In this document: in pieces, positions 1 through 11,110 of the stretch | Position numbering within the stretch: position 1 is the stretch's first letter | Layout of the letters: every line of letters starts with the position of its first letter | Source of the DNA: a virus | Taxonomy: Duplodnaviria; Heunggongvirae; Uroviricota; Caudoviricetes | Strand: one strand, 5' to 3' | Virus record (IMG/VR): IMGVR_UViG_3300014970_000061 | DNA length: 11,110 nucleotides | Notes under the pieces: generated by a model | Told to the model about the DNA's origin: nothing | The model's database searches: none | Seen by the model: only the letters and a program-made list of their open reading frames with translations | Position numbers and translations under genes: made by a program

Positions 1-60
1 ATGCCATTATTATATTTAAACACTAGAGAGTGTCGTTGGTATTTAATGGGGGAAGGTGAG

Positions 61-378
61 ATGAAAAAGATAGCTGCTATATCATTAATTAGTATTTTTA
101 TTATGTCTGGTTGTGCTGTGCATAATGATGAGACAAGTATCGGTAAATTTGGTCTTGCATATAAAAGTAATATTCAGCGTAAACTCGATAATCAATACTA
201 CACCGAAGCCGAAGCTTCTTTAGCCAGGGGCAGAATATCTGGTGCAGAAAATATAGTAAAAAATGATGCAGCCCATTTCTGTGTTACTCAGGGCAAAAAA
301 ATGCAGATAGTTGACCTGAAGACAGAAGGTGCAGGATTACATGGCGTCGCTCGTCTGACATTCAAATGTGGAGAGTGA
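61..378 (+). CDS. Putative lipoprotein (flanking gene, probably outside the prophage)
   Basis: ATG at 61 preceded by GGAAGG (51-56). N-terminus MKKIAAISLISIFIMSGC has a basic n-region, hydrophobic core and lipobox-like MSGC. Lies left of the att core, AT-rich. Start at 61 preferred over the longer ORF-track start at 1. Confidence 0.55.
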   Translation: MKKIAAISLISIFIMSGCAVHNDETSIGKFGLAYKSNIQRKLDNQYYTEAEASLARGRISGAENIVKNDAAHFCVTQGKKMQIVDLKTEGAGLHGVARLTFKCGE

Positions 379-536
379 GAATATTTTTTGGTAAGCATCA
401 AACATGCGCGTTCTGGTTGTGCTTAGCCGGAACCTGTGCGAGCACGATGCCGTTACGTGAAAGGCATCGTGCTATGAAGGGAGATTCTATCGATGTGGTC
501 AATGGAAGACGGTGACCAGGGATAGGGCTTATGCAT

Positions 537-563
537 AAAAAATAAGCCCGTGTAAGGGAGATT
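537..563. other. Attachment-site core (attL of the prophage / attP-type core), aaaaaataagcccgtgtaagggagatt
   Basis: 27-bp sequence matches my recollection of the phage P2 attP core. It lies 80 bp beyond the integrase stop, where P2 places attP. Leftward sequence is not P2 ogr, consistent with a prophage-host junction. Confidence 0.55.
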
Positions 564-642
564 TAGGGTGTCACCAGTAGGGGCTTTCAACGGTACAATG
601 CGGGTTTGAGCGGCATAAATTACCACTGAAAGCCCTTAAACG

Positions 643-1656
643 TTACTCTACTGTGGACACTGTGTGGACACTCTCGGCTTCAGTACCACCTCTTAGCGGA
701 TTAAGAGAAATGGCGTCCTGAAGGTACTCTGGCGCAAAATGAGCGTAAACCATAGTTTGCTCAATCCGCGTGTGACCTAGTATCCGTTGTAGTGTGATAA
801 TACTTCCTCCATTAATCATGAAATGAGTGGCAAAGCTGTGCCTTAGTGCATGTGTGGCTTGCCCCGTTGGCAAATCCGGTTTTATTGCTTTCATTGTTCG
901 TCTGAAGCGAGGGTAATCAGCATCAGGGAATAAAAAACCTCGTTTGTTATCCGCGATCATTTTGGCAACAGCCTCTGAGATCGGGACGGTGCGTGGTTTG
1001 TTTGTTTTCGTTTTAACAAACGTGACGCGGTTATGGATGATATTTTCTGCTTTCAAACGAGCTGCTTCTCCCCAACGTGCTCCTGTACTCAGGCAAAGAA
1101 TCGCAATCTTTTTATTGTCGCCGTCAAGTGCTGCAAGCAGTAAGGCAATTTCTTCCTGTGTGAGATAGCCTGTTTCTGGTTTTTCCTCCTTAAGCCTCTT
1201 TGTCCCTCTGATAGGGTGCTCACCAAAGAATAACTCCGCTTCAATCAGGGCTGTAAACATGCCGCTAATACATGTTAAATCACGATTGATACTCGAAGGT
1301 TTAATACCCTGACTTCTTCGGGTGGCGCAGTACTGGCTGATAAGGGATTTCGTGATTTGAAATGCGCATGGGTCATTCGTTATTTTTGTGAAGATTTCAA
1401 TTTTTCCAAGATTAGATTTCCCATGCTCTTCGTGTTTACCCTTTAAATCCCACCAGATCTGTGTCAGTTCCGACAGACGTCGTTTGTCTGTTGGTTTTGA
1501 TAGCCATTCTTTATTGTGGTGGTTGTACAACGTGTATTTTTCGAAAGCGACAGCTTCGCTTTTCTTATCAAACTTCCTACGGATGCGTTTTCCGTTACGT
1601 CCAGTAGGGCGGATGTCCACTTCATATCGACCATCATCGAGTTTTTTGATTGCCAT
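643..1656 (-). CDS. int: Tyrosine recombinase, P2-type integrase (337 aa)
   Basis: ORF 643..1656 with ATG at 1656-1654 and GGAGGG 7 nt upstream. C-terminal catalytic region has HALRHSFATHF, LGH and MVYAH (tyrosine nucleophile region), typical of phage integrases. Position next to the att core. Confidence 0.95.
   Translation of the reverse strand: MAIKKLDDGRYEVDIRPTGRNGKRIRRKFDKKSEAVAFEKYTLYNHHNKEWLSKPTDKRRLSELTQIWWDLKGKHEEHGKSNLGKIEIFTKITNDPCAFQITKSLISQYCATRRSQGIKPSSINRDLTCISGMFTALIEAELFFGEHPIRGTKRLKEEKPETGYLTQEEIALLLAALDGDNKKIAILCLSTGARWGEAARLKAENIIHNRVTFVKTKTNKPRTVPISEAVAKMIADNKRGFLFPDADYPRFRRTMKAIKPDLPTGQATHALRHSFATHFMINGGSIITLQRILGHTRIEQTMVYAHFAPEYLQDAISLNPLRGGTEAESVHTVSTVE
652..671. promoter_or_regulatory. 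Direct repeat TGTGGACAC x2 at 11-bp spacing (candidate integrase arm-type binding sites)
   Basis: tgtggacac at 652-660 and 663-671, one helical turn apart, inside the 3' end of int on the int-proximal arm. A one-mismatch copy tgtggtca lies at 494-501 on the other side of the core. Confidence 0.4.
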
Positions 1657-1771
1657 CAGAAAACCCTCCGAGTGGTACTTTTTTTTGCTACTACTAATCG
1701 CTTTTTTCGTGGTGGCTGAAATTTAGCCACCAATAGTAGGCACTTGTGATGAATATATTCACGATAAATTG

Positions 1772-2071
1772 TTAACCAGTCTTTTGACCGGAGTGGGGCG
1801 ACGTTGTTTCGTTTTGCCCAAAGTGTGCGAGAGCGGGCGCAATTTGCCCGGCTTCTGGAGCTACCTGATCAGTCATGAACCACAAAGTATATTTAGTAAA
1901 TCTGGGATGTTGTAAGACCTTCATTATGGCTTCAACTCCAGCGTTTTTTGACCGGCTCTCATAGCTCGAAAGTGAGCTGTAGGCTACACCAGTTAATTCA
2001 CTGAATTCTTTACGGTTTAACCTTTCAGATTCACGGATTAGCTTCAACTTCTCCGAAACGTCTATTGACAT
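1772..2071 (-). CDS. C: Immunity repressor C (99 aa)
   Basis: Internal ATG at 2071-2069 gives exactly 99 aa (MSIDVSEKLKLIRESERLNRKEFSELTGVAYSS... contains a helix-turn-helix-like segment). GGAG 5 nt upstream. Divergent from cox and upstream of int as in P2. The ORF-track start at 2143 is rejected. Confidence 0.85.
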   Translation of the reverse strand: MSIDVSEKLKLIRESERLNRKEFSELTGVAYSSLSSYESRSKNAGVEAIMKVLQHPRFTKYTLWFMTDQVAPEAGQIAPALAHFGQNETTSPHSGQKTG

Positions 2072-2192
2072 AATTACTCCGATTGCGTAATTTCTTGCTG
2101 ATAGTGTGAAATATTGTGCTTCTGGAGTTATCCTTTTAGGCAATAATTAGCCATTAGGAGCCATTAGAAGCACTAAGGGAGAATCGTAGCAG
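2072..2192. promoter_or_regulatory. Lysis-lysogeny switch region between C and cox (expected face-to-face Pe/Pc promoters and operators)
   Basis: 121-bp divergent intergenic region. TTGACA at 2065-2070 followed 17 bp later by TAATTT (2088-2093), a possible rightward early promoter. Tandem 10-bp direct repeat tagccattag/gagccattag at 2148-2167. Exact promoter and operator positions are not resolved. Confidence 0.45.
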
Positions 2193-2468
2193 ATGAATAG
2201 ACAGCTTGTAAGCGTGACTGATGCCGTGCCTTATCAGGAGTTTGCAAAACTCATTGGTAAAACTCCAAGAGCTGTAAGGGGCATGATTGAGAAAGGGAAA
2301 TTACCAGTTATTGAGATTACTGACCCTCAGTCAGTATCGGGGCGTGCTGGTGAATATTGGGTATACCTTCCGGCATGGAATAACGGACTAAAACTGGCTT
2401 ATGAAAGCCGTCCTAAAGAGATTCGTGACGGCTGGTTGATGTGGTTAGGTCTCGGTGAACCACGTTAA
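2193..2468 (+). CDS. cox: Cox: excisionase / repressor of the lysogenic promoter (91 aa)
   Basis: ATG at 2193 with AAGGGAGA upstream. 91 aa, first gene of the rightward early operon, directly opposite C, as in P2. Confidence 0.85.
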   Translation: MNRQLVSVTDAVPYQEFAKLIGKTPRAVRGMIEKGKLPVIEITDPQSVSGRAGEYWVYLPAWNNGLKLAYESRPKEIRDGWLMWLGLGEPR

Positions 2469-2478
2469 GGAGAACCGT

Positions 2479-2649
2479 ATGAATGAGCCTCGTTGTATTG
2501 CTCAGTTATTGCGTAACGAAAGCCCCAGGGCGATTGACTTCACCATCACCCACGGTAAGGGGCGTAAGGGAATCATTATCCGCACCAAAAAACAGAGTCC
2601 GTTAAAAAAGGCTCTGACCTTTCTGAAAAGCCGGAGGGTCTGGAAATGA
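2479..2649 (+). CDS. Small early-operon protein (P2 orf78-like position), 56 aa
   Basis: ATG at 2479 with AAGGAG 6 nt upstream. The ORF-track start at 2455 is a GTG. Stop overlaps the B start (ATGA at 2646-2649). Confidence 0.55.
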   Translation: MNEPRCIAQLLRNESPRAIDFTITHGKGRKGIIIRTKKQSPLKKALTFLKSRRVWK

Positions 2650-3146
2650 CAGTGATGACGCTCAATCTCGTTGAAAAACAGCCAGCAGCTATGCGCCGGA
2701 TAATTGGTAAGCATCTGGCCGTCCCTCGCTGGCAGGAGACATGCGATTATTATAATCAGATGATGGAACGCGAACGGCTAACGGTTTGCTTTCATGCGCA
2801 GTTAAAACAGCGTCACGCAACGATGCGTTTTGAAGAAATGAACGACGTCGAACGTGAACGGCTGGTTTGTGCAATTGATGAATTGCGTGGGGCATTCTCA
2901 AAACGCCGTCAGGTTGGTGCAAGTGAGTATGCATATATTAGCTTTTTAACTGTCAGTCAGCGCCGTACTTTATTTATGCACGCACGACTGACAGAAAAAG
3001 AATTTAACCAGCCATACTGGCGAATTAATGAAGAATCATGTTACTGGCGTGATGCTTTATTCCGTGCATTACGTGAATTATTCAGCCTGTTTGAGTATGC
3101 ACCGACAATTCTGACGTCGGTAAAACCAGAGCAATATCTGCATTAA
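2646..3146 (+). CDS. B: Replication protein B (helicase-loader-like), 166 aa
   Basis: ATG at 2646 with GGAGGG 7 nt upstream. 166 aa, matching the P2 B length and position between cox and A. Confidence 0.8.
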   Translation: MTVMTLNLVEKQPAAMRRIIGKHLAVPRWQETCDYYNQMMERERLTVCFHAQLKQRHATMRFEEMNDVERERLVCAIDELRGAFSKRRQVGASEYAYISFLTVSQRRTLFMHARLTEKEFNQPYWRINEESCYWRDALFRALRELFSLFEYAPTILTSVKPEQYLH

Positions 3147-3209
3147 ATAATTAACCAGAGTTTTTAACGCACTTAATCGTGCGGGGCTTCTTTTTGCCTG
3201 GAGAAAGTC

Positions 3210-3434
3210 ATGCATACAGTTTCTGAAAACAAGTGCGGTAAATACGCATTACTGCTGCAACAGGCCAGAGCCGAAGCACAGGCCGACGCAGCGACACGCT
3301 TTTCTTCTCATCTTGACGCCATGATTCGCCATATCACAAAGGCGGAGTTATCCCGCGTGGAGATAGTCGAGCTGCTCAGTCAGGAGTCGGAAAAATTTCA
3401 CAATATCGGATTGTCTCGCGGGGAGGTGCTTTGA
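3210..3434 (+). CDS. Small early-operon protein (P2 orf80-like), 74 aa
   Basis: ATG at 3210 with GGAGA upstream. Stop overlaps the next start (TGATG). Confidence 0.6.
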
Positions 3435-3733
3435 TGTCCTGTTCTCATTCAGTTGTATTACTGAATAACGCCTTAAAAATCGCCGTTATGAAAAATGGCG
3501 ATTTGTCTCTTATTCAACTTGGTCTTGATAAAGAAAAACGCGACATAACTGAATCTGTTATCGCGATTTATCAGAATGAATTAAACCTCCTGTCTGATGT
3601 GGTCAATTTACTTGTTAAACGCGCTGTATTCCACAAGCAAATTTCCTCAGTGGATGAACTGACAAAATTAACGACAGAACTTGCCAGTTATTGCGCTGAT
3701 GTATCCAGGAAACTTAACGATAAAAGGAGCTGA
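3434..3733 (+). CDS. Small early-operon protein (P2 orf81-like), 99 aa from the ATG
   Basis: ATG at 3434 overlapping the upstream stop, with GGGAGGTG 6 nt upstream. The ORF-track start at 3431 is TTG. Confidence 0.6.
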   Translation: MSCSHSVVLLNNALKIAVMKNGDLSLIQLGLDKEKRDITESVIAIYQNELNLLSDVVNLLVKRAVFHKQISSVDELTKLTTELASYCADVSRKLNDKRS

Positions 3734-3735
3734 TA

Positions 3736-3960
3736 ATGCCGGACAACGTAGATTTTATTCAGGAACAACAGGCTGAATTACTGGAGCGCCAGATTAACGC
3801 GGCAAGGGTAAAACATTGCGGTGCTTCTGCGCTGGTTTGCGAAGAGTGTGACGCGCCAATACCTGCTGCCCGTCGTGCGGCTTACCCGTCAGCCACGCGT
3901 TGTGTTTCCTGTCAGTCAGTCTTTGAAGCAAAAAACAAACATTACCGGAGAACGGCATGA
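3736..3960 (+). CDS. TraR/DksA-family C4 zinc-finger protein (P2 orf82-like), 74 aa
   Basis: CEEC ... CVSC four-cysteine motif (CxxC-x17-CxxC) characteristic of TraR/DksA zinc fingers. AAGGAG RBS. Stop overlaps the next start (ATGA at 3957-3960). Confidence 0.7.
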   Translation: MPDNVDFIQEQQAELLERQINAARVKHCGASALVCEECDAPIPAARRAAYPSATRCVSCQSVFEAKNKHYRRTA

Positions 3961-4232
3961 GTATTCGTATTGAAATTGGCGAACGTTATGTCGTTACCAG
4001 TGACAGCTTTCAGTTTATTCTCCACGAGAAAAAGAGAGCGGAAAGCGGTAAAAACGCCGGTCAGGAATGGCTGGCGGTGGTTGGTTATTACCCGAAATTA
4101 AGCCAGCTCGTTTCCGGCCTGATGCATCACGATATTCTGACCGGAAGCGCAAAGTCTTTTGCTGATTTAAACGCGCAGGTTGAGCAACTCAGCAAGCGTT
4201 GTTCAGAGGCTTTTGGCTCATATGGCCGTTAA
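3957..4232 (+). CDS. Small early-operon protein (P2 orf83-like), 91 aa
   Basis: ATG at 3957, translationally coupled to the upstream gene. 3' end overlaps the A start by 11 nt. Confidence 0.6.
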   Translation: MSIRIEIGERYVVTSDSFQFILHEKKRAESGKNAGQEWLAVVGYYPKLSQLVSGLMHHDILTGSAKSFADLNAQVEQLSKRCSEAFGSYGR

Positions 4233-6507
4233 AGCCTCCGGGCGTTTTGTCCCTCCGTCAGCATTTGCCGCAGGCACCGGTAAGACGTTTACCGGTGCTT
4301 ATGCGTGGAACGCGCCACGCGAGGCTGTCGGGCGCGAAAGACCCCTTACACGTGACGAGATGCGTCAGGTGCAAGGTGTTTTATCCACGATTAACCGCCT
4401 GCCTTACTTTTTGCGCTCGCTGTTTACTTCACGCTATGACTACATCCGGCGCAATAAAAGCCTGGTGCACGGGTTTTATTTCCTCACATCCACTTTTCAG
4501 CGTCGTTTATGGCCGCGCATTGAGCGTGTGAATCAGCGCCATGAAATGAACACCGACGCGTCGTTGCTGTTTCTGGCAGAGCGCGACCAGTATGCGCGCC
4601 TGCCGGGGATGAATGACAAGGAGCTGAAAAAGTTTGCCGCCCGAATCTCATCGCAGCTTTTCATGATGTATGAGGAACTCTGCGATGCCTGGGTGGATGC
4701 GCATGGCGAAAAAGAATCGCTGTTTACGGATGAGGCGCAGGCTCACCTGTATGGTCATGTTGCTGGCGCTGCACGTGCTTTCAATATTTCCCCGCTTTAC
4801 TGGAGAAAATACCGTAAAGGACAGATGACCACGAGGCAGGCATATTCTGCCATTGCCCGTCTGTTTAACGATGAGTGGTGGACTCATCAGCTTAAAGGCC
4901 AGCGTATGCGCTGGCATGAAGCGTTACTGATAGCTGTCGGGGAGGTTAATAAAGACCGCTCACCTTATGCCAGTAAACACGCCATTCGTGATGTGCGTGC
5001 ACGCCGCCAGGCAAATCTGGAATTTCTTAAATCGTGTGACCTTGAAAACAGGGAAACCGGCGAGCGCATCGACCTTATCAGTAAGGTGATGGGCAGTATT
5101 TCTAATCCTGAAATTCGCCGGATGGAGCTGATGAACACCATTGCCGGTATTGAGCGTTACGCTGCCGCAGAGGGTGATGTGGGGATGTTTATCACGCTGA
5201 CCGCGCCGTCAAAGTATCACCCGACACGTCAGGTCGGAAAAGGCGAAAGTAAAACCGTCCAGCTAAATCACGGCTGGAACGATGAGGCATTTAATCCAAA
5301 GGATGCGCAGCGTTATCTCTGCCGTATCTGGAGCCTGATGCGCACGGCATTCAAGGATAATGATTTACAGGTCTACGGTTTGCGTGTCGTCGAGCCACAC
5401 CACGACGGAACGCCGCACTGGCATATGATGCTTTTTTGTAATCCACGCCAGCGTAACCAGATTATCGAAATCATGCGTCGCTATGCGCTCAAAGAGGATG
5501 GTGACGAAAGAGGAGCCGCGCGAAACCGTTTTCAGGCAAAGCACCTTAACCGGGGCGGTGCTGCGGGATATATCGCGAAATACATTTCAAAAAATATCGA
5601 CGGCTATGCACTGGATGGTCAGCTCGATAACGATACCGGTAAGCCGCTTAAAGATACTGCCGCGGCTGTTACCGCATGGGCGTCAACGTGGCGCATCCCG
5701 CAATTTAAAACGGTTGGACTGCCGACAATGGGGGCTTACCGTGAACTACGCAAATTGCCTCGCGGCGTCAGTATTGCTGATGAGTTTGACGAACGCGTCG
5801 AGGCTGCTCGCGCTGCCGCAGACAGTGGTGATTTTGCGTTGTATATCAGCGCGCAGGGTGGGGCAAATGTCCCGCGCGATTGTCAGACTGTCAGGGTTGC
5901 CCGTAGCCCGTCGGATGACGTTAACGAGTACGAGGAAGAAGTCGAGAGAGTGGTCGGCATTTACGCGCCGCATCTCGGCGCGCGTCATATTCATATCACC
6001 AGAACGACGGACTGGCGCATTGTGCCGAAAGTTCCGGTCGTTGAGCCTTTGACTTTAAAAAGCGGCATCGCCGCGCCTCGGAGTCCTGTCAATAACTGTG
6101 GAAAGCTCACCGGCAGTGATACTTCGTTACCGGCTCCCACACCTTATGAACATGCCGCAGCCGTGCTTAATCTGGTTGATGACGGTGTTATCGAATGGAA
6201 TGAGCCAGAGGTCGTGAGGGCGCTCAGAGGTGCATTAAAACACGAACTGAGAACACCAAATCGTCAGCAGAGAAACGGAAGCCCGTTAAAACCACATGAA
6301 ATAGCGCCATCGGCCAGACTGACCCGGTCGGAACGAACGCAAATTACCCGTATCCGCGTTGACCTTGCTCAGAACGGTATCAGGCCGCAGCGATGGGAGC
6401 TTGAGGCGCTGGCGCGTGGCGCGACCGTAAATTATGACGGGAAAAAATTCACGTATCCGGTCGCTGATGAGTGGCCGGGATTCTCAACAGTAATGGAGTG
6501 GACATAA
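4222..6507 (+). CDS. A: Replication initiator A, HUH-superfamily rolling-circle endonuclease (761 aa)
   Basis: Internal ATG at 4222 gives 761 aa, matching P2 A. HUH metal-binding motif in PHWHMMLF. Paired catalytic tyrosines in YIAKYISK, as in phiX174 gpA (YVAKYVNK). In P2 the origin lies within A, but I could not pinpoint it here. Confidence 0.9.
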   Translation: MAVKASGRFVPPSAFAAGTGKTFTGAYAWNAPREAVGRERPLTRDEMRQVQGVLSTINRLPYFLRSLFTSRYDYIRRNKSLVHGFYFLTSTFQRRLWPRIERVNQRHEMNTDASLLFLAERDQYARLPGMNDKELKKFAARISSQLFMMYEELCDAWVDAHGEKESLFTDEAQAHLYGHVAGAARAFNISPLYWRKYRKGQMTTRQAYSAIARLFNDEWWTHQLKGQRMRWHEALLIAVGEVNKDRSPYASKHAIRDVRARRQANLEFLKSCDLENRETGERIDLISKVMGSISNPEIRRMELMNTIAGIERYAAAEGDVGMFITLTAPSKYHPTRQVGKGESKTVQLNHGWNDEAFNPKDAQRYLCRIWSLMRTAFKDNDLQVYGLRVVEPHHDGTPHWHMMLFCNPRQRNQIIEIMRRYALKEDGDERGAARNRFQAKHLNRGGAAGYIAKYISKNIDGYALDGQLDNDTGKPLKDTAAAVTAWASTWRIPQFKTVGLPTMGAYRELRKLPRGVSIADEFDERVEAARAAADSGDFALYISAQGGANVPRDCQTVRVARSPSDDVNEYEEEVERVVGIYAPHLGARHIHITRTTDWRIVPKVPVVEPLTLKSGIAAPRSPVNNCGKLTGSDTSLPAPTPYEHAAAVLNLVDDGVIEWNEPEVVRALRGALKHELRTPNRQQRNGSPLKPHEIAPSARLTRSERTQITRIRVDLAQNGIRPQRWELEALARGATVNYDGKKFTYPVADEWPGFSTVMEWT

Positions 6508-6959
6508 TGGCAAAAATTCACGAGGTAAAGCTGCACGCAAAATATTTCGACCTTGTGCTGGAAGGAAAGAAACGTGCAGAGTTCCGGAAAAATGACCGTA
6601 ATTATGAGCGCGGGGACACGTTGATTTTGTATGAATGGGTGCAGGGTGTGTATACGGGGCGAAATGTTGAAGCCCGGATAACAGATGTTACTGACCTGTC
6701 AGACTGGCTGGAAGATTATGTCTTGCTAAGTATTGAGCTGCTTAATACAGGCGCATATGAGATTGTGAACTGGAAAGAACTTAGTGAGCGTGGCCTGGTA
6801 TTCAGAATTAATCATGAAATTATGCATCAGCTCGGCCTTGCTGTTATGTATGAACCAGAGACGGGGATGTCTGGCGGGGCAATGGTTGCCACGGATGGAG
6901 CATGGAACTATTCAGATGAACAGATGGAGCGTGCACAGCAAAACGGGTGGCTTGGATAA
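6507..6959 (+). CDS. DUF3850/ASCH-like (PUA-fold) protein (P2 orf91-like position), 150 aa
   Basis: ATG at 6507 overlapping the A stop (TAATG). N-terminal KIHEVKLHAKYFDLVLEGKKRAEFRKNDRNYERGDTLILYEW resembles the DUF3850/ASCH motif (RKNDR). Domain call is from memory. Confidence 0.65.
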   Translation: MAKIHEVKLHAKYFDLVLEGKKRAEFRKNDRNYERGDTLILYEWVQGVYTGRNVEARITDVTDLSDWLEDYVLLSIELLNTGAYEIVNWKELSERGLVFRINHEIMHQLGLAVMYEPETGMSGGAMVATDGAWNYSDEQMERAQQNGWLG

Positions 6960-7165
6960 TGCACAGAATACCAGGCGAGATACCGCACCATAAAACTAAA
7001 AATATCAAGCTGATGGCTATTGTTCAGCGTTTACAGCGGATTATGGTCAACGAAAATCTGACGCCCGATGAGCTGGTCGGGTGTGCCGAAATAGTCCGGG
7101 ATAATTACGGGCGGTTTAACCATATCGGTCAGTCCAGAGTTGCGCCACCACAACGCAGACGATAG
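6959..7165 (+). CDS. Small hypothetical protein, 68 aa, coupled to the upstream gene
   Basis: ATG at 6959 overlapping the upstream stop (TAATG). Basic C-terminus (PPQRRR). No recognisable domain. Last ORF before the AT-rich cargo. Confidence 0.4.
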   Translation: MHRIPGEIPHHKTKNIKLMAIVQRLQRIMVNENLTPDELVGCAEIVRDNYGRFNHIGQSRVAPPQRRR

Positions 7166-7339
7166 AGAACGCCGCCAGTCGTGAAACTTGTTTTCAGGGC
7201 TGGCGGGGTTGAATAACGAGTGTCGCGAGGCGTTAGTTTGAGCTTACAATTAAACCTATTGAAAATTAATGAGAAGTCAATTTTATCTTTTTCTCGTTAA
7301 AGATGGCCACAACTACTAAAACGTGAGAATATCAAGACT

Positions 7340-7407
7340 TGGCAAAATCTAGCTTTTCCCAACGGGGTGTTTCGCTATAATACGCGGTCGGTTTTTAGGA
7401 GGGGTCA
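7340..7407 (+). promoter_or_regulatory. Candidate sigma70 promoter and RBS for the methyltransferase gene
   Basis: Perfect -10 hexamer TATAAT at 7376-7381 with a weak -35 (cttttc region). AGGAGG at 7397-7402, 5 nt before the ATG at 7408. Confidence 0.35.
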
Positions 7408-8346
7408 ATGCCAACTGTAGTTTCACTTTTTTCTGGATGTGGTGGTTCTGATGCGGGAGTTTTGAACGCAGGTTTCAATGTGCTTATGGCAAATGATATT
7501 TTGCCTTACGCAAGGGACGTTTACTTAGAAAACCATCCTGAAACTGACTACATTTTGGGCGATATCTCAGGGCTCCAGTCGTTCCCTTCTGCTGAGTTGC
7601 TCATCGGATGCTATCCTTGCCAAGGATTTAGTCAAGGTGGGGCAAGGAAGGCAGATAGAAAGATTAATACACTATATTTAGAGTTTGCCCGTGCTTTGAG
7701 TAAAATTAAGCCAAAAGCATTCATTGTAGAGAATGTCTCTGGTATGGTAAGGCGTAACTTTGAGCATTTATTAAAGGATCAATTCAAAGTTTTCGAAGAA
7801 GCAGGTTATACAGTAAGCTCGCAAATTCTGAATGCGTCCCATTATGGGGTATCCCAAGATAGGAAGCGAATCTTTATCGTAGGAATACGAAAGGACTACG
7901 GTATTACATACAAATTTCCAAAACCAACACATGGTGATGGTTTGACACCATATTCCACAATTCGTGATGCTATTGGGCATATGCCTGTTTGGCCTGTTGG
8001 CGAGTTTTATGACGCCGATTTTCATTGGTATTATCTATCGCGAAACCGTAGGCAAGATTGGGATCAGATATCTAAAACAATTGTTGCAAATCCTAGACAT
8101 ATGCCTCTACATCCAATAAGTCCAACATTAGAAAAATTGGGACCTGATAAGTGGCAATTTACTTCGGATGCACCAGCTCGTAGGTTTAGCTATCGAGAGG
8201 CTGCTATTTTACAAGGTTTTGGGGATTTAATTTTCCCAGAAACTGAACGGGCTTCTATTAATATGAAATATACTGTGGTAGGTAATGCAGTACCGCCTCC
8301 ATTGTTTGAGGCGGTTGCTAGAAACCTTCCAGATTTATGGGATTAA
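7408..8346 (+). CDS. DNA (cytosine-5)-methyltransferase, 312 aa
   Basis: Canonical C5-MTase motifs in order: motif I LFSGCGG (AdoMet binding), motif IV GCYPCQGFSQGG (catalytic Cys in PCQ), motif VI ENV (FIVENVSGM), motif VIII QDRKR, C-terminal VVGNAVPPPLFEAV. Small size implies a short target-recognition domain. Confidence 0.92.
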   Translation: MPTVVSLFSGCGGSDAGVLNAGFNVLMANDILPYARDVYLENHPETDYILGDISGLQSFPSAELLIGCYPCQGFSQGGARKADRKINTLYLEFARALSKIKPKAFIVENVSGMVRRNFEHLLKDQFKVFEEAGYTVSSQILNASHYGVSQDRKRIFIVGIRKDYGITYKFPKPTHGDGLTPYSTIRDAIGHMPVWPVGEFYDADFHWYYLSRNRRQDWDQISKTIVANPRHMPLHPISPTLEKLGPDKWQFTSDAPARRFSYREAAILQGFGDLIFPETERASINMKYTVVGNAVPPPLFEAVARNLPDLWD

Positions 8347-9368
8347 GCAGCGATCGCGCTGGAAGGATCAAGGATGATATCTAGATAGCTAATATTTTGA
8401 CTGTGATCAATATTATCAGATGCTCTGGTTAAATTGATTAATCTTAGGCGATCAACAAAAATAGCATCGCCTAACTTATTTTTATGCGCCCACTCACCAT
8501 CTATCCATCGTAGATCTTGAGGTAAGAAATAATAAGTTGCCCATCGGTGAGCTACGGGGAATTTACTGTAGAGCATCGCAGGTGAGGCCTCAAGCTGCTT
8601 CGCTTCCCACTCTTCTTGAGAACAGCCACACTGAACAAAAGAAATAGGGATGGCATCTCGTTGATCTCCCATTGGATGCCAGGCAATTATGTCAAGGCCT
8701 CCGTCACCACTATTTCCTCGACTGAAATCTCGTTCTTTGAAGTTCGCTGTGCAACGGATATCGGAAGCAATACTCTTAAATTTATTATATAGAGTTCCAG
8801 TGTAAGGGGCCGCTTGACCACCAGAAGCCCAGCATGCTTTTATTATGCTACCGCTAGGCATTAGGCTTTCAAAAATAGGTAAACTAATTAGTTCAAAACT
8901 GCGCGTTATCTCTCTTCTGCTCATTATGTTGACATATTTTATGTTAGCACAGATTAGTAAAGCTAAATATAGTCTTTCTAAATGTTCCAGTGGCTTTTCT
9001 GATATATCACGTAACTCTACAGTATCGTTGTCTTCTGATAAAGTAAAAGGGTAACTATCCCCAAATAAATCAATGCGTTGTCGTATGAAGCCTATCGCAT
9101 AGCTCCACTTTCTGTCAGTATATGCTCGACTAACACTTCGTTTTGTTCTCTTGCGTACAGGCGTATCATTTTCATCATCAACATCATAAACGCCCTCTTC
9201 TTCTGCTTCATCTGTTTCAGCTAGTACTGCTTCGGGTTGAGCTTGCAGTGTGCTATATAGGTCTCCTCGACTGAATGACCTGTCGATATTAGTTAAGGCC
9301 AATATCTCAATATAATCAGCCCATAAATAAGGCTCATTAGAAGGCATTGAATCAAGATTTGTAATCAT
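8343..9368 (-). CDS. Uncharacterized protein with a possible Mrr-like PD-(D/E)xK nuclease signature, about 341 aa (start uncertain)
   Basis: Long minus-strand ORF whose stop overlaps the MTase stop (TTAA at 8343-8346). GDGGLDIIAW followed about 20 aa later by FVQCGCSQEEWEAK resembles the GDGGID ... (V/I)QxK core of Mrr-type nucleases, but with Gly where the Lys is expected. Acidic then basic linker (ETDEAEEEGVYDVDDENDTP / VRKRTKRSVSR). In-frame starts at 9452, 9380 and 9368; 9368 chosen because GGAGG lies 12 nt upstream and it sits 4 nt after the upstream stop. Confidence 0.7.
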   Translation of the reverse strand: MITNLDSMPSNEPYLWADYIEILALTNIDRSFSRGDLYSTLQAQPEAVLAETDEAEEEGVYDVDDENDTPVRKRTKRSVSRAYTDRKWSYAIGFIRQRIDLFGDSYPFTLSEDNDTVELRDISEKPLEHLERLYLALLICANIKYVNIMSRREITRSFELISLPIFESLMPSGSIIKACWASGGQAAPYTGTLYNKFKSIASDIRCTANFKERDFSRGNSGDGGLDIIAWHPMGDQRDAIPISFVQCGCSQEEWEAKQLEASPAMLYSKFPVAHRWATYYFLPQDLRWIDGEWAHKNKLGDAIFVDRLRLINLTRASDNIDHSQNISYLDIILDPSSAIAA

Positions 9369-9372
9369 AATC

Positions 9373-10446
9373 TCAATCATCCTCCCTTTTGCTTCTGATC
9401 TGATTTCTAATATTTTTTGACATCTCAAAAATTTCAGATGCAGCCTCTTCATGCTCTAATGTTAATTCTTTAGCTTTAAGTAGCATATCCCAAACTACTC
9501 TTAATTTAACACTAGCTGCGTTTAGTGCTTTATCTAATGCTTCTCTTTCTCCGCTGGTATATAGATATGCTTCATCCAAGTTTGAACTTTTCATGAGAAT
9601 TTCAATTGCTTCGGGTTTCTCAACCACTGCTGCAATATCTTTTATTCTTCGAGACTCACCGATGATGGTTCTACCTTGTTGGTCAGGCACAAAAAACCAA
9701 GAGAATAAACGCTTAAGGTTTTCTTCATTTAAATTTGGGTCTAAAAAATCCTTTTTATCCTGTAGACCTAACCAGTTTGTGATTTTTGAATATCCCAAAG
9801 CTGTGGTTATATATGAAAATTCCACGTCAGAAGCCTTCATGGGTAAATTAAAAAACTCATGGTCATGCGCGACTTCATATAAGTTCAGTGCAGTGAGAAG
9901 TGTTGCAACATAATGTGGTTTACTCCCAATCTCACGAGCCAGATTTTTTAATACTATCTCTTTAGGCTCATGTGAATAAAAAGTATCACATAACTCTTTA
10001 AGGTATTTGGCTTTAGATAATGAGTCCCATTCTTTGACCCCAGTTATATGACGATAACCGATATATCTCAGTACATCCTCTCGGTTTTCATAAATGATGC
10101 AGGGAAGCTTCTTAGGTTTATTGGTAGTATCATCAATGATTTCTTGCACACCTTTAAGTTTTCTTTTTGGAGGAAGCAGATCTCCATTGAGCAACTTTAC
10201 AGCAGCTAAGCGTCTGTTTCCCTCAACCACGATGTAGTTTCCATTGCTTTTTACTGCCAATAAAGGTTCTCCAGGAAAGTAACCTTGCTGACCGATTGAT
10301 AGCATTAGATCGTGGACACTTTCGTCATCTAACATTTCCTCAATGACTGTTGCAGCGTTACTGGCATCATTGAGACGAAAGAAACGTGGGTTTTTAGGGT
10401 CAAAATCAAGCTTATTTGTCTCAATTTCTACGATTTTGTTATCCAT
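9373..10446 (-). CDS. ParB/Srx-superfamily (ParB N-terminal domain) protein, 357 aa from the ATG at 10446
   Basis: N-terminus MDNKIVEIETNKLDFDPKNPRFF ... LMLSIGQQGYFPGEPLLAVKSNGNYIVVEGNRRLAAVKLL parallels the ParB N-terminal domain (I..L..P.NPR box and GxRRxxA arginine patch). GAGG 5 nt upstream of the ATG at 10446. Longer ORF-track start at 10578 lacks an RBS. C-terminal 250 aa has no motif I recognise. Confidence 0.8.
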   Translation of the reverse strand: MDNKIVEIETNKLDFDPKNPRFFRLNDASNAATVIEEMLDDESVHDLMLSIGQQGYFPGEPLLAVKSNGNYIVVEGNRRLAAVKLLNGDLLPPKRKLKGVQEIIDDTTNKPKKLPCIIYENREDVLRYIGYRHITGVKEWDSLSKAKYLKELCDTFYSHEPKEIVLKNLAREIGSKPHYVATLLTALNLYEVAHDHEFFNLPMKASDVEFSYITTALGYSKITNWLGLQDKKDFLDPNLNEENLKRLFSWFFVPDQQGRTIIGESRRIKDIAAVVEKPEAIEILMKSSNLDEAYLYTSGEREALDKALNAASVKLRVVWDMLLKAKELTLEHEEAASEIFEMSKNIRNQIRSKREDD

Positions 10447-10673
10447 CTTAACCTCATGGGATGATGTAAATATCTTTTGGGGGATGCTTGATAAAACATC
10501 CATATTTGATCGTTTGCAGCGCATTTGATACATCGAAGTGTACAAAAATGCTGGGCATAACTCTGCATTAAAATGCATTCACATTCAAAGAACTATTTTC
10601 TCGTTGGACATTTAGCCCAAGAGAGTTTGGACGGCTTTTGGAATTGCATCAAAACCGACCCATGAAGCGGGCG

Positions 10674-10692
10674 GGCGAGGCGGGGAAAGCAC
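10674..10692. other. Phage cohesive-end site (cos), ggcgaggcggggaaagcac
   Basis: 19-nt sequence matches my recollection of the P2 cohesive end. GC-rich, and located between the last right-arm gene and the first late gene, as expected in a prophage. Confidence 0.65.
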
Positions 10693-10834
10693 TGCGCGCT
10701 GGCGGTGGTGCTGATTTTATTTTTTCAGCGTCTGAGCGCGTCGTGATGGCGTTTAGTCGGCCTGCCGGGGCGTTGGTGTGTCTGCGGGGTGTTTTGTACA
10801 GTGGCGAACGTGTGAGGGCGTGATGACGGGGTGT

Positions 10835-10856
10835 AAAAAAGCCGCCCGCAGGCGGC
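10835..10856 (-). terminator. Rho-independent terminator for the minus-strand late gene
   Basis: On the minus strand: GCCGCC-tgcg-GGCGGC hairpin (plus 10841-10856) followed by TTTTTT (complement of the A6 run at 10835-10840), a few nt downstream of the stop at 10862. Confidence 0.55.
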
Positions 10857-10861
10857 GATGT

Positions 10862-11110
10862 TCAGCCGTTGTCAGTGTCCAGTGAGTAGTTTTTAAATCG
10901 GATGACCTCCTGACCGAGCCAGCCGTTTATCTCGCGGATCCTGTCCTGTAACGGGATAAGCTCATTGCGGACAAAGACCTTTGCTACTTTCTCAATATCG
11001 CCCAGCGACCCGACGTTCTCCGGTTTGCCGCCCATCTGCGTATTACCGTGAAGGAGATCGGTGAGTAACATCGATGGAGATCGGTTCGTGTCACTTTCAC
11101 AGAACCGTTT
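10862..11110 (-). CDS. 3' end of a late gene, probably capsid portal protein Q (partial; 5' end beyond the window)
   Basis: Minus-strand ORF ending at 10862, about 170 bp from cos, presumably open to the window edge. In P2 the first gene after cos is Q on the opposite strand. Identity is by synteny only. Confidence 0.5.
   Translation of the reverse strand, partial: KRFCESDTNRSPSMLLTDLLHGNTQMGGKPENVGSLGDIEKVAKVFVRNELIPLQDRIREINGWLGQEVIRFKNYSLDTDNG

What the first reader, a model, noticed from the sequence alone, without database searches (positions are those of the whole stretch)
378..671. Prophage-host junction: att core, arm-type direct repeats and a strong hairpin in the flank
The core (537..563) is followed on the int side by two TGTGGACAC repeats at 11-bp spacing (652..671), with a near-copy at 494..501 on the other side. 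This is the layout expected for integrase arm-type sites flanking a core. Further left, a perfect 11-bp-stem inverted repeat (agcacgatgcc / ggcatcgtgct, 441..473) has no U-run. It could terminate the lipoprotein gene, or be a protein-binding site or a host repeat. Sequence left of the core does not encode P2 ogr, so this is an integrated copy, and the insertion locus (next to a small lipoprotein gene) may be an unusual integration site.
Basis: partly seen in the sequence, partly recalled or inferred. Interest (0 to 1): 0.4.

Follow-up and report, generated by a model that had tools for sequence, protein, structure and literature searches.

The report
P2 prophage left junction at cyaR
This is the ordinary, well-studied left junction (attL) of a P2-type prophage sitting in E. 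coli's standard P2 landing site next to the small-RNA gene cyaR; the one mild surprise is that the "host" side of the junction looks like the worn-down remains of an even older phage of the same family.

Summary
The 27-mer at 537..563 is identical to the phage P2 attP core. Bases 564..700 are 99.4% identical to the P2 P' arm. The two TGTGGACA repeats (652, 663) are the annotated Int P'-arm site, and the integrase is 336/337 identical to P2 Int. So this is a P2-type attL (B-O-P').

The integration site is not unusual. It is between yegR and the sRNA gene cyaR, where K-12 keeps its P2 remnant, and I take it to be P2's primary site, locI. The core is the last 27 nt of the cyaR terminator. The same junction occurs in 814 of 5426 complete E. 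coli genomes. In a genome with an identical junction, a second core lies 33.1 kb away, beside ogr, the P arm and an intact cyaR.

The hairpin (441..473) and the near-copy TGTGGTCA (494..501) are chromosomal DNA, also present in non-lysogens. The near-copy is not chance: 491..520 is homologous to the P2 P arm. Together with a phage-186-like right-end fragment (383..431), and synteny in other genera, this suggests the yegR-cyaR spacer is a ghost of an older P2-family prophage. The hairpin lacks a T-run and its function is unresolved.

The parts
61..378 (+). yegR, a small chromosomal lipoprotein gene (105 aa) that flanks the junction
   Evidence: Annotated as yegR / lipoprotein YegR under the match in E. 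coli genomes. No Pfam family.
379..536 (.). Bacterial-side arm (B) of attL: DNA also present in non-lysogens between yegR and the cyaR terminator
   Evidence: The query 379..563 (this arm plus the core) is found in 5399 of 5426 genomes, median one place per genome. It is contiguous with cyaR in the empty site of strain CI5.
383..431 (+). Fossil of the cos-proximal right end of a phage-186-type genome (inferred)
   Evidence: 36/49 identity to the 186 right end, score 38 against shuffles 15.7 +/- 2.4, 0 of 1000 reach it. The homologous spacer of another Escherichia lineage (L008) matches 186 bases 30560-30623 of 30624 in a database-wide search (E = 1e-3), with local score 70 and 0 of 1000 shuffles.
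441..473 (.). Perfect 11-bp-stem hairpin with an 11-nt loop; chromosomal, its region single copy, no T-run; function unresolved
   Evidence: Loop variants are GTTACGTGAAA, GATAAGTGAAA and AATAAGTGAAA. In the strains aligned the stem is unchanged apart from one G-C to G-U change. It lies where the window-type and L008-type spacers diverge.
491..520 (+). Fossil P arm: tcgaTGTGGTCAatgGAAGACGgtgaccag against P2 tcgaTGTGGTCAatgTGTGGACgtgaccag. The first Int arm repeat is intact, the second is decayed, and the IHF-site spacer is shortened by about 16 nt.
   Evidence: Less decayed alleles exist: L019 has 12 nt more, and L235 and L008 keep a longer, P2-like spacer. L008's flank matches P2 24311-24382 at 83.8%, E = 1e-10.
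525..549 (.). 8-bp inverted repeat GGGCTTAT / ATAAGCCC spanning the B arm and the left half of the core
   Evidence: I4. Present in empty sites too. Significance not tested.
537..563 (+). 27-bp att core (O), the crossover region. On the minus strand it is an orphan copy of the last 27 nt of the cyaR terminator.
   Evidence: Identical to the P2 attP core 24356-24382. It overlaps the 3' end of Rfam CyaR_RyeE in the empty site and at attR.
580..653 (.). Cox (excision directionality factor) binding region, with opposed cox-box-like arms at 578-595 and 621-638
   Evidence: Maps to the P2 record's protein_bind Cox 24399-24472. The sequence is identical to P2 here. Inverted repeat I1. Six cox-boxes facing both ways in attP are described in PMC3936717.
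651..677 (+). P' arm Int arm-type binding site, with direct repeats TGTGGACA at 652..659 and 663..670, overlapping the last codons of int
   Evidence: Maps to the P2 record's protein_bind Int 'P' arm' 24470-24496. Exact repeats. The consensus tgTGGaCa for P2-type arm sites is given in PMC3448106.
643..1656 (-). int, a P2 tyrosine integrase
   Evidence: 337 aa, 336/337 identical to P2 Int. Pfam Int_N plus Phage_integrase.
1772..2071 (-). C immunity repressor, heteroimmune to P2
   Evidence: 99 aa, 65% identical to P2 C; HTH_3.
2193..2468 (+). cox, the excision directionality factor and Pc repressor
   Evidence: Pfam Phage_Cox, E = 1.7e-42. 84% identical to P2 Cox, with nearly all the differences in the N-terminal half.

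Best explanation
Region 378..671 is attL (B-O-P') of a P2-type prophage integrated in the yegR-cyaR spacer, the locus I take to be E. coli's primary P2 attachment site, locI.

**How it works (from P2 genetics and biochemistry, not tested here).** Int is a heterobivalent tyrosine recombinase. Its N-terminal domain binds the two TGTGGACA arm repeats (652..670). Its core-binding and catalytic domains act on the 27-bp core (537..563). Integration recombined the phage attP (ogr - P arm - IHF site - core - Cox region - P' arm - int) with the identical 27 bp at the 3' end of cyaR. This rebuilt an intact cyaR at attR and left an orphan core copy here. Excision needs this attL, the distant attR, Int, IHF and Cox. 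Cox coats and bends the 580..653 region so that arm-bound Int reaches the core.

**The chromosomal side.** Bases 379..536 are ordinary E. coli DNA, also found in non-lysogens. They are probably themselves a relic of an older P2-family prophage. I take the hairpin (441..473) to be part of that relic. At most it acts as a 3' structure on yegR transcripts. It is not a canonical terminator.
For: **Shown by tools**
- The core is identical to the P2 attP core, and 564..700 matches P2 with a single mismatch over the aligned stretch (99.4% over 536..700).
- The P2 record annotates Int core, Cox, and Int P'-arm binding sites at the corresponding positions.
- Int is 336/337 identical to P2 Int, and Cox and C are present.
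- The left flank is yegR, and the same flank joins directly to cyaR in empty sites.
- The identical junction occurs in 814 of 5426 genomes.
- In strain H14 a second exact core lies 33,098 bp downstream, preceded by ogr and a P2-like P arm and IHF region, and overlapped by an intact CyaR.
- K-12 has the same left flank, a truncated core, a D' fragment, ogrK, a P arm, a core and cyaR.
- The fossil P arm scores 38, with 0 of 2000 shuffles reaching it.
- Graded alleles of the fossil exist.
- L008's flank matches the P2 P arm, IHF site and core with E = 1e-10, and the 186 right end with E = 1e-3.

**From the literature**
- Arm-site consensus tgTGGaCa, and the statement that Int dimers bind a core and two arm sequences in attP (PMC3448106).
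- Cox boxes, and Cox filament formation at attP and attL (PMC3936717).
Against: - attR is outside the 11.1-kb window, so the second core of this particular prophage was not seen. The evidence comes from a surrogate genome.
- No binding or excision data exist for this element.
- Its Cox differs from P2 Cox at 15 of 91 residues, nearly all in the N-terminal half, while the Cox region in attL is P2-identical. Whether the pair is matched is unknown.
- The 'older prophage' reading rests on short, decayed similarities. The 186-like match of the window itself is only 36/49.
- The name locI and the primary P2 att papers (Yu et al. 1989; Barreiro & Haggard-Ljungquist 1992; Yu & Haggard-Ljungquist 1993) come from my own knowledge. 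They were not held in the library and could not be read.
Confidence: 0.95

Rival explanations
1. The junction marks an unusual or secondary P2 integration site next to a lipoprotein gene.
For: The flanking gene yegR is small and poorly characterised, and nothing in the window itself names the locus.
Against: The same junction is in 814 of 5426 complete E. coli genomes. The core is 27/27 identical to attP, and empty sites carry it at the cyaR 3' end. K-12's known P2 remnant (ogrK plus a D fragment) sits at this exact locus.
Confidence: 0.02
2. The TGTGGTCA at 494..501 is a working arm-type Int site of the present prophage, so that attL carries arm sites on both sides of the core like an attP.
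For: The octamer is identical to the first repeat of the P2 P arm, and it lies in a 15-nt stretch (491..505) identical to P2. The 23-nt stretch TCGATGTGGTCAATGGAAGACGG is unchanged in 87 of the 90 prophage-flank contigs that had a core downstream.
Against: - It lies in DNA that non-lysogens also have.
- The second repeat is destroyed (GGAAGACG for TGTGGACG).
- The stretch corresponding to P2's IHF-site region is about 16 nt shorter and no longer resembles it.
- The prophage's real P arm is at attR in the surrogate genome.
- The low variation fits the overall low divergence of E. coli and is not evidence of selection.
Confidence: 0.1
3. The similarity between the host arm and the P2 P arm exists because an ancestor of P2 picked up host DNA by aberrant excision, rather than because the host carries a phage fossil.
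For: Aberrant excision from this orientation could in principle place yegR-side DNA next to ogr. The homology itself does not give a direction.
Against: - P arms of the same design, some with ogr upstream, flank cyaR in contigs whose core variant and YegQ identity indicate other genera.
- In the outgroup contigs whose flank shows no P-arm similarity, the yegS start codon lies about 80-120 bp from the cyaR 3' end.
- E. coli alleles form a decay series: L235 (longer spacer), then L019 (12 nt longer than the window), then the window type.
- The spacer also holds a 186-type right-end fragment, and a decayed core lies at the syntenic left boundary.
Confidence: 0.08
4. The hairpin 441..473 is a functional RNA element: a T-run-less terminator or 3'-end stabiliser for the yegR mRNA (plus strand), or for int read-through transcripts (minus strand).
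For: It is a strong, perfect stem (-24.6 kcal/mol on the plus strand, -21.8 on the minus strand, z about -4.3 to -4.8). It lies 63 nt after the yegR stop codon. In the E. coli strains aligned, the stem sequence is unchanged while three loop positions vary.
Against: - No T-run follows on either strand, the 11-nt loop is long for a terminator, and the terminator scan does not call it.
- No Rfam family matches.
- The only change seen in the stem is one G-C to G-U substitution, with no compensatory double changes.
- By my estimate from the alignment, only about 1.6 stem changes would be expected by chance between the two haplotypes, so stem invariance is not informative.
- Another Escherichia lineage has an unrelated sequence at this position.
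- From memory, and not checked here: K-12 transcribes yegR together with the downstream yegZ, which would imply read-through.
Confidence: 0.3

Closest known systems
Phage P2 attP / attL with the Int-IHF-Cox site-specific recombination system (NC_001895 features 24293-24496)
   Same: The 27-bp core is identical. The Cox region and the P' arm with its two TGTGGACA repeats are identical to P2. The int 3' end overlaps the P' arm in the same way, and Int is 99.7% identical.
   Different: This is the integrated form, so the P arm and IHF site are replaced by chromosomal DNA. The rest of the prophage is a mosaic: C is 65% and Cox 84% identical to P2, and from 2478 onward it is Wphi-like.
E. coli K-12 cryptic P2 remnant at the same locus (yegR - D' (yegZ) - ogrK - cyaR)
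   Same: Same chromosomal site and same left flank, including the hairpin and the fossil P arm. K-12 keeps a partial left core (window-equivalent 537..554) and a full attR.
   Different: In K-12 everything from the middle of the left core to within gene D is deleted. Here the left junction is intact, with int, C, cox and the early genes.
Integration of temperate elements into the 3' end of small stable RNA genes (phage 186 in a tRNA-Ile gene, Fels-2 and SopE-phi in ssrA, the sdsR locus in Salmonella)
   Same: The phage core duplicates the terminal part of an RNA gene, so the gene is rebuilt after insertion. Here that part is the descending terminator stem and U-tail of CyaR. General statements are in PMC3448106 and PMC3333887.
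   Different: The target is an Hfq-dependent sRNA terminator rather than a tRNA or tmRNA. PMC3448106 describes P2-type integrases as mostly using sites between genes. My recollection that the cyaR overlap has been noted in the sRNA literature could not be verified here.
Lambda attL (B-O-P') and 'grounded' or decayed prophages at reused att sites
   Same: A heterobivalent Int with arm-type and core-type sites, and a directionality factor acting between the core and one arm. Remnants of earlier occupants are left next to the reused core.
   Different: In the P2 system the directionality-factor site lies in the int-side junction (attL). The relic here is reduced to about 30 nt of P arm plus about 50 nt of a cos-proximal fragment.

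Membership tests
P2-type att site (P2 Int/Cox/IHF recombination module) | 27-bp common core shared by attP, attB, attL and attR | tested here: met
   537..563 is identical to the P2 attP core and to the empty-site sequence. There are two exact copies 33.1 kb apart in a genome with the identical junction.
P2-type att site (P2 Int/Cox/IHF recombination module) | Arm-type Int sites: at least two direct repeats of tgTGGaCa on the int side (P' arm) | tested here: met
   Exact TGTGGACA at 652 and 663, the only exact copies in the window. They coincide with the P2 'Int P' arm' feature. Consensus from PMC3448106.
P2-type att site (P2 Int/Cox/IHF recombination module) | Adjacent P2-type tyrosine integrase gene reading toward the core | tested here: met
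   ORF 643..1656 (minus strand), 336/337 identical to P2 Int, with Pfam Int_N plus Phage_integrase.
P2-type att site (P2 Int/Cox/IHF recombination module) | Cox-binding region with multiple cox-boxes between the core and the P' arm | tested here: met
   580..653 is identical in sequence to the P2 region annotated as Cox-bound. A pattern scan for cox-boxes alone was too degenerate to be informative.
P2-type att site (P2 Int/Cox/IHF recombination module) | P arm with two Int repeats and an IHF site at the other junction (attR), next to ogr | not testable with these tools
   attR lies outside the 11.1-kb window. In the surrogate strain H14 the attR matches P2's ogr terminator, P arm, IHF region and core.
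P2-type att site (P2 Int/Cox/IHF recombination module) | Physical binding of Int, IHF and Cox, and recombination activity | not testable with these tools
   Requires EMSA or footprinting and excision assays. Inferred only from sequence identity to footprinted P2 DNA.
CyaR (RyeE) sRNA gene, Rfam RF00112 | Full-length match to the covariance model above the gathering score | tested here: not met
   No CyaR hit in window 1..2400 even at E <= 10. Only the terminal 27 nt are present. Full CyaR (100.7 bits) lies at empty sites and at attR.
Intrinsic (Rho-independent) terminator, for the hairpin 441..473 | G+C-rich stem, short loop, and a following T-run | tested here: not met
   The stem is present, but the loop is 11 nt and there is no T-run on either strand. 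The scan does not call it.
Dispersed chromosomal repeat (REP/BIME, ERIC and similar), for the hairpin | Many copies per genome | tested here: not met
   The region 379..563 has a median of one place per genome and at most two. No Rfam hit.

The most novel reading that the evidence does not exclude
The bacterial arm of the yegR-cyaR P2 attachment site (which I take to be locI) is not original host DNA. The roughly 800-bp segment between yegS and cyaR, including the gene yegR, would be the ghost of an older P2-family prophage, and yegR would be its last surviving cargo gene, occupying the position of phage 186 orf97 just before cos. The present prophage would therefore be nested in the attR of its predecessor.

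**Support**
- A fossil P arm at 491..520, with less decayed alleles in other lineages.
- A 186-type right-end fragment immediately after yegR.
- In outgroup Enterobacteriaceae contigs whose flank shows no P-arm similarity, the yegS start codon lies only about 80-120 bp from the cyaR 3' end and there is no yegR.
- An 18/27 decayed core sits at exactly the syntenic left boundary, in the yegS-yegR intergenic region outside the window. Only 31 of 2000 shuffles reach 18/27 anywhere in that region.

**Against**
- No phage in the collection encodes a YegR homologue.
- yegR homologues in contigs labelled Klebsiella sp. and Cedecea lie in ordinary chromosomal contexts.
- The alignment of the left boundary to the P2 core plus P' arm is not significant on its own (99 of 1000 shuffles reach it).
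Probability: 0.55. Interest if true: 0.35.

Novelty: already known. Interest (0 to 1): 0.15.

Why it matters
For annotation, the exact left boundary of the prophage is the core at 537..563. The arm repeats, the Cox region and the int 3' end form one functional attL. The lysogen keeps an intact cyaR at the other end, and an orphan 27-nt terminator fragment remains here.

The finding itself adds nothing to what is known of P2 recombination.

The side result is of modest evolutionary interest. If E. coli's preferred P2 landing pad is itself an attR-like relic, reused attachment sites accumulate layers of phage debris. That debris can mimic arm sites, which is a trap both for human readers and for automated att-site callers. 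It would also mean that a conserved chromosomal gene (yegR) may have a prophage origin.

Tried and rejected
- **Rfam on window 1..2400 at E <= 10** returned only three chance-level hits and nothing at 378..671.
- **Sensitive blastn of the host arm (379..545) against 50,697 phage records** found only two records, and both include chromosomal flank: a prophage-derived 'phage' record and the 'Phage TP' remnant. No free phage carries the hairpin or the window-type arm.
- **A scan of IMG/VR for the hairpin** matched 91 contigs. In 90 of them the att core lies about 51-75 nt downstream of the hairpin, and the hairpin usually lies within a few hundred bases of an end of the fetched stretch, as expected for prophage predictions that run into this flank. 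None placed the hairpin inside a phage genome.
- **The 10-mer AAGGGAGATT** occurs at 477..486 and again inside the core at 554..563. I considered it a third core relic. I rejected this as probably chance, because the K-12 haplotype reads AAGGAGGATT and the rest of the core does not align.
- **Covariation in the hairpin:** apart from one G-C to G-U change the stem does not vary in the strains sampled, so there is no evidence either way.
- **The cox-box consensus scan** was too permissive to be informative: 344 hits against 312 expected.
- **yegR as phage cargo:** tblastn against the phage collection found no homologue outside records that include host flank. yegR relatives in other genera are not in prophages.
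- **Similarity of the host arm to the prophage's own (Wphi-type) or P2's right end** is not significant (77 of 1000 and 733 of 1000 shuffles reach it). Only the 186-type right end matches.
- **Literature:** the primary P2 att papers and the CyaR papers I recalled are not in the held library. Searches found no statement on P-arm homology in attB or on a phage origin of yegR.
Full report
**1. The observation.**
- The 27-mer AAAAAATAAGCCCGTGTAAGGGAGATT occupies 537..563 and is unique in the window even with three mismatches allowed.
- TGTGGACAC occurs at 652..660 and 663..671, 11 bp apart. These are the only exact TGTGGACA octamers on either strand of the 11.1-kb window.
- TGTGGTCA is at 494..501. 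As a bare one-mismatch hit it is not remarkable: 12 such hits against 7.3 expected.
- The inverted repeat agcacgatgcc/ggcatcgtgct (441..451 and 463..473) forms a perfect 11-bp stem with an 11-nt loop. Its folding energy is -24.6 kcal/mol (z = -4.3), and no T-run follows on either strand.

**2. What the junction is.** From base 536 rightward the window is 99.4% identical to phage P2.
- In the alignment, the core and everything to its right up to 700 match P2 attP with a single mismatch.
- The P2 reference record annotates these bases as the Int core site (window 537..564), the Cox-bound region (580..653), the Int P' arm (651..677), and the 3' end of int from 643.
- The ORF 643..1656 on the minus strand encodes a protein 336/337 identical to P2 Int, with Int_N and Phage_integrase domains.
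- Downstream come a C-type repressor and a Cox protein.
- The literature gives tgTGGaCa as the arm-site consensus of P2-type integrases (PMC3448106).
- It also describes six cox-boxes in attP facing both ways, with Cox filament formation at attP and attL (PMC3936717).
- The region is therefore attL (B-O-P') of a P2-type prophage.

**3. Where it is integrated.**
- Left of the core the window is chromosomal. Bases 61..378 are yegR, and 1..563 are found in essentially every E. coli genome (5418 of 5426).
- In strains without the prophage, the same left flank runs through the 27-mer straight into the sRNA gene cyaR on the opposite strand.
- The core covers the last 24 modelled nucleotides of CyaR, that is the descending terminator stem and the first part of the U-tail, plus three more T residues.
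- The site is not unusual. A 261-nt probe spanning the junction is covered at 80% or more in 814 of 5426 complete genomes.
- K-12 carries its known P2 remnant (D', ogrK, P arm, core) at this same locus.
- From my own knowledge this is the primary P2 site, locI. The primary papers were not held in the library.

**4. The other junction.** attR is beyond the window. In strain H14, whose junction is 100% identical, there is a 33-kb P2-like prophage. A second exact core lies 33,098 bp downstream. It is preceded by ogr, the ogr terminator and a P2-type P arm and IHF region, and it is overlapped by a full-scoring CyaR.

**5. The 'near-copy' and the rest of the bacterial arm.**
- The near-copy is not part of this prophage's att, because the DNA carrying it is present in non-lysogens.
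- It is still not accidental. Window 491..520 (tcgatgtggtcaatggaagacggtgaccag) aligns with the P2 P arm (tcgatgtggtcaatgtgtggacgtgaccag). The score is 38 against shuffles of 14.9 +/- 2.2, and 0 of 2000 shuffles reach it.
- The first Int repeat is intact, the second is mutated, and the spacer that holds the IHF site in P2 is about 16 nt shorter.
- Other alleles are less decayed. Strain 50579417 keeps 12 more nucleotides of spacer. A metagenomic E. coli-like contig (L235) keeps a spacer about 20 nt longer, of P2-like length. A second Escherichia lineage (L008) has a flank matching P2 24311-24382 (end of the P arm, IHF site, core) at 83.8%, E = 1e-10.
- I scanned metagenome contigs for the cyaR terminator and classified the 120 loci returned. 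Every contig with a yegR hit (38) carried the fossil (alignment score 33-38 against the P2 P arm). About 20 contigs had a P2-type attR with ogr at about -326. Most contigs from other genera (YegQ roughly 90-96% identical) showed no P-arm similarity.

**6. A wider relic (partly outside the finding).**
- Immediately after yegR, window 383..431 resembles the extreme right end of phage 186, next to cos: 36/49 identity, and 0 of 1000 shuffles reach the score.
- In L008 this homology is stronger and runs to the last bases of the 186 genome (database-wide E = 1e-3; local score 70).
- In outgroup contigs whose flank shows no P-arm similarity, the yegS start codon lies only about 80-120 bp from the cyaR 3' end. 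The roughly 800 bp that hold yegR and these fossils therefore look like an insertion at the P2 att site, seen here only in Escherichia.
- At the syntenic left boundary, E. coli has a decayed core: AAAAAGTCAGTTCAAGTATGGAGGATT, 18/27. Only 31 of 2000 shuffles reach 18/27 anywhere in that intergenic region. It is conserved across strains.
- The simplest reading is that the yegS-cyaR spacer is the ghost of an older P2-family prophage in the same orientation as the present one.
- On that reading yegR stands where 186 carries orf97, just before cos.
- This remains an inference. No phage in the collection encodes a YegR homologue. yegR relatives in other genera lie in non-phage contexts. The P'-like alignment at the left boundary is not significant on its own.

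**7. The hairpin.**
- It belongs to the chromosomal arm, its region occurs once per genome, and it matches no Rfam family.
- It is not a canonical intrinsic terminator: the loop is 11 nt and there is no T-run.
- In the E. coli strains sampled the stem sequence is unchanged apart from one G-C to G-U change, and three loop positions vary.
- By my estimate from the alignment, the haplotypes differ by only about 7%, so an unchanged 22-nt stem is not evidence of selection.
- L008 has a 186-like cos-proximal sequence at this position instead, so the hairpin lies inside the variable, relic part of the spacer.
- My ranking is: a relic without a dedicated function (about 0.5), a 3'-end structure on yegR or int read-through transcripts (about 0.3), and other roles such as protein binding (about 0.2, within which a binding site is the least supported).

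**8. How it works.** This rests on P2 biochemistry and on sequence identity, not on tests made here.
- Int bound to the TGTGGACA repeats and to the core, together with Cox on 580..653 and the IHF-bent P arm at attR, assembles the excisive complex.
- Strand exchange within the 27-bp core restores attP and the cyaR-linked attB.
- One open point is that Cox here is only 84% identical to P2 Cox. Nearly all the changes are in the N-terminal half, while its target in attL is P2-identical.

**9. Verdict.** The finding is a correct recognition of a textbook structure with one wrong inference (the 'unusual site'). As a feature it is already known, and I score it low. The layered-relic reading of the bacterial arm is the only part that might be new. 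I could find no mention of it in the searchable literature, but the key older P2 papers could not be read.

Noticed in passing
window 564..11110: The prophage is a mosaic. att and int are P2-identical. C (65% identity) and Cox (84%) belong to a different immunity type. From 2478 to 10673 the DNA is about 98% identical to phage Wphi and relatives, and Wphi is listed in PMC3448106 as having its own identified integration site. No complete E. coli genome in the collection holds the whole window as one place covering 80% or more of it.
   Followed up: partly
window 7408..10578: The cargo region between gene A and cos holds three ORFs. One is a C-5 cytosine methyltransferase (7408..8346, plus strand). 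The other two overlap on the minus strand. The 401-aa ORF (9373..10578) matches PADLOC PD-Lambda-5_A and PDC-M38A models. The 369-aa ORF (8343..9452) has no Pfam or PADLOC family. This is possibly a PD-Lambda-5-like defence pair in the P2 old/tin hotspot.
   Followed up: partly
window 10674..10692: An exact P2-family 19-nt cohesive-end sequence, GGCGAGGCGGGGAAAGCAC, lies here. The window therefore runs from attL across the whole early/right arm of the phage genome to cos, plus about 400 bp beyond it.
   Followed up: yes
window 2193..2468 against 580..653: Cox differs from P2 Cox at 15 of 91 residues, nearly all in the N-terminal half, while the Cox-binding region in attL is P2-identical. Whether this Cox still drives excision at this attL is an open question.
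   Followed up: no
window 378/379; L021, L005 and L008 downstream of the yegR stop codon: Some E. coli lineages (for example ATCC 25922 and the host of phage record 720R8) and the L008 lineage carry about 170-200 extra bases between the yegR stop codon and TTTTTTGGTAAGC. The window type lacks them. Metagenome contigs show both spacings, with yegR at -482 or -652 from the cyaR-terminator match.
   Followed up: partly
L002 2234..2260 (E. coli CI5, yegS-yegR intergenic region, about 250 bp left of the window start): A decayed att-core-like 27-mer, AAAAAGTCAGTTCAAGTATGGAGGATT (18/27), lies at the position where the core lies in the outgroup contig L119. It is followed by a weak P'-arm-like stretch and is conserved in the E. 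coli strains checked.
   Followed up: partly
L168 and L212 (metagenome contigs, YegS about 85% and YegQ 96% identical to E. coli): Another lineage has a different island of about 1.9 kb between yegS and cyaR, ending in a degenerate P-arm-like sequence (…TGTGATCAATGTTTGGATG…TTTCATTGAATTACGCGT + core). In L168 it contains a 110-aa ORF and a 138-aa ORF of unknown function. From the sequences alone, the first looks like a membrane protein and the second like a secretion chaperone. This suggests independent phage ghosts at the same cyaR site.
   Followed up: partly
L148, L165, L171, L187, L228, L234 (metagenome contigs): P2-type P arms with core variants (AAGCCTGCG… and AAGCCCGCG…) flank cyaR in contigs whose core variant, and YegQ identity where available, point to other enterobacterial genera. 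L234 has ogr at -327, and L187 has ogr about 1.1 kb away. P2-type phages thus seem to use the cyaR terminator in several genera, with a core sequence matching the local cyaR terminator.
   Followed up: no
L024 (E. coli ETEC4088): In this strain the yegR flank is joined, after only 51 bases of the spacer, to a truncated phage virion-morphogenesis gene and to baseplate genes. This is a different deletion derivative of a P2-like prophage at this locus.
   Followed up: no

What the first reader, a model, noticed from the sequence alone, without database searches (positions are those of the whole stretch)
7166..10673. Three-gene cassette replaces tin/old in the P2 defence hotspot: C5-MTase convergent with a ParB-like / nuclease-like operon
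Between the last conserved early-region gene and cos, P2 carries tin and old; other P2-like prophages are reported to carry varied anti-phage systems here. This window instead has a C5-cytosine methyltransferase (7408..8346, +) tail-to-tail with a two-gene minus-strand operon: a ParB/Srx-domain protein (9373..10446) and a protein with a degenerate Mrr-like PD-(D/E)xK signature (8343..9368). I do not recognise this combination as any characterised defence system. The architecture looks restriction-modification-like, but a ParB-type partner is not part of classical Type II systems, and split Type IV enzymes of the GmrSD kind use DUF262 plus a His-Me nuclease rather than this pairing. Candidate functions: a modification-linked restriction or abortive-infection module protecting the lysogen.
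Basis: partly seen in the sequence, partly recalled or inferred. Interest (0 to 1): 0.88.

Follow-up and report, generated by a model that had tools for sequence, protein, structure and literature searches.

The report
ParB-nuclease restriction-modification cassette in P2 hotspot
This P2-like prophage carries a widespread but unnamed three-gene module (a cytosine methyltransferase, a ParB-like nucleotide-binding protein and a restriction-type nuclease) that most likely works as an unconventional restriction-modification system, probably at TGGCCA sites, to protect the lysogen from foreign DNA.

Summary
Window 7166-10673 holds a C5 methyltransferase (7408-8346, +) tail-to-tail with a two-gene operon: a ParB/Srx-fold protein (9373-10446, -) and a nuclease, here "MID" (8343-9368, -). 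It lies between P2 gpA/orf91 and cos/portal and is 99.9% identical to phage Wphi mth-gp96-gp98.

The trio is a conserved module. ParB sits directly upstream of MID in 27/27 genome loci and 45/46 viral loci. A C5 MTase is adjacent in 25/27 and 46/46. In complete E. coli genomes the MTase never occurs without a pair (140/140). ParB and MID co-evolve (r = 0.98), and the MTase is the most conserved partner.

Models show a restriction-type PD-(D/E)xK nuclease with a winged helix, and a ParB/Srx NTP-binding fold with a ParB-type DNA-binding domain.

In Methylomonas sp. DH-1 the same trio includes AYM39_01025, which makes TGG(m5C)CA. Methylating or deleting those sites raises transformation, but the restriction enzyme was never identified.

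Only the ParB module is shared with the validated system PD-lambda-5; the effector and MTase class differ. The best reading is an unnamed R-M system with a two-subunit, probably NTP-gated, endonuclease. It is a new variant of a known kind, with no phage-defence test yet.

The parts
7304..7309 (.). TGGCCA, the only copy in the window. It is the probable target site of the MTase and lies 99 bp upstream of the MTase start codon. It may be a methylation-sensitive regulatory site.
   Evidence: 1 site against 2.7 expected. TGGCCA lies within 200 bp upstream of the MTase start in 29/61 distinct loci against 8% expected. With the shared P2-like -104 class counted as one event this is 10/42, P 1.6e-3. 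The ParB-upstream control gives 2/61. The regulatory role is inferred.
7376..7403 (+). Consensus TATAAT (7376-7381) and AGGAGG Shine-Dalgarno (7398-7403) ahead of the MTase gene.
   Evidence: Read directly. The promoter scan as a whole was not above chance, so this is a sequence observation only.
7408..8346 (+). C5-cytosine DNA methyltransferase (312 aa; Wphi Mth; WP_001143634), the M component.
   Evidence: Pfam DNA_methylase E 1e-61. Full-length match to M.HaeIII E 1.6e-48. 70% identical to Methylomonas DH-1 AYM39_01025, which makes TGG(m5C)CA. 66-84% identical across most Gamma- and Betaproteobacteria loci, TRD region included.
8343..9368 (-). 'MID' (Wphi gp96; WP_000570053; PGAP start 9380): N-terminal winged-helix-like region plus a C-terminal PD-(D/E)xK nuclease domain. 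Candidate catalytic subunit of the restriction enzyme. Its stop codon overlaps that of the MTase.
9373..10446 (-). ParB/Srx-fold protein (Wphi gp98; WP_000368931): N-terminal NTP-binding ParB domain, ParB-type DNA-binding region and C-terminal helical domain. Candidate sensor/switch subunit. The next gene starts 4 nt after its stop codon (or overlaps it, if PGAP's MID start is used).
10447..10673 (-). Upstream (promoter) region of the ParB-MID operon, next to cos and the portal gene. One E. coli copy has an IS2 inserted here.
   Evidence: Sequence. IS2 insertion between ParB and the portal gene in NZ_CP048915. No promoter was assigned with confidence.

Best explanation
The cassette is a three-gene restriction-modification system whose endonuclease has two subunits.

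The C5 MTase marks the host and prophage DNA, most probably at TGGCCA (TGG-m5C-CA). The ParB-like protein and MID form the restriction enzyme. The ParB-like subunit binds DNA through its ParB-type helix-turn-helix region and uses its ParB/Srx nucleotide pocket as an NTP-driven switch. MID supplies a winged helix and a PD-(D/E)xK active site that cuts DNA lacking the methyl mark. In a P2 lysogen this would destroy incoming phage or plasmid DNA and would also stabilise the prophage.

Shown here: the identity and fold of the three proteins, their near-obligate co-occurrence, ParB-MID co-evolution and tight gene packing.

Shown by others for a 70%-identical MTase in the same trio: TGGCCA methylation, and restriction of unmethylated TGGCCA plasmids.

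Inferred: that ParB+MID is that restriction activity, that they form a complex, that an NTP is used and which one, that the E. coli/Wphi MTase has the same specificity, and that the system blocks phages.
For: (1) Domains. C5 MTase. MID is a restriction-type PD-(D/E)xK fold with high model confidence. The ParB-like protein is a ParB/Srx fold with invariant box I and box II nucleotide-binding residues plus a ParB-type DNA-binding domain.

(2) Synteny. ParB is immediately upstream of MID in 27/27 genome loci. A C5 MTase is adjacent in 25/27. In viral contigs the MTase is adjacent in 46/46 and ParB in 45/46, and about 37 loci lie between the P2 portal gene and gpA. Distant superfamily members keep MT+ParB+MID, with or without Vsr. 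In E. coli, 140 genomes carry the MTase, 104 with the Wphi-type pair and 36 with the diverged pair, and none has an orphan MTase.

(3) Vsr genes accompany the MTase in several loci, as expected for an active m5C MTase.

(4) ParB and MID co-diverge (r = 0.98), against r = 0.46-0.48 with the MTase. Their genes abut or overlap.

(5) The convergent M and R genes share overlapping stop codons.

(6) Disruptions spare the MTase. IS5 sits in MID, IS2 sits upstream of ParB, and MID is fragmented in a Dechloromonas MAG, with the MTase intact each time.

(7) Experiment in a homologous trio. Methylomonas DH-1 ParB (ANE53903), MID (AYM39_01020) and the adjacent MTase AYM39_01025. That MTase makes TGG(m5C)CA. 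Both pre-methylation and removal of TGGCCA sites raise transformation (PMC7720504).

(8) TGGCCA is enriched just upstream of the MTase genes across the family.

(9) The validated defence system PD-lambda-5 uses a homologous ParB module with an MTase.
Against: No experiment links ParB+MID to the DH-1 restriction activity. REBASE lists 12 R-M systems in that genome and the effect was only about 2.2-fold.

MID's third-strand motif is VQCG, with an invariant Gly where Mrr- and MspJI-type nucleases have the catalytic Lys. An invariant K261 in the next helix may or may not substitute.

Nucleotide binding by this ParB-like protein is untested, and the fold can bind CTP, ATP or GTP.

Two very different ParB/MID pairs (25-32% identity) are served by a 98%-identical MTase, which is unusual if the pair itself reads a 6-bp site.

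E. coli W, which carries Wphi, is described as 'restriction minus', although that statement was based only on hsd/mcr/mrr.

PD-lambda-5 was interpreted as 'RM+Abi', so an abortive component cannot be excluded.
Confidence: 0.65

Rival explanations
1. MID alone is an ordinary Type II restriction endonuclease cognate to the MTase. The ParB-like protein is not part of the enzyme and instead acts as a regulator, comparable to a controller (C) protein or to DndB, timing R against M expression or binding the operator.
For: The ParB-like protein has a helix-turn-helix region like KorB and Spo0J. KorB and DndB are ParB-fold transcriptional regulators. MID has its own winged-helix-like DNA-binding region. 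TGGCCA and operator-like features sit upstream of the MTase.
Against: The ParB-like protein is 357 aa, with invariant nucleotide-pocket residues, and is more conserved than MID. Its divergence tracks MID almost perfectly (r = 0.98) but tracks the MTase poorly. It is encoded first in the same operon, with abutting or overlapping genes, in every locus. In PD-lambda-5 the homologous domain is fused to the effector.
Confidence: 0.15
2. The system is a PD-lambda-5-like 'RM+Abi'. The ParB-like protein senses infection, through phage DNA or a phage protein, and unleashes MID as a toxic nuclease that kills or arrests the infected cell. The MTase would protect against basal activity or act as an antidote.
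For: The ParB module is homologous to PD-lambda-5 A. Its authors read PD-lambda-5 as a compact RM+Abi system with unusually broad protection. Effector swapping on a constant sensor is typical of such systems. PD-(D/E)xK effectors such as Cap4, NucC, Card1, Can2 and HamA are among MID's structural neighbours.
Against: In DH-1 the barrier depends on TGGCCA sites in the incoming plasmid and is relieved by methylating or deleting them. That is classical restriction, not infection sensing. One MTase family with a conserved TRD is retained across the whole family, often with Vsr. MID is unrelated to the PD-lambda-5 effector half.
Confidence: 0.13
3. ParB+MID is a modification-dependent (Type IV-like) enzyme in the manner of GmrSD, SspE or MspJI. 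The neighbouring MTase would be functionally independent, for example protecting phage DNA against other hosts' enzymes.
For: ParB-superfamily DUF262 domains sense modified DNA in GmrSD and SspE. The best Foldseek hit of MID is the modification-dependent enzyme MspJI.
Confidence: 0.04
4. The cassette is not a defence system. It would be a phage housekeeping or epigenetic module, such as ParB-like DNA handling for the prophage, or an orphan-like MTase with accessory proteins.
For: ParB-fold proteins have many roles on mobile elements. Phage MTases often serve as anti-restriction functions.
Against: The trio also occurs on chromosomes and conjugative elements outside phages, next to NERD-UvrD, TIR, type IIG-like and other defence-type genes. 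There is no ParA or parS context, and TIGR00180 scores below its cutoff. The cassette occupies the P2 hotspot, which otherwise holds tin, old and validated defence systems. Its nuclease partner has a restriction-type fold.
Confidence: 0.03

Closest known systems
PD-lambda-5 (Vassallo et al. 2022; PADLOC PD-Lambda-5_A/B)
   Same: The N-terminal ParB module is homologous (PADLOC E about 1e-24; hhalign probability 98.4%, 30% identity over 144 aa, including the FDPxNPR, GYFP and VVEGNRR motifs). The ParB protein is encoded next to a DNA methyltransferase. Both are carried by temperate phages and prophages. The effector half can be a separate ORF, as in Vibrio phage ValB1MD-2.
   Different: The PD-lambda-5 effector is a weak HEPN/DUF4145-like C-terminal half that is unrelated to MID (hhalign probability 0.2%). 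Its MTase is a D12-class adenine enzyme, not a C5 enzyme. Here the ParB protein has its own long helical C-terminal region and a separate PD-(D/E)xK partner.
LlaJI and McrBC-type NTP-dependent restriction enzymes (from my own knowledge of the literature, not tested here)
   Same: Both have an operon of an NTPase/DNA-recognition subunit followed by a PD-(D/E)xK nuclease subunit. In LlaJI this is paired with C5 MTases and restricts unmethylated DNA.
   Different: The NTPase there is an AAA+ GTPase (McrB family). Here it is a ParB/Srx fold. There is no sequence or fold relationship, so the resemblance is one of mechanism only.
Classical Type II R-M systems of the NgoMIV/Cfr10I/Bse634I/SgrAI group, and BalI/MscI (TGGCCA)
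   Different: Classical enzymes are single-gene homodimers that need no NTP. Here a second, co-evolving ParB-fold gene is always present. MID matches no known REase sequence family.
GmrSD / BrxU / SspE / Menshen NsnA (DUF262-type ParB sensors in defence)
   Same: A ParB-superfamily NTPase domain is coupled to a nuclease for discriminating DNA by its modification state.
   Different: Those systems use the DUF262 subfamily (DGxQR motif) with His-Me/HNH or other effectors, and they mostly attack modified DNA. Here the ParB domain is the canonical GxRR type with a PD-(D/E)xK partner and a protective MTase.
Canonical ParB / KorB / Noc CTPase clamps
   Same: The best structural matches are to these proteins. 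The box I and box II nucleotide-binding motifs and a ParB-type DNA-binding domain are present.
   Different: There is no ParA partner and no partition context. TIGR00180 scores below its cutoff (29.9 against 58.45). Box III did not align. The nucleotide preference is unknown.

Membership tests
Restriction-modification system (generic: a protective MTase plus an endonuclease blocked by that methylation) | An active DNA methyltransferase with a defined target | tested here: inconclusive
   All C5 catalytic motifs are present. A 70%-identical orthologue in the same trio makes TGG(m5C)CA. The activity and specificity of the window's own enzyme have not been measured.
Restriction-modification system (generic: a protective MTase plus an endonuclease blocked by that methylation) | A linked endonuclease | tested here: met
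   MID has a restriction-type PD-(D/E)xK fold and is linked to the MTase in about 70 of 73 loci. Catalytic competence is unproven, because the third-strand motif is VQCG rather than QxK.
Restriction-modification system (generic: a protective MTase plus an endonuclease blocked by that methylation) | Unmethylated target DNA is restricted and methylation protects | not testable with these tools
   Published for Methylomonas DH-1, which carries the trio, but that activity was not assigned to ParB+MID.
Classical Type II (single-subunit, NTP-independent) REase families | Sequence membership in a known REase family | tested here: not met
   MID and 10 distant relatives have no Pfam, NCBIfam or PADLOC REase hit. 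A PDB profile search found nothing at E <= 10.
PD-lambda-5 | A protein: ParB-type N-terminal domain | tested here: met
   23 PD-Lambda-5_A models hit, but only at model positions ~1-160. hhalign to a bona fide member gives probability 98.4%.
PD-lambda-5 | A protein: C-terminal effector half (HEPN/DUF4145-like) | tested here: not met
   The ParB protein does not cover model positions beyond ~160. MID against the effector half gives hhalign probability 0.2%.
PD-lambda-5 | B protein: D12-class N6-adenine MTase | tested here: not met
   The window MTase is Pfam DNA_methylase (C5). Bona fide B proteins hit MethyltransfD12 and PD-Lambda-5_B.
GmrSD / DUF262 Type IV enzymes | A DUF262 domain (DGxQR) plus a His-Me/HNH (DUF1524) nuclease | tested here: not met
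ParABS partition ParB | TIGR00180-level similarity, a ParA partner and a C-terminal dimerisation domain | tested here: not met
   TIGR00180 scores 29.9 bits against a cutoff of 58.45. No ParA gene is present in the window or the related loci.
Druantia type II (the MTase's best PADLOC hit is DruM2) | DruE helicase and DruF/DruG partners | tested here: not met
   Only three genes lie between orf91 and cos, and none is a large helicase. The DruM hit reflects generic C5 MTase similarity.
PADLOC candidate PDC-M38 | The A protein (715-position model) together with its partner(s) | tested here: inconclusive
   The ParB protein matches only positions 58-342 of 715 (E 9e-25), and MID matches no PADLOC model. 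No description of PDC-M38 was found in the literature library.

The most novel reading that the evidence does not exclude
ParB+MID would be a new mechanistic class of restriction endonuclease. A ParB-CTPase-fold subunit would load at unmethylated TGGCCA, close into an NTP-bound clamp or oligomer and possibly slide, as ParB and KorB do. It would thereby license a dedicated PD-(D/E)xK subunit to cut. This would be the first sequence-specific R-M system gated by a ParB-type nucleotide switch. It would also explain the mechanism of PD-lambda-5 and of about 1,500 sequence clusters of uncharacterised MID-family proteins.
Probability: 0.3. Interest if true: 0.85.

Novelty: new variant of a known kind. 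Interest (0 to 1): 0.68.

Why it matters
If ParB+MID is the restriction enzyme, four things follow.

1. A large family gains a function. The MID superfamily spans about 1,500 clusters at 50% identity, across Proteobacteria, Bacteroidota-type elements and many P2-like prophages. About 2.6% of complete E. coli genomes carry it, including O145 EHEC.

2. The ParB nucleotide-switch fold, currently of much interest outside chromosome segregation, gains a role in classical, site-specific restriction.

3. The unexplained 'RM+Abi' system PD-lambda-5 gets a testable model: the same sensor with a swapped effector.

4. There is a practical use. The unidentified TGGCCA restriction barrier in the methane-conversion chassis Methylomonas sp. 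DH-1 would have candidate genes (AYM39_01015/01020) to delete.

The cassette is also a tidy case of modular evolution, with one conserved MTase serving two ParB/nuclease pairs that are only 25-32% identical.

Tried and rejected
Searches that found no family for MID:
- Pfam, NCBIfam and PADLOC gave nothing.
- A PDB profile search found nothing even at E <= 10.
- Ten distant superfamily members have no Pfam domain.

Membership ideas rejected:
- PD-lambda-5: only the ParB N-domain matches, the effector half is unrelated and the MTase class differs.
- Druantia II: the DruM hit is generic.
- GmrSD/DUF262.
- ParABS partition.

Resources not available:
- The afdb50 fold library was not installed.
- Odegrip 2006 (on the variable locus of P2-like phages) and Maindola 2014 (on ParB/Srx activities) are not held.
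- The supplementary sequence of AYM39_01025 is not held, so identity was established through adjacent locus tags and accessions.

Literature searches for a named ParB + nuclease + C5 MTase system or for 'PDC-M38' found none. The ParB-CTPase survey (PMC12704722) works at the domain level and does not describe this operon.

The promoter and terminator scan of the cassette was not above chance, and no convincing operator palindrome was found upstream of ParB.

TGGCCA is not significantly depleted in the window (1 site against 2.7 expected).

I considered testing whether cassette-positive E. coli lack mcrBC/mrr, but the search tool lists at most 60 records, so the overlap could not be computed. 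The only data point is that E. coli W lacks them.

The mirror-tree and TRD-conservation analysis used only 15 non-redundant trios that passed strict length filters.

Full report
WHAT IS THERE

The window is the left arm and early region of a P2-like prophage. It holds, in order: integrase (643-1656, -), the C/cox region, B, small early ORFs, gpA (4180-6507, +), a DUF3850/ASCH orf91 homologue (6471-6959), a 68-72-aa ORF (6947-7165), the cassette, and then the end of the portal gene from 10862.

The cassette (7166-10673) is 99.9-100% identical to the right end of phage Wphi (mth, gp96, gp98) and to a record called 'Peduovirus P2' OU784549. It is present at >= 99% identity in 104 of 5,426 complete E. 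coli genomes. Its GC content (35-43%) is well below that of the P2 backbone (50-55%).

THE THREE PROTEINS

(i) The methyltransferase, 7408-8346 (+), is a complete C5-cytosine enzyme.
- Pfam DNA_methylase E 1e-61, and TIGR00675 above its cutoff.
- It aligns end to end with M.HaeIII, variable region included, but only over the N-terminal half with M.HhaI.

(ii) The protein at 9373-10446 (-) is a ParB/Srx-fold protein.
- Pfam sees it only weakly (E 0.026), but its family has an invariant EGNRRLAAVK box and an invariant N-P-R box.

(iii) The middle protein ('MID', 8343-9368, -) has no hit in Pfam, NCBIfam or PADLOC, and is a PHROG of unknown function.
- Its model is very confident (pLDDT 91.8, pTM 0.91).
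- One caveat: the strand that normally carries (D/E/Q)xK reads VQCG with an invariant Gly. An invariant Lys (K261) sits in the next helix. Whether the active site is complete is therefore inferred, not shown.

IS THE TRIO A UNIT?

Yes, and this is the strongest result.

- Species-representative genomes: 25 loci carry a MID homologue, and two more were found by exact look-up. ParB is the gene immediately upstream on the same strand in 27/27. A C5 MTase is adjacent in 25/27. The two exceptions are a contig end and a Bacteroidota MAG in which a different methyltransferase gene (Methyltransf_24) precedes ParB.
- Viral contigs: the MTase is adjacent in 46/46 and ParB in 45/46, the one miss being a contig end. 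About 37 loci lie between a P2-type portal gene and gpA, which is this same hotspot.
- Size of the family: an exhaustive profile search shows the MID superfamily is large, with 1,522 clusters at 50% identity, almost all stand-alone proteins of 300-370 aa.
- Distant members: those with enough context again show MT-ParB-MID-Vsr, ParB-MID-MT, or MT next to ParB-MID.
- Other phages: vB_EcoM-12474II-V, Yersinia phage HQ103 (whose MTase is unannotated) and Pseudomonas phage vB_PaeM-D14A carry the trio. Yersinia phage L-413C keeps only a truncated ParB remnant.
- E. coli: the MTase occurs in 140 complete genomes, 104 with the Wphi-type pair and 36 with the 12474III-type pair, and never alone.

HOW THE PARTS EVOLVE

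- The MTase is the most conserved partner. It is 66-84% identical to the window's enzyme across most Gamma- and Betaproteobacteria loci, and its variable region is as conserved as the catalytic core. ParB is 51-64% identical and MID 42-54%.
- Pairwise distances of ParB and MID correlate at r = 0.98. Either one correlates with the MTase at only 0.46-0.48 (15 non-redundant trios).
- The extreme case is Wphi against 12474III: MTase 98% identical, ParB 32%, MID 25%.
- So ParB and MID behave as one co-adapted unit, consistent with a physical complex, and this unit is exchanged against a constant methyltransferase.
- The ParB and MID genes abut or overlap. The convergent MTase and MID genes share overlapping stop codons.
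- Disruptions hit the ParB/MID side and spare the MTase: IS5 in MID, IS2 upstream of ParB, and a fragmented MID in a Dechloromonas MAG. These are few events, but they go in the direction expected for an R-M system.

EXPERIMENTAL ANCHOR FROM THE LITERATURE

Methylomonas sp. DH-1 encodes the trio.
- ParB is ANE53903.1.
- MID is 'hypothetical protein AYM39_01020' (ANE53904.1).
- A convergent 315-aa C5 MTase is the next gene, which makes it AYM39_01025.

Ren et al. 2020 (PMC7720504) reported the following.
- Whole-genome bisulfite sequencing finds a single m5C motif in DH-1, TGGCCA.
- AYM39_01025 expressed in E. coli protects MscI sites (TGGCCA), consistent with the paper's conclusion that it recognises TGGCCA rather than bare GGCC, and methylates the fourth base.
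- Pre-methylating a plasmid raises transformation by 124%.
- Mutating away its three TGGCCA sites does the same.

The restriction enzyme was not identified, and REBASE had predicted GGCC for this MTase.

The window's MTase is 70% identical to this enzyme over its full length. My identification of the paper's MTase with the trio's MTase rests on adjacent locus tags and accessions, because the supplementary sequence is not held.

AN INDEPENDENT IN-SILICO ECHO

- The only TGGCCA in the 11-kb window lies at 7304-7309. That is 99 bp upstream of the MTase start codon and 67 bp upstream of a consensus TATAAT.
- Across 61 distinct trio loci, 29 have TGGCCA within 200 bp upstream of the MTase start, against 8% expected.
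- Counting the shared P2-like '-104' position as a single event gives 10/42 (P 1.6e-3). The ParB-upstream control gives 2/61.
- In two distant loci (L083, L087) it is the only TGGCCA in the whole locus.
- This supports TGGCCA as the family's target and suggests methylation-sensitive control of the MTase promoter. The regulatory part is a hypothesis.

MOST LIKELY MECHANISM

The cassette is an R-M system with a two-subunit endonuclease. The MTase methylates TGGCCA. The ParB-like subunit binds DNA and uses its nucleotide pocket as a switch. MID cuts DNA that lacks the mark.

- Shown here: folds, motifs, linkage, co-evolution.
- Shown by others for a homologue: MTase specificity, and a site- and methylation-dependent barrier.
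- Inferred: that ParB+MID is that barrier, that the two form a complex, which NTP is used (the fold binds CTP, ATP or GTP; PMC12704722), how cleavage is arranged, and that phages are blocked.

I put this at 0.65. The rivals are as follows.
- ParB as a regulator of an otherwise ordinary Type II enzyme: 0.15.
- A PD-lambda-5-like restriction/abortive hybrid: 0.13.
- A modification-dependent enzyme with an unrelated MTase: 0.04.
- A non-defence role: 0.03.

COMPARISON WITH WHAT IS KNOWN

The closest named system is PD-lambda-5 (Vassallo et al. 2022). It is a ParB-domain protein with a weak HEPN/DUF4145-like C-terminus plus a Dam-type MTase. It gives broad protection, was cloned in an mrr-deleted host, and was read as a compact 'RM+Abi'.

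- The ParB module is homologous to ours: PADLOC E about 1e-24 over model positions 1-160, and hhalign probability 98.4%.
- Bona fide PD-lambda-5 loci in Marinobacter phage AS1 and Vibrio phage ValB1MD-2 show that the effector half can be a separate ORF.
- MID is unrelated to that effector half (probability 0.2%), and the MTase class differs.
- So the cassette is not a PD-lambda-5 member. It is a sister architecture: the same sensor module with a different effector and a different methyltransferase.

In working principle it resembles LlaJI and McrBC-type enzymes (an NTPase subunit plus a PD-(D/E)xK subunit). This comparison is from my own knowledge, and there is no homology. It fails the membership tests for GmrSD/DUF262, ParABS ParB, Druantia II and any known Type II REase sequence family.

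Both E. coli variants are listed, with no name or test, in the P2-hotspot table of Rousset et al. 2022 as 'DNA_methylase + hypothetical + ParBc' and the equivalent entry. That paper's main text mentions neither ParB nor a methylase. No paper in the searchable library names or tests the trio. The library does not cover subscription journals or REBASE.

VERDICT

It is not categorically new. ParB-superfamily sensors in defence, and a validated ParB+MTase system, already exist, and the genes have been visible since the Wphi genome. It is an unnamed, widespread variant whose restriction component has never been assigned, and it now has a concrete target site and clear experiments. Interest is 0.68. 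The novelty class is a new variant of a known kind.

Noticed in passing
window 6471-6959 (+): The last conserved early gene before the cassette encodes a DUF3850/ASCH + DUF7415 protein (P2 orf91-like). A 2025 survey reports that ParB-CTPase folds are frequently fused to DUF3850 in phages (PMC12704722). Here a DUF3850 gene sits next to a ParB-containing cassette. This may be coincidence, because orf91 is also conserved in P2 with tin/old.
   Followed up: no
window 7304-7309: The single TGGCCA in the window lies 99 bp upstream of the MTase ATG. The same placement recurs in 29/61 related loci, against 8% expected. It may be a methylation-sensitive operator.
   Followed up: partly
window 7168-7210: A 19-nt inverted repeat (84% complementary, 5-nt loop) lies immediately after the stop of the 6947-7165 ORF. 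It is probably the terminator of the early operon, marking the left edge of the hotspot.
   Followed up: no
L032 2335-3279 (-) (Yersinia phage HQ103, NC_070908): An intact 314-aa C5 MTase, 77% identical to the window's enzyme, is not annotated in the deposited record. With it, HQ103 carries a complete trio.
   Followed up: yes
L031 207-1199 (Yersinia phage L-413C, NC_004745): Only a truncated ParB-like ORF remains, running into orf91. MID and the MTase are deleted. This looks like a decayed cassette.
   Followed up: partly
L034, L036 (IS5 in MID) and L035 (IS2 upstream of ParB), E. coli chromosomes: IS insertions disrupt MID or the ParB-MID upstream region while the MTase stays intact. In these strains the portal gene is also truncated, so the prophage is a remnant.
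   Followed up: partly
L004 9373-12507; L022, L023, L024 equivalents: In four Burkholderiales/Rhizobium loci a ~1040-aa protein with a weak N6_Mtase domain (type IIG-like) sits between MID and a more distant C5 MTase (47-49% identical). It could be a second system or an alternative partner.
   Followed up: partly
L030 5861-8936 (Bacteroidota MAG): ParB+MID homologues are preceded by a Methyltransf_24-domain gene instead of a C5 MTase. This may be a different modification enzyme serving the same pair.
   Followed up: no
L089 3132-5571 (Vibrio phage ValB1MD-2): A bona fide PD-lambda-5 system whose A protein is split into two ORFs, a ParB half and an effector half, followed by the D12 MTase.
   Followed up: yes
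L001 (Wphi NC_005056) against RefSeq E. coli annotation: The Wphi record annotates the longest ORFs (gp96 369 aa, gp98 401 aa, overlapping by 80 nt). PGAP and the homologue alignments favour shorter products of 341-345 aa and 357 aa.
   Followed up: yes
E. coli W (natural host of Wphi); PMC3032704: E. coli W lacks hsdMRS, mcrBC and mrr. This is compatible with carrying an active foreign m5C MTase, but it is a single anecdote.
   Followed up: no
window 1-378 (+): A 125-aa ORF, with a lipoprotein-like signal (…IFIMSGC…) in its translation, flanks the integrase end of the prophage. It is presumably a host or attachment-site-flanking gene.
   Followed up: no

What the first reader, a model, noticed from the sequence alone, without database searches (positions are those of the whole stretch)
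7166..10673. Compositional discontinuity marks the cargo boundaries
By eye, the P2 backbone on both sides (early operon up to about 7165; cos region from about 10640) is GC-balanced to GC-rich, whereas the MTase and both minus-strand genes are markedly AT-rich with different codon usage. That indicates recent horizontal acquisition into the hotspot from a lower-GC donor. The left boundary coincides with an inverted repeat (ccgccag ... ctggcgg, 7172..7206), and the right boundary lies within about 100 bp of cos.
Basis: seen in the sequence. Interest (0 to 1): 0.45.

Follow-up and report, generated by a model that had tools for sequence, protein, structure and literature searches.

The report
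AT-rich defence cargo in P2 hotspot
The low-GC block is real: it is the variable cargo slot next to the packaging site of a P2-like (WPhi-type) E. coli prophage, a slot already described in the literature, and here it holds a methylase, a nuclease-like gene and a ParB-like gene that travel together in many bacteria.

Summary
The compositional step is real. GC is 0.39 across 7239-10644, against 0.53 in replication gene A and 0.56 at cos/Q. GC3 is 0.30 against 0.48, and synonymous codon usage differs at p about 1e-19. The best-fitting GC change points (7232 and 10654) agree with homology breakpoints against 17 P2-like relatives (7236-7238 and 10636-10646).

- The early backbone (1-3800) is itself only 0.44 GC.
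- The inverted repeat is a stable hairpin about 30 bp inside a conserved orf91-orfX module, not at the junction.
- A "lower-GC donor" is not needed. All 13 alternative cargos at this hotspot are 0.33-0.42 GC, and the homologous cassette is AT-richer than its flanks in 46 of 46 other bacterial loci.

The cargo is phage WPhi's mth-orf96-orf98. It combines an M.HaeIII-like C5 methylase, a winged-helix plus PD-(D/E)XK nuclease-fold protein, and a ParB/Srx protein. This synteny holds in 52 of 77 loci across phyla, so it is probably a restriction-modification-like defence. The nearest validated system is PD-lambda-5.

The segment moved recently between P2 backbones by recombination in conserved flanks. 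The hotspot and its variability are already published, so interest is low to moderate.

The parts
4222..6507 (+). Replication gene A. This is the GC-rich backbone to the left of the hotspot (GC 0.535, GC3 0.546).
   Evidence: WPhi and P2 annotation. Composition. Five relatives lose homology at 6474-6484, the outermost left edge of the hotspot.
6504..6959 (+). orf91 (DUF3850/ASCH plus DUF7415). It is an optional, GC-normal module inside the hotspot (GC 0.463).
   Evidence: Pfam E = 1e-17 and 2e-14. It is present in about 10 of 17 relatives and absent in those that break at about 6480. P2 diverges within it at 6727 and L-413C at 7000.
6959..7165 (+). Small ORF of 68 aa (orfX) downstream of orf91. 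No family match.
   Evidence: Annotated in 9W, YpM_46, SMS-3-5 and RM9872. No Pfam, NCBIfam or PADLOC hit.
7168..7210 (+). Outer stem AACGCCGCCAG/CTGGCGGgGTT, inner stem TGAAA/TTTCA. No U-tract follows it.
   Evidence: Folding gives a centroid of -28.8 kcal/mol and z = -3.45. It is conserved in 9 relatives with different cargos, is a perfect 11-bp stem in S164, and has a G-U-compatible change in YpM_50. The terminator scan did not call it.
7232..7238 (.). Left boundary of the AT-rich cargo, in both composition and homology.
   Evidence: The maximum-likelihood GC change point is 7232. Seven relatives share sequence up to ...GCGAGGCGTTAG and diverge at 7236-7238.
7239..7407 (+). AT-rich leader of mth, with a perfect -10 hexamer TATAAT (7376-7381) and an AGGAGG ribosome-binding site (7397-7402). 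Promoter function is inferred.
   Evidence: Read from the sequence. The region is co-transferred with mth: the RM9872-type match starts at 7244.
7408..8346 (+). mth, a C5 cytosine DNA methyltransferase that resembles M.HaeIII over its full length.
   Evidence: Pfam PF00145 E = 1e-61. PDB 1dct M.HaeIII E = 1.6e-48 over residues 4-307. WPhi annotates it as 'mth'.
8345..8346 (.). Internal mosaic junction between the methylase module and the two minus-strand genes.
   Evidence: O145 RM9872 and phage 12474III match up to 8345 and then stop. Between these variants Mth is 98% identical at the protein level, but orf96 only 27% and orf98 only 33%.
8343..9368 (-). orf96, 341 aa from Met29 of the 369-aa ORF. 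It has an N-terminal winged helix and a C-terminal PD-(D/E)XK restriction-endonuclease fold. It belongs to no Pfam family.
9373..10446 (-). orf98, 357 aa from Met45 of the 401-aa ORF. It has a ParB/Srx N-terminal domain with an invariant E-G-N-R-R motif, followed by an all-helical C-terminal part.
10447..10563 (-). Upstream region of the orf98-orf96 operon. It presumably holds the promoter (inferred).
   Evidence: It lies between the corrected orf98 start and the conserved TGCAT cluster. No function has been tested.
10564..10578 (.). Two TGCAT motifs (10564-10568 and 10574-10578) at a fixed distance of about 100-110 bp from the cos nick. They are probably part of the packaging signal.
   Evidence: They occupy the same columns in 11 P2-like phages with unrelated cargos. 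Satellite P4 has TGCAT at -124, -111, -101 and -29 from its nick.
10636..10654 (.). Right boundary in composition and homology. It includes the cos-proximal TGCAT motif at 10645-10649.
   Evidence: Homology with 14 relatives resumes at 10636-10646. The GC change point is 10654.
10674..10692 (.). The 19-nt cohesive end GGCGAGGCGGGGAAAGCAC. The cos nick falls between 10673 and 10674.
   Evidence: The linear WPhi record ends at window 10673 and starts at 10674. P2 cosR maps to 10674-10692.
10862..11036 (-). The 3' part of portal gene Q, cut off at 11036.
   Evidence: Mapped from the SMS-3-5 annotation. Every P2-like match stops at 11036.

Best explanation
The window is a WPhi-type P2-like prophage of E. 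coli. The AT-rich block (about 7239-10644) is the current occupant of the known variable hotspot between replication gene A and cos/portal gene Q.

The occupant is a self-contained three-gene cassette:
- a C5 cytosine methylase (mth, plus strand);
- convergent with it, an operon that encodes a ParB/Srx-domain protein (orf98);
- followed in that operon by a winged-helix plus PD-(D/E)XK nuclease-fold protein (orf96).

The most likely function is a restriction-modification-like anti-phage system. The methylase marks host and prophage DNA. The orf98-orf96 pair attacks unmarked incoming DNA. The ParB/Srx protein would act as a nucleotide-dependent DNA sensor or clamp that licenses the nuclease. This mechanism is inferred, not shown.

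The low GC is a standing property of this cassette and of hotspot cargos in general. It is not a fingerprint of a particular low-GC donor.

The cassette moves between P2-like backbones by homologous recombination in the conserved sequences on either side: gene A / orf91 / hairpin on the left, and the cos region on the right. That is why the compositional edges coincide with homology breakpoints. Inside the cassette, a further recombination point at the convergent gene ends (8345/8346) allows the restriction pair to be swapped against a nearly constant methylase.
For: - Identity and position of the locus.
- Composition and codon usage.
- Breakpoints against 17 relatives.
- Cargo prevalence: at least 99% identical in 104 of 5426 complete E. 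coli genomes, always chromosomal and single copy. A further 36 genomes carry mth at 93% identity with diverged partner genes.
- Divergence steps: against WPhi, 27-36 differences per kb to the left of 6795, 1.3 per kb from 6796 to 10673, and 67 per kb to the right of 10734. Against the SMS-3-5 prophage, 20-30 per kb to the left of 6507 and about 0 from 6508 to 11036.
- Conserved synteny ParB-N, then orf96, then a convergent C5 methylase: found in Methylomonas, Oryzomicrobium and a Morganella P2-like prophage. It holds in 52 of 77 loci spanning Proteobacteria, Acidobacteriota, Chloroflexota, Bacteroidota and others. The ParB gene lies directly upstream in 72 of 77.
- Folds.
- Methylase family.
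- GC of the cassette against its flanks, and GC of other hotspot cargos.
- Precedents: PD-lambda-5 (ParB/HEPN plus methyltransferase) is an experimentally validated defence (PMC9519451). ParB plus HEPN plus methylase operons were predicted in PMC3710099. The hotspot is described in PMC9122126.
Against: - No experiment here shows defence, methylation specificity or nuclease activity.
- orf96 lacks a canonical (D/E)xK on the third strand (it has Q246-C-G). The lysine would have to come from K257 on the next helix, so catalytic competence is uncertain.
- orf96 has no hit in PADLOC, Pfam, NCBIfam or PDB by sequence.
- About a quarter of the distant loci show no adjacent C5 methylase by tblastn, or have it 1.2-3.4 kb away.
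- The site-avoidance test for GGCC is only weakly suggestive (observed/expected 0.73, against 0.85 in the flanks, and similar to GATC, GTAC and TGCA).
- The recombination mechanism is inferred from divergence steps in two pairwise comparisons.
Confidence: 0.7

Rival explanations
1. One reading: the block was recently acquired into the hotspot from a donor organism with a lower genomic GC content, and has not yet drifted toward the host's composition.
For: GC of 0.39 and GC3 of 0.30, against about 0.53 in gene A. Sharp change points at 7232 and 10654. Very low divergence between copies.
Against: All 13 other cargos at this hotspot have GC 0.33-0.415, whatever genes they carry. The homologous cassette is AT-richer than its flanks in 46 of 46 loci, with hosts from 0.35 to 0.69 GC, and follows host GC with r = 0.73. 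The closest relatives (82-89% protein identity) are in Citrobacter and Morganella, and the Morganella copy sits in a P2-like prophage. No match was found on plasmids.
Confidence: 0.12
2. The three genes are not one system. On this reading mth is an orphan methylase that protects phage DNA or regulates the phage. orf98-orf96 is then either an independent, methylation-blind two-gene defence or a partition/maintenance function. Rousset et al. mention 'putative plasmid partitioning systems' in about a quarter of P2-like hotspots.
For: mth and the orf98-orf96 pair are separate, convergent transcription units. They recombine independently at 8345/8346: Mth is 98% identical while the partners are 27-33% identical. 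Some distant loci lack an adjacent C5 methylase. The partitioning remark is in PMC9122126.
Against: The three-gene synteny is conserved in 52 of 77 loci across several phyla, including non-phage chromosomal sites. There is no ParA partner in the window, and orf98's C-terminal half is all-helical with no specific fold match. orf96 has a restriction-endonuclease fold.
Confidence: 0.15
3. orf96 (with orf98) is a modification-dependent, Type IV-like nuclease that targets modified phage DNA. It would resemble MspJI/AspBHI or GmrSD, and mth would be only a neighbour.
Confidence: 0.05

Closest known systems
P2 'TO region', also called P2 defence hotspot #1 (between gpA and cos/gpQ; holds tin and old in P2). 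Sources: Rousset et al. 2022 (PMC9122126) and Vassallo et al. 2022 (PMC9519451). They cite Nilsson et al. 2004 and Odegrip et al. 2006.
   Same: Same position and the same conserved flanks. The content varies between otherwise collinear phages, sits next to cos, and is AT-rich (P2 tin-old GC 0.342).
   Different: This window holds the WPhi-type cargo (mth, orf96, orf98) rather than tin/old. An optional GC-normal sub-module (orf91-orfX-hairpin) lies between gene A and the AT-rich cassette.
Phage WPhi mth-orf96-orf98 (AY135739 / NC_005056)
   Same: 99.4% nucleotide identity over 6300-10673. Gene order is the same.
   Different: The backbones differ by 2.7-3.6% to the left of 6795 and by 6.7% to the right of cos. 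The WPhi record has seven single-base insertions at 6779-7033 that split orf91. WPhi annotates the over-long ORFs.
PD-lambda-5 (ParB/HEPN protein plus methyltransferase; validated anti-phage system, Vassallo 2022)
   Same: A ParB/Srx N-domain protein paired with a DNA methyltransferase. The authors describe PD-lambda-5 as a compacted prophage version of an RM+Abi system. PADLOC PD-Lambda-5_A profiles hit orf98 at E = 3e-24.
   Different: Only the ParB domain matches (profile positions 1-158 of about 440). No HEPN domain was detected. An extra winged-helix plus PD-(D/E)XK gene is present. The system has three genes instead of two.
ParB plus HEPN (MAE_28990 family) plus DNA methylase operons, predicted by Anantharaman et al. 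2013 (PMC3710099)
   Same: The logic is the same: a three-component operon of ParB, an effector and a methylase.
   Different: The effector here has a restriction-endonuclease fold with a winged helix. It is not HEPN.
Classical Type II R-M systems such as HaeIII/BspRI (GGCC), and winged-helix plus PD-(D/E)XK enzymes such as SdaI
   Same: An M.HaeIII-like C5 methylase lies next to a restriction-endonuclease-fold protein in convergent arrangement.
   Different: A conserved third gene of the ParB/Srx family is translationally coupled upstream of the nuclease gene. The active-site motif is not canonical. The specificity is unknown.
ParB-DUF262 NTPase-nuclease defences (GmrSD/BrxU, SspE, Menshen NsnA; PMC12065111, PMC4619093)
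   Same: The general paradigm matches: a ParB-superfamily nucleotide-binding sensor coupled to a nuclease effector.
   Different: The ParB domain here is closer to the canonical ParB_N/Srx type than to DUF262. The nuclease is a separate PD-(D/E)XK protein, not a fused HNH/DUF1524 domain. The system is accompanied by a methylase.

Membership tests
P2-like phage hotspot #1 (TO region) | Lies between replication gene A and the cos site / portal gene Q of a P2-like genome. | tested here: met
   Gene A is at 4222-6507, the cos nick at 10673/4 and Q from 10862.
P2-like phage hotspot #1 (TO region) | Content differs between otherwise collinear relatives, with conserved flanks. | tested here: met
   Thirteen different cargos were seen. 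Left breakpoints fall at 6474-6484, 6727, 7000 and 7236-7238, and right breakpoints at 10636-10646.
P2-like phage hotspot #1 (TO region) | The cargo gives anti-phage or another accessory function and is dispensable for the phage. | not testable with these tools
   There is only the comparative inference that relatives lacking it are viable phages.
Type II restriction-modification system | A DNA methyltransferase with complete catalytic motifs. | tested here: met
   PF00145 matches end to end at E = 1e-61. M.HaeIII matches residues 4-307 at E = 1.6e-48.
Type II restriction-modification system | An adjacent endonuclease with a catalytic PD-(D/E)XK (or other nuclease) site. | tested here: inconclusive
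Type II restriction-modification system | The nuclease and methylase share one recognition sequence, and methylation protects against cleavage. | not testable with these tools
   Site avoidance in 47 cassettes was only weakly suggestive (GGCC observed/expected 0.73).
Type II restriction-modification system | Two components are sufficient (R and M). | tested here: not met
   A ParB/Srx gene lies immediately upstream of the nuclease gene in 72 of 77 loci.
PD-lambda-5 | Protein A has an N-terminal ParB-like domain. | tested here: met
   Twenty-four PD-Lambda-5_A profiles match, the best at E = 3e-24, over orf98 residues 45-195 of the long ORF.
PD-lambda-5 | Protein A carries a C-terminal HEPN domain ('ParB/HEPN'). 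| tested here: not met
PD-lambda-5 | Two-gene system with an adjacent methyltransferase. | tested here: inconclusive
   A methylase is adjacent, but the system has three genes.
ParABS partition / ParB CTPase clamps | ParB/Srx N-domain with an arginine-rich nucleotide-binding motif. | tested here: met
ParABS partition / ParB CTPase clamps | A ParA partner gene, and an HTH domain that binds parS. | tested here: not met
   No ParA-like ORF lies in or next to the cassette. Sequence matches to partition ParB profiles and structures cover only the N-terminal domain (TIGR00180 residues 51-131, below its cut-off; PDB 4umk). The C-terminal half is all-helical with only generic helical matches.
GmrSD / SspE / BrxU (DUF262 plus DUF1524) | A DUF262-type ParB domain fused or paired with an HNH/DUF1524 nuclease. 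| tested here: not met
   GmrSD_N hits are weak and found in only 6 of 50 homologues (best E = 0.009). The nuclease partner is PD-(D/E)XK, not HNH.

The most novel reading that the evidence does not exclude
The ParB/Srx protein, the winged-helix/PD-(D/E)XK protein and the C5 methylase together form a distinct, widespread and so far uncharacterised class of restriction-modification-like immunity. It occurs from Enterobacterales prophages to Methylomonas, Bacteroidota and Chloroflexota.

In this reading a ParB-type nucleotide-dependent DNA clamp or sensor is an obligatory partner that licenses a restriction-fold nuclease. The restriction pair diversifies or is swapped (27-33% identity) against an almost fixed methylase (98%).

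A secondary novel reading concerns the phased TGCAT repeats about 100-125 bp from the nick. They are shared by P2-like phages and satellite P4 across an otherwise unrelated spacer of fixed length. They may be the terminase recognition element that sets the inner limit of the hotspot.
Probability: 0.4. Interest if true: 0.55.

Novelty: already known. Interest (0 to 1): 0.25.

Why it matters
The finding as stated, an AT-rich block bounded by the P2 backbone, re-describes a published hotspot. It adds little beyond exact coordinates.

Three points from the follow-up are more useful.
- It warns against reading low GC as a donor signature. This cassette is AT-shifted by about 0.1 relative to every host examined.
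- It gives base-level anatomy of the hotspot: nested breakpoints, a conserved hairpin module, an internal swap point at the convergent gene ends, and packaging-signal motifs that limit where cargo can reach.
- It flags the WPhi cargo as a conserved three-gene ParB-nuclease-methylase cassette with no experimental characterisation, related to but distinct from PD-lambda-5. It occurs in about 2% of complete E. coli genomes, and about 2.6% when variants are counted.

Tried and rejected
- Intrinsic-terminator reading of the inverted repeat. The consensus scan does not call it and no U-tract follows it. It is kept only as a non-canonical 3' hairpin or module boundary.
- Promoter and terminator scans of 6300-11110. 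Counts were not above shuffled expectation.
- Rfam scan of the whole window. There were no matches.
- Sequence-level identification of orf96. Pfam, NCBIfam, PADLOC and PDB sequence searches all came back empty. Only the structure prediction gave a fold.
- Recognition-site inference from palindrome avoidance. CCGG is absent from the window's cargo, but this is idiosyncratic: only 1 of 47 cassettes lacks it. GGCC is the most depleted 4-bp palindrome across the cassettes, but only marginally (0.73, against 0.75-0.77 for GATC, GTAC and TGCA). The test is inconclusive.
- A HEPN domain in orf98, as in PD-lambda-5. None was found.
- A plasmid origin for the cargo. No plasmid match was found.
- cos ends as the exact recombination point. 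The window/WPhi divergence step lies between 10618 and 10734, which is compatible with cos. In the SMS-3-5 comparison, however, identity continues through cos to 11036, so cos is not a universal breakpoint.
- Primary papers on the TO region (Nilsson 2004, Odegrip 2006). They are not held in the library, so they are known here only through citations in PMC9122126 and PMC9519451.

Full report
**What the window is**

Megablast against phage records shows a P2-like genome (genus Peduovirus).
- Window 2478-10673 is 98.2% identical to phage WPhi.
- P2 itself matches 536-1901, 2215-6727 and 10645-10692.
- From the WPhi and P2 annotations the layout is: int 643-1656 (-), an immunity region, the early operon up to replication gene A (4222-6507), orf91 (6504-6959), a small ORF (6959-7165), mth (7408-8346, +), orf96 and orf98 (minus strand), the cos nick at 10673/10674 with the 19-nt cohesive end at 10674-10692, and the 3' end of portal gene Q from 10862.
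- Window 1-535 is not phage sequence, so this is an integrated prophage read from attL.

**Check of the observation**

The compositional step is real.
- GC is 0.397 for 7166-10673, against 0.476 for 1-7165 and 0.560 for 10645-11110.
- The three cargo genes have GC3 of 0.31 each. Gene A has 0.546.
- Pooled synonymous codon usage differs between cargo and backbone (chi2 182.6, df 41, p = 9e-20).
- A two-segment likelihood scan places the GC change points at 7232 (0.522 to 0.394) and 10654 (0.386 to 0.566).

The backbone is not uniformly GC-balanced.
- Region 1-3800 is only 0.438 GC.
- There is a comparable internal step at 3780.

The inverted repeat is at the stated coordinates.
- As a 7-bp repeat it is not statistically special.
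- It is, however, the core of a longer hairpin at 7168-7210 (outer stem 11 bp with one mismatch, inner stem 5 bp). That hairpin is much more stable than shuffled sequence (z = -3.45).
- No U-tract follows it, and the terminator scan did not call it.

**Where the boundaries really are**

I fetched the hotspot from 17 relatives and aligned each to the window.

Left breakpoints are nested.
- 6474-6484, the end of gene A (five phages).
- 6727 (P2).
- 7000 (L-413C).
- 7236-7238 (P22H4, P24A7b, YpM_46, YpM_50, 9W and S164, plus a relocated copy in 720R8).
- 8345, inside the cassette (O145 RM9872 prophage and 12474III).

At 7236-7238 all relatives share ...CTGGCGGGGTTGAAYAACGAG..GCGAGGCGTTAG and then become unrelated. 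Three consequences follow.
- The hairpin lies about 30 bp inside a conserved, GC-normal module (orf91-orfX-hairpin, GC about 0.47-0.49).
- That module is itself optional within the hotspot.
- The compositional step at 7232 marks the junction between this module and the AT-rich cassette.

Right breakpoints cluster at 10636-10646, which is 28-37 bp from the nick.

**The right flank is more than the 19-nt end**

I made an ungapped alignment anchored on cos, using 11 P2-like phages with unrelated cargos.
- It shows TGCAT motifs in fixed columns inside otherwise non-homologous DNA. In the window they are at 10564-10568, 10574-10578 and 10645-10649.
- Several relatives have a third upstream copy about 10 bp further left.
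- Satellite P4 shares only cos with P2. It has TGCAT at -124, -111, -101 and -29 from its nick. The window has them at -110, -100 and -29.
- The spacer between the clusters varies in sequence but not in length.

I infer that these motifs belong to the packaging signal. The ATG of the 401-aa ORF at 10578 is part of the palindromic ATGCAT motif. The real orf98 start is therefore Met45 (10446), in agreement with the 357-aa homologues.

**Is low GC a donor signature?**

The data argue against that reading.
- The 13 alternative cargos at this hotspot (tin/old, cdt, Fic, DUF4209 and others) all have GC 0.33-0.415.
- The same three-gene cassette was recovered from 77 loci in other genomes.
- In the 46 of those loci with a full cassette, adequate flanks and non-redundant sequence, the cassette is AT-richer than its surroundings in all 46 (mean -0.095, Wilcoxon p = 3.5e-9).
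- Cassette GC follows host GC (r = 0.73) over hosts ranging from 0.35 to 0.69.

Low GC is thus a persistent property of this mobile cassette and of hotspot cargo in general. It cannot identify a donor.

**Evidence for recent movement**

Divergence changes sharply along the window.
- Against WPhi it drops from 27-36 differences per kb (2478-6795) to 1.3 per kb (6796-10673). It rises to 67 per kb to the right of 10734.
- Against the SMS-3-5 prophage, which has a different integrase and a different attachment site next to cpxP, the step is at about 6507. Near-identity then continues through cos to 11036.

The shared segment therefore has different end points in different comparisons, and they lie in conserved flanking sequence. 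That pattern is what homologous recombination predicts, rather than site-specific insertion at the compositional edges.

The cassette is at least 99% identical in 104 of 5426 complete E. coli genomes. It is always single copy and chromosomal, and it is absent from plasmids.

**What the cargo is**

- **mth.** A complete C5 cytosine methyltransferase (PF00145, E = 1e-61). Its closest solved relative over its full length is M.HaeIII.
- **Operon structure.** The orf96 start lies 4 nt after the orf98 stop, so the two genes form an operon.

**Are the three genes one system?**

The order ParB-N gene, then orf96 homologue, then convergent C5 methylase recurs widely.
- It occurs in the Methylomonas sp. 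DH-1 chromosome (next to a vsr gene), in Oryzomicrobium terrae and in a Morganella P2-like prophage.
- Overall it holds in 52 of 77 loci from several phyla. The ParB gene lies directly upstream in 72 of 77.

Within E. coli P2-like prophages there are at least three variants with the same architecture. Mth is 98% and 84% identical between them, but orf96 only 27% and 52%, and orf98 only 33% and 65%. A DNA-level junction sits exactly at the convergent gene ends (8345/8346).

I read this as a restriction-modification-like system whose restriction pair is swapped or diversifies against a constant methylase. This is an inference.

**Comparison with known systems**

- The hotspot is published. Rousset et al. 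2022 found 1,650 gene arrangements between gpA and gpQ and speculated on cos-linked recombination. Vassallo et al. 2022 placed four new defence systems there.
- The nearest validated system is PD-lambda-5, listed as 'ParB/HEPN, methyltransferase' and described as a compacted RM+Abi system.
- orf98 matches PD-Lambda-5_A profiles only over the ParB domain. No HEPN domain was found. A separate restriction-endonuclease-fold gene is present. The cassette is therefore a relative in design, not a member.
- Anantharaman et al. 2013 predicted ParB plus HEPN plus methylase operons. That is the same logic with a different effector.
- I found no paper in the held library that describes this three-gene cassette.

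**Verdict**

The phenomenon is already known, and the 'lower-GC donor' reading is not supported. The more interesting residue is the uncharacterised ParB-nuclease-methylase cassette and the phased TGCAT elements shared with P4.

Noticed in passing
window 10564-10578 and 10645-10649; P4 locus L098 302-329 and 397-401: Phased TGCAT motifs lie at fixed distances from the cos nick (about -110, -100 and -29, with a further copy at about -124 in P4 and several phages). They are conserved across 11 P2-like phages with unrelated cargos and in satellite P4. A spacer of fixed length but unrelated sequence separates them. They are probably terminase recognition elements of cos.
   Followed up: partly
window 11037-11110: Every P2-like match stops at 11036, inside portal gene Q. 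The last 74 bases are a multicopy sequence found on 770 plasmids at varied loci. This looks like the end of a mobile element inserted in Q, so the prophage is probably defective. The element was not identified.
   Followed up: partly
window 6779-7033 against WPhi locus L001: The WPhi record has seven single-base insertions relative to the window, all inside orf91 and the small ORF downstream of it. They split orf91 into WPhi's 'orf91' and 'orf92'. Other relatives agree with the window, so these are probably errors in the 2003 record.
   Followed up: partly
window 8343-9452 and 9373-10578 (minus strand): The mechanical ORFs of 369 and 401 aa are over-extended. Homologues start at Met29 (9368) and Met45 (10446). 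With those starts the two genes no longer overlap by 80 bp and are instead separated by 4 nt.
   Followed up: yes
window 1-3800: There is a second compositional step at 3780 (GC 0.438 to 0.530) inside the phage backbone. The repressor region 1902-2214 matches neither P2 nor WPhi, which suggests a heteroimmune mosaic.
   Followed up: partly
window 1-535: This is flanking non-phage DNA to the left of attL. ORF 1-378 is also AT-rich (GC 0.378, GC3 0.286). It was not identified.
   Followed up: no
window 7239-10644: CCGG is completely absent from the 3.4-kb cargo, against 34 copies in the whole window. Only 1 of 47 homologous cassettes lacks CCGG, so this is not a family trait.
   Followed up: yes
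locus L013 (Yersinia phage L-413C) 913-1905: L-413C keeps only a ParB-like gene of the RM9872 type next to cos, without the methylase or the nuclease. It appears to be a deletion remnant of the cassette.
   Followed up: partly
locus L012 (phage 720R8) 1588-1845: The orfX-hairpin segment (window 6977-7236) reappears downstream of other cargo genes, directly abutting a minus-strand gene. The hairpin module therefore behaves as a portable junction element between convergent units.
   Followed up: partly
hit H86, E. coli JXZ9A32M (NZ_CP193883.1): One genome carries the otherwise identical cassette interrupted by an IS5 element.
   Followed up: no

What the first reader, a model, noticed from the sequence alone, without database searches (positions are those of the whole stretch)
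8343..9368. Nuclease-like partner with a degenerate Mrr-type motif (GDGGLD ... VQCG) and an acidic/basic linker
GDGGLDIIAW and FVQCG resemble the two core strands of Mrr-like PD-(D/E)xK nucleases, but the expected lysine of the QxK element is a glycine. Either the lysine is supplied from elsewhere (EEWEAK follows), the alignment is wrong, or the protein is a catalytically altered relative. The N-terminal half contains a strongly acidic run followed by a basic run, which looks like a flexible linker or an autoinhibitory or DNA-mimic segment. If it is an active nuclease encoded tail-to-tail with an MTase, it is the likely effector of the cassette.
Basis: inference. Interest (0 to 1): 0.66.

Follow-up and report, generated by a model that had tools for sequence, protein, structure and literature searches.

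The report
Mrr-like nuclease with a relocated lysine
This prophage gene encodes an uncharacterised restriction-type nuclease whose catalytic lysine has moved to a neighbouring helix, and across bacteria it is always paired with a ParB-like protein and nearly always sits next to a DNA-marking enzyme, so it is probably the cutting subunit of an undescribed two-protein restriction system.

Summary
The gene at 8343-9368(-) is orf96 (gp96) of P2-like phage Wphi. It carries GDGGLD and FVQCG, with glycine where Mrr has its lysine, followed by EEWEAK. It has no Pfam, NCBIfam or PADLOC match, but the family holds at least 1,566 clusters.

- **Missing lysine:** its absence is family-wide. In 321 relatives, lysine sits either at the canonical QxK position (7) or at K257 of EEWEAK (313). 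It never sits at both, and it is absent from both in only one degenerate sequence. This points to a relocated catalytic lysine.
- **Gene context:** in 73 genomes from many phyla, a ParB/Srx-fold gene lies immediately upstream wherever the contig allows it to be seen. A cytosine-5 methyltransferase (60 loci) or dndC/dndD phosphorothioation genes (7 loci) lie beside the pair.

Best reading: this is the nuclease subunit of a two-protein restriction module. The ParB-like partner is probably nucleotide-binding, and own DNA is protected by modification. It resembles a split version of SspE, DndI or GmrSD and is related to PD-lambda-5. Nuclease activity, defence and the partner's role are untested. 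The acidic loop is a variable-length feature of the family.

The parts
8343..9368 (-). Target gene, 341 aa. It is identical to phage Wphi gp96 (orf96), RefSeq WP_000570053. The PGAP start is at 9380 and the longest ORF runs to 9452.
   Evidence: No Pfam, NCBIfam or PADLOC hit. Matches phrog_3984, function unknown.
8994..9368 (-). N-terminal domain, about residues 1-125, possibly winged-helix-like. Invariant residues are P9, D18, E21 and R98.
9111..9215 (-). Acidic-then-basic low-complexity loop, residues 52-86, inside the N-terminal domain.
   Evidence: Sequence checked. pLDDT 73-83. The equivalent segment is 10-83 aa long across the family (median 32) and strongly acidic where long.
8409..8951 (-). 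PD-(D/E)xK-fold nuclease domain, about residues 140-320.
8892..8894 (-). E159 on the first core helix. It aligns with the FE of Mrr.
   Evidence: (99% conserved).
8691..8708 (-). GDGGLD, residues 221-226, just before the second core strand. D226 is the canonical aspartate.
   Evidence: (D226 100%, D222 98%).
8622..8633 (-). QCGC, residues 246-249, at the end of the third core strand. Q246 takes the (D/E/Q) position. G248 takes the position of the canonical lysine.
8598..8609 (-). WEAK, residues 254-257, a short helix after the third strand. K257 is the proposed relocated catalytic lysine.
   Evidence: 97% conserved. Mutually exclusive with lysine at position 248.
8442..8453 (-). DRLR, residues 306-309, invariant. 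It follows the last core strand and aligns with VDGERL of Mrr.
9373..10446 (-). ParB/Srx-fold partner gene, 357 aa, Wphi gp98, WP_000368931. It has an N-terminal ParB_N domain with invariant EGNRR (10210-10224) and a helical C-terminal domain.
7408..8346 (+). Cytosine-5 DNA methyltransferase, Wphi Mth, WP_001143634. It converges on the target gene with a 4-nt overlap.
   Evidence: Pfam DNA_methylase 209.7 bits over the full length. Full-length similarity to M.HaeIII, E = 1.6e-48.

Best explanation
**What it is.** The protein is a divergent Mrr-type PD-(D/E)xK nuclease. It has an N-terminal domain, possibly a DNA-binding winged helix, that carries a variable acidic loop.

**Active site.** The site keeps the helix glutamate (E159), the aspartates of GDGGLD (D222, D226) and the strand glutamine (Q246). 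The canonical lysine two residues after Q246 has been replaced by a small residue. Its role is taken by K257 on the short helix that follows.

**System.** The gene is expressed from one operon with the ParB/Srx-fold protein just upstream, which probably binds a nucleotide. The two proteins form the restriction half of a restriction-modification-like defence cassette in the P2/Wphi hotspot between gene A and the cos site. The convergent cytosine-5 methyltransferase marks the host and prophage DNA. DNA that lacks the mark is cut.

**Other lineages.** In some lineages the same pair is attached to the dnd phosphorothioation genes instead of a methyltransferase. It therefore behaves as a portable restriction module that works with a DNA mark.

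**Shown here:** the fold, the motif conservation, the lysine exchange and the gene linkage.

**Inferred:** nuclease activity, complex formation with the ParB-like protein, nucleotide dependence, and protection of own DNA by the mark.
For: **Fold**
- The AlphaFold2 model has pLDDT 94 and pTM 0.92.

**Motifs**
- hhalign of the C-terminal domain against an Mrr alignment gives 104-118 collinear columns, P = 4.7e-4. It pairs FE, GDGGID, Q and VD..RL.
- The catalytic-type residues are 97-100% conserved in 144 cluster representatives.

**Lysine exchange**
- Of 321 relatives, 313 have K257 and no K248.
- Seven have QCKC, that is K248, and no K257.
- None has both. One sequence has neither and has also lost D222, Q246 and E159.
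- Fisher's exact test gives P = 8e-6 on the 144 representatives.
- The K248 sequences are only 34-38% identical to each other, and one of them is closer to K257-type sequences.
- A K248-type locus keeps the ParB_N gene, the target and a C5 methyltransferase.

**Gene linkage**
- The ParB-like gene lies immediately upstream on the same strand in 69 of 73 loci. The other 4 are cut by contig ends.
- A C5 methyltransferase is present in 60 loci.
- dndC or dndD is present in 7 loci.
- Vsr mismatch-repair genes lie beside several loci.

**Partner**
- GNRR aligns with the GERR of ParB.
- The N-terminal 150 residues match PADLOC PD-Lambda-5_A at E = 3e-24.

**Genomic setting**
- The cassette sits in the known P2 defence hotspot and is listed there as an uncharacterised arrangement.
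- In one E. coli strain, IS5 splits this gene while the methyltransferase and ParB-like genes stay intact.
Against: - No sequence-based method assigns the family: Pfam, NCBIfam and PADLOC at E <= 1 and PDB sequences all find nothing.
- Foldseek against PDB finds nothing significant.
- The hhalign probability is only 32%, and the default run aligned only 21 columns.
- I could not read model coordinates, so the position of K257 relative to D226 and Q246 has not been measured.
- The K248 sequences may stem from few evolutionary events, which weakens the statistic.
- Three of about 70 evaluable loci show no adjacent modification gene (L036, L045, L064).
- No experiment on this cassette was found.
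- Mrr-type nucleases are typically modification-dependent, which fits poorly with a co-encoded methyltransferase unless the logic is reversed.
Confidence: 0.6

Rival explanations
1. The pair is a modification-sensing effector like SspE, or a Type IV-like enzyme. The m5C or phosphorothioate mark on host DNA would then activate or license the ParB-like/nuclease pair, rather than simply blocking cleavage. One route is stimulation of the partner's NTPase, so that the nuclease is released onto nearby unmarked DNA.
For: - SspE and DndI, both ParB-like DUF262 plus nuclease, have NTPase activity that is stimulated by phosphorothioate (PMC11662687).
- The dnd-linked members sit among DndI/GmrSD-like, DptH and phosphorothioate-dependent restriction genes.
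Against: - Nothing in the sequence separates activation from inhibition.
- The common convergent or overlapping layout with a C5 methyltransferase, plus Vsr, is the classical restriction-modification layout.
- The IS5 knock-out of this gene alone fits a gene whose product is dangerous, but it does not discriminate between the two models.
Confidence: 0.17
2. The protein is a catalytically inactive PD-(D/E)xK-fold DNA-binding or mark-reading subunit. The real effector would be the ParB-like protein, through its conserved RYIGYRH motif or a ParB-type nuclease or NTPase activity. Alternatively there would be no cleavage at all.
For: - The canonical lysine is absent in 98% of the family.
- Inactive restriction-endonuclease domains are a recognised class; Pfam NA-iREase1 appears among the hits to Mrr homologues.
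- The ParB-like protein is the better conserved of the two: 55-58% identity in Methylomonas, against 41% for the target.
- In PD-lambda-5 the ParB protein itself carries the proposed effector (HEPN) domain.
Against: - Inactive domains normally lose their acidic residues. Here E159, D222, D226 and Q246 are 98-100% conserved.
- The one relative that lost them (P0275) lost several at once.
- The strict either/or between K248 and K257 shows selection for a lysine at the site.
Confidence: 0.13
3. The pair has a role outside defence. It might regulate the methyltransferase or dnd genes, as DndB or a controller protein does, or it might act in prophage maintenance, partition or replication.
For: - DndB is a ParB-like regulator (PMC11662687; PMC4507180, listed).
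- Rousset et al. note that partition-like systems occupy the same P2 hotspot.
Against: - The dnd-linked loci L077, L080 and L081 contain a bona fide DndB in addition to the pair.
- No ParA partner is present.
- Most chromosomal loci are not on phages or plasmids.
- A conserved nuclease-type active site is unnecessary for a repressor.
Confidence: 0.05

Closest known systems
Mrr-type PD-(D/E)xK catalytic domains: E. coli Mrr (Pfam Mrr_cat PF04471), MspJI and AspBHI
   Same: - The GDGG(I/L)D motif is identical to Mrr.
- A glutamine, not an acidic residue, sits on the third strand.
- An FE lies on the first helix, and the domain ends in a VD..L strand-helix.
   Different: - The lysine of QxK is replaced by G, A, T or S, and a conserved lysine sits 9-11 residues later.
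- Conserved cysteines flank that position (QC-x-C).
- There is a 4-residue insertion relative to Mrr.
- The protein does not reach the Pfam Mrr_cat model even at E <= 1.
- Mrr acts alone on modified DNA. This protein is co-encoded with a modification enzyme and a ParB-like partner.
PD-lambda-5 (Vassallo et al. 2022, PMC9519451): a ParB/HEPN protein plus a methyltransferase, prophage-borne, with broad anti-phage activity
   Same: - The partner protein here matches the first ~158 positions of the PD-Lambda-5_A profiles (E down to 3e-24).
- Both are prophage cassettes that combine a ParB-fold protein with a DNA methyltransferase.
- Vassallo et al. read PD-lambda-5 as a compacted RM+Abi system.
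   Different: - PD-lambda-5 has two genes, with the proposed effector (HEPN) fused to ParB.
- Here there are three genes, and the proposed effector is a separate PD-(D/E)xK protein with no PADLOC hit.
ParB-like (DUF262) NTPase-nuclease fusions: SspE, DndI, GmrSD and BrxU
   Same: - A ParB/Srx-fold module with a (D/E)G-x-x-R phosphate-binding motif (EGNRR here, DGQQR there) is coupled to a nuclease.
- Both are linked to a DNA-marking system. Seven loci of this family sit beside dndC/dndD.
- In SspE and DndI the NTPase switch tells marked from unmarked DNA (PMC11662687).
   Different: - Here the two modules are separate proteins.
- The nuclease has a PD-(D/E)xK fold, not the His-Me/HNH fold of DUF1524.
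- Neither protein matches Pfam GmrSD_N or GmrSD_C.
- The usual mark is m5C, not phosphorothioate.
NTP-dependent multi-subunit restriction enzymes that pair an NTPase subunit with a PD-(D/E)xK subunit: McrBC, and LlaJI-type systems with C5 methyltransferases (from my own knowledge)
   Same: Labour is divided between a nucleotide-binding subunit and a PD-(D/E)xK cleavage subunit, and some of these systems carry cytosine methyltransferases.
   Different: The NTPase there is an AAA+ GTPase. Here it is a ParB/Srx-fold protein. No sequence similarity was found.
Type IIP enzymes with relocated active-site residues: the Cfr10I, NgoMIV and Bse634I group
   Same: - From my own knowledge, they are the textbook case of a catalytic residue (the second acidic residue) moving from the third strand to a neighbouring helix. 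This is the same kind of change proposed here for the lysine.
   Different: There the residue that moved is a glutamate and the lysine stays in place. Those enzymes work as homodimers or tetramers without a ParB-like partner.

Membership tests
PD-(D/E)xK nuclease superfamily | Core alpha-beta-beta-beta-alpha-beta fold | tested here: met
   [not shown]
PD-(D/E)xK nuclease superfamily | Conserved aspartate at the start of the second core strand | tested here: met
   D226 is 100% conserved. It lies just before strand 227-230.
PD-(D/E)xK nuclease superfamily | (D/E/Q)-x-K on the third core strand | tested here: not met
   Q246 is present, but position 248 is glycine here and A, G, T or S in 98% of relatives. 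Seven of 321 relatives do have QCK. K257 and K248 are mutually exclusive, which points to relocation of the lysine rather than its loss.
PD-(D/E)xK nuclease superfamily | Metal-dependent phosphodiester cleavage | not testable with these tools
   Needs biochemistry.
Mrr_cat (Pfam PF04471) | Score above the Pfam gathering threshold | tested here: not met
   No Pfam family at E <= 1.
Mrr_cat (Pfam PF04471) | Profile-profile similarity to Mrr homologues | tested here: inconclusive
   The default hhalign run gave 21 columns at 25% probability. The C-terminal domain alone gave 104-118 collinear columns, P = 4.7e-4, 32% probability.
Type II-like restriction-modification system | Intact cognate methyltransferase next to the nuclease gene | tested here: met
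   The C5 methyltransferase scores 209.7 bits over the full length. It overlaps the target gene's 3' end by 4 nt. A C5 methyltransferase is adjacent or nearby in 60 of 73 loci.
Type II-like restriction-modification system | Cleavage of unmodified sites and protection by the methyltransferase | not testable with these tools
   Needs plating and toxicity assays and in vitro digestion.
PD-lambda-5 | Two-gene system: ParB/HEPN fusion plus methyltransferase | tested here: not met
   [not shown]
GmrSD / SspE / DndI (DUF262 + DUF1524) | DUF262 ParB-like NTPase fused to a DUF1524 HNH nuclease | tested here: not met
   No GmrSD_N or GmrSD_C hit. The nuclease has a PD-(D/E)xK fold and is a separate protein. 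The partner does have the ParB/Srx fold and an EGNRR motif.
ParB/Srx superfamily (partner protein gp98) | ParB_N fold with the GxRR nucleotide-binding motif | tested here: met
   [not shown]
ParB/Srx superfamily (partner protein gp98) | CTP/NTP binding or hydrolysis | not testable with these tools
   From my own knowledge, the glutamate of GERR is needed for CTP hydrolysis in Caulobacter ParB. Here it is an invariant asparagine. Whether any activity follows is open.

The most novel reading that the evidence does not exclude
The gp98/gp96 pair would be a new class of restriction enzyme. A ParB-type nucleotide switch, acting as a clamp or slider, scans DNA for a mark and gates a separate Mrr-derived nuclease. 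Because the same pair is found with either a cytosine-5 methyltransferase or the dnd phosphorothioation machinery, it would be a general 'mark reader plus cutter' that can be attached to chemically unrelated DNA modifications.
Probability: 0.25. Interest if true: 0.8.

Novelty: new variant of a known kind. Interest (0 to 1): 0.6.

Why it matters
- **An unnamed family in a well-studied phage.** The cassette sits in the best-known defence hotspot of P2-like phages. It has been in GenBank as Wphi orf96, orf98 and mth for two decades and occurs in at least 104 complete E. coli genomes. The nuclease family still has no name in Pfam, NCBIfam, PHROGs or PADLOC, so defence-annotation tools miss it or could mislabel it as PD-lambda-5.
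- **A direct test of the active site.** The either/or lysine pattern is a natural experiment. It shows how a PD-(D/E)xK active site can be rebuilt, and it suggests a swap test: G248K plus K257A.
- **Modular pairing with two DNA marks.** The pair is linked to methylation in most lineages and to phosphorothioation in others. This suggests restriction modules that can be exchanged between DNA-marking systems.
- **A possible new role for the ParB fold.** ParB-fold nucleotide switches may have a restriction role beyond the fused DUF262 enzymes.

Tried and rejected
**Searches that found nothing useful**
- Pfam, NCBIfam and PADLOC scans of the target at E <= 1 gave no hit.
- PHROGs gave only families of unknown function.
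- phmmer and a family profile against PDB sequences gave no meaningful hit.
- The default hhalign of the full-length family against Mrr aligned only the last 21 columns. Trimming to the C-terminal domain was needed.
- The exhaustive representative search returned only full-length family members among its best 150. It showed the size of the family but gave no bridge to a named family.

**Ideas tested and dropped**
- Identity with PD-lambda-5: rejected. Only the ParB N-domain is shared.
- The three-gene P2-hotspot system of Rousset et al. that protects against P1: rejected. That system has 'no clear predicted domain', whereas this one has a methyltransferase.

**Literature**
- Searches by accession number, by PDC-M38, by Wphi/gp96 and by domain combination found no characterisation.

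**Not possible**
- I could not measure distances in the predicted model, because the tools do not expose coordinates.
Full report
**1. Where the window comes from**

The window is the early region and accessory hotspot of a P2-like prophage of E. coli.
- It carries the integrase (643-1656, -), C and Cox-type switch genes, and the replication gene A (4180-6507, Pfam Phage_GPA, E = 1e-123).
- The same cassette occurs at 100% identity in many complete E. coli genomes. It covers at least 80% of a 3.4-kb query in 104 genomes.
- In strain SMS-3-5 it lies between gene A and the portal gene Q. This is the P2 defence hotspot described by Rousset et al. (PMC9122126).
- The three genes are identical to orf98 (gp98), orf96 (gp96) and mth of phage Wphi (AY135739).
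- Rousset's Table S5A lists the arrangement with the same protein accessions. It is annotated only as 'DNA_methylase + hypothetical + hypothetical'.
- I found no paper that characterises it.

**2. The observation**

- GDGGLD is at residues 221-226, FVQCG at 244-248 and EEWEAK at 252-257. The acidic-then-basic run is at residues 52-86.
- The start at 9368 fits the N-termini of the homologues. It lies 4 nt after the ParB-like gene's stop. PGAP prefers 9380.
- The 3' end overlaps the convergent methyltransferase gene by 4 nt.

**3. The family**

The protein has no Pfam, NCBIfam or PADLOC match at E <= 1. It matches only a PHROG of unknown function.
- The word-indexed search found 292 relatives, all 'hypothetical'.
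- The exhaustive profile search found 1,566 cluster representatives at E <= 0.001, of which 457 are at E <= 1e-30.
- In 144 full-length representatives the following are 94-100% conserved: D18, E21, R98, Y134, E159, D222, G224, D226, D235, Q246, C247, C249, W254, K257, W293, D306, R307 and R309.
- Position 248, where Mrr has its lysine, is A in 98, G in 27, T in 11, S in 5 and K in 3.

**4. Fold**

With a 105-sequence alignment, AlphaFold2 gives pLDDT 94 and pTM 0.92.
- Foldseek gave nothing significant, although Card1, SgrAI, PspGI and Bse634I appear in its weak tail.
- The secondary structure places the motifs as follows:
  - E159 on a long helix (148-169);
  - D226 just before a strand (227-230);
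  - Q246 at the end of the next long strand (242-247);
  - K257 on the short helix that follows (254-257);
  - DRLR just after a late strand (302-305).

**5. Relation to Mrr**

E. coli Mrr reads ...GTGDGGIDGVISLDKLGLEKVYVQAKRW...MVLVDGERLVHLM.
- The default profile-profile comparison of the family with an Mrr alignment matched only the last strand-helix, AIFVDRLRLINL against MVLVDGERLVHLM (probability 25%).
- Restricting the comparison to the C-terminal domain gave a collinear alignment of 104-118 columns (P = 4.7e-4, probability 32%).
- That alignment pairs FE with FE, GDGGID with GDGGID, Q246 with Mrr's Q, W254 with the W of KRW, and VDRLRL with VDGERL. It needs a 4-residue insertion after Q-C.
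- By Pfam's criterion the protein is not a member of Mrr_cat.

**6. The missing lysine**

- Among the 144 representatives, the three sequences with QCKC (lysine at the canonical position) are three of the only four that lack K257. They have G, T and L there.
- The fourth sequence without K257 has also lost D222, Q246 and E159, and looks inactivated.
- After adding the 73 genomic loci and the 105 closer homologues, the count over 321 sequences is:
  - 313 with K257 only;
  - 7 with K248 only;
  - 0 with both;
  - 1 with neither.
- Fisher's exact test on the representatives gives P = 8e-6. Relatedness inflates this figure.
- However, the K248 sequences are only 34-38% identical to one another, and one of them (P0273) is closer to K257-type sequences. 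This argues against a single recent event.
- The K248 type is found mainly in Bacteroidota-type loci (L063, L066, L067, L078). It keeps the same neighbours: a ParB_N gene upstream and a C5 methyltransferase.
- I conclude that one lysine is required at this site and can be supplied from either position. In the window's protein it is K257 of EEWEAK.
- Relocation of catalytic residues to a neighbouring helix is known in this superfamily. The Cfr10I/NgoMIV group is an example (my own knowledge), and those enzymes are among the structural matches.
- I could not measure the K257-to-D226 distance, because model coordinates are not exposed.

**7. The acidic run**

In the model the run is a loop between two helices of the N-terminal domain (pLDDT 73-83).
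- In the closer relatives it is mostly absent: 89 of the 105 sequences have 10-19 residues there.
- Over the wider family the segment ranges from 10 to 83 residues, with a median of 32.
- Where long, it is strongly acidic, for example 27 D/E in 83 residues.
- It is therefore a recurrent but dispensable feature. A DNA-mimicking or self-inhibiting role is possible but untested.

**8. Neighbours**

A scan of one genome per species found 73 loci, in Proteobacteria, Campylobacterota, Bacteroidota, Chloroflexota, Acidobacteriota, Armatimonadota and Verrucomicrobiota.
- The homologue of the ParB-like gene lies immediately upstream on the same strand in 69 loci, often overlapping the target. The other four loci are cut by contig ends.
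- A C5 methyltransferase is present in 60 loci:
  - convergent and adjacent in 41;
  - same strand downstream in 10;
  - upstream in 4 (one on the opposite strand, possibly a classification error of the script);
  - about 3 kb away in 5.
- Vsr genes, which repair the T:G mismatches caused by m5C deamination, accompany several loci.
- The loci without a C5 methyltransferase are mostly the most distant ones, and seven of them sit beside dndC or dndD (TIGR03183, TIGR03185).
  - Three of these also have a bona fide DndB.
  - L077 also has DptH and a phosphorothioate-dependent endonuclease.
  - L073 and L079 also have a GmrSD/DndI-type protein.
- Only three evaluable loci show neither modification system. 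L064 lies next to SIR2-HerA. L045 and L036 are the other two.
- The pair is therefore the constant unit, and it is almost always attached to a DNA-marking system.

**9. The partner**

gp98 has a ParB/Srx N-terminal domain.
- Its invariant EGNRR aligns with GERR of ParB and Spo0J.
- The pattern resembles the DGQQR/DGQHR motif of DUF262 and DndB (my own knowledge; the DGQQR motif is described in PMC11662687).
- The C-terminal 200 residues are helical with no clear match, and no HEPN fold was detected.
- The N-terminal ~150 residues match PADLOC PD-Lambda-5_A (E = 3e-24) and PDC-M38A.
- PD-lambda-5 is a 'ParB/HEPN + methyltransferase' prophage system with broad activity. It had to be cloned in an mrr-deleted host (PMC9519451).

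**10. Mechanism**

The most economical reading is a restriction-modification-like module.
- Mth marks DNA. Its full-length similarity to M.HaeIII, including the target-recognition region, makes GGCC a lead for the site.
- gp98 and gp96 are made from one operon and act together.
- gp96 supplies the Mg2+-dependent cleavage site: E159, D222/D226, Q246 and K257. It may also supply DNA binding through its N-terminal domain.
- gp98 supplies a nucleotide-dependent step. By analogy with SspE and DndI (PMC11662687), this step decides whether the nuclease stays on the DNA or is switched on.
- Shown here: the fold, the motif conservation, the lysine exchange and the gene linkage.
- Inferred: catalysis, complex formation, the role of the nucleotide, and whether the mark blocks or licenses cleavage.
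- A small supporting anecdote: in strain JXZ9A32M an IS5 splits only this gene and leaves the methyltransferase and gp98 intact. Restriction genes often decay in this way.

**11. Rivals**

- An SspE-like or Type IV-like logic, in which the mark activates the system, cannot be excluded from sequence.
- An inactive 'reader' domain is unlikely, given the conservation of the acidic residues and the lysine exchange.
- A purely regulatory or partition role is unlikely, because bona fide DndB co-occurs with the pair, there is no ParA, and most loci are chromosomal.

**12. Novelty and score**

- The gene is catalogued but uncharacterised.
- The family is large and unnamed.
- The architecture is a ParB-fold protein plus a separate Mrr-derived nuclease with a relocated lysine, attached to either m5C or phosphorothioate modification. 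It is a new variant of known themes: restriction-modification, PD-lambda-5, and the DUF262 nucleases.
- I score interest at 0.6. There is a clear and testable active-site story and a widespread candidate defence system, but no functional data.

Noticed in passing
window 10674-10692: GGCGAGGCGGGGAAAGCAC matches, from my memory, the 19-nt cohesive end (cos) of phage P2. It lies between the ParB-like gene and the portal gene fragment (10862-11071, -). The cassette is therefore next to cos, as Rousset et al. describe for this hotspot.
   Followed up: partly
L084 (E. coli JXZ9A32M, NZ_CP193883.1) 1344-3572: An IS5 element splits the target gene into two annotated fragments, while the methyltransferase and the ParB-like gene stay intact. 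This is one case among 104 genomes that carry the cassette.
   Followed up: partly
window 10039-10068 (ParB-like protein residues 127-136): RYIGYRHITG is nearly invariant in the partner family (R127, Y128, G130, R132, H133, I134, T135, G136). It fits an R-x5-H pattern like the HEPN motif. It sits in the only low-confidence loop of the model (residues 131-138), inside the region shared with PD-Lambda-5_A. Its role is unknown.
   Followed up: partly
window 8622-8633 (residues 246-249): The two cysteines that flank the lysine position (Q-C-x-C) are 94-97% conserved, in both the K248 and the K257 types. On a strand they should point away from the active site. No other conserved cysteine or histidine partners were seen, so the conservation is unexplained.
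   Followed up: no
L071, L073, L074, L077, L079, L080, L081: The most divergent members of the pair lack a C5 methyltransferase. They lie beside dndC/dndD, sometimes with DndB, DptH, a phosphorothioate-dependent endonuclease or GmrSD/DndI-like genes. A canonical Mrr_cat protein is also adjacent in L079 and L081.
   Followed up: partly
L002 7373-10507 and L027-L030, L037: In Comamonadaceae-type loci a conserved ~1,044-aa protein sits between the pair and the C5 methyltransferase plus Vsr. It has only a weak N6_Mtase/UPF0020 signal at residues 345-434. It may be a further component or a second system.
   Followed up: partly
window 7408-8346: The methyltransferase aligns over its full length (residues 4-307) with M.HaeIII, E = 1.6e-48, far better than with M.HhaI. 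A phage record annotates the same gene as 'BspRI methylase'. GGCC specificity is a lead only. Its best PADLOC hits are the Druantia DruM models (E = 1e-110).
   Followed up: partly
window 6471-7165: A DUF3850/ASCH + DUF7415 protein (6471-6959, overlapping the end of gene A) and a small 72-aa ORF (6947-7165) lie between gene A and the cassette. They travel with the cassette in the arrangements listed by Rousset et al. (Table S5A). Their function is unknown.
   Followed up: no
window 9368 vs 9380: RefSeq/PGAP starts the target gene at 9380 (345 aa, overlapping the ParB-like gene by 8 nt). GenBank's Wphi record uses the full 369-aa ORF. The N-termini of the homologues support 9368 (341 aa).
   Followed up: yes

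What the first reader, a model, noticed from the sequence alone, without database searches (positions are those of the whole stretch)
7408..8346. Compact C5-cytosine methyltransferase sharing a 4-nt stop overlap with the convergent operon
All core C5-MTase motifs are present in a 312-aa protein, so the target-recognition domain must be short. Its stop (TAA, 8344-8346) overlaps the stop of the convergent nuclease-like gene (8343-8345) in the tetranucleotide TTAA, which argues the genes travel as one unit. The MTase could be the self-protecting modification arm of the cassette, an orphan anti-restriction MTase, or the source of the modification a methyl-dependent nuclease reads.
Basis: partly seen in the sequence, partly recalled or inferred. 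Interest (0 to 1): 0.6.

Follow-up and report, generated by a model that had tools for sequence, protein, structure and literature searches.

The report
ParB–nuclease–cytosine methylase defence cassette
The small cytosine methylase is the constant partner of a ParB-like protein and a restriction-nuclease-like protein in a three-gene cassette carried by P2-type prophages and other mobile DNA, and it most likely marks the host's own DNA so the other two proteins attack only foreign DNA; nobody has yet tested this.

Summary
The ORF at 7408-8346 is a complete 312-aa C5-cytosine methyltransferase. Its TAA stop overlaps the stop of the convergent gene in TTAA (8343-8346).

The window is an E. coli P2-like prophage. 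The cassette is phage Wphi's mth/orf96/orf98, in the P2 tin/old defence hotspot next to cos.

The convergent operon encodes two proteins. One is a ParB/Srx + ParB-type HTH protein (9373-10446). The other is a winged-helix + restriction-endonuclease-like protein (8343-9380) that matches no Pfam family.

All 52 dereplicated related loci with enough sequence carry the three genes together, across Enterobacterales, Beta- and Gammaproteobacteria and Pseudomonas phages. Their flanks are unrelated. In 46 loci the methylase is convergent and adjacent. In 27 of those 46 the 4-nt stop overlap is kept, with changing sequence.

Several results favour a restriction-modification-like module with the methylase as the self-protecting arm:
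- the methylase is far more conserved than its partners
- vsr sits beside it in five loci
- natural knock-outs hit only the nuclease gene

The nearest validated relative is PD-lambda-5, but several of its defining features are not met here. The function is untested, the target site is unknown (GGCC is only a lead), and the nuclease fold call is moderate.

Verdict: a new variant of a known kind, of moderate interest.

The parts
7168..7210 (+). Imperfect hairpin directly after the stop of the P2 backbone ORF orf92. It may insulate the cassette from the phage early operon.
   Evidence: Inverted repeat with 19-nt arms, 84% complementary, 5-nt loop. Function is inferred.
7376..7402 (+). Likely own expression signals of the methylase: a perfect -10 hexamer TATAAT (7376-7381) and the Shine-Dalgarno AGGAGG (7397-7402).
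   Evidence: Read directly from the sequence. The consensus scan did not call a promoter here because the -35 is weak.
7408..8346 (+). C5-cytosine DNA methyltransferase, 312 aa (Wphi Mth; WP_001143634.1). It is the proposed self-marking arm.
   Evidence: Pfam PF00145, 209.7 bits. TIGR00675 dcm, 185.6 bits. All motifs present. Full-length homologue of M.HaeIII. Identical in 104 of 5426 E. coli genomes.
8343..8346 (.). TTAA: the 4-nt overlap of the two convergent stop codons. No intergenic terminator is possible, so each transcript must run antisense into the other gene.
   Evidence: Conserved in 27 of 46 dereplicated adjacent loci.
8343..9380 (-). Winged-helix + PD-(D/E)xK-like protein, 345 aa (Wphi orf96; WP_000570053.1). 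It is the proposed restriction nuclease. The start may be 9380 or 9368, and the longest ORF reaches 9452.
9373..9380 (-). ATGATTGA: the ParB stop overlaps the RefSeq start of the nuclease gene by 8 nt, which implies translational coupling.
   Evidence: RefSeq coordinates. ParB stop to first aligned nuclease residue: 3 nt or less apart or overlapping in 22 of the 24 genome loci.
9373..10446 (-). ParB/Srx N-domain + ParB/KorB-type HTH + C-terminal helical domain protein, 357 aa (Wphi orf98; WP_000368931.1). The longest ORF reaches 10578.
10561..10590 (.). Palindromic element (core TGCATTTTAATGCA) about 115-145 nt upstream of the ParB start. It is a candidate operator or promoter region for the minus-strand operon.
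   Evidence: (17-nt overlapping arms). Function is inferred.
10673..10691 (+). P2-type cos sequence GGCGAGGCGGGGAAAGCAC. It marks the cassette as sitting in the cos-proximal P2 hotspot.
   Evidence: Sequence. By offset from the Wphi cassette coordinates, the end of the Wphi record (32684) maps to about window 10673. The identity of the 19-mer with P2 cos is from my own knowledge.

Best explanation
The methylase is the modification arm of a conserved, mobile, three-gene restriction-modification-like defence module.

Shown:
- The three genes form one unit in every related locus examined.
- The ParB-like and nuclease-like genes are translationally coupled. In 46 of 52 dereplicated loci they converge on the methylase gene, usually with overlapping stops.
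- The module sits in a known anti-phage hotspot.

Inferred:
- The methylase is made from its own promoter in the lysogen and methylates a short site in resident DNA. A GGCC-like site is the lead.
- The ParB/Srx-HTH protein and the winged-helix/PD-(D/E)xK protein act together as the restriction arm on DNA that lacks the mark.
- The ParB-like protein is either a nucleotide-dependent DNA-loading or licensing subunit (as McrB is to McrC), or a delay regulator of the nuclease.
- With no terminator between the convergent genes, transcription of each arm runs antisense into the other. This could hold back the nuclease operon until methylation is established.
For: Location. The cassette lies between gpA/orf91 and portal Q, next to cos, which is the P2 tin/old hotspot. 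That hotspot is documented as a reservoir of defence systems (PMC9122126, PMC9519451).

Linkage.
- 24 of 24 genome loci found with the nuclease profile carry ParB, then the nuclease, then a C5 methylase. 20 are directly adjacent and convergent.
- 44 of 46 viral loci carry all three; the two exceptions (L065, partial methylase hit; L066, none) end at the contig edge right after the nuclease gene.
- A Pseudomonas P2-family phage carries the trio at a different genome position.
- Only these three genes are shared across loci.

Conservation pattern. The methylase stays about 70% identical where ParB is 37-58% and the nuclease 29-45% identical. A second E. coli variant has a 98% identical methylase beside a 32% identical ParB and a 25% identical nuclease.

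Methylase active on resident DNA. A vsr gene, whose Pfam family is a DNA mismatch endonuclease (its link to 5mC deamination repair is from my own knowledge), sits directly upstream of the methylase in 5 loci.

Loss pattern expected of a toxic restriction arm. Among the near-identical E. coli copies listed, the only disruptions are in the nuclease gene, with the methylase intact: an IS5 insertion at about codon 52, and Q101*. One MAG shows decayed ParB and nuclease genes with a full-length methylase match.

Nuclease fold and conserved acidic, Gln and Lys residues.

Precedent. PD-lambda-5 is a validated defence system made of a protein with the same ParB-N subfamily domain plus a methylase. Its authors describe it as a compacted RM+Abi system, and they cloned it in a host deleted for the region containing mrr.

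Host compatibility. E. coli W, the natural host of Wphi, lacks mcrBC and mrr (PMC3032704).
Against: - No experiment bears on this cassette. Neither a defence phenotype, a methylated motif nor nuclease activity is known.
- The canonical (D/E)xK lysine is replaced (Q250-C251-G252). Catalysis would need the nearly invariant K261.
- Only two or three independent natural knock-outs were seen, and I could not inspect all 104 genomes.
- E. coli W is described as 'restriction minus' from its genome. It is used as a cloning host (my own knowledge), which would be odd for a strong 4-bp restriction activity.
- The role of the ParB-like protein is pure inference. Its Box III differs from that of CTPase ParBs, by my manual alignment to ParB motifs recalled from memory against the sequences. 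A profile of the family finds no solved ParB by sequence.
Confidence: 0.6

Rival explanations
1. Ordinary two-component Type II R-M plus a controller. The nuclease-like protein alone is the sequence-specific restriction enzyme. The ParB-like protein is only a large regulator that delays or limits nuclease expression. It would play the part a C protein plays in R-M systems where a C-R operon converges on M; Esp1396I is the example I recall.
Against: At 357 aa it is several times the size I recall for a C protein. It is more conserved than the nuclease. It keeps the ParB/Srx nucleotide-binding signature (NPRF, GNRRxxA) invariant, and it shares that domain with the effector protein PD-lambda-5A. 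No HTH_3 or C-protein family hit was found.
Confidence: 0.15
2. The nuclease arm is modification-dependent and reads the mark made by the methylase. The trio would then work as an addiction or abortive-infection device rather than as classical restriction.
Against: Co-resident, own-promoter expression of a methylase and a nuclease that cuts its product would kill the host. Yet the trio is stable in 104 of 5426 E. coli genomes and in many chromosomal contexts. vsr next to the methylase implies long-term methylation of the resident genome. The MspJI similarity is confined to the catalytic fold.
Confidence: 0.12
3. The methylase is an orphan prophage enzyme that protects phage DNA from host restriction or acts epigenetically. 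The neighbouring ParB and nuclease genes are an independent cargo.
For: Phage-borne orphan methylases are common. Automated pipelines annotate it as a stand-alone 'DNA cytosine methyltransferase'. A survey of P2-like viruses lists dcm-type methylases as immune-evasion genes (PMC13100340).
Against: All 52 dereplicated loci, at nuclease identities down to about 30%, have the three genes together and in a fixed order in nearly all cases. These include non-phage islands with unrelated flanks. The conserved stop overlap argues the same way.
Confidence: 0.08

Closest known systems
PD-lambda-5 (Vassallo et al. 2022, E. coli ECOR7; PMC9519451)
   Same: It contains a protein whose N-terminal ~150 residues belong to the same ParB-N subfamily (PADLOC PD-Lambda-5_A E 3e-24). 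It is paired with a DNA methyltransferase. It was validated as broad anti-phage defence, its authors read it as a compacted 'RM+Abi', and it was cloned in a host deleted for the region containing mrr.
   Different: - PD-lambda-5 has two genes, not three.
- Its ParB protein carries a C-terminal region that the authors label HEPN, on weak HHpred hits. Here the C-terminus is an HTH plus a helical domain with no HEPN signal, and a separate REase-fold protein is present.
- Its methylase is a D12/Dam-class N6-adenine enzyme, not a C5-cytosine enzyme.
Type II restriction-modification systems carried in P2/P4 hotspots (for example EcoO109I in P4-like satellites, and EcoT38I)
   Same: A C5 methylase lies next to a PD-(D/E)xK-fold protein on a mobile element at a hotspot. 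The EcoO109I R-M cassette in the P4 hotspot is listed in PMC9122126. EcoT38I is the top, though non-significant, Foldseek hit for the nuclease; its P2-prophage location is from my own knowledge. The M and R genes are convergent.
   Different: A third, strictly conserved ParB/Srx gene is translationally coupled to the nuclease. The nuclease belongs to no described REase family, and its ExK lysine is missing at the canonical position.
Two-subunit NTP-dependent restriction modules (McrBC; LlaJI-type R-M with McrB-like and McrC-like subunits plus C5 methylases). From my own knowledge.
   Same: Works like: a nucleotide-binding DNA-reading subunit encoded just upstream of, and coupled to, a PD-(D/E)xK nuclease subunit. 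In LlaJI-type systems these are combined with cytosine methylases.
   Different: The putative NTP-binding subunit here has a ParB/Srx fold, not AAA+. No nucleotide dependence has been shown.
Druantia type II methylase DruM
   Same: The methylase gives its best PADLOC match to DruM2 models (E 1e-110).
   Different: No DruE, DruF or DruG genes are present in the window or in related loci. Only the methylase clade is shared.
M.HaeIII / M.BspRI (GGCC) C5 methyltransferases
   Same: Full-length homology to M.HaeIII, including the TRD (E 1.6e-48). One phage record names the gene 'Modification methylase BspRI' by automated annotation. The Arg residues that I recall as M.HaeIII base contacts (R225, R227, R243) align with R212, R214 and R230.
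   Different: Only 38% identical overall and 27% in the TRD. The target site is therefore unassigned.

Membership tests
C5-cytosine DNA methyltransferase (Pfam PF00145 / TIGR00675) | Profile match above the curated threshold over the whole catalytic domain | tested here: met
   PF00145: 209.7 bits against a cut-off of 22, residues 3-307. TIGR00675: 185.6 bits against 100.65.
C5-cytosine DNA methyltransferase (Pfam PF00145 / TIGR00675) | Conserved motifs I (FxGxG), IV (PCQ with the catalytic Cys), VI (ENV), VIII (QxRxR), IX and X (GNAVP) | tested here: met
   Positions 8-13, 70-72, 108-110, 150-154, 263-271 and 292-296.
C5-cytosine DNA methyltransferase (Pfam PF00145 / TIGR00675) | Methyl transfer to cytosine C5 at a defined site | not testable with these tools
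   Indirect support only: vsr next to the methylase in 5 related loci. The published E. coli methylomes I checked did not score 5mC.
Type II restriction-modification system | A methylase gene adjacent to a restriction endonuclease gene | tested here: inconclusive
Type II restriction-modification system | PD-(D/E)xK catalytic motif intact in the endonuclease | tested here: inconclusive
   D230 and Q250 are invariant and K261 nearly invariant across a 23-44% identity panel. The residue at the canonical K position is G252.
Type II restriction-modification system | Two components suffice (R and M, optionally with a small C protein) | tested here: not met
   A 357-aa ParB/Srx-HTH gene is present and coupled to the nuclease gene in every locus.
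Type II restriction-modification system | Methylation of the site blocks cleavage, and the methylase is needed for viability when R is active | not testable with these tools
   Suggestive only: natural disruptions hit the nuclease gene, never the methylase, in the genomes listed.
PD-lambda-5 | Protein A with the PD-lambda-5-type ParB N-domain | tested here: met
   25 PD-Lambda-5_A models match, best E 3e-24, covering profile positions 1-158 only.
PD-lambda-5 | Protein A carries the C-terminal half that its authors label HEPN | tested here: not met
PD-lambda-5 | Protein B is a D12 (Dam-like) N6-adenine methylase; the system has two genes | tested here: not met
   Here the methylase is a C5 enzyme and there are three conserved genes. 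PD-lambda-5B matches MethyltransfD12.
Druantia type II | DruM together with DruF, DruG and the DruE helicase | tested here: not met
   Only the methylase matches. The window and related loci hold no such partners.
Type IV (modification-dependent) restriction, GmrSD or Mrr type | No cognate methylase; DUF262+DUF1524 or Mrr_cat domains | tested here: not met
ParB/Srx superfamily (CTPase-type ParB) | ParB/Srx fold with the Box I (PR) and Box II (GxRRxxA) motifs | tested here: met
ParB/Srx superfamily (CTPase-type ParB) | Box III (ENxxR) and CTP binding and hydrolysis | tested here: inconclusive
   By my manual alignment to ParB motifs recalled from memory, the equivalent stretch is GYRHITG (invariant R132, H133), not ENxxR. 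Nucleotide binding cannot be tested here. A profile of the family finds no solved ParB by sequence.

The most novel reading that the evidence does not exclude
The trio could be a distinct class of restriction-modification system. In it, a ParB/Srx-family nucleotide switch, rather than a helicase-like or AAA+ motor, reads or patrols DNA. It licenses a winged-helix/PD-(D/E)xK nuclease to cut DNA that lacks a C5-methylcytosine mark. The nuclease superfamily has about 1,500 clusters at 50% identity and would then be a large, unnamed family of restriction enzymes. Swapping of ParB-nuclease pairs against a fixed methylase (98% against 25-32% identity within E. coli) would reflect an arms race with phage inhibitors.
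Probability: 0.25. Interest if true: 0.8.

Novelty: new variant of a known kind. Interest (0 to 1): 0.55.

Why it matters
The cassette is in 104 of 5426 complete E. coli genomes, including the industrial strain W. A swapped variant is in 36 more. It also occurs in many other Proteobacteria and their phages.

In the annotations I saw, two of its three genes are called hypothetical or named only as a ParB N-terminal domain protein. PADLOC flags only the methylase (as DruM or Type II) and the ParB N-domain (as PD-Lambda-5_A or PDC-M38A), and no PADLOC model matches the nuclease.

If it is an active R-M-like barrier, four things follow:
- It adds an unrecognised restriction activity and a 5mC mark to these strains. 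This is relevant to transformation, phage therapy and methylome interpretation.
- It links PD-lambda-5 to a wider group of systems that pair a ParB-N protein with a methylase.
- It offers a tractable case for how a ParB/Srx domain is used in immunity.
- The conserved overlap of convergent stop codons gives a simple model for antisense or collision control of the toxic arm.

Tried and rejected
Family assignments that failed.
- PD-lambda-5 membership: only the ParB N-domain matches. The effector half, the methylase class and the gene number differ.
- Druantia II: only the methylase matches.
- HEPN in the ParB protein: no support.

Searches that found nothing.
- Sigma-70 promoter scan of 6900-10900: 8 sites against 9.8 expected, so not informative. 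No terminator between the convergent genes.
- Foldseek of the nuclease model against the PDB: nothing significant. The afdb50 library was unavailable.
- Profile of the ParB family against PDB sequences: no hit.
- Literature on PDC-M38, on Wphi orf96/orf98, and on ParB plus cytosine-methylase defence: nothing specific.
- The Menshen paper concerns DUF262 proteins with different partners.
- The Pectobacteriaceae Tn-seq paper reports essential methylases, but of other R-M systems.
- Methylome papers for ST101 and O145:H28 strains did not score 5mC.
- Odegrip 2006 (PMC1367236) is not held.

Leads that stayed inconclusive or were dropped.
- Rousset 2022 lists the locus in its P2-hotspot supplementary table (file 6) with ParB and the nuclease as 'hypothetical'. 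I found no sign that it was tested.
- One distant nuclease homologue on a 2.7-kb contig (L033) has a 141-aa unknown ORF, not a methylase, as its convergent neighbour before the contig ends. This is inconclusive.
- GGCC counts in the window are uninformative.
- I ran no further search on the methylase, because source names would not settle its specificity.
Full report
**1. What the window is.**
The ORF map and Pfam hits show a P2-type prophage. It has an integrase (643-1656, -), the replication protein gpA (4180-6507, +; Phage_GPA E 1e-123), an orf91-like DUF3850/ASCH gene (6471-6959) and the end of a portal gene (10862-11071, -).

The stretch 7166-10860 is 100% identical to many E. coli chromosomes. 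In strain SMS-3-5 it lies in a P2-like prophage inserted next to cpxP, between the 'replication endonuclease' gene and 'phage portal protein'. It is also 99.9% identical to phage Wphi of E. coli W, where the three genes are annotated mth ('DNA cytosine methylase'), orf96 and orf98.

The P2-type cos sequence sits at about 10673-10691, which is where the end of the Wphi record maps. The finding therefore lies in the cos-proximal tin/old hotspot of P2-like phages. Two studies identified that hotspot as a reservoir of anti-phage systems (PMC9122126 and PMC9519451).

**2. The observation.**
It is correct in every detail.
- The ORF at 7408-8346 encodes 312 aa behind an AGGAGG (7397-7402) and a perfect TATAAT (7376-7381).
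- It matches Pfam DNA_methylase at 209.7 bits over the whole profile.
- It carries motifs I, IV, VI, VIII, IX and X at the expected spacing.
- Positions 8343-8346 read TTAA and hold both stop codons.

The protein is small but not exceptional. It aligns end to end with the 324/331-residue M.HaeIII chains, including the target-recognition region (E 1.6e-48; 38% identity overall, 27% in the TRD).

**3. The two partner genes.**
RefSeq starts them at 10446 (357 aa) and 9380 (345 aa). The stop of the first then overlaps the start of the second in ATGATTGA.

*The 357-aa protein.*
- It has no Pfam hit above threshold in my scan. It matches TIGR00180 parB_part (E 4e-7) and 25 PADLOC PD-Lambda-5_A models, but only over their first ~158 positions. 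It also matches the candidate model PDC-M38A.
- The motifs FDxxNPRF and EGNRRL-A are invariant. By my manual alignment to ParB motifs recalled from memory, the ParB Box III position reads GYRHITG.
- I read it as a ParB/Srx N-domain, a ParB-type HTH, and a helical C-terminal domain.

*The 345-aa protein.*
- It has no Pfam, NCBIfam or PADLOC hit and falls in PHROG 3984, of unknown function.
- Foldseek against the PDB finds nothing significant; the best hit is EcoT38I at E 0.22. The fold call is therefore moderate.
- Across a panel at 23-44% identity, D22, E25, R102, D230, Q250, D310, R311 and R313 are invariant. G225, D226, G228, C251, C253, W258 and K261 are nearly so.
- The pattern GDGGxD...Q-C-G...K looks like an Mrr/MspJI-type D...QxK site with the lysine moved to the next helix. 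This reading rests on my own knowledge.

**4. Do the genes travel together?**
A scan of one genome per species with the nuclease profile gave 24 loci. They come from Enterobacterales, Beta- and Gammaproteobacteria and one Rhizobium MAG.
- In all 24, tblastn finds the ParB gene immediately upstream and a C5 methylase downstream on the opposite strand.
- In 20 the methylase is directly adjacent.
- In 4 a Type IIG R-M gene (PADLOC REase_MTase_IIG, E 1e-190) is wedged between the nuclease and a more distant (41% identical) C5 methylase plus vsr.

A scan of viral contigs with a broader profile gave 46 more loci.
- All with enough sequence carry the trio, down to about 29% nuclease identity.
- Two have the methylase on the same strand as the nuclease gene, so convergence is usual but not obligatory.
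- Pseudomonas phage vB_PaeM-D14A has the trio at a different place in its genome.

All-against-all comparison of flanking ORFs shows that only the three genes are shared. Only the enterobacterial loci are P2-like prophages.

After dereplication at 90% nuclease identity there are 52 loci. In 46 the methylase is convergent and adjacent. In 27 of these the stops overlap by exactly 4 nt, using TTAA, CTAA, CTAG or TTAG. In 38 the stops are at most 2 nt apart.

**5. Which role does the methylase play?**
Four lines favour the self-protecting arm of a restriction-like module.

(a) *Asymmetric conservation.* The methylase stays about 70% identical where ParB is 37-58% and the nuclease 29-45% identical. 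In 36 E. coli genomes (for example O145:H28 RM13514) the same hotspot holds a 98% identical methylase next to a ParB that is 32% identical and a nuclease that is 25% identical. A fixed mark with fast-evolving or swappable readers fits R-M logic and an arms race.

(b) *vsr.* A vsr gene lies directly upstream of the methylase in five loci. Its Pfam family is a DNA mismatch endonuclease. From my own knowledge, Vsr repairs T:G mismatches caused by 5mC deamination, which makes sense only if resident DNA is methylated long-term.

(c) *Natural knock-outs.* Among the near-identical E. coli copies listed, the only disruptions are in the nuclease gene, with the methylase protein unchanged. One is an IS5 insertion at about codon 52, seen in two strains at the same site. 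The other is a Q101* mutation. A Dechloromonas MAG shows only partial ParB and nuclease matches next to a full-length methylase match. These are few events and I could not inspect all 104 genomes.

(d) *Precedent and host.* PD-lambda-5 combines the same ParB-N subfamily with a methylase and defends broadly. It was cloned in a host deleted for the region containing mrr, and its authors call it a compacted RM+Abi system. E. coli W, the natural host of Wphi, lacks hsdMRS, mcrBC and mrr (PMC3032704). That would let it tolerate a foreign 5mC mark. The same paper mentions a putative 5mC restriction system elsewhere in W, which I did not resolve.

**6. Mechanism proposed, and what is inferred.**

*Shown:* the gene unit, the coupling, the hotspot location, the fold-level identities and the conservation pattern.

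*Inferred:*
- The methylase is expressed from its own promoter in the lysogen and marks a short site.
- ParB and the nuclease act together on unmarked DNA.
- ParB is either a nucleotide-dependent loader or licensing subunit, or a regulator.
- Because the stops overlap, no terminator can separate the arms (none was found). Each transcript runs antisense into the other gene, which may delay the toxic arm on entry into a new host.

*Target site.* It is unknown. GGCC is a lead from three observations:
- the full-length M.HaeIII homology
- an automated 'BspRI methylase' label in one phage record
- conservation of three arginines that I recall as M.HaeIII base contacts

The 27% TRD identity does not allow an assignment.

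**7. Rivals.**
- *Plain Type II R-M with ParB as a large controller.* This fits the gene order, the HTH and the KorB similarity. It does not fit the size, the conservation or the invariant ParB/Srx motifs.
- *Methyl-dependent nuclease reading the methylase's own mark.* This is suggested by the MspJI hit and by ParB-like domains in Type IV enzymes. It would be self-toxic given stable co-residence.
- *Orphan anti-restriction methylase.* This is contradicted by the strict linkage in non-phage contexts.

**8. Comparison with what is known, and novelty.**
The genes have been in GenBank since the Wphi record. The locus also appears in the P2-hotspot supplementary table of Rousset et al. (file 6), with ParB and the nuclease labelled 'hypothetical'. 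I found no test of it and no name for it.

- It is not PD-lambda-5: the effector half, the methylase class and the gene number all differ.
- It is not Druantia II: only the methylase clade is shared.
- It is not a standard Type II R-M: there is an obligatory third gene and an unclassified nuclease.
- It works most like an R-M system whose restriction arm has two subunits, as in McrBC or LlaJI-type systems, but with a ParB/Srx protein in place of the AAA+ subunit.

The nuclease superfamily is large: 1477 clusters at 50% identity with E of 1e-3 or better, and 424 with E of 1e-30 or better. I rate this a new variant of a known kind.

**9. Verdict.**
Confidence in the R-M-like reading is about 0.6. 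Confidence in any specific role for ParB is much lower. Interest is 0.55. The cassette is common, conserved, untested and mechanistically suggestive, but the most likely outcome is a variation on restriction-modification.

Noticed in passing
window 10673-10691: P2-type cos sequence GGCGAGGCGGGGAAAGCAC, between the ParB gene start and the portal gene. By offset, the end of the Wphi record maps to about window 10673.
   Followed up: partly
window 8343-9380 (-), protein residues about 47-86: The E. coli/Wphi nuclease carries a ~40-residue acidic, low-confidence insert (AETDEAEEEGVYDVDDENDT...). The ~305-aa relatives lack it. The purpose is unknown; it could be a DNA-mimic or autoinhibitory segment.
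   Followed up: no
L029 (E. coli O145:H28 RM13514, NZ_CP006027.1) 5001-8037: The same P2 hotspot holds a variant cassette. Its methylase is 98% identical, but its ParB is only 32% identical and its nuclease 25% identical. The variant is present in 36 of 5426 E. coli genomes and in the vB_EcoM-12474 phages.
   Followed up: yes
L020-L023 (Variovorax, Hydrogenophaga, Pelomonas, Rhizobium MAG), about 7915-12934: A 1048-aa Type IIG R-M enzyme gene lies between the nuclease gene and a more distant C5 methylase plus vsr. In L020 its stop also overlaps the nuclease stop by 4 nt.
   Followed up: partly
L004, L005, L012, L020 and one further locus, directly upstream of the methylase gene: A vsr (very-short-patch repair endonuclease) gene abuts the methylase gene in five loci. 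The E. coli cassette has none.
   Followed up: yes
L031 (Yersinia phage L-413C, AY251033.1) 207-1199: A 330-aa ParB-like ORF (34% identical to the window's ParB) sits alone in the same P2 hotspot, with no nuclease or methylase. It is either a remnant or a stand-alone function.
   Followed up: partly
L026, L027 (E. coli JXZ9A32M, FXCREC123) and L028 (M25631H): Natural inactivations of the nuclease gene with the methylase and ParB intact: an IS5 insertion after window position 9224, and a G9080A change giving Q101*. L026 also has a 262-bp duplication around a partial IS5, which may be an assembly artefact.
   Followed up: yes
window 7168-7210 and 10561-10590: A hairpin lies directly after orf92, before the methylase promoter region. 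A palindrome (TGCATTTTAATGCA core) lies upstream of the ParB gene. Both are candidate regulatory elements.
   Followed up: no
window 7408-10446: The cassette is 39.4% G+C against 45.4% for the whole window. This is consistent with horizontal acquisition.
   Followed up: partly
window 6471-6959: The P2 orf91 homologue combines DUF3850/ASCH with DUF7415. It belongs to the phage backbone and is not conserved with the trio in other loci.
   Followed up: partly
E. coli W genome (PMC3032704): The paper calls strain W 'restriction minus' and says its mobile elements carry nothing of note. [quoted passage not shown] That would conflict with an active prophage C5 methylase unless the specificities differ.
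   Followed up: no

What the first reader, a model, noticed from the sequence alone, without database searches (positions are those of the whole stretch)
9373..10446. ParB N-terminal-domain protein with intact GxRR arginine patch in a defence context
The first 80 residues align by eye with the ParB N-terminal domain, including the NPR box and VVEGNRRLAAVKLL, the position of the ParB GERRxRA patch that binds CTP in partition ParB proteins. The same fold occurs in DndB (DGQHR) and DUF262 NTPases of modification-dependent restriction enzymes. Here it is a stand-alone 357-aa protein encoded immediately upstream of a nuclease-like gene. This suggests a nucleotide-gated DNA clamp or sensor that licenses the downstream nuclease. 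The C-terminal 250 aa are unassigned.
Basis: partly seen in the sequence, partly recalled or inferred. Interest (0 to 1): 0.72.

Follow-up and report, generated by a model that had tools for sequence, protein, structure and literature searches.

The report
ParB-like subunit of a restriction cassette
A P2-type E. coli prophage carries a conserved three-gene cassette (cytosine methylase, probable restriction-type nuclease, ParB-like nucleotide-switch DNA-binding protein) that looks like an uncharacterised relative of known anti-phage systems, in which a chromosome-segregation-type protein may decide when DNA gets cut.

Summary

Part of the "unassigned" C-terminus is a ParB-type helix-turn-helix. 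The rest is a helical domain ending in two long helices.

The gene is not stand-alone. It is the first gene of a three-gene module:
- the ParB-like protein;
- a probable PD-(D/E)xK nuclease (8343-9380, -);
- a convergent C5 cytosine methyltransferase (7408-8346, +).

The module sits in the tin/old defence hotspot of a P2/Wphi-like prophage. Across 80 loci from many phyla, the nuclease gene follows the ParB-like gene in 73 of 74 testable cases. A C5 methylase is directly adjacent in 54 of 73.

The ParB module shares its signature (NPR, EGNRR, RH, W) with PD-lambda-5 (ParB-HEPN plus adenine methylase), a validated anti-phage system. Lactococcal AbiR is a functional analogue.

Best reading: a restriction-modification-like defence system whose nuclease is gated by a ParB-family nucleotide switch. 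It is a new variant of a known kind. The mechanism is untested, and CTP specificity is not established.

The parts
9373..10446 (-). ParB-like gene, 357 aa (the finding). Domains: ParB/Srx N-domain, ParB-type HTH, helical C-terminal domain.
10452..10455 (-). GAGG ribosome-binding site, 5 nt before ATG 10446.
   Evidence: Read directly from the sequence.
10381..10404 (-). Box I-like motif FDPKNPRF (aa 15-22).
   Evidence: Translation. D16 and R21 are invariant; N19 and P20 are kept in at least 90%. Aligns to Spo0J LRPNPYQPR.
10189..10230 (-). Box II / phosphate-binding motif VVEGNRRLAAVKLL (aa 73-86), the GxRR patch.
   Evidence: Translation. G76, N77 and R79 are invariant; R78 is kept in at least 90%. 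Aligns to GERRLRA of H. pylori and Caulobacter ParB.
10039..10059 (-). Family-specific motif GYRHITG (aa 130-136), in the region where ParB carries box III (ENLQRE).
   Evidence: G130, R132, H133 and G136 are invariant. Also kept in PD-lambda-5_A-like proteins. Box III is not aligned.
9862..10023 (-). ParB-type helix-turn-helix DNA-binding domain (aa ~142-195).
9376..9861 (-). C-terminal all-helical domain (aa 196-357) ending in two long helices (300-324 and 330-356). Possible dimerisation or partner-binding domain.
   Evidence: Secondary structure of the model. No significant family or fold assignment was obtained. Its role is inferred.
8343..9380 (-). Partner gene: probable PD-(D/E)xK nuclease with an N-terminal helical or winged-helix part. 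345 aa as annotated; the real start is more likely ATG 9368 (341 aa), 4 nt after the ParB-like stop codon.
8691..8708 (-). GDGGLD motif of the partner (aa 225-230). D230 is the candidate catalytic Asp.
   Evidence: G225 and D230 are kept in 74 of 74 diverse partners, D226 in 72 of 74. Translation.
8589..8633 (-). QCGCSQEEWEAKQLE segment of the partner (aa 250-264). Q250 and K261 (and E264) are candidate catalytic residues. E163 (nt 8892-8894) lies on the preceding helix.
   Evidence: Q250 73/74, K261 73/74, E163 71/74. The catalytic assignment is inferred by analogy with the Cfr10I/NgoMIV-type relocated motif (established knowledge).
7408..8346 (+). C5 DNA cytosine methyltransferase, 312 aa. 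Convergent with the partner gene; their 3' ends overlap by 4 nt.
   Evidence: Pfam DNA_methylase 9.9e-62. Motifs FxGxGG (aa 8), PCQ (aa 70), ENV (aa 108) and GN (aa 292) are present. Best solved relative is M.HaeIII, full length, E=1.6e-48.

Best explanation
The gene encodes the DNA-binding, nucleotide-switch subunit of a three-gene restriction-modification-like anti-phage cassette. The cassette is carried as cargo in the tin/old hotspot of a P2/Wphi-type prophage.

Proposed mechanism:
- The C5 methyltransferase marks host and prophage DNA.
- The ParB-like protein binds DNA through its ParB-type HTH. It uses its NTP pocket (NPR, GNRR, GYRH) as a switch that controls the co-evolving PD-(D/E)xK nuclease encoded right after it.
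- DNA lacking the mark is then cut, while self DNA is spared.

Shown here:
- the folds and the invariant pocket residues;
- operon coupling of the ParB-like gene and the nuclease gene;
- the three-gene linkage across phyla;
- kinship of the ParB module with PD-lambda-5_A.

Inferred, not shown:
- that the methylase protects;
- that the two proteins form a complex;
- that NTP binding licenses cleavage;
- whether the switch works as a closing or sliding clamp, as in ParB and KorB;
- which nucleotide is used.
For: **Location**
- The cassette lies between replication gene A/orf91 and cos/portal Q of a P2-like prophage.
- It is identical in phage Wphi (gp98, gp96, mth) and in 104 complete E. coli genomes.
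- This locus is a documented defence hotspot (PMC9122126; PMC9519451).

**Gene linkage**
- The order ParB-like, then partner, then C5 MTase recurs in Citrobacter prophages, Methylomonas, Methylotenera, Dechloromonas, Pseudomonas phage D14A and phage vB_EcoM-12474.
- In 80 species-level loci from Proteobacteria, Firmicutes, Bacteroidota, Verrucomicrobiota, Chloroflexota, Actinobacteria and others:
  - the partner is adjacent in 73 of 74 loci with room for it;
  - a C5 MTase is directly adjacent in 54 of 73;
  - 11 more have a C5 MTase within 5 kb.
- Other loci sit beside DndC/DndD or beside complete HaeIII-, NaeI- or NotI-type systems. The pair therefore travels with DNA-modification modules.

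**Co-evolution**
- ParB-like and partner identities correlate at r=0.84. Correlation with the MTase is only 0.37-0.44.

**Relatives with experimental data**
- PD-lambda-5 is annotated as ParB/HEPN plus methyltransferase. It is a validated broad anti-phage system that had to be cloned in an mrr-deleted host.
- Its ParB module shares the EGNRR, RH and W signature.
- AbiR has a ParB-like protein plus a nuclease-helicase, and is toxic without the LlaKR2I methylase (PMC13064643).

**Natural knock-outs**
- In E. coli, IS5 insertions (two genomes) and a disrupted reading frame (one genome) all hit the nuclease gene. The MTase and the ParB-like gene stay intact.
Against: - No experiment exists on this cassette.
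- Eight of 73 loci have no C5 MTase within 5 kb, yet the partner's candidate catalytic residues are almost universally kept. The pair may therefore not strictly need a linked methylase.
- Some loci lie beside type IV enzymes: GmrSD plus Mrr, and an AspBHI-like gene. That would also fit a modification-dependent enzyme or plain defence-island clustering.
- Box III of ParB is absent and E is replaced by N in the GxRR motif. NTP hydrolysis, CTP specificity and clamp closure are therefore unproven. ToxB, with GNHR, is an ATPase.
- No conserved loading site (parS-like palindrome) was found upstream across the family.
- No complex prediction could be run.
Confidence: 0.6

Rival explanations
1. The ParB-like protein is a transcriptional controller of the cassette. 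It would be a large analogue of restriction-modification C proteins, or a KorB-like repressor. It would delay or limit nuclease expression rather than take part in DNA sensing or cleavage.
For: - It has an HTH and lies just upstream of the nuclease gene, nearly abutting it, as C genes do.
- The best structural match is KorB, a transcriptional repressor.
- A palindrome, ATGCATTTTAATGCA, lies about 115-130 nt upstream. Similar ATGCA...TGCAT elements occur in two other P2-type cassettes.
Against: - No upstream palindrome is shared across the family.
- The invariant residues concentrate in the nucleotide pocket rather than the HTH.
- In PD-lambda-5 the same module is fused to the HEPN effector. 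That fits gating of an effector better than gene regulation.
- The protein co-evolves tightly with the nuclease (r=0.84).
Confidence: 0.12
2. The ParB-like protein and the nuclease form a modification-dependent (type IV-like) restriction enzyme, a split analogue of GmrSD. The neighbouring methylase would be a separate or merely compatible function.
For: - ParB-superfamily NTPase plus nuclease is the GmrSD/SspE architecture (PMC12065111; PMC12373910).
- Some loci lie next to GmrSD, Mrr or AspBHI-like genes and lack a methylase.
- From general knowledge, MspJI-type enzymes also often sit beside a C5 methylase.
Against: - A C5 MTase is directly adjacent in 54 of 73 loci, often with overlapping gene ends.
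- In P2 hotspots the three genes are the entire cargo.
- There is no DUF262 signature.
- In the analogues PD-lambda-5 and AbiR the methylase is part of the system or needed to avoid toxicity.
Confidence: 0.1
3. The ParB/Srx domain is itself the effector: a nickase, or an NTP-consuming toxin like Osa or ToxB. The partner would be a DNA-recognition or regulatory subunit.
For: - ParB/Srx members with nuclease or ATPase-toxin activity exist (ToxB; Osa and RK2 ParB as cited in PMC12839542).
- The pocket is the most conserved part of the protein.
Against: - The partner keeps a full set of invariant acidic and lysine residues typical of an active PD-(D/E)xK enzyme.
- Natural knock-outs hit the partner gene, not the ParB-like gene.
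- In PD-lambda-5 the module is paired with a separate effector domain.
Confidence: 0.08
4. It is an ordinary partition ParB, or a leftover of a plasmid or phage partition system.
For: ParB fold plus HTH. Some database names call relatives 'ParB/RepB/Spo0J family partition protein'.
Against: - There is no ParA gene in the window or in any related locus examined.
- P2 integrates into the chromosome and does not partition.
- It scores below the curated cutoffs of the ParB models.
- It is consistently linked to a nuclease and a methylase.
Confidence: 0.02

Closest known systems
PD-lambda-5 (Vassallo et al. 2022; E. coli ECOR7; PADLOC PD-Lambda-5_A/B)
   Same: - The N-terminal ParB module is homologous: PADLOC E=2.5e-24 over aa 1-151.
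- It has the same NPR, EGNRR, RH and W signature.
- It is prophage-borne and always paired with a DNA methyltransferase.
- The authors described it as a compacted RM+Abi system.
   Different: - In PD-lambda-5 the effector is a HEPN-type C-terminal domain. It is fused in most cases and a separate gene in Vibrio phage ValB1MD-2. The methylase is a D12-class N6-adenine enzyme.
- Here the effector is a separate PD-(D/E)xK-like protein with no PADLOC hit, and the methylase is C5-cytosine.
- Only 151 of 357 residues match the PD-Lambda-5_A profiles.
AbiR of Lactococcus lactis pKR223 (Twomey 2000; Yang 2006, as summarised in PMC13064643)
   Same: - A ParB-like protein (AbiRii) works with a restriction-endonuclease-domain protein.
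- Function requires the methylase of a neighbouring RM system, and the system is toxic without it.
- This resembles loci L052, L054 and L059, where the pair sits beside complete type II systems.
   Different: - AbiR has three proteins, including a sigma-70-like protein and a nuclease fused to an SF2/Snf2 helicase.
- No sequence similarity was detectable: tblastn of the plasmid collection found no lactococcal hit.
Canonical ParB/Spo0J, Noc and KorB (CTP-dependent DNA sliding clamps)
   Same: - N-terminal ParB/Srx fold, box I (NPR), GxRR phosphate motif, and a following HTH of the ParB type.
   Different: - Box III (ENLQRE) is replaced by GYRHITG, and GERR becomes GNRR.
- The C-terminal domain is different.
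- There is no ParA, and no parS was identified.
- It scores below the family cutoffs.
ParB-DUF262 sensors of defence systems (GmrSD/BrxU, SspE, DndB, Menshen NsnA)
   Same: A ParB-superfamily NTPase next to a DNA-binding helical domain, coupled to a nuclease, with modification status as the discriminating signal (PMC12065111).
   Different: - No PF03235 hit and no DGQ(H/Q)R motif.
- Those systems attack modified DNA or read phosphorothioate. This one is linked to its own C5 methylase.
Type II restriction-modification systems with a C5 methylase (for example HaeIII, NgoMIV and Cfr10I-type enzymes)
   Same: - A convergent M and R gene pair.
- An M.HaeIII-like methylase.
- The partner's best fold matches are type II and nicking endonucleases, including several CCGG-family enzymes.
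   Different: An obligatorily co-inherited ParB-like third protein with an NTP pocket is not part of classical type II systems.

Membership tests
Canonical ParB (partition/CTPase clamp) | ParB/Srx N-terminal fold | tested here: met
Canonical ParB (partition/CTPase clamp) | Box II GxRR phosphate-binding motif | tested here: met
   GNRR at aa 76-79. G, N and R79 are invariant; R78 is kept in at least 90%. Aligned to GERR. E is replaced by N.
Canonical ParB (partition/CTPase clamp) | Box III ENLQRE (Mg/CTP hydrolysis and N-engagement) | tested here: not met
   hhalign leaves this stretch unaligned. The family has GYRHITG instead.
Canonical ParB (partition/CTPase clamp) | HTH DNA-binding domain after the N-domain | tested here: met
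Canonical ParB (partition/CTPase clamp) | Curated family score (Pfam PF02195, TIGR00180) | tested here: not met
   15.3 bits against 26.3; 30.5 against 58.45.
Canonical ParB (partition/CTPase clamp) | Partner ParA and parS site | tested here: not met
   No ParA in the window or in related loci. No conserved upstream palindrome.
Canonical ParB (partition/CTPase clamp) | CTP binding, hydrolysis and clamp closure | not testable with these tools
   Needs biochemistry. ToxB shows that a GNxR pocket can prefer ATP.
PD-lambda-5 | Full-length PD-Lambda-5_A (ParB module plus HEPN-type C-terminal domain) | tested here: not met
   Only aa 1-151 match profiles of 440-500 positions. True members match along their whole length.
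PD-lambda-5 | PD-Lambda-5_B, a D12-class N6-adenine methyltransferase | tested here: not met
   The window methylase is C5 (PF00145). PD-Lambda-5_B-type proteins are PF02086. No PD-Lambda-5_B among the 25 best PADLOC hits of the window methylase; 63 families matched in all.
PD-lambda-5 | Shared ParB sensor module (NPR, EGNRR, RH, W) | tested here: met
PD-lambda-5 | Anti-phage activity | not testable with these tools
   Shown for PD-lambda-5 itself, not for this cassette.
DndB / DUF262 (GmrSD_N) | DGQ(H/Q)R motif and a PF03235 or DndB profile match | tested here: not met
   No such hit at E<=0.1. The motif is EGNRR.
Restriction-modification system (type II-like) | DNA methyltransferase with intact catalytic motifs, linked to the restriction genes | tested here: met
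   FxGxGG, PCQ, ENV and GN are present. Adjacent in 54 of 73 loci.
Restriction-modification system (type II-like) | Endonuclease with a PD-(D/E)xK fold and catalytic residues | tested here: inconclusive
Restriction-modification system (type II-like) | Methylation protects against cleavage; site-specific cutting | not testable with these tools
   Only indirect evidence: natural knock-outs hit the nuclease gene, never the methylase.
AbiR | Sequence homology to AbiRa, AbiRb or AbiRc; sigma-like and helicase components | tested here: not met
   No lactococcal plasmid hit. No helicase or sigma-like gene in the cassette.
PADLOC candidate PDC-M38 | Match to PDC-M38A over its full 715-position profile | tested here: not met
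   Aa 41-327 match profile positions 58-342 only, E=6.5e-25. The makeup of that candidate system could not be looked up, and no paper mentions it.

The most novel reading that the evidence does not exclude
A ParB-family nucleotide switch, loading on DNA and closing or sliding like ParB or KorB, is the self/non-self scanning subunit of a large, phylum-spanning class of restriction systems. It would read the absence of a mark (C5 methylation in most, possibly phosphorothioate or N6 methylation in others) and license interchangeable effectors: PD-(D/E)xK here, HEPN in PD-lambda-5. That would be a restriction mechanism based on an NTP-gated clamp, rather than on ATP-driven translocation or simple site binding.
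Probability: 0.25. Interest if true: 0.8.

Novelty: new variant of a known kind. Interest (0 to 1): 0.62.

Why it matters
- **Scale.** The family is large. 550 clusters at 50% identity score E<=1e-30.
- **Prevalence in E. coli.** The exact cassette is in 104 of 5,426 complete genomes. A divergent version built around a 93% identical methylase gene is in 36 more.
- **Annotation gap.** Both non-methylase genes are "unknown function" in PHROGs. The nuclease has no hit in Pfam, NCBIfam or PADLOC.
- **Mechanism.** If the ParB-like protein gates the nuclease, this would link the CTP/NTP-switch biology of ParB and KorB to restriction. It would also give a mechanistic handle on PD-lambda-5 and AbiR, whose modes of action are unknown.
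- **Practical use.** It supplies a missing annotation for a common P2 hotspot cargo, and a candidate explanation for phage or plasmid exclusion by Wphi-type lysogens.

Tried and rejected
- **parS-like site or operator.** A palindrome (ATGCATTTTAATGCA, 10561-10590) exists, and similar elements occur in two other P2-type cassettes. Nothing is shared across 83 upstream regions of the family. It was not used as evidence.
- **DndB/DUF262 membership.** No profile hit and a different motif. Rejected.
- **Partition function.** No ParA gene, and the host element is an integrating phage. Rejected.
- **Direct membership in PD-lambda-5.** Fails on the effector and on the methylase class.
- **Homology to AbiR.** No lactococcal hit in the plasmid collection. 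AbiR is kept only as a functional analogue.
- **Literature.** Searches for this triad, for PDC-M38, and for ParB-type proteins in restriction found no description. Rousset 2022 and the 2026 P2/P4 survey do not mention it. Two papers (PMC4241021, PMC1426540) are not held.
- **Which protein carries sequence specificity.** Comparing divergence gave only co-inheritance patterns, not an answer.
Full report
**1. What the window is**

The ORF map and profile hits identify the early/replication arm of a P2-like prophage:
- integrase, 643-1656 (-)
- C-type repressor, 1772-2143 (-)
- Cox, 2193-2468 (+)
- a gene B-like ORF, 2646-3146 (+)
- replication protein A (Phage_GPA), 4180-6507 (+)
- an ASCH/DUF3850 orf91-like gene, 6471-6959 (+)

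After this come three cargo genes, then the cos region and the end of portal gene Q.

The cargo stretch is 99.9-100% identical in 104 complete E. coli genomes, including SMS-3-5 and strain W. The encoded ParB-like protein is 100% identical in phage Wphi, where the three genes are gp98, gp96 and mth.

In SMS-3-5, RefSeq annotates them as follows:
- "ParB N-terminal domain-containing protein", 357 aa
- "hypothetical protein", 345 aa
- "DNA cytosine methyltransferase"

The position between gene A/orf91 and portal Q is the tin/old locus. It is a documented hotspot of anti-phage cargo in P2-like phages (PMC9122126; PMC9519451).

**2. Checking the observation**

The start and the motifs stand:
- The 357-aa reading from ATG 10446 is supported by a GAGG 5 nt upstream, by the N-termini of homologues and by RefSeq.

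Single-model searches are weak:
- Pfam ParB_N: E=0.021, below the gathering score.
- TIGR00180: 2.8e-7, below its cutoff.

By eye alone, then, the call was not safe. Stronger tests confirm it:
- A profile of 62 diverse relatives matches H. pylori and Caulobacter ParB over the GxRR helix. It also weakly matches the ParB HTH: LAkeIGsrsdyVarlL against IAQTIGKSRSHVANTM.
- hhalign to Spo0J gives 93.4% probability over residues 7-202.

Among relatives at 30-55% identity, the invariant positions are D16, R21, I51, E60, G76, N77, R79, G130, R132, H133, G136, W140 and K145. All lie in the N-terminal ParB/Srx domain or at the start of the HTH; none is in the C-terminal half. That is the pattern expected of a working NTP site.

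**3.

- Residues ~142-195 are a ParB-type HTH.
- Residues 196-357 are all-helical and end in two long helices. No fold assignment was obtained for this part.
- Box III of ParB (ENLQRE) is not kept. The family has an invariant GYRHxxG...W instead.
- The acidic residue of GERR is an invariant asparagine.
- A recent preprint shows that ToxB, a ParB-fold protein with GNHR at the equivalent positions, binds and hydrolyses ATP rather than CTP (10.64898/2026.05.05.722872).
- Nucleotide binding is therefore likely, but CTP specificity is not established.
- No DUF262/DndB signature is present.

**4. The neighbours**

The downstream gene:
- Its likely start is ATG 9368, 4 nt after the ParB-like stop codon.
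- It has no hit in Pfam, NCBIfam or PADLOC.
- Its model is confident (pLDDT 90.7, pTM 0.90).
  - N.BspD6I 7.7
  - NgoMIV 7.4
  - MspJI 6.5
  - SdaI 6.2
  - NucS, Bse634I and Cfr10I
- Foldseek against the PDB lists restriction enzymes first, but none is significant.
- In 74 diverse partners (20-47% identity) these positions are invariant or nearly so: D22, E25, R102, E163, G225, D226, D230, Q250, K261, D310 and R311.
- I read E163, D230, Q250 and K261 as the active site. This is inference.

The third gene is a complete C5 methyltransferase:
- Motifs I, IV, VI and X are present.
- Its closest solved relative, along its full length, is M.HaeIII.
- It is convergent with the nuclease gene, and the two overlap by 4 nt.

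**5. Is the three-gene unit real?**

Yes. The same order (ParB-like, partner, C5 methylase) is found in:
- Citrobacter P2-like prophages
- the chromosomes of Methylomonas (with a vsr fragment nearby), Methylotenera and Dechloromonas
- Pseudomonas phage D14A (39% identity) and coliphage vB_EcoM-12474 (32%)

The 80 loci kept span Proteobacteria, Firmicutes, Bacteroidota, Verrucomicrobiota, Chloroflexota, Actinobacteria, Acidobacteriota, Nitrospirota and Campylobacterota.

With my own ORF calling and HMM searches:

| Feature | Count |
|---|---|
| Partner gene follows directly | 73 of 74 loci with room |
| C5 methylase directly adjacent | 54 of 73 |
| - convergent | 26 |
| - co-directional, downstream | 21 |
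| - upstream | 7 |
| C5 methylase elsewhere within 5 kb | 11 more |

The remaining loci are informative:
- Three sit convergent to DndC/DndD phosphorothioation genes.
- Three sit beside complete HaeIII-, NaeI- or NotI-type systems.
- Four have a ~1,040-aa protein with an N6-methylase domain inserted before the C5 methylase.
- Two lie among type IV enzymes.
- A few have no modification gene in view.

Identity patterns across loci:
- ParB-like and partner identities correlate tightly (r=0.84).
- The methylase is only loosely coupled (r=0.37-0.44) and is much more conserved.
- The window and phage 12474 share a methylase that is 98% identical, but their ParB-like proteins are 34% identical and their nucleases 26%.
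- So the ParB-nuclease pair is one evolutionary unit that can be exchanged against a constant methylase.

**6. Relation to known systems**

PADLOC matches:
- aa 1-151 match PD-Lambda-5_A, E=2.5e-24
- aa 41-327 match half of the candidate PDC-M38A, E=6.5e-25

PD-lambda-5:
- It is listed by its discoverers as "ParB/HEPN, methyltransferase".
- It protects against nearly all phages tested, and most strongly against T-even phages.
- It had to be cloned in an mrr-deleted host.
- It was interpreted as a compacted RM+Abi system.
- Bona fide PD-lambda-5 loci (Marinobacter phage AS1, Vibrio phage ValB1MD-2) have a D12-class adenine methylase. Their HEPN-type part is fused in one and a separate gene in the other.
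- Their ParB modules carry the same NPR, EGNRR, RH and W signature as the window protein.
- The window cassette therefore shares the sensor module and the methylase logic. It differs in effector and in methylase class, so it fails membership of PD-lambda-5 proper.

AbiR of Lactococcus is a functional precedent:
- AbiRii resembles ParB and AbiRiii has a restriction-endonuclease domain.
- The system needs the LlaKR2I methylase and is toxic without it (PMC13064643).
- No sequence homology to AbiR was detectable.

No paper describing this triad was found.

**7. Mechanism**

The best-supported reading is a restriction-modification-like defence system. The methylase marks self DNA. The ParB-like protein binds DNA and uses its NTP pocket as a switch that controls the nuclease.

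Indirect support for restriction-modification logic comes from natural mutants. Among the E. coli copies, I found three disrupted cassettes:
- two with IS5 at what looks like the same site;
- one with a disrupted reading frame.

All three hit the nuclease gene. The methylase and the ParB-like gene stay intact.

Two observations suggest the nuclease is tightly gated rather than constitutively active:
- Its candidate catalytic residues are kept even in loci with no methylase in view.
- The same ParB module is fused to a different effector in PD-lambda-5.

That is what a ParB-type switch would provide. Whether the switch closes into a sliding clamp, which nucleotide it uses, and what DNA feature it reads are all open. 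No conserved loading site was found.

The rivals are listed with their tests:
- a KorB- or C-protein-like transcriptional controller;
- a type IV enzyme with a bystander methylase;
- the ParB domain as the effector itself.

**8. Verdict**

- This is a new variant of a known kind: a methylase-linked, ParB-module defence system with a PD-(D/E)xK effector.
- It is widespread and unnamed, and its mechanism is plausible but untested.
- Interest 0.62.

Noticed in passing
window 10674-10692: GGCGAGGCGGGGAAAGCAC lies between the ParB-like gene and the portal gene. From memory this is the 19-nt P2 cohesive-end (cos) sequence. The flanking ~230 nt are conserved in two other P2-type prophages. The cargo therefore starts right after cos.
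   Followed up: partly
window 10561-10590: A palindrome, ATGCATTTTAATGCA, lies about 115-130 nt upstream of the ParB-like start. Similar ATGCA...TGCAT elements occur upstream of the Citrobacter and phage 12474 cassettes. It is not found in the rest of the family. It could be a P2-context promoter or operator.
   Followed up: partly
L001 versus L014 (phage vB_EcoM-12474III); also 36 E. coli genomes: The same methylase (98% aa identity, 93% nt) is combined with very divergent ParB-like (34%) and nuclease (26%) genes in the same P2 hotspot. This looks like a module swap of the restriction half against a constant methylase.
   Followed up: partly
L099, L100, L101 (E. coli JXZ9A32M, FXCREC123, M25631H): Natural disruptions of the cassette (IS5 insertion twice, and a broken reading frame once) all fall in the nuclease gene. 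The methylase and the ParB-like gene remain intact.
   Followed up: yes
L088, L090, L096 (Enterobacteriaceae LSJC7, Vibrio fluminensis, Marinobacterium): A sub-clade of the ParB-nuclease pair lies convergent to DndD-like (SMC_N/AAA_23) and DndC-like (PAPS_reduct) genes, with no C5 methylase nearby. It may act as a restriction partner for phosphorothioate modification.
   Followed up: partly
L015 (Yersinia phage L-413C, 207-1199): This P2-like phage keeps only a 330-aa ParB-like ORF at the hotspot, with no nuclease or methylase gene. It overlaps orf91 and is probably a deletion remnant.
   Followed up: no
window 6471-6959 (+): The orf91-like gene encodes an ASCH/DUF3850 domain plus DUF7415. ASCH domains are RNA-binding-like. 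It sits at the border of the hotspot, and its role is unknown.
   Followed up: no
L019, L027, L046, L048: In four Burkholderiales/Rhizobium loci, a ~1,040-aa protein with an N6-adenine methylase domain is inserted between the nuclease gene and the C5 methylase. It may be a type IIG-like enzyme or a fourth component.
   Followed up: no
window 1-378 (+): The first ORF of the window starts at base 1 (125 aa) and includes MKKIAAISLISIFIMSGCAV, a lipoprotein-type signal sequence. It lies outside the prophage integrase. In SMS-3-5 the same prophage type lies next to cpxP instead, so the window's integration site may differ.
   Followed up: no

What the first reader, a model, noticed from the sequence alone, without database searches (positions are those of the whole stretch)
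10579..10861. cos site places the cargo at the extreme right end of the phage chromosome
The 19-nt cos-type sequence at 10674..10692 lies only about 230 bp from the start of the ParB-like gene, with the probable promoter of the minus-strand operon in between. In the packaged linear genome the cassette is therefore the terminal genetic unit, and it reads inward from the genome end. Cargo next to cos must coexist with terminase recognition sequences, which constrains where insertions can land.
Basis: partly seen in the sequence, partly recalled or inferred. Interest (0 to 1): 0.4.

Follow-up and report, generated by a model that had tools for sequence, protein, structure and literature searches.

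The report
P2-type cos site beside prophage cargo
The 19-base sequence is a genuine P2-family phage packaging (cos) site, and the accessory genes next to it sit in the long-known variable cargo hotspot at the right end of P2-like phage genomes, so the finding is correct but ordinary.

Summary
Confirmed, but already known. GGCGAGGCGGGGAAAGCAC at 10674..10692 is unique in the window. It is identical to the cosL/cosR annotated in phage P2.

The window is an E. coli P2-like prophage next to yegR. Its accessory region 6400..10673 is 99.5% identical to phage Wphi (orf91, orf92, mth, gp96, gp98) and 100% identical to a 33.5-kb Peduovirus record. Those linear records end and begin exactly at 10673|10674.

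P2 has the same layout: its old-tin operon lies on the minus strand, with mRNA starts about 150 bp inside cosR. This gpA-to-gpQ, cos-adjacent locus is the published P2 variable/defence hotspot (Odegrip 2006, Rousset 2022, Vassallo 2022). Rousset's tables list a 'DNA_methylase + hypothetical + ParBc' arrangement there.

Three refinements:
- No recognisable sigma-70 promoter lies between the gene and cos.
- An inward orientation is not a rule: 18 of 38 distinct cargoes read away from cos and 20 read toward it.
- The reserved zone is larger than the 19-mer. It comprises a 62-bp core (10638..10699) and a phased (T)GCAT array (10555..10578) about 100 to 120 bp inside the right end. Cargo genes reading toward cos never stop closer than 123 nt.

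Interest is low.

The parts
10674..10692 (+). The 19-nt cohesive-end segment of cos. The inferred top-strand cut is 10673|10674 and the bottom-strand cut 10692|10693, giving 5' 19-nt overhangs.
   Evidence: Exact and unique match. Identical to the P2 cosL/cosR annotation. The 186 record annotates 'top strand cut at 5' end and bottom strand cut at 3' end'. The linear records Wphi and OU784549 end and begin here.
10638..10699 (.). Conserved cos core, offsets -36 to +26 from the cut. It is shared by P2-type phages and P4-type satellites. On the minus strand it contains a hairpin plus T-run (10658..10672) and the motif TTGCATCAAAA.
   Evidence: Per-position conservation is 85-100% in 100 distinct flanks anchored on the 19-mer. 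Identity is 87% to P2 and 85% to 186. It corresponds to the '55-bp core' of Ziermann & Calendar 1990 as quoted in PMC5694545. The terminator-like hairpin is reported.
10555..10578 (.). Phased array of three GCAT motifs, starting at 10555, 10565 and 10575 (offsets -119, -109, -99) and spaced 10 bp apart. Candidate accessory packaging element; this role is inferred.
   Evidence: Of 60 lineages with unrelated spacers, 58 have at least 2 GCAT in -140..-85, against 2.7% of control windows. The cos-proximal copy is at -100 +/-1 in 48 of 60, and the dominant spacing is 10 bp. The array is also present in the P2, Wphi, 186, PSP3 and P4 reference records.
10579..10637 (.). Spacer between the GCAT array and the cos core. 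Its sequence varies between lineages but its length is nearly fixed.
   Evidence: Conservation falls to background from -95 to -37, yet the array keeps its distance from the cut.
10447..10554 (-). Untranslated leader of the minus-strand gene pair. Any cargo promoter should lie here or overlap the array, but none is recognisable.
   Evidence: The best position-weight score is 7.09 (CTGCAA at 10519, 17-nt spacer, TTTTAT at 10496), below the shuffle median of 8.67. The same matrix ranks the mapped P2 old promoter first. The consensus scan finds none, but it also misses P2 Pold.
9373..10446 (-). gp98, a protein of 357 aa with a ParB N-terminal-like domain. It is the first gene of the minus-strand pair and the gene nearest cos.
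   Evidence: PGAP start and product name on identical DNA. Matches: PADLOC PD-Lambda-5_A, N-terminal ~150 aa, E 3e-24, and PDC-M38A, E 9e-25; PHROG ParB-like, E 6e-9. Pfam ParB_N scores only 15.3 bits, below its threshold. It is Wphi gp98.
8343..9380 (-). gp96, 345 aa, a predicted restriction-endonuclease-like (PD-(D/E)xK) protein. It overlaps the gp98 stop by 8 nt.
   Evidence: No Pfam or PADLOC hit. The AlphaFold model has pLDDT 91. The best PDB fold hits are MspJI (E 9.5e-4) and EcoT38I (E 0.067), but TM-scores are low at about 0.25. The motif GDGGxD...QxG...K is invariant in 43 homologues.
7408..8346 (+). C5-cytosine DNA methyltransferase (Wphi mth). It converges on gp96 with a 4-nt overlap.
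   Evidence: Pfam DNA_methylase, E 9.9e-62. PADLOC methyltransferase models, E 1e-110. Annotated in Wphi.
10700..10834 (.). Non-coding stretch between the cos core and the Q terminator. It is conserved in P2-type phages only.
   Evidence: 80-100% per-position conservation in P2-type loci and none in P4-type loci. 89% identical to P2.
10835..10856 (-). tQ, the rho-independent terminator of the late P-Q operon: stem 10841..10856 followed by a T-run.
   Evidence: Terminator scan. The homologous P2 feature tQ is annotated at 160..181.
10862..11110 (-). 3' end of portal gene Q. The reading frame is open to the edge of the window.
   Evidence: Translation shows no stop up to the window edge. PGAP names it 'phage portal protein' on identical DNA. 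P2 Q lies at the homologous position.

Best explanation
Window 10638..10699 is the functional core of a P2-family cos site in a Wphi-type P2-like prophage of E. coli, integrated next to yegR.

From established P2 biology, not tested here: the terminase (gpM + gpP) recognises cos on replicated circular DNA. It nicks the top strand at 10673|10674 and the bottom strand at 10692|10693. The packaged linear genome then has 19-nt 5' cohesive ends. Portal gene Q becomes the first gene of the left arm. The low-GC accessory cassette becomes the last unit of the right arm; it comprises the methyltransferase mth, the predicted nuclease gp96 and the ParB_N-like gp98, roughly 7240..10550. The gp98 -> gp96 pair is read inward.

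This is the same slot that holds old and tin in P2, namely the gpA-to-gpQ variable region or 'defence hotspot' adjacent to cos.

The cos-side limit of that hotspot is set by packaging sequences that extend about 125 bp into the right arm. They consist of the core up to -36, a spacer of fixed length and free sequence, and a phased (T)GCAT array at about -100, -110 and -120. I infer that the array is an accessory terminase-binding element.
For: Shown here:
- The 19-mer is an exact, unique match to the annotated P2 cos.
- 10639..10861 is 91-93% identical to many Peduovirus genomes. The core is 87% identical to P2 and 85% to 186.
- Gene order is int, C, cox, B, A, orf91, cargo, cos, tQ, Q, as in P2.
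- The cargo is 99.5% identical to the Wphi right end and 100% identical to OU784549, and those linear records terminate at 10673|10674.
- In P2 the old-tin operon is on the minus strand, with mRNA starts at 33424/33426, about 150 nt from cosR.
- GC is 36-41% in the cargo, against 51-56% in gene A.
- The conserved core, the GCAT array and a gene-free zone of at least 123 nt are seen across about 100 distinct loci.

Literature:
- The table of arrangements at this locus includes 'DNA_methylase + hypothetical + ParBc'.
- Vassallo et al. name it 'P2 defence hotspot #1' (PMC9519451).
- The 55-bp cos core and the earlier hotspot papers are quoted in PMC5694545.
Against: - Nothing in the window proves that this copy is still cut and packaged, because only about 11 kb of the prophage is visible.
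- The cut positions are taken from P2 and 186 annotation and from record ends, not measured for this element.
- The packaging role of the GCAT array is inferred from position and conservation only.
- I could not read Ziermann & Calendar 1990, so I do not know whether it defines or refutes such a requirement.
- No promoter for the inward-reading pair is recognisable.
Confidence: 0.93

Rival explanations
1. The cos sequence is a relic in a defective (cryptic) P2-like prophage. It is never cut, so the 'terminal position' of the cargo has no present biological meaning.
For: - Only 11 kb of the element is visible.
- Nearly every complete E. coli genome (5,418 of 5,426) matches part of the yegR-int flank.
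- From my own knowledge, not tested here: P2-like remnants are common in E. coli.
- In 2 of the 104 genomes carrying this cassette, an IS5-family element interrupts it.
Against: - Every phage gene in the window is intact: int, C, cox, B, A, orf91, and the Q 3' end is open to the window edge.
- 6400..10861 is 100% identical to a complete 33,562-bp Peduovirus record, and the cargo is 99.5% identical to that of the viable phage Wphi.
- The cos core and the array carry no disabling changes relative to the consensus.
Confidence: 0.1
2. The conserved GCAT array at 10555..10578 is not a packaging element. Instead it is a transcriptional element, either a promoter or operator for the cos-proximal cargo or a binding site for a host nucleoid protein.
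For: - In P2 the -35 hexamer (TTGAAT) of the mapped old promoter overlaps the distal GCAT copy.
- The region is AT-rich.
- No experiment links the array to terminase.
Against: - The array is equally conserved in 186 and in P4, where the neighbouring genes (orf97, psu) read toward cos and no outward-reading gene exists.
- It is kept whatever the cargo and whichever way the cargo is oriented.
- Its distance to the cut is fixed at -100 +/-1 in 48 of 60 lineages, although the spacer sequence is unrelated.
- The only things these elements share are the cos site and the terminase.
- phiCTX has its own repeated motif (GCAGAAA) flanking its cos, matching its own core-proximal motif.
Confidence: 0.2
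3. The inward-reading gp98-gp96 pair has no promoter of its own. It is expressed by read-through of late P-Q transcription across cos, which would make it a lytic-cycle function rather than a lysogenic-conversion function.
For: - No sigma-70 promoter above chance lies in 10447..10673 on the minus strand.
- The pair is co-directional with Q.
Against: - Two terminator-like structures lie in between: tQ at 10835..10856 and the cos-core hairpin with T-run at 10658..10672.
- P2 old at the same position has its own constitutive promoter.
- Weak or activator-dependent promoters escape matrix scans.
- Relatives of gp98 (PD-Lambda-5) defend when cloned with their native upstream DNA into a vector that has no upstream promoter.
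Confidence: 0.15

Closest known systems
Phage P2 right end: old-tin operon next to cosR (NC_001895)
   Same: - Identical 19-nt cos.
- Same backbone order: A, orf91, cargo, cos, tQ, Q.
- Cargo operon on the minus strand reading inward, starting within about 150-230 nt of the cut.
- Same GCAT array and core.
   Different: - The cargo genes are unrelated: old is an ATPase/nuclease and tin is a different gene, against methyltransferase + gp96 + ParB_N-like here.
- P2 has a mapped promoter (TTGAAT, 17-nt spacer, TAAAAA) overlapping the array. The window has no recognisable one.
Phage Wphi (NC_005056 / AY135739) genes orf91, orf92, mth, gp96, gp98
   Same: The same cassette at 99.5% DNA identity, in the same place and orientation. 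The record ends at the base corresponding to window 10673.
   Different: - The Q-side leader (10700..10861) is only 90% identical.
- In E. coli SMS-3-5 the identical cassette sits in a prophage next to cpxP whose integrase is annotated at a different length, whereas here the prophage lies next to yegR. The cassette is therefore shared by mosaic backbones.
P2-like 'TO region' / defence hotspot #1 between gpA and gpQ (Odegrip 2006; Rousset 2022, PMC9122126; Vassallo 2022, PMC9519451)
   Same: - Exactly this locus, described as directly adjacent to cos.
- Size similar to the reported mean: about 3.3 kb here, 3.2 kb reported.
- An arrangement 'DNA_methylase + hypothetical + ParBc' is listed in the table of arrangements at this locus.
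   Different: Nothing structural differs. This cassette has not been tested for defence in those papers as far as I could read.
P4-like satellite hotspot next to cos (Rousset 2022)
   Same: It shares the -36..+26 core and the GCAT array, and is packaged by the same terminase.
   Different: In P4 the variable cargo lies on the other side of cos, beyond +26 in the left arm. The array side is the conserved psu end.
186-related prophages carrying retrons Ec67/Ec86 between cos and a terminator (Dodd & Egan 1996, cited in PMC5694545); phiCTX with ctx next to cosL
   Same: Foreign genes are placed immediately beside cos in P2-family genomes.
   Different: In phiCTX and the Ralstonia phages the cargo lies between cosL and Q, on the left arm. 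phiCTX also has a different repeat motif.
PD-lambda-5 anti-phage system (Vassallo 2022)
   Same: gp98 matches PD-Lambda-5_A profiles (E 3e-24). A methyltransferase is part of both, and both occur in prophages.
   Different: Only the N-terminal ~150 residues of gp98 align, and gp96 matches no PADLOC model. The window cassette is therefore a relative at most, not a member.

Membership tests
P2-family (Peduoviridae) cos site | 19-nt cohesive-end sequence GGCGAGGCGGGGAAAGCAC | tested here: met
   Exact, single copy at 10674..10692. 0 of 200 shuffles matched. Identical to the P2 cosL/cosR annotation.
P2-family (Peduoviridae) cos site | Conserved core of about 55-60 bp around the cohesive ends, shared with satellite P4 | tested here: met
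   The block -36..+26 (10638..10699) is conserved at 85-100% per position in 100 distinct P2- and P4-type loci. Identity is 87% to P2 and 85% to 186. The core is quoted in PMC5694545.
P2-family (Peduoviridae) cos site | Position between the end of the early/replication arm (A, orf91, accessory genes) and the terminator and 3' end of portal gene Q | tested here: met
   ORF map and family scans, the tQ terminator, the P2 annotation and PGAP annotation of identical DNA.
P2-family (Peduoviridae) cos site | Linear virion genomes of the same phage type begin and end at this site | tested here: met
   Wphi NC_005056 starts with the 19-mer and ends at the base matching window 10673. OU784549 has its ends at 10673/10674. 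Whether those ends were mapped experimentally is not stated in the records.
P2-family (Peduoviridae) cos site | Cleavage by gpM/gpP terminase producing 5' 19-nt overhangs in this element | not testable with these tools
   This needs virion DNA from the lysogen.
P2-like cos-adjacent variable/defence hotspot (TO region) | Variable gene content between conserved gpA/orf91 and cos/gpQ in otherwise syntenic phages | tested here: met
   2,157 E. coli genomes match the flanks but only 104 carry this cargo. Phage records share 6400..~7238 and 10639 onward but not the interior. 41 distinct cargo-side flanks were found among the P2-type loci. GC falls to 36-41%.
P2-like cos-adjacent variable/defence hotspot (TO region) | Cargo confers anti-phage defence or another lysogenic-conversion trait | not tested
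   Homology only: a C5 methyltransferase, a restriction-endonuclease-like fold and the N-terminal domain of PD-Lambda-5_A.
PD-lambda-5 defence system | Full-length homologues of both PADLOC components | tested here: not met
   gp98 aligns only to profile positions ~1-160 of the 428-526-residue A models. gp96 has no PADLOC hit.
Type II restriction-modification system | A methyltransferase plus a cognate endonuclease | tested here: inconclusive
   The methyltransferase is clear (Pfam E 9.9e-62). gp96 is only fold-similar to MspJI/EcoT38I-type nucleases, with E 9.5e-4 and TM about 0.27. No sequence family matches it.
ParB/Srx N-terminal domain proteins | Match to Pfam ParB_N (PF02195) above the gathering score | tested here: inconclusive
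   15.3 bits against a cut-off of 26.3. However, the PHROG ParB-like families match at E 6e-9, and NCBI names the protein 'ParB N-terminal domain-containing protein'.

The most novel reading that the evidence does not exclude
The gene-free zone of about 125 bp on the cargo side of cos may be an extended packaging signal. Its distal part would be a helically phased (T)GCAT array at -100, -110 and -120, bound by the P2 small terminase subunit. This would resemble lambda cosB, but lie on the right-arm side and be shared with P4.

Cargo promoters such as P2 Pold are built into or against this array. Terminase occupancy and cargo transcription could therefore interfere with each other. The array, rather than the 19-mer, would set the physical limit for gene capture in the hotspot.

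I could not establish whether Ziermann & Calendar (1990) or later work already describes this.
Probability: 0.25. Interest if true: 0.35.

Novelty: already known. Interest (0 to 1): 0.12.

Why it matters
As stated, the finding re-derives textbook P2 genome organisation. Accessory and defence genes (old and tin in P2, this same cassette in Wphi) sit at the right end next to cos, and that locus is an established hotspot for anti-phage systems. Its practical value is annotation: it fixes the virion genome ends, the right boundary of the cargo (about 10550) and the identity of the prophage. The one piece that may add something is the comparative definition of the reserved zone (core, fixed-length spacer, phased GCAT array, no ORF end within 123 nt of the cut). 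If the array proves to be a terminase site, it would explain where cargo can be inserted and would help in designing minimal P2/P4 cos cassettes for transducing particles.

Tried and rejected
- **Consensus promoter scan of 10300..11110** found nothing. I do not count this as evidence of absence, because the same scan misses the experimentally mapped P2 old promoter.
- **My own position-weight scan** recovers P2 Pold as the top hit. In the window it gives only sub-chance candidates, so no promoter is assigned.
- **Comparison with the diverged orthologous cassette of phage vB_EcoM-12474III**, done to find a conserved promoter. The proteins are only 32% and 25% identical, the upstream DNA does not align, and MAFFT mis-placed a gap.
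- **Primary cos papers.** Attempts to read Odegrip 2006 and Christie & Calendar 2016 failed because they are not held. Ziermann & Calendar 1990 could not be consulted either; I know it only through papers that cite it. The P4 cosmid papers give no minimal-cos data, and the terminase review has no detail.
- **Rfam scan of the window:** no RNA family at gathering threshold.
- **Generic repeat finder on 10440..10870:** only short chance-level repeats. It does not report the GCAT array as a family because the units are too short.
- **The longer ORF start at 10578 for the ParB-like gene** was rejected in favour of 10446.
- **A truncated Q gene**, suggested by the 69-aa entry in the ORF list, was rejected: the frame is open to the window edge.

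Full report
**1. What is at the coordinates**

The sequence GGCGAGGCGGGGAAAGCAC occupies 10674..10692 on the + strand. It occurs once in the window. None of 200 dinucleotide-preserving shuffles gave a match, even with three mismatches allowed. It is identical to the features annotated 'cosL; left cohesive end' (1..19) and 'cosR; right cohesive end' (33575..33593) in phage P2, NC_001895.

The 283-bp interval of the finding matches 109 phage records, mostly Peduovirus from Escherichia, Yersinia and Salmonella. Identity is 91-93% from about 10636-10646 rightwards.

- P2: 87% identity in 10638..10699 and 89% in 10700..10861.
- 186: 85% identity in 10638..10699 and 55% in 10700..10861.
- Left of 10638, identity is about 40% for both.

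**2. Context**

The window runs as follows:
- the host gene yegR (1..378);
- a P2-type integrase (643..1656, minus strand);
- C repressor, cox, B and several small ORFs;
- replication gene A (4180..6507);
- an orf91-like DUF3850 gene and a small orf92;
- a C5-cytosine methyltransferase (7408..8346, + strand);
- a 345-aa gene (8343..9380, minus strand);
- a ParB_N-like gene (9373..10446, minus strand);
- cos;
- a rho-independent terminator on the minus strand (10835..10856);
- the 3' end of portal gene Q (from 10862, minus strand), with its frame open to the window edge.

This is the prophage-permuted order of P2.

The start of the ParB-like gene is 10446, not the longest-ORF start at 10578. 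Three things support this: PGAP annotates 10446 on identical DNA, the PADLOC profiles begin aligning at residue 45, and a GAGG lies 6 nt upstream.

**3. Identity of the element**

Window 6400..10673 is 99.5% identical to the right end of phage Wphi (NC_005056 positions 28404..32684, where 32684 is the last base of the record). Wphi annotates orf91, orf92, mth, gp96 and gp98 there, and its record starts with the 19-mer.

A 33,562-bp Peduovirus record, OU784549, is 100% identical on both sides and has its two ends at window 10673 and 10674.

In RefSeq, 104 complete E. coli genomes carry at least 80% of 6400..10900. A further roughly 2,050 genomes match only the flanks.

The cargo has 36-41% GC, against 51-56% in gene A.

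**4. The same layout in P2, and the literature**

In P2 the old-tin operon lies on the minus strand immediately inside cosR, with mapped mRNA starts at 33424/33426, about 150 nt from the cut.

Published descriptions of the locus:
- Rousset et al. [quoted passage not shown] They cite Odegrip 2006 for the earlier observation.
- Their table of arrangements at this locus lists 'DNA_methylase + hypothetical + ParBc'.
- Vassallo et al. 2022 (PMC9519451) call the same place P2 defence hotspot #1.
- PMC5694545 quotes the 55-bp cos core of Ziermann & Calendar 1990, and quotes Dodd & Egan 1996 and Nakayama 1999 for cos-adjacent gene capture.

The finding is correct and already known.

**5. How far the packaging constraint reaches**

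A scan of IMG/VR for the exact 19-mer returned 120 loci. These gave about 100 distinct cargo-side flanks. Half are P2-type, with the Q side conserved. Half are P4-type satellites; the P4 reference right end is identical to one of these clusters.

Anchoring all of them on the cut gives three results.

(i) A solid block is conserved from -36 to +26 (window 10638..10699) in both types. P2-type loci stay conserved as far as Q. P4-type loci diverge after +26, which is where the P4 hotspot lies.

(ii) From -95 to -37 the sequence is not conserved.

(iii) Further out, nearly all loci carry (T)GCAT motifs.
- Among 60 lineages whose spacers are less than 70% identical, 58 have at least two GCAT in -140..-85, against 2.7% of control windows.
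- 36 of the 60 have at least three, against 0.3% of controls.
- The cos-proximal copy is at -100 +/-1 in 48 of 60, and the dominant spacing is 10 bp.
- The consensus is TGCATnAnTTTGCATG, and no conservation is seen beyond about -125.
- The window has GCAT at 10555, 10565 and 10575.
- The array is also in the reference records of P2, Wphi, 186, PSP3 and P4.

In 186 and P4 the neighbouring genes (orf97, psu) read toward cos, so the array is not a cargo promoter. A fixed distance across an unrelated spacer points to a function tied to the cut site. I infer an accessory terminase-binding element. This is untested.

phiCTX, a distant family member, has annotated repeats R4-R6 around its cos. Its repeated motif, GCAGAAA, matches its own core-proximal motif, which fits the same logic.

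ORF positions agree. In 38 distinct P2-type cargoes, the 20 whose nearest large ORF reads toward cos stop at least 123 nt before the cut, most of them 123-160 nt away. The cos-nearest gene reads away from cos in 18 cases and toward it in 20, so 'reading inward' is not a rule of the locus.

**6. Promoter**

The consensus scan finds none, but it also misses the mapped P2 old promoter.

My position-weight scan ranks that P2 promoter first. It scores 9.84 as TTGAAT, 17-nt spacer, TAAAAA, which fits the annotated starts, and its -35 hexamer overlaps the distal GCAT copy. In window 10447..10673 on the minus strand, the best score is 7.09, below the median best score of shuffled sequence (8.67).

Expression of the pair in the lysogen therefore remains open. 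A weak or activated promoter is possible. So is read-through past tQ and past the cos-core hairpin with its T-run at 10658..10672.

**7. The cargo, briefly**

- **The methyltransferase** is a clear C5 enzyme (Pfam E 9.9e-62).
- **gp98** matches the N-terminal ~150 residues of PD-Lambda-5_A profiles (E 3e-24) and PDC-M38A, and PHROG ParB-like families. Pfam ParB_N is below threshold.
- **gp96** has no family hit, but 203 homologues exist across Proteobacteria.
  - A model built from 43 of them has pLDDT 91.
  - Its best PDB fold matches are restriction endonucleases: MspJI (E 9.5e-4), EcoT38I (E 0.067), then SgrAI, Bse634I and FokI. TM-scores are low.
  - A GDGGxD...QxG...K motif is invariant in the family.

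A diverged version of the whole trio (32% and 25% protein identity) sits at the same place in phage vB_EcoM-12474III.

The likeliest reading is a restriction-modification-like defence module with a ParB_N-type accessory protein, related to but not a member of PD-lambda-5. This is inference from homology.

**8. Verdict**

- Observation: confirmed.
- Interpretation: supported, except for the unsupported promoter.
- Novelty: none for the claim as made.
- The GCAT array and the 125-nt gene-free zone are the only points that might go beyond the papers I could read. I could not check the 1990 primary paper.

Noticed in passing
window 10555..10578 (and offsets -125..-95 in L006..L125, L002, L003, L126-L128): A phased array of (T)GCAT motifs, 10 bp apart, lies at a fixed distance of about 100 nt from the cos cut. 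It is conserved in P2-type phages, 186, PSP3 and P4-type satellites, although the intervening 58-bp spacer is unrelated in sequence. In P2 the -35 hexamer of the old promoter overlaps it.
   Followed up: yes
L006..L125, P2-type loci, offsets -160..-123: Cargo ORFs that read toward cos end at least 123 nt before the cut, mostly 123-160 nt away. The orientation of the cos-nearest cargo gene is unbiased (20 toward, 18 away).
   Followed up: yes
window 10622..10734: A mosaic junction lies at or near cos. The window is 98-100% identical to Wphi on the cargo side and through the cos core, but only 90% identical in the Q-side leader (10700..10861). OU784549 is 100% identical on both sides. This is compatible with recombination at or near cos, as Rousset et al. 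speculated.
   Followed up: partly
window 8343..9380 (-): gp96 is a 'hypothetical protein' with no Pfam or PADLOC family, but it has at least 203 homologues, including in Enterobacteria and Betaproteobacteria. A confident model (pLDDT 91) has restriction endonucleases (MspJI, EcoT38I) as its best fold matches. The motif GDGGxD...QxG...K is invariant.
   Followed up: partly
window 8343..8346 and 9373..9380: The gene packing is tight. The methyltransferase (+) and gp96 (-) converge and overlap by 4 nt, leaving no room for terminators. gp98 and gp96 overlap by 8 nt, which suggests translational coupling.
   Followed up: no
L129 (phage vB_EcoM-12474III) 1345..4381: A strongly diverged orthologous trio of methyltransferase, gp96-like and ParB_N-like genes (25-32% protein identity for the last two) occupies the same slot in the same orientation. 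The three-gene architecture is therefore conserved as a unit.
   Followed up: partly
window 1..642; L005 1..2300: The same cargo is found in prophages at different sites: next to yegR here and next to cpxP in E. coli SMS-3-5, where the integrase is annotated at a different length. The right arm or cassette therefore moves between P2-like backbones.
   Followed up: partly
hits H46 and H49 (NZ_CP173544, NZ_CP193883): In two E. coli genomes the cassette is interrupted by an IS5-family element.
   Followed up: no
window 6471..6959: The orf91 homologue is longer than P2 orf91 (about 150 aa on the PGAP start, against 109 aa). It carries a DUF7415 C-terminal extension in addition to the DUF3850/ASCH domain.
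   Followed up: no
window 10658..10672 (-) and L002 7557..7576 (-): Read on the minus strand, the conserved cos core forms a terminator-like GC hairpin followed by TTTT(A/G)ATGCA, just inside the right end. It could insulate the cargo from late-operon read-through, or it could be a structural feature of cos.
   Followed up: no
L130/L131 (phiCTX NC_003278) around cos: phiCTX carries repeated GCAGAAA(G) motifs on the right-arm side of its cos (annotated repeats R4-R6), and its ctx cargo lies on the left-arm side between cosL and Q. The side of cos that receives cargo therefore differs between genera of the family.
   Followed up: partly
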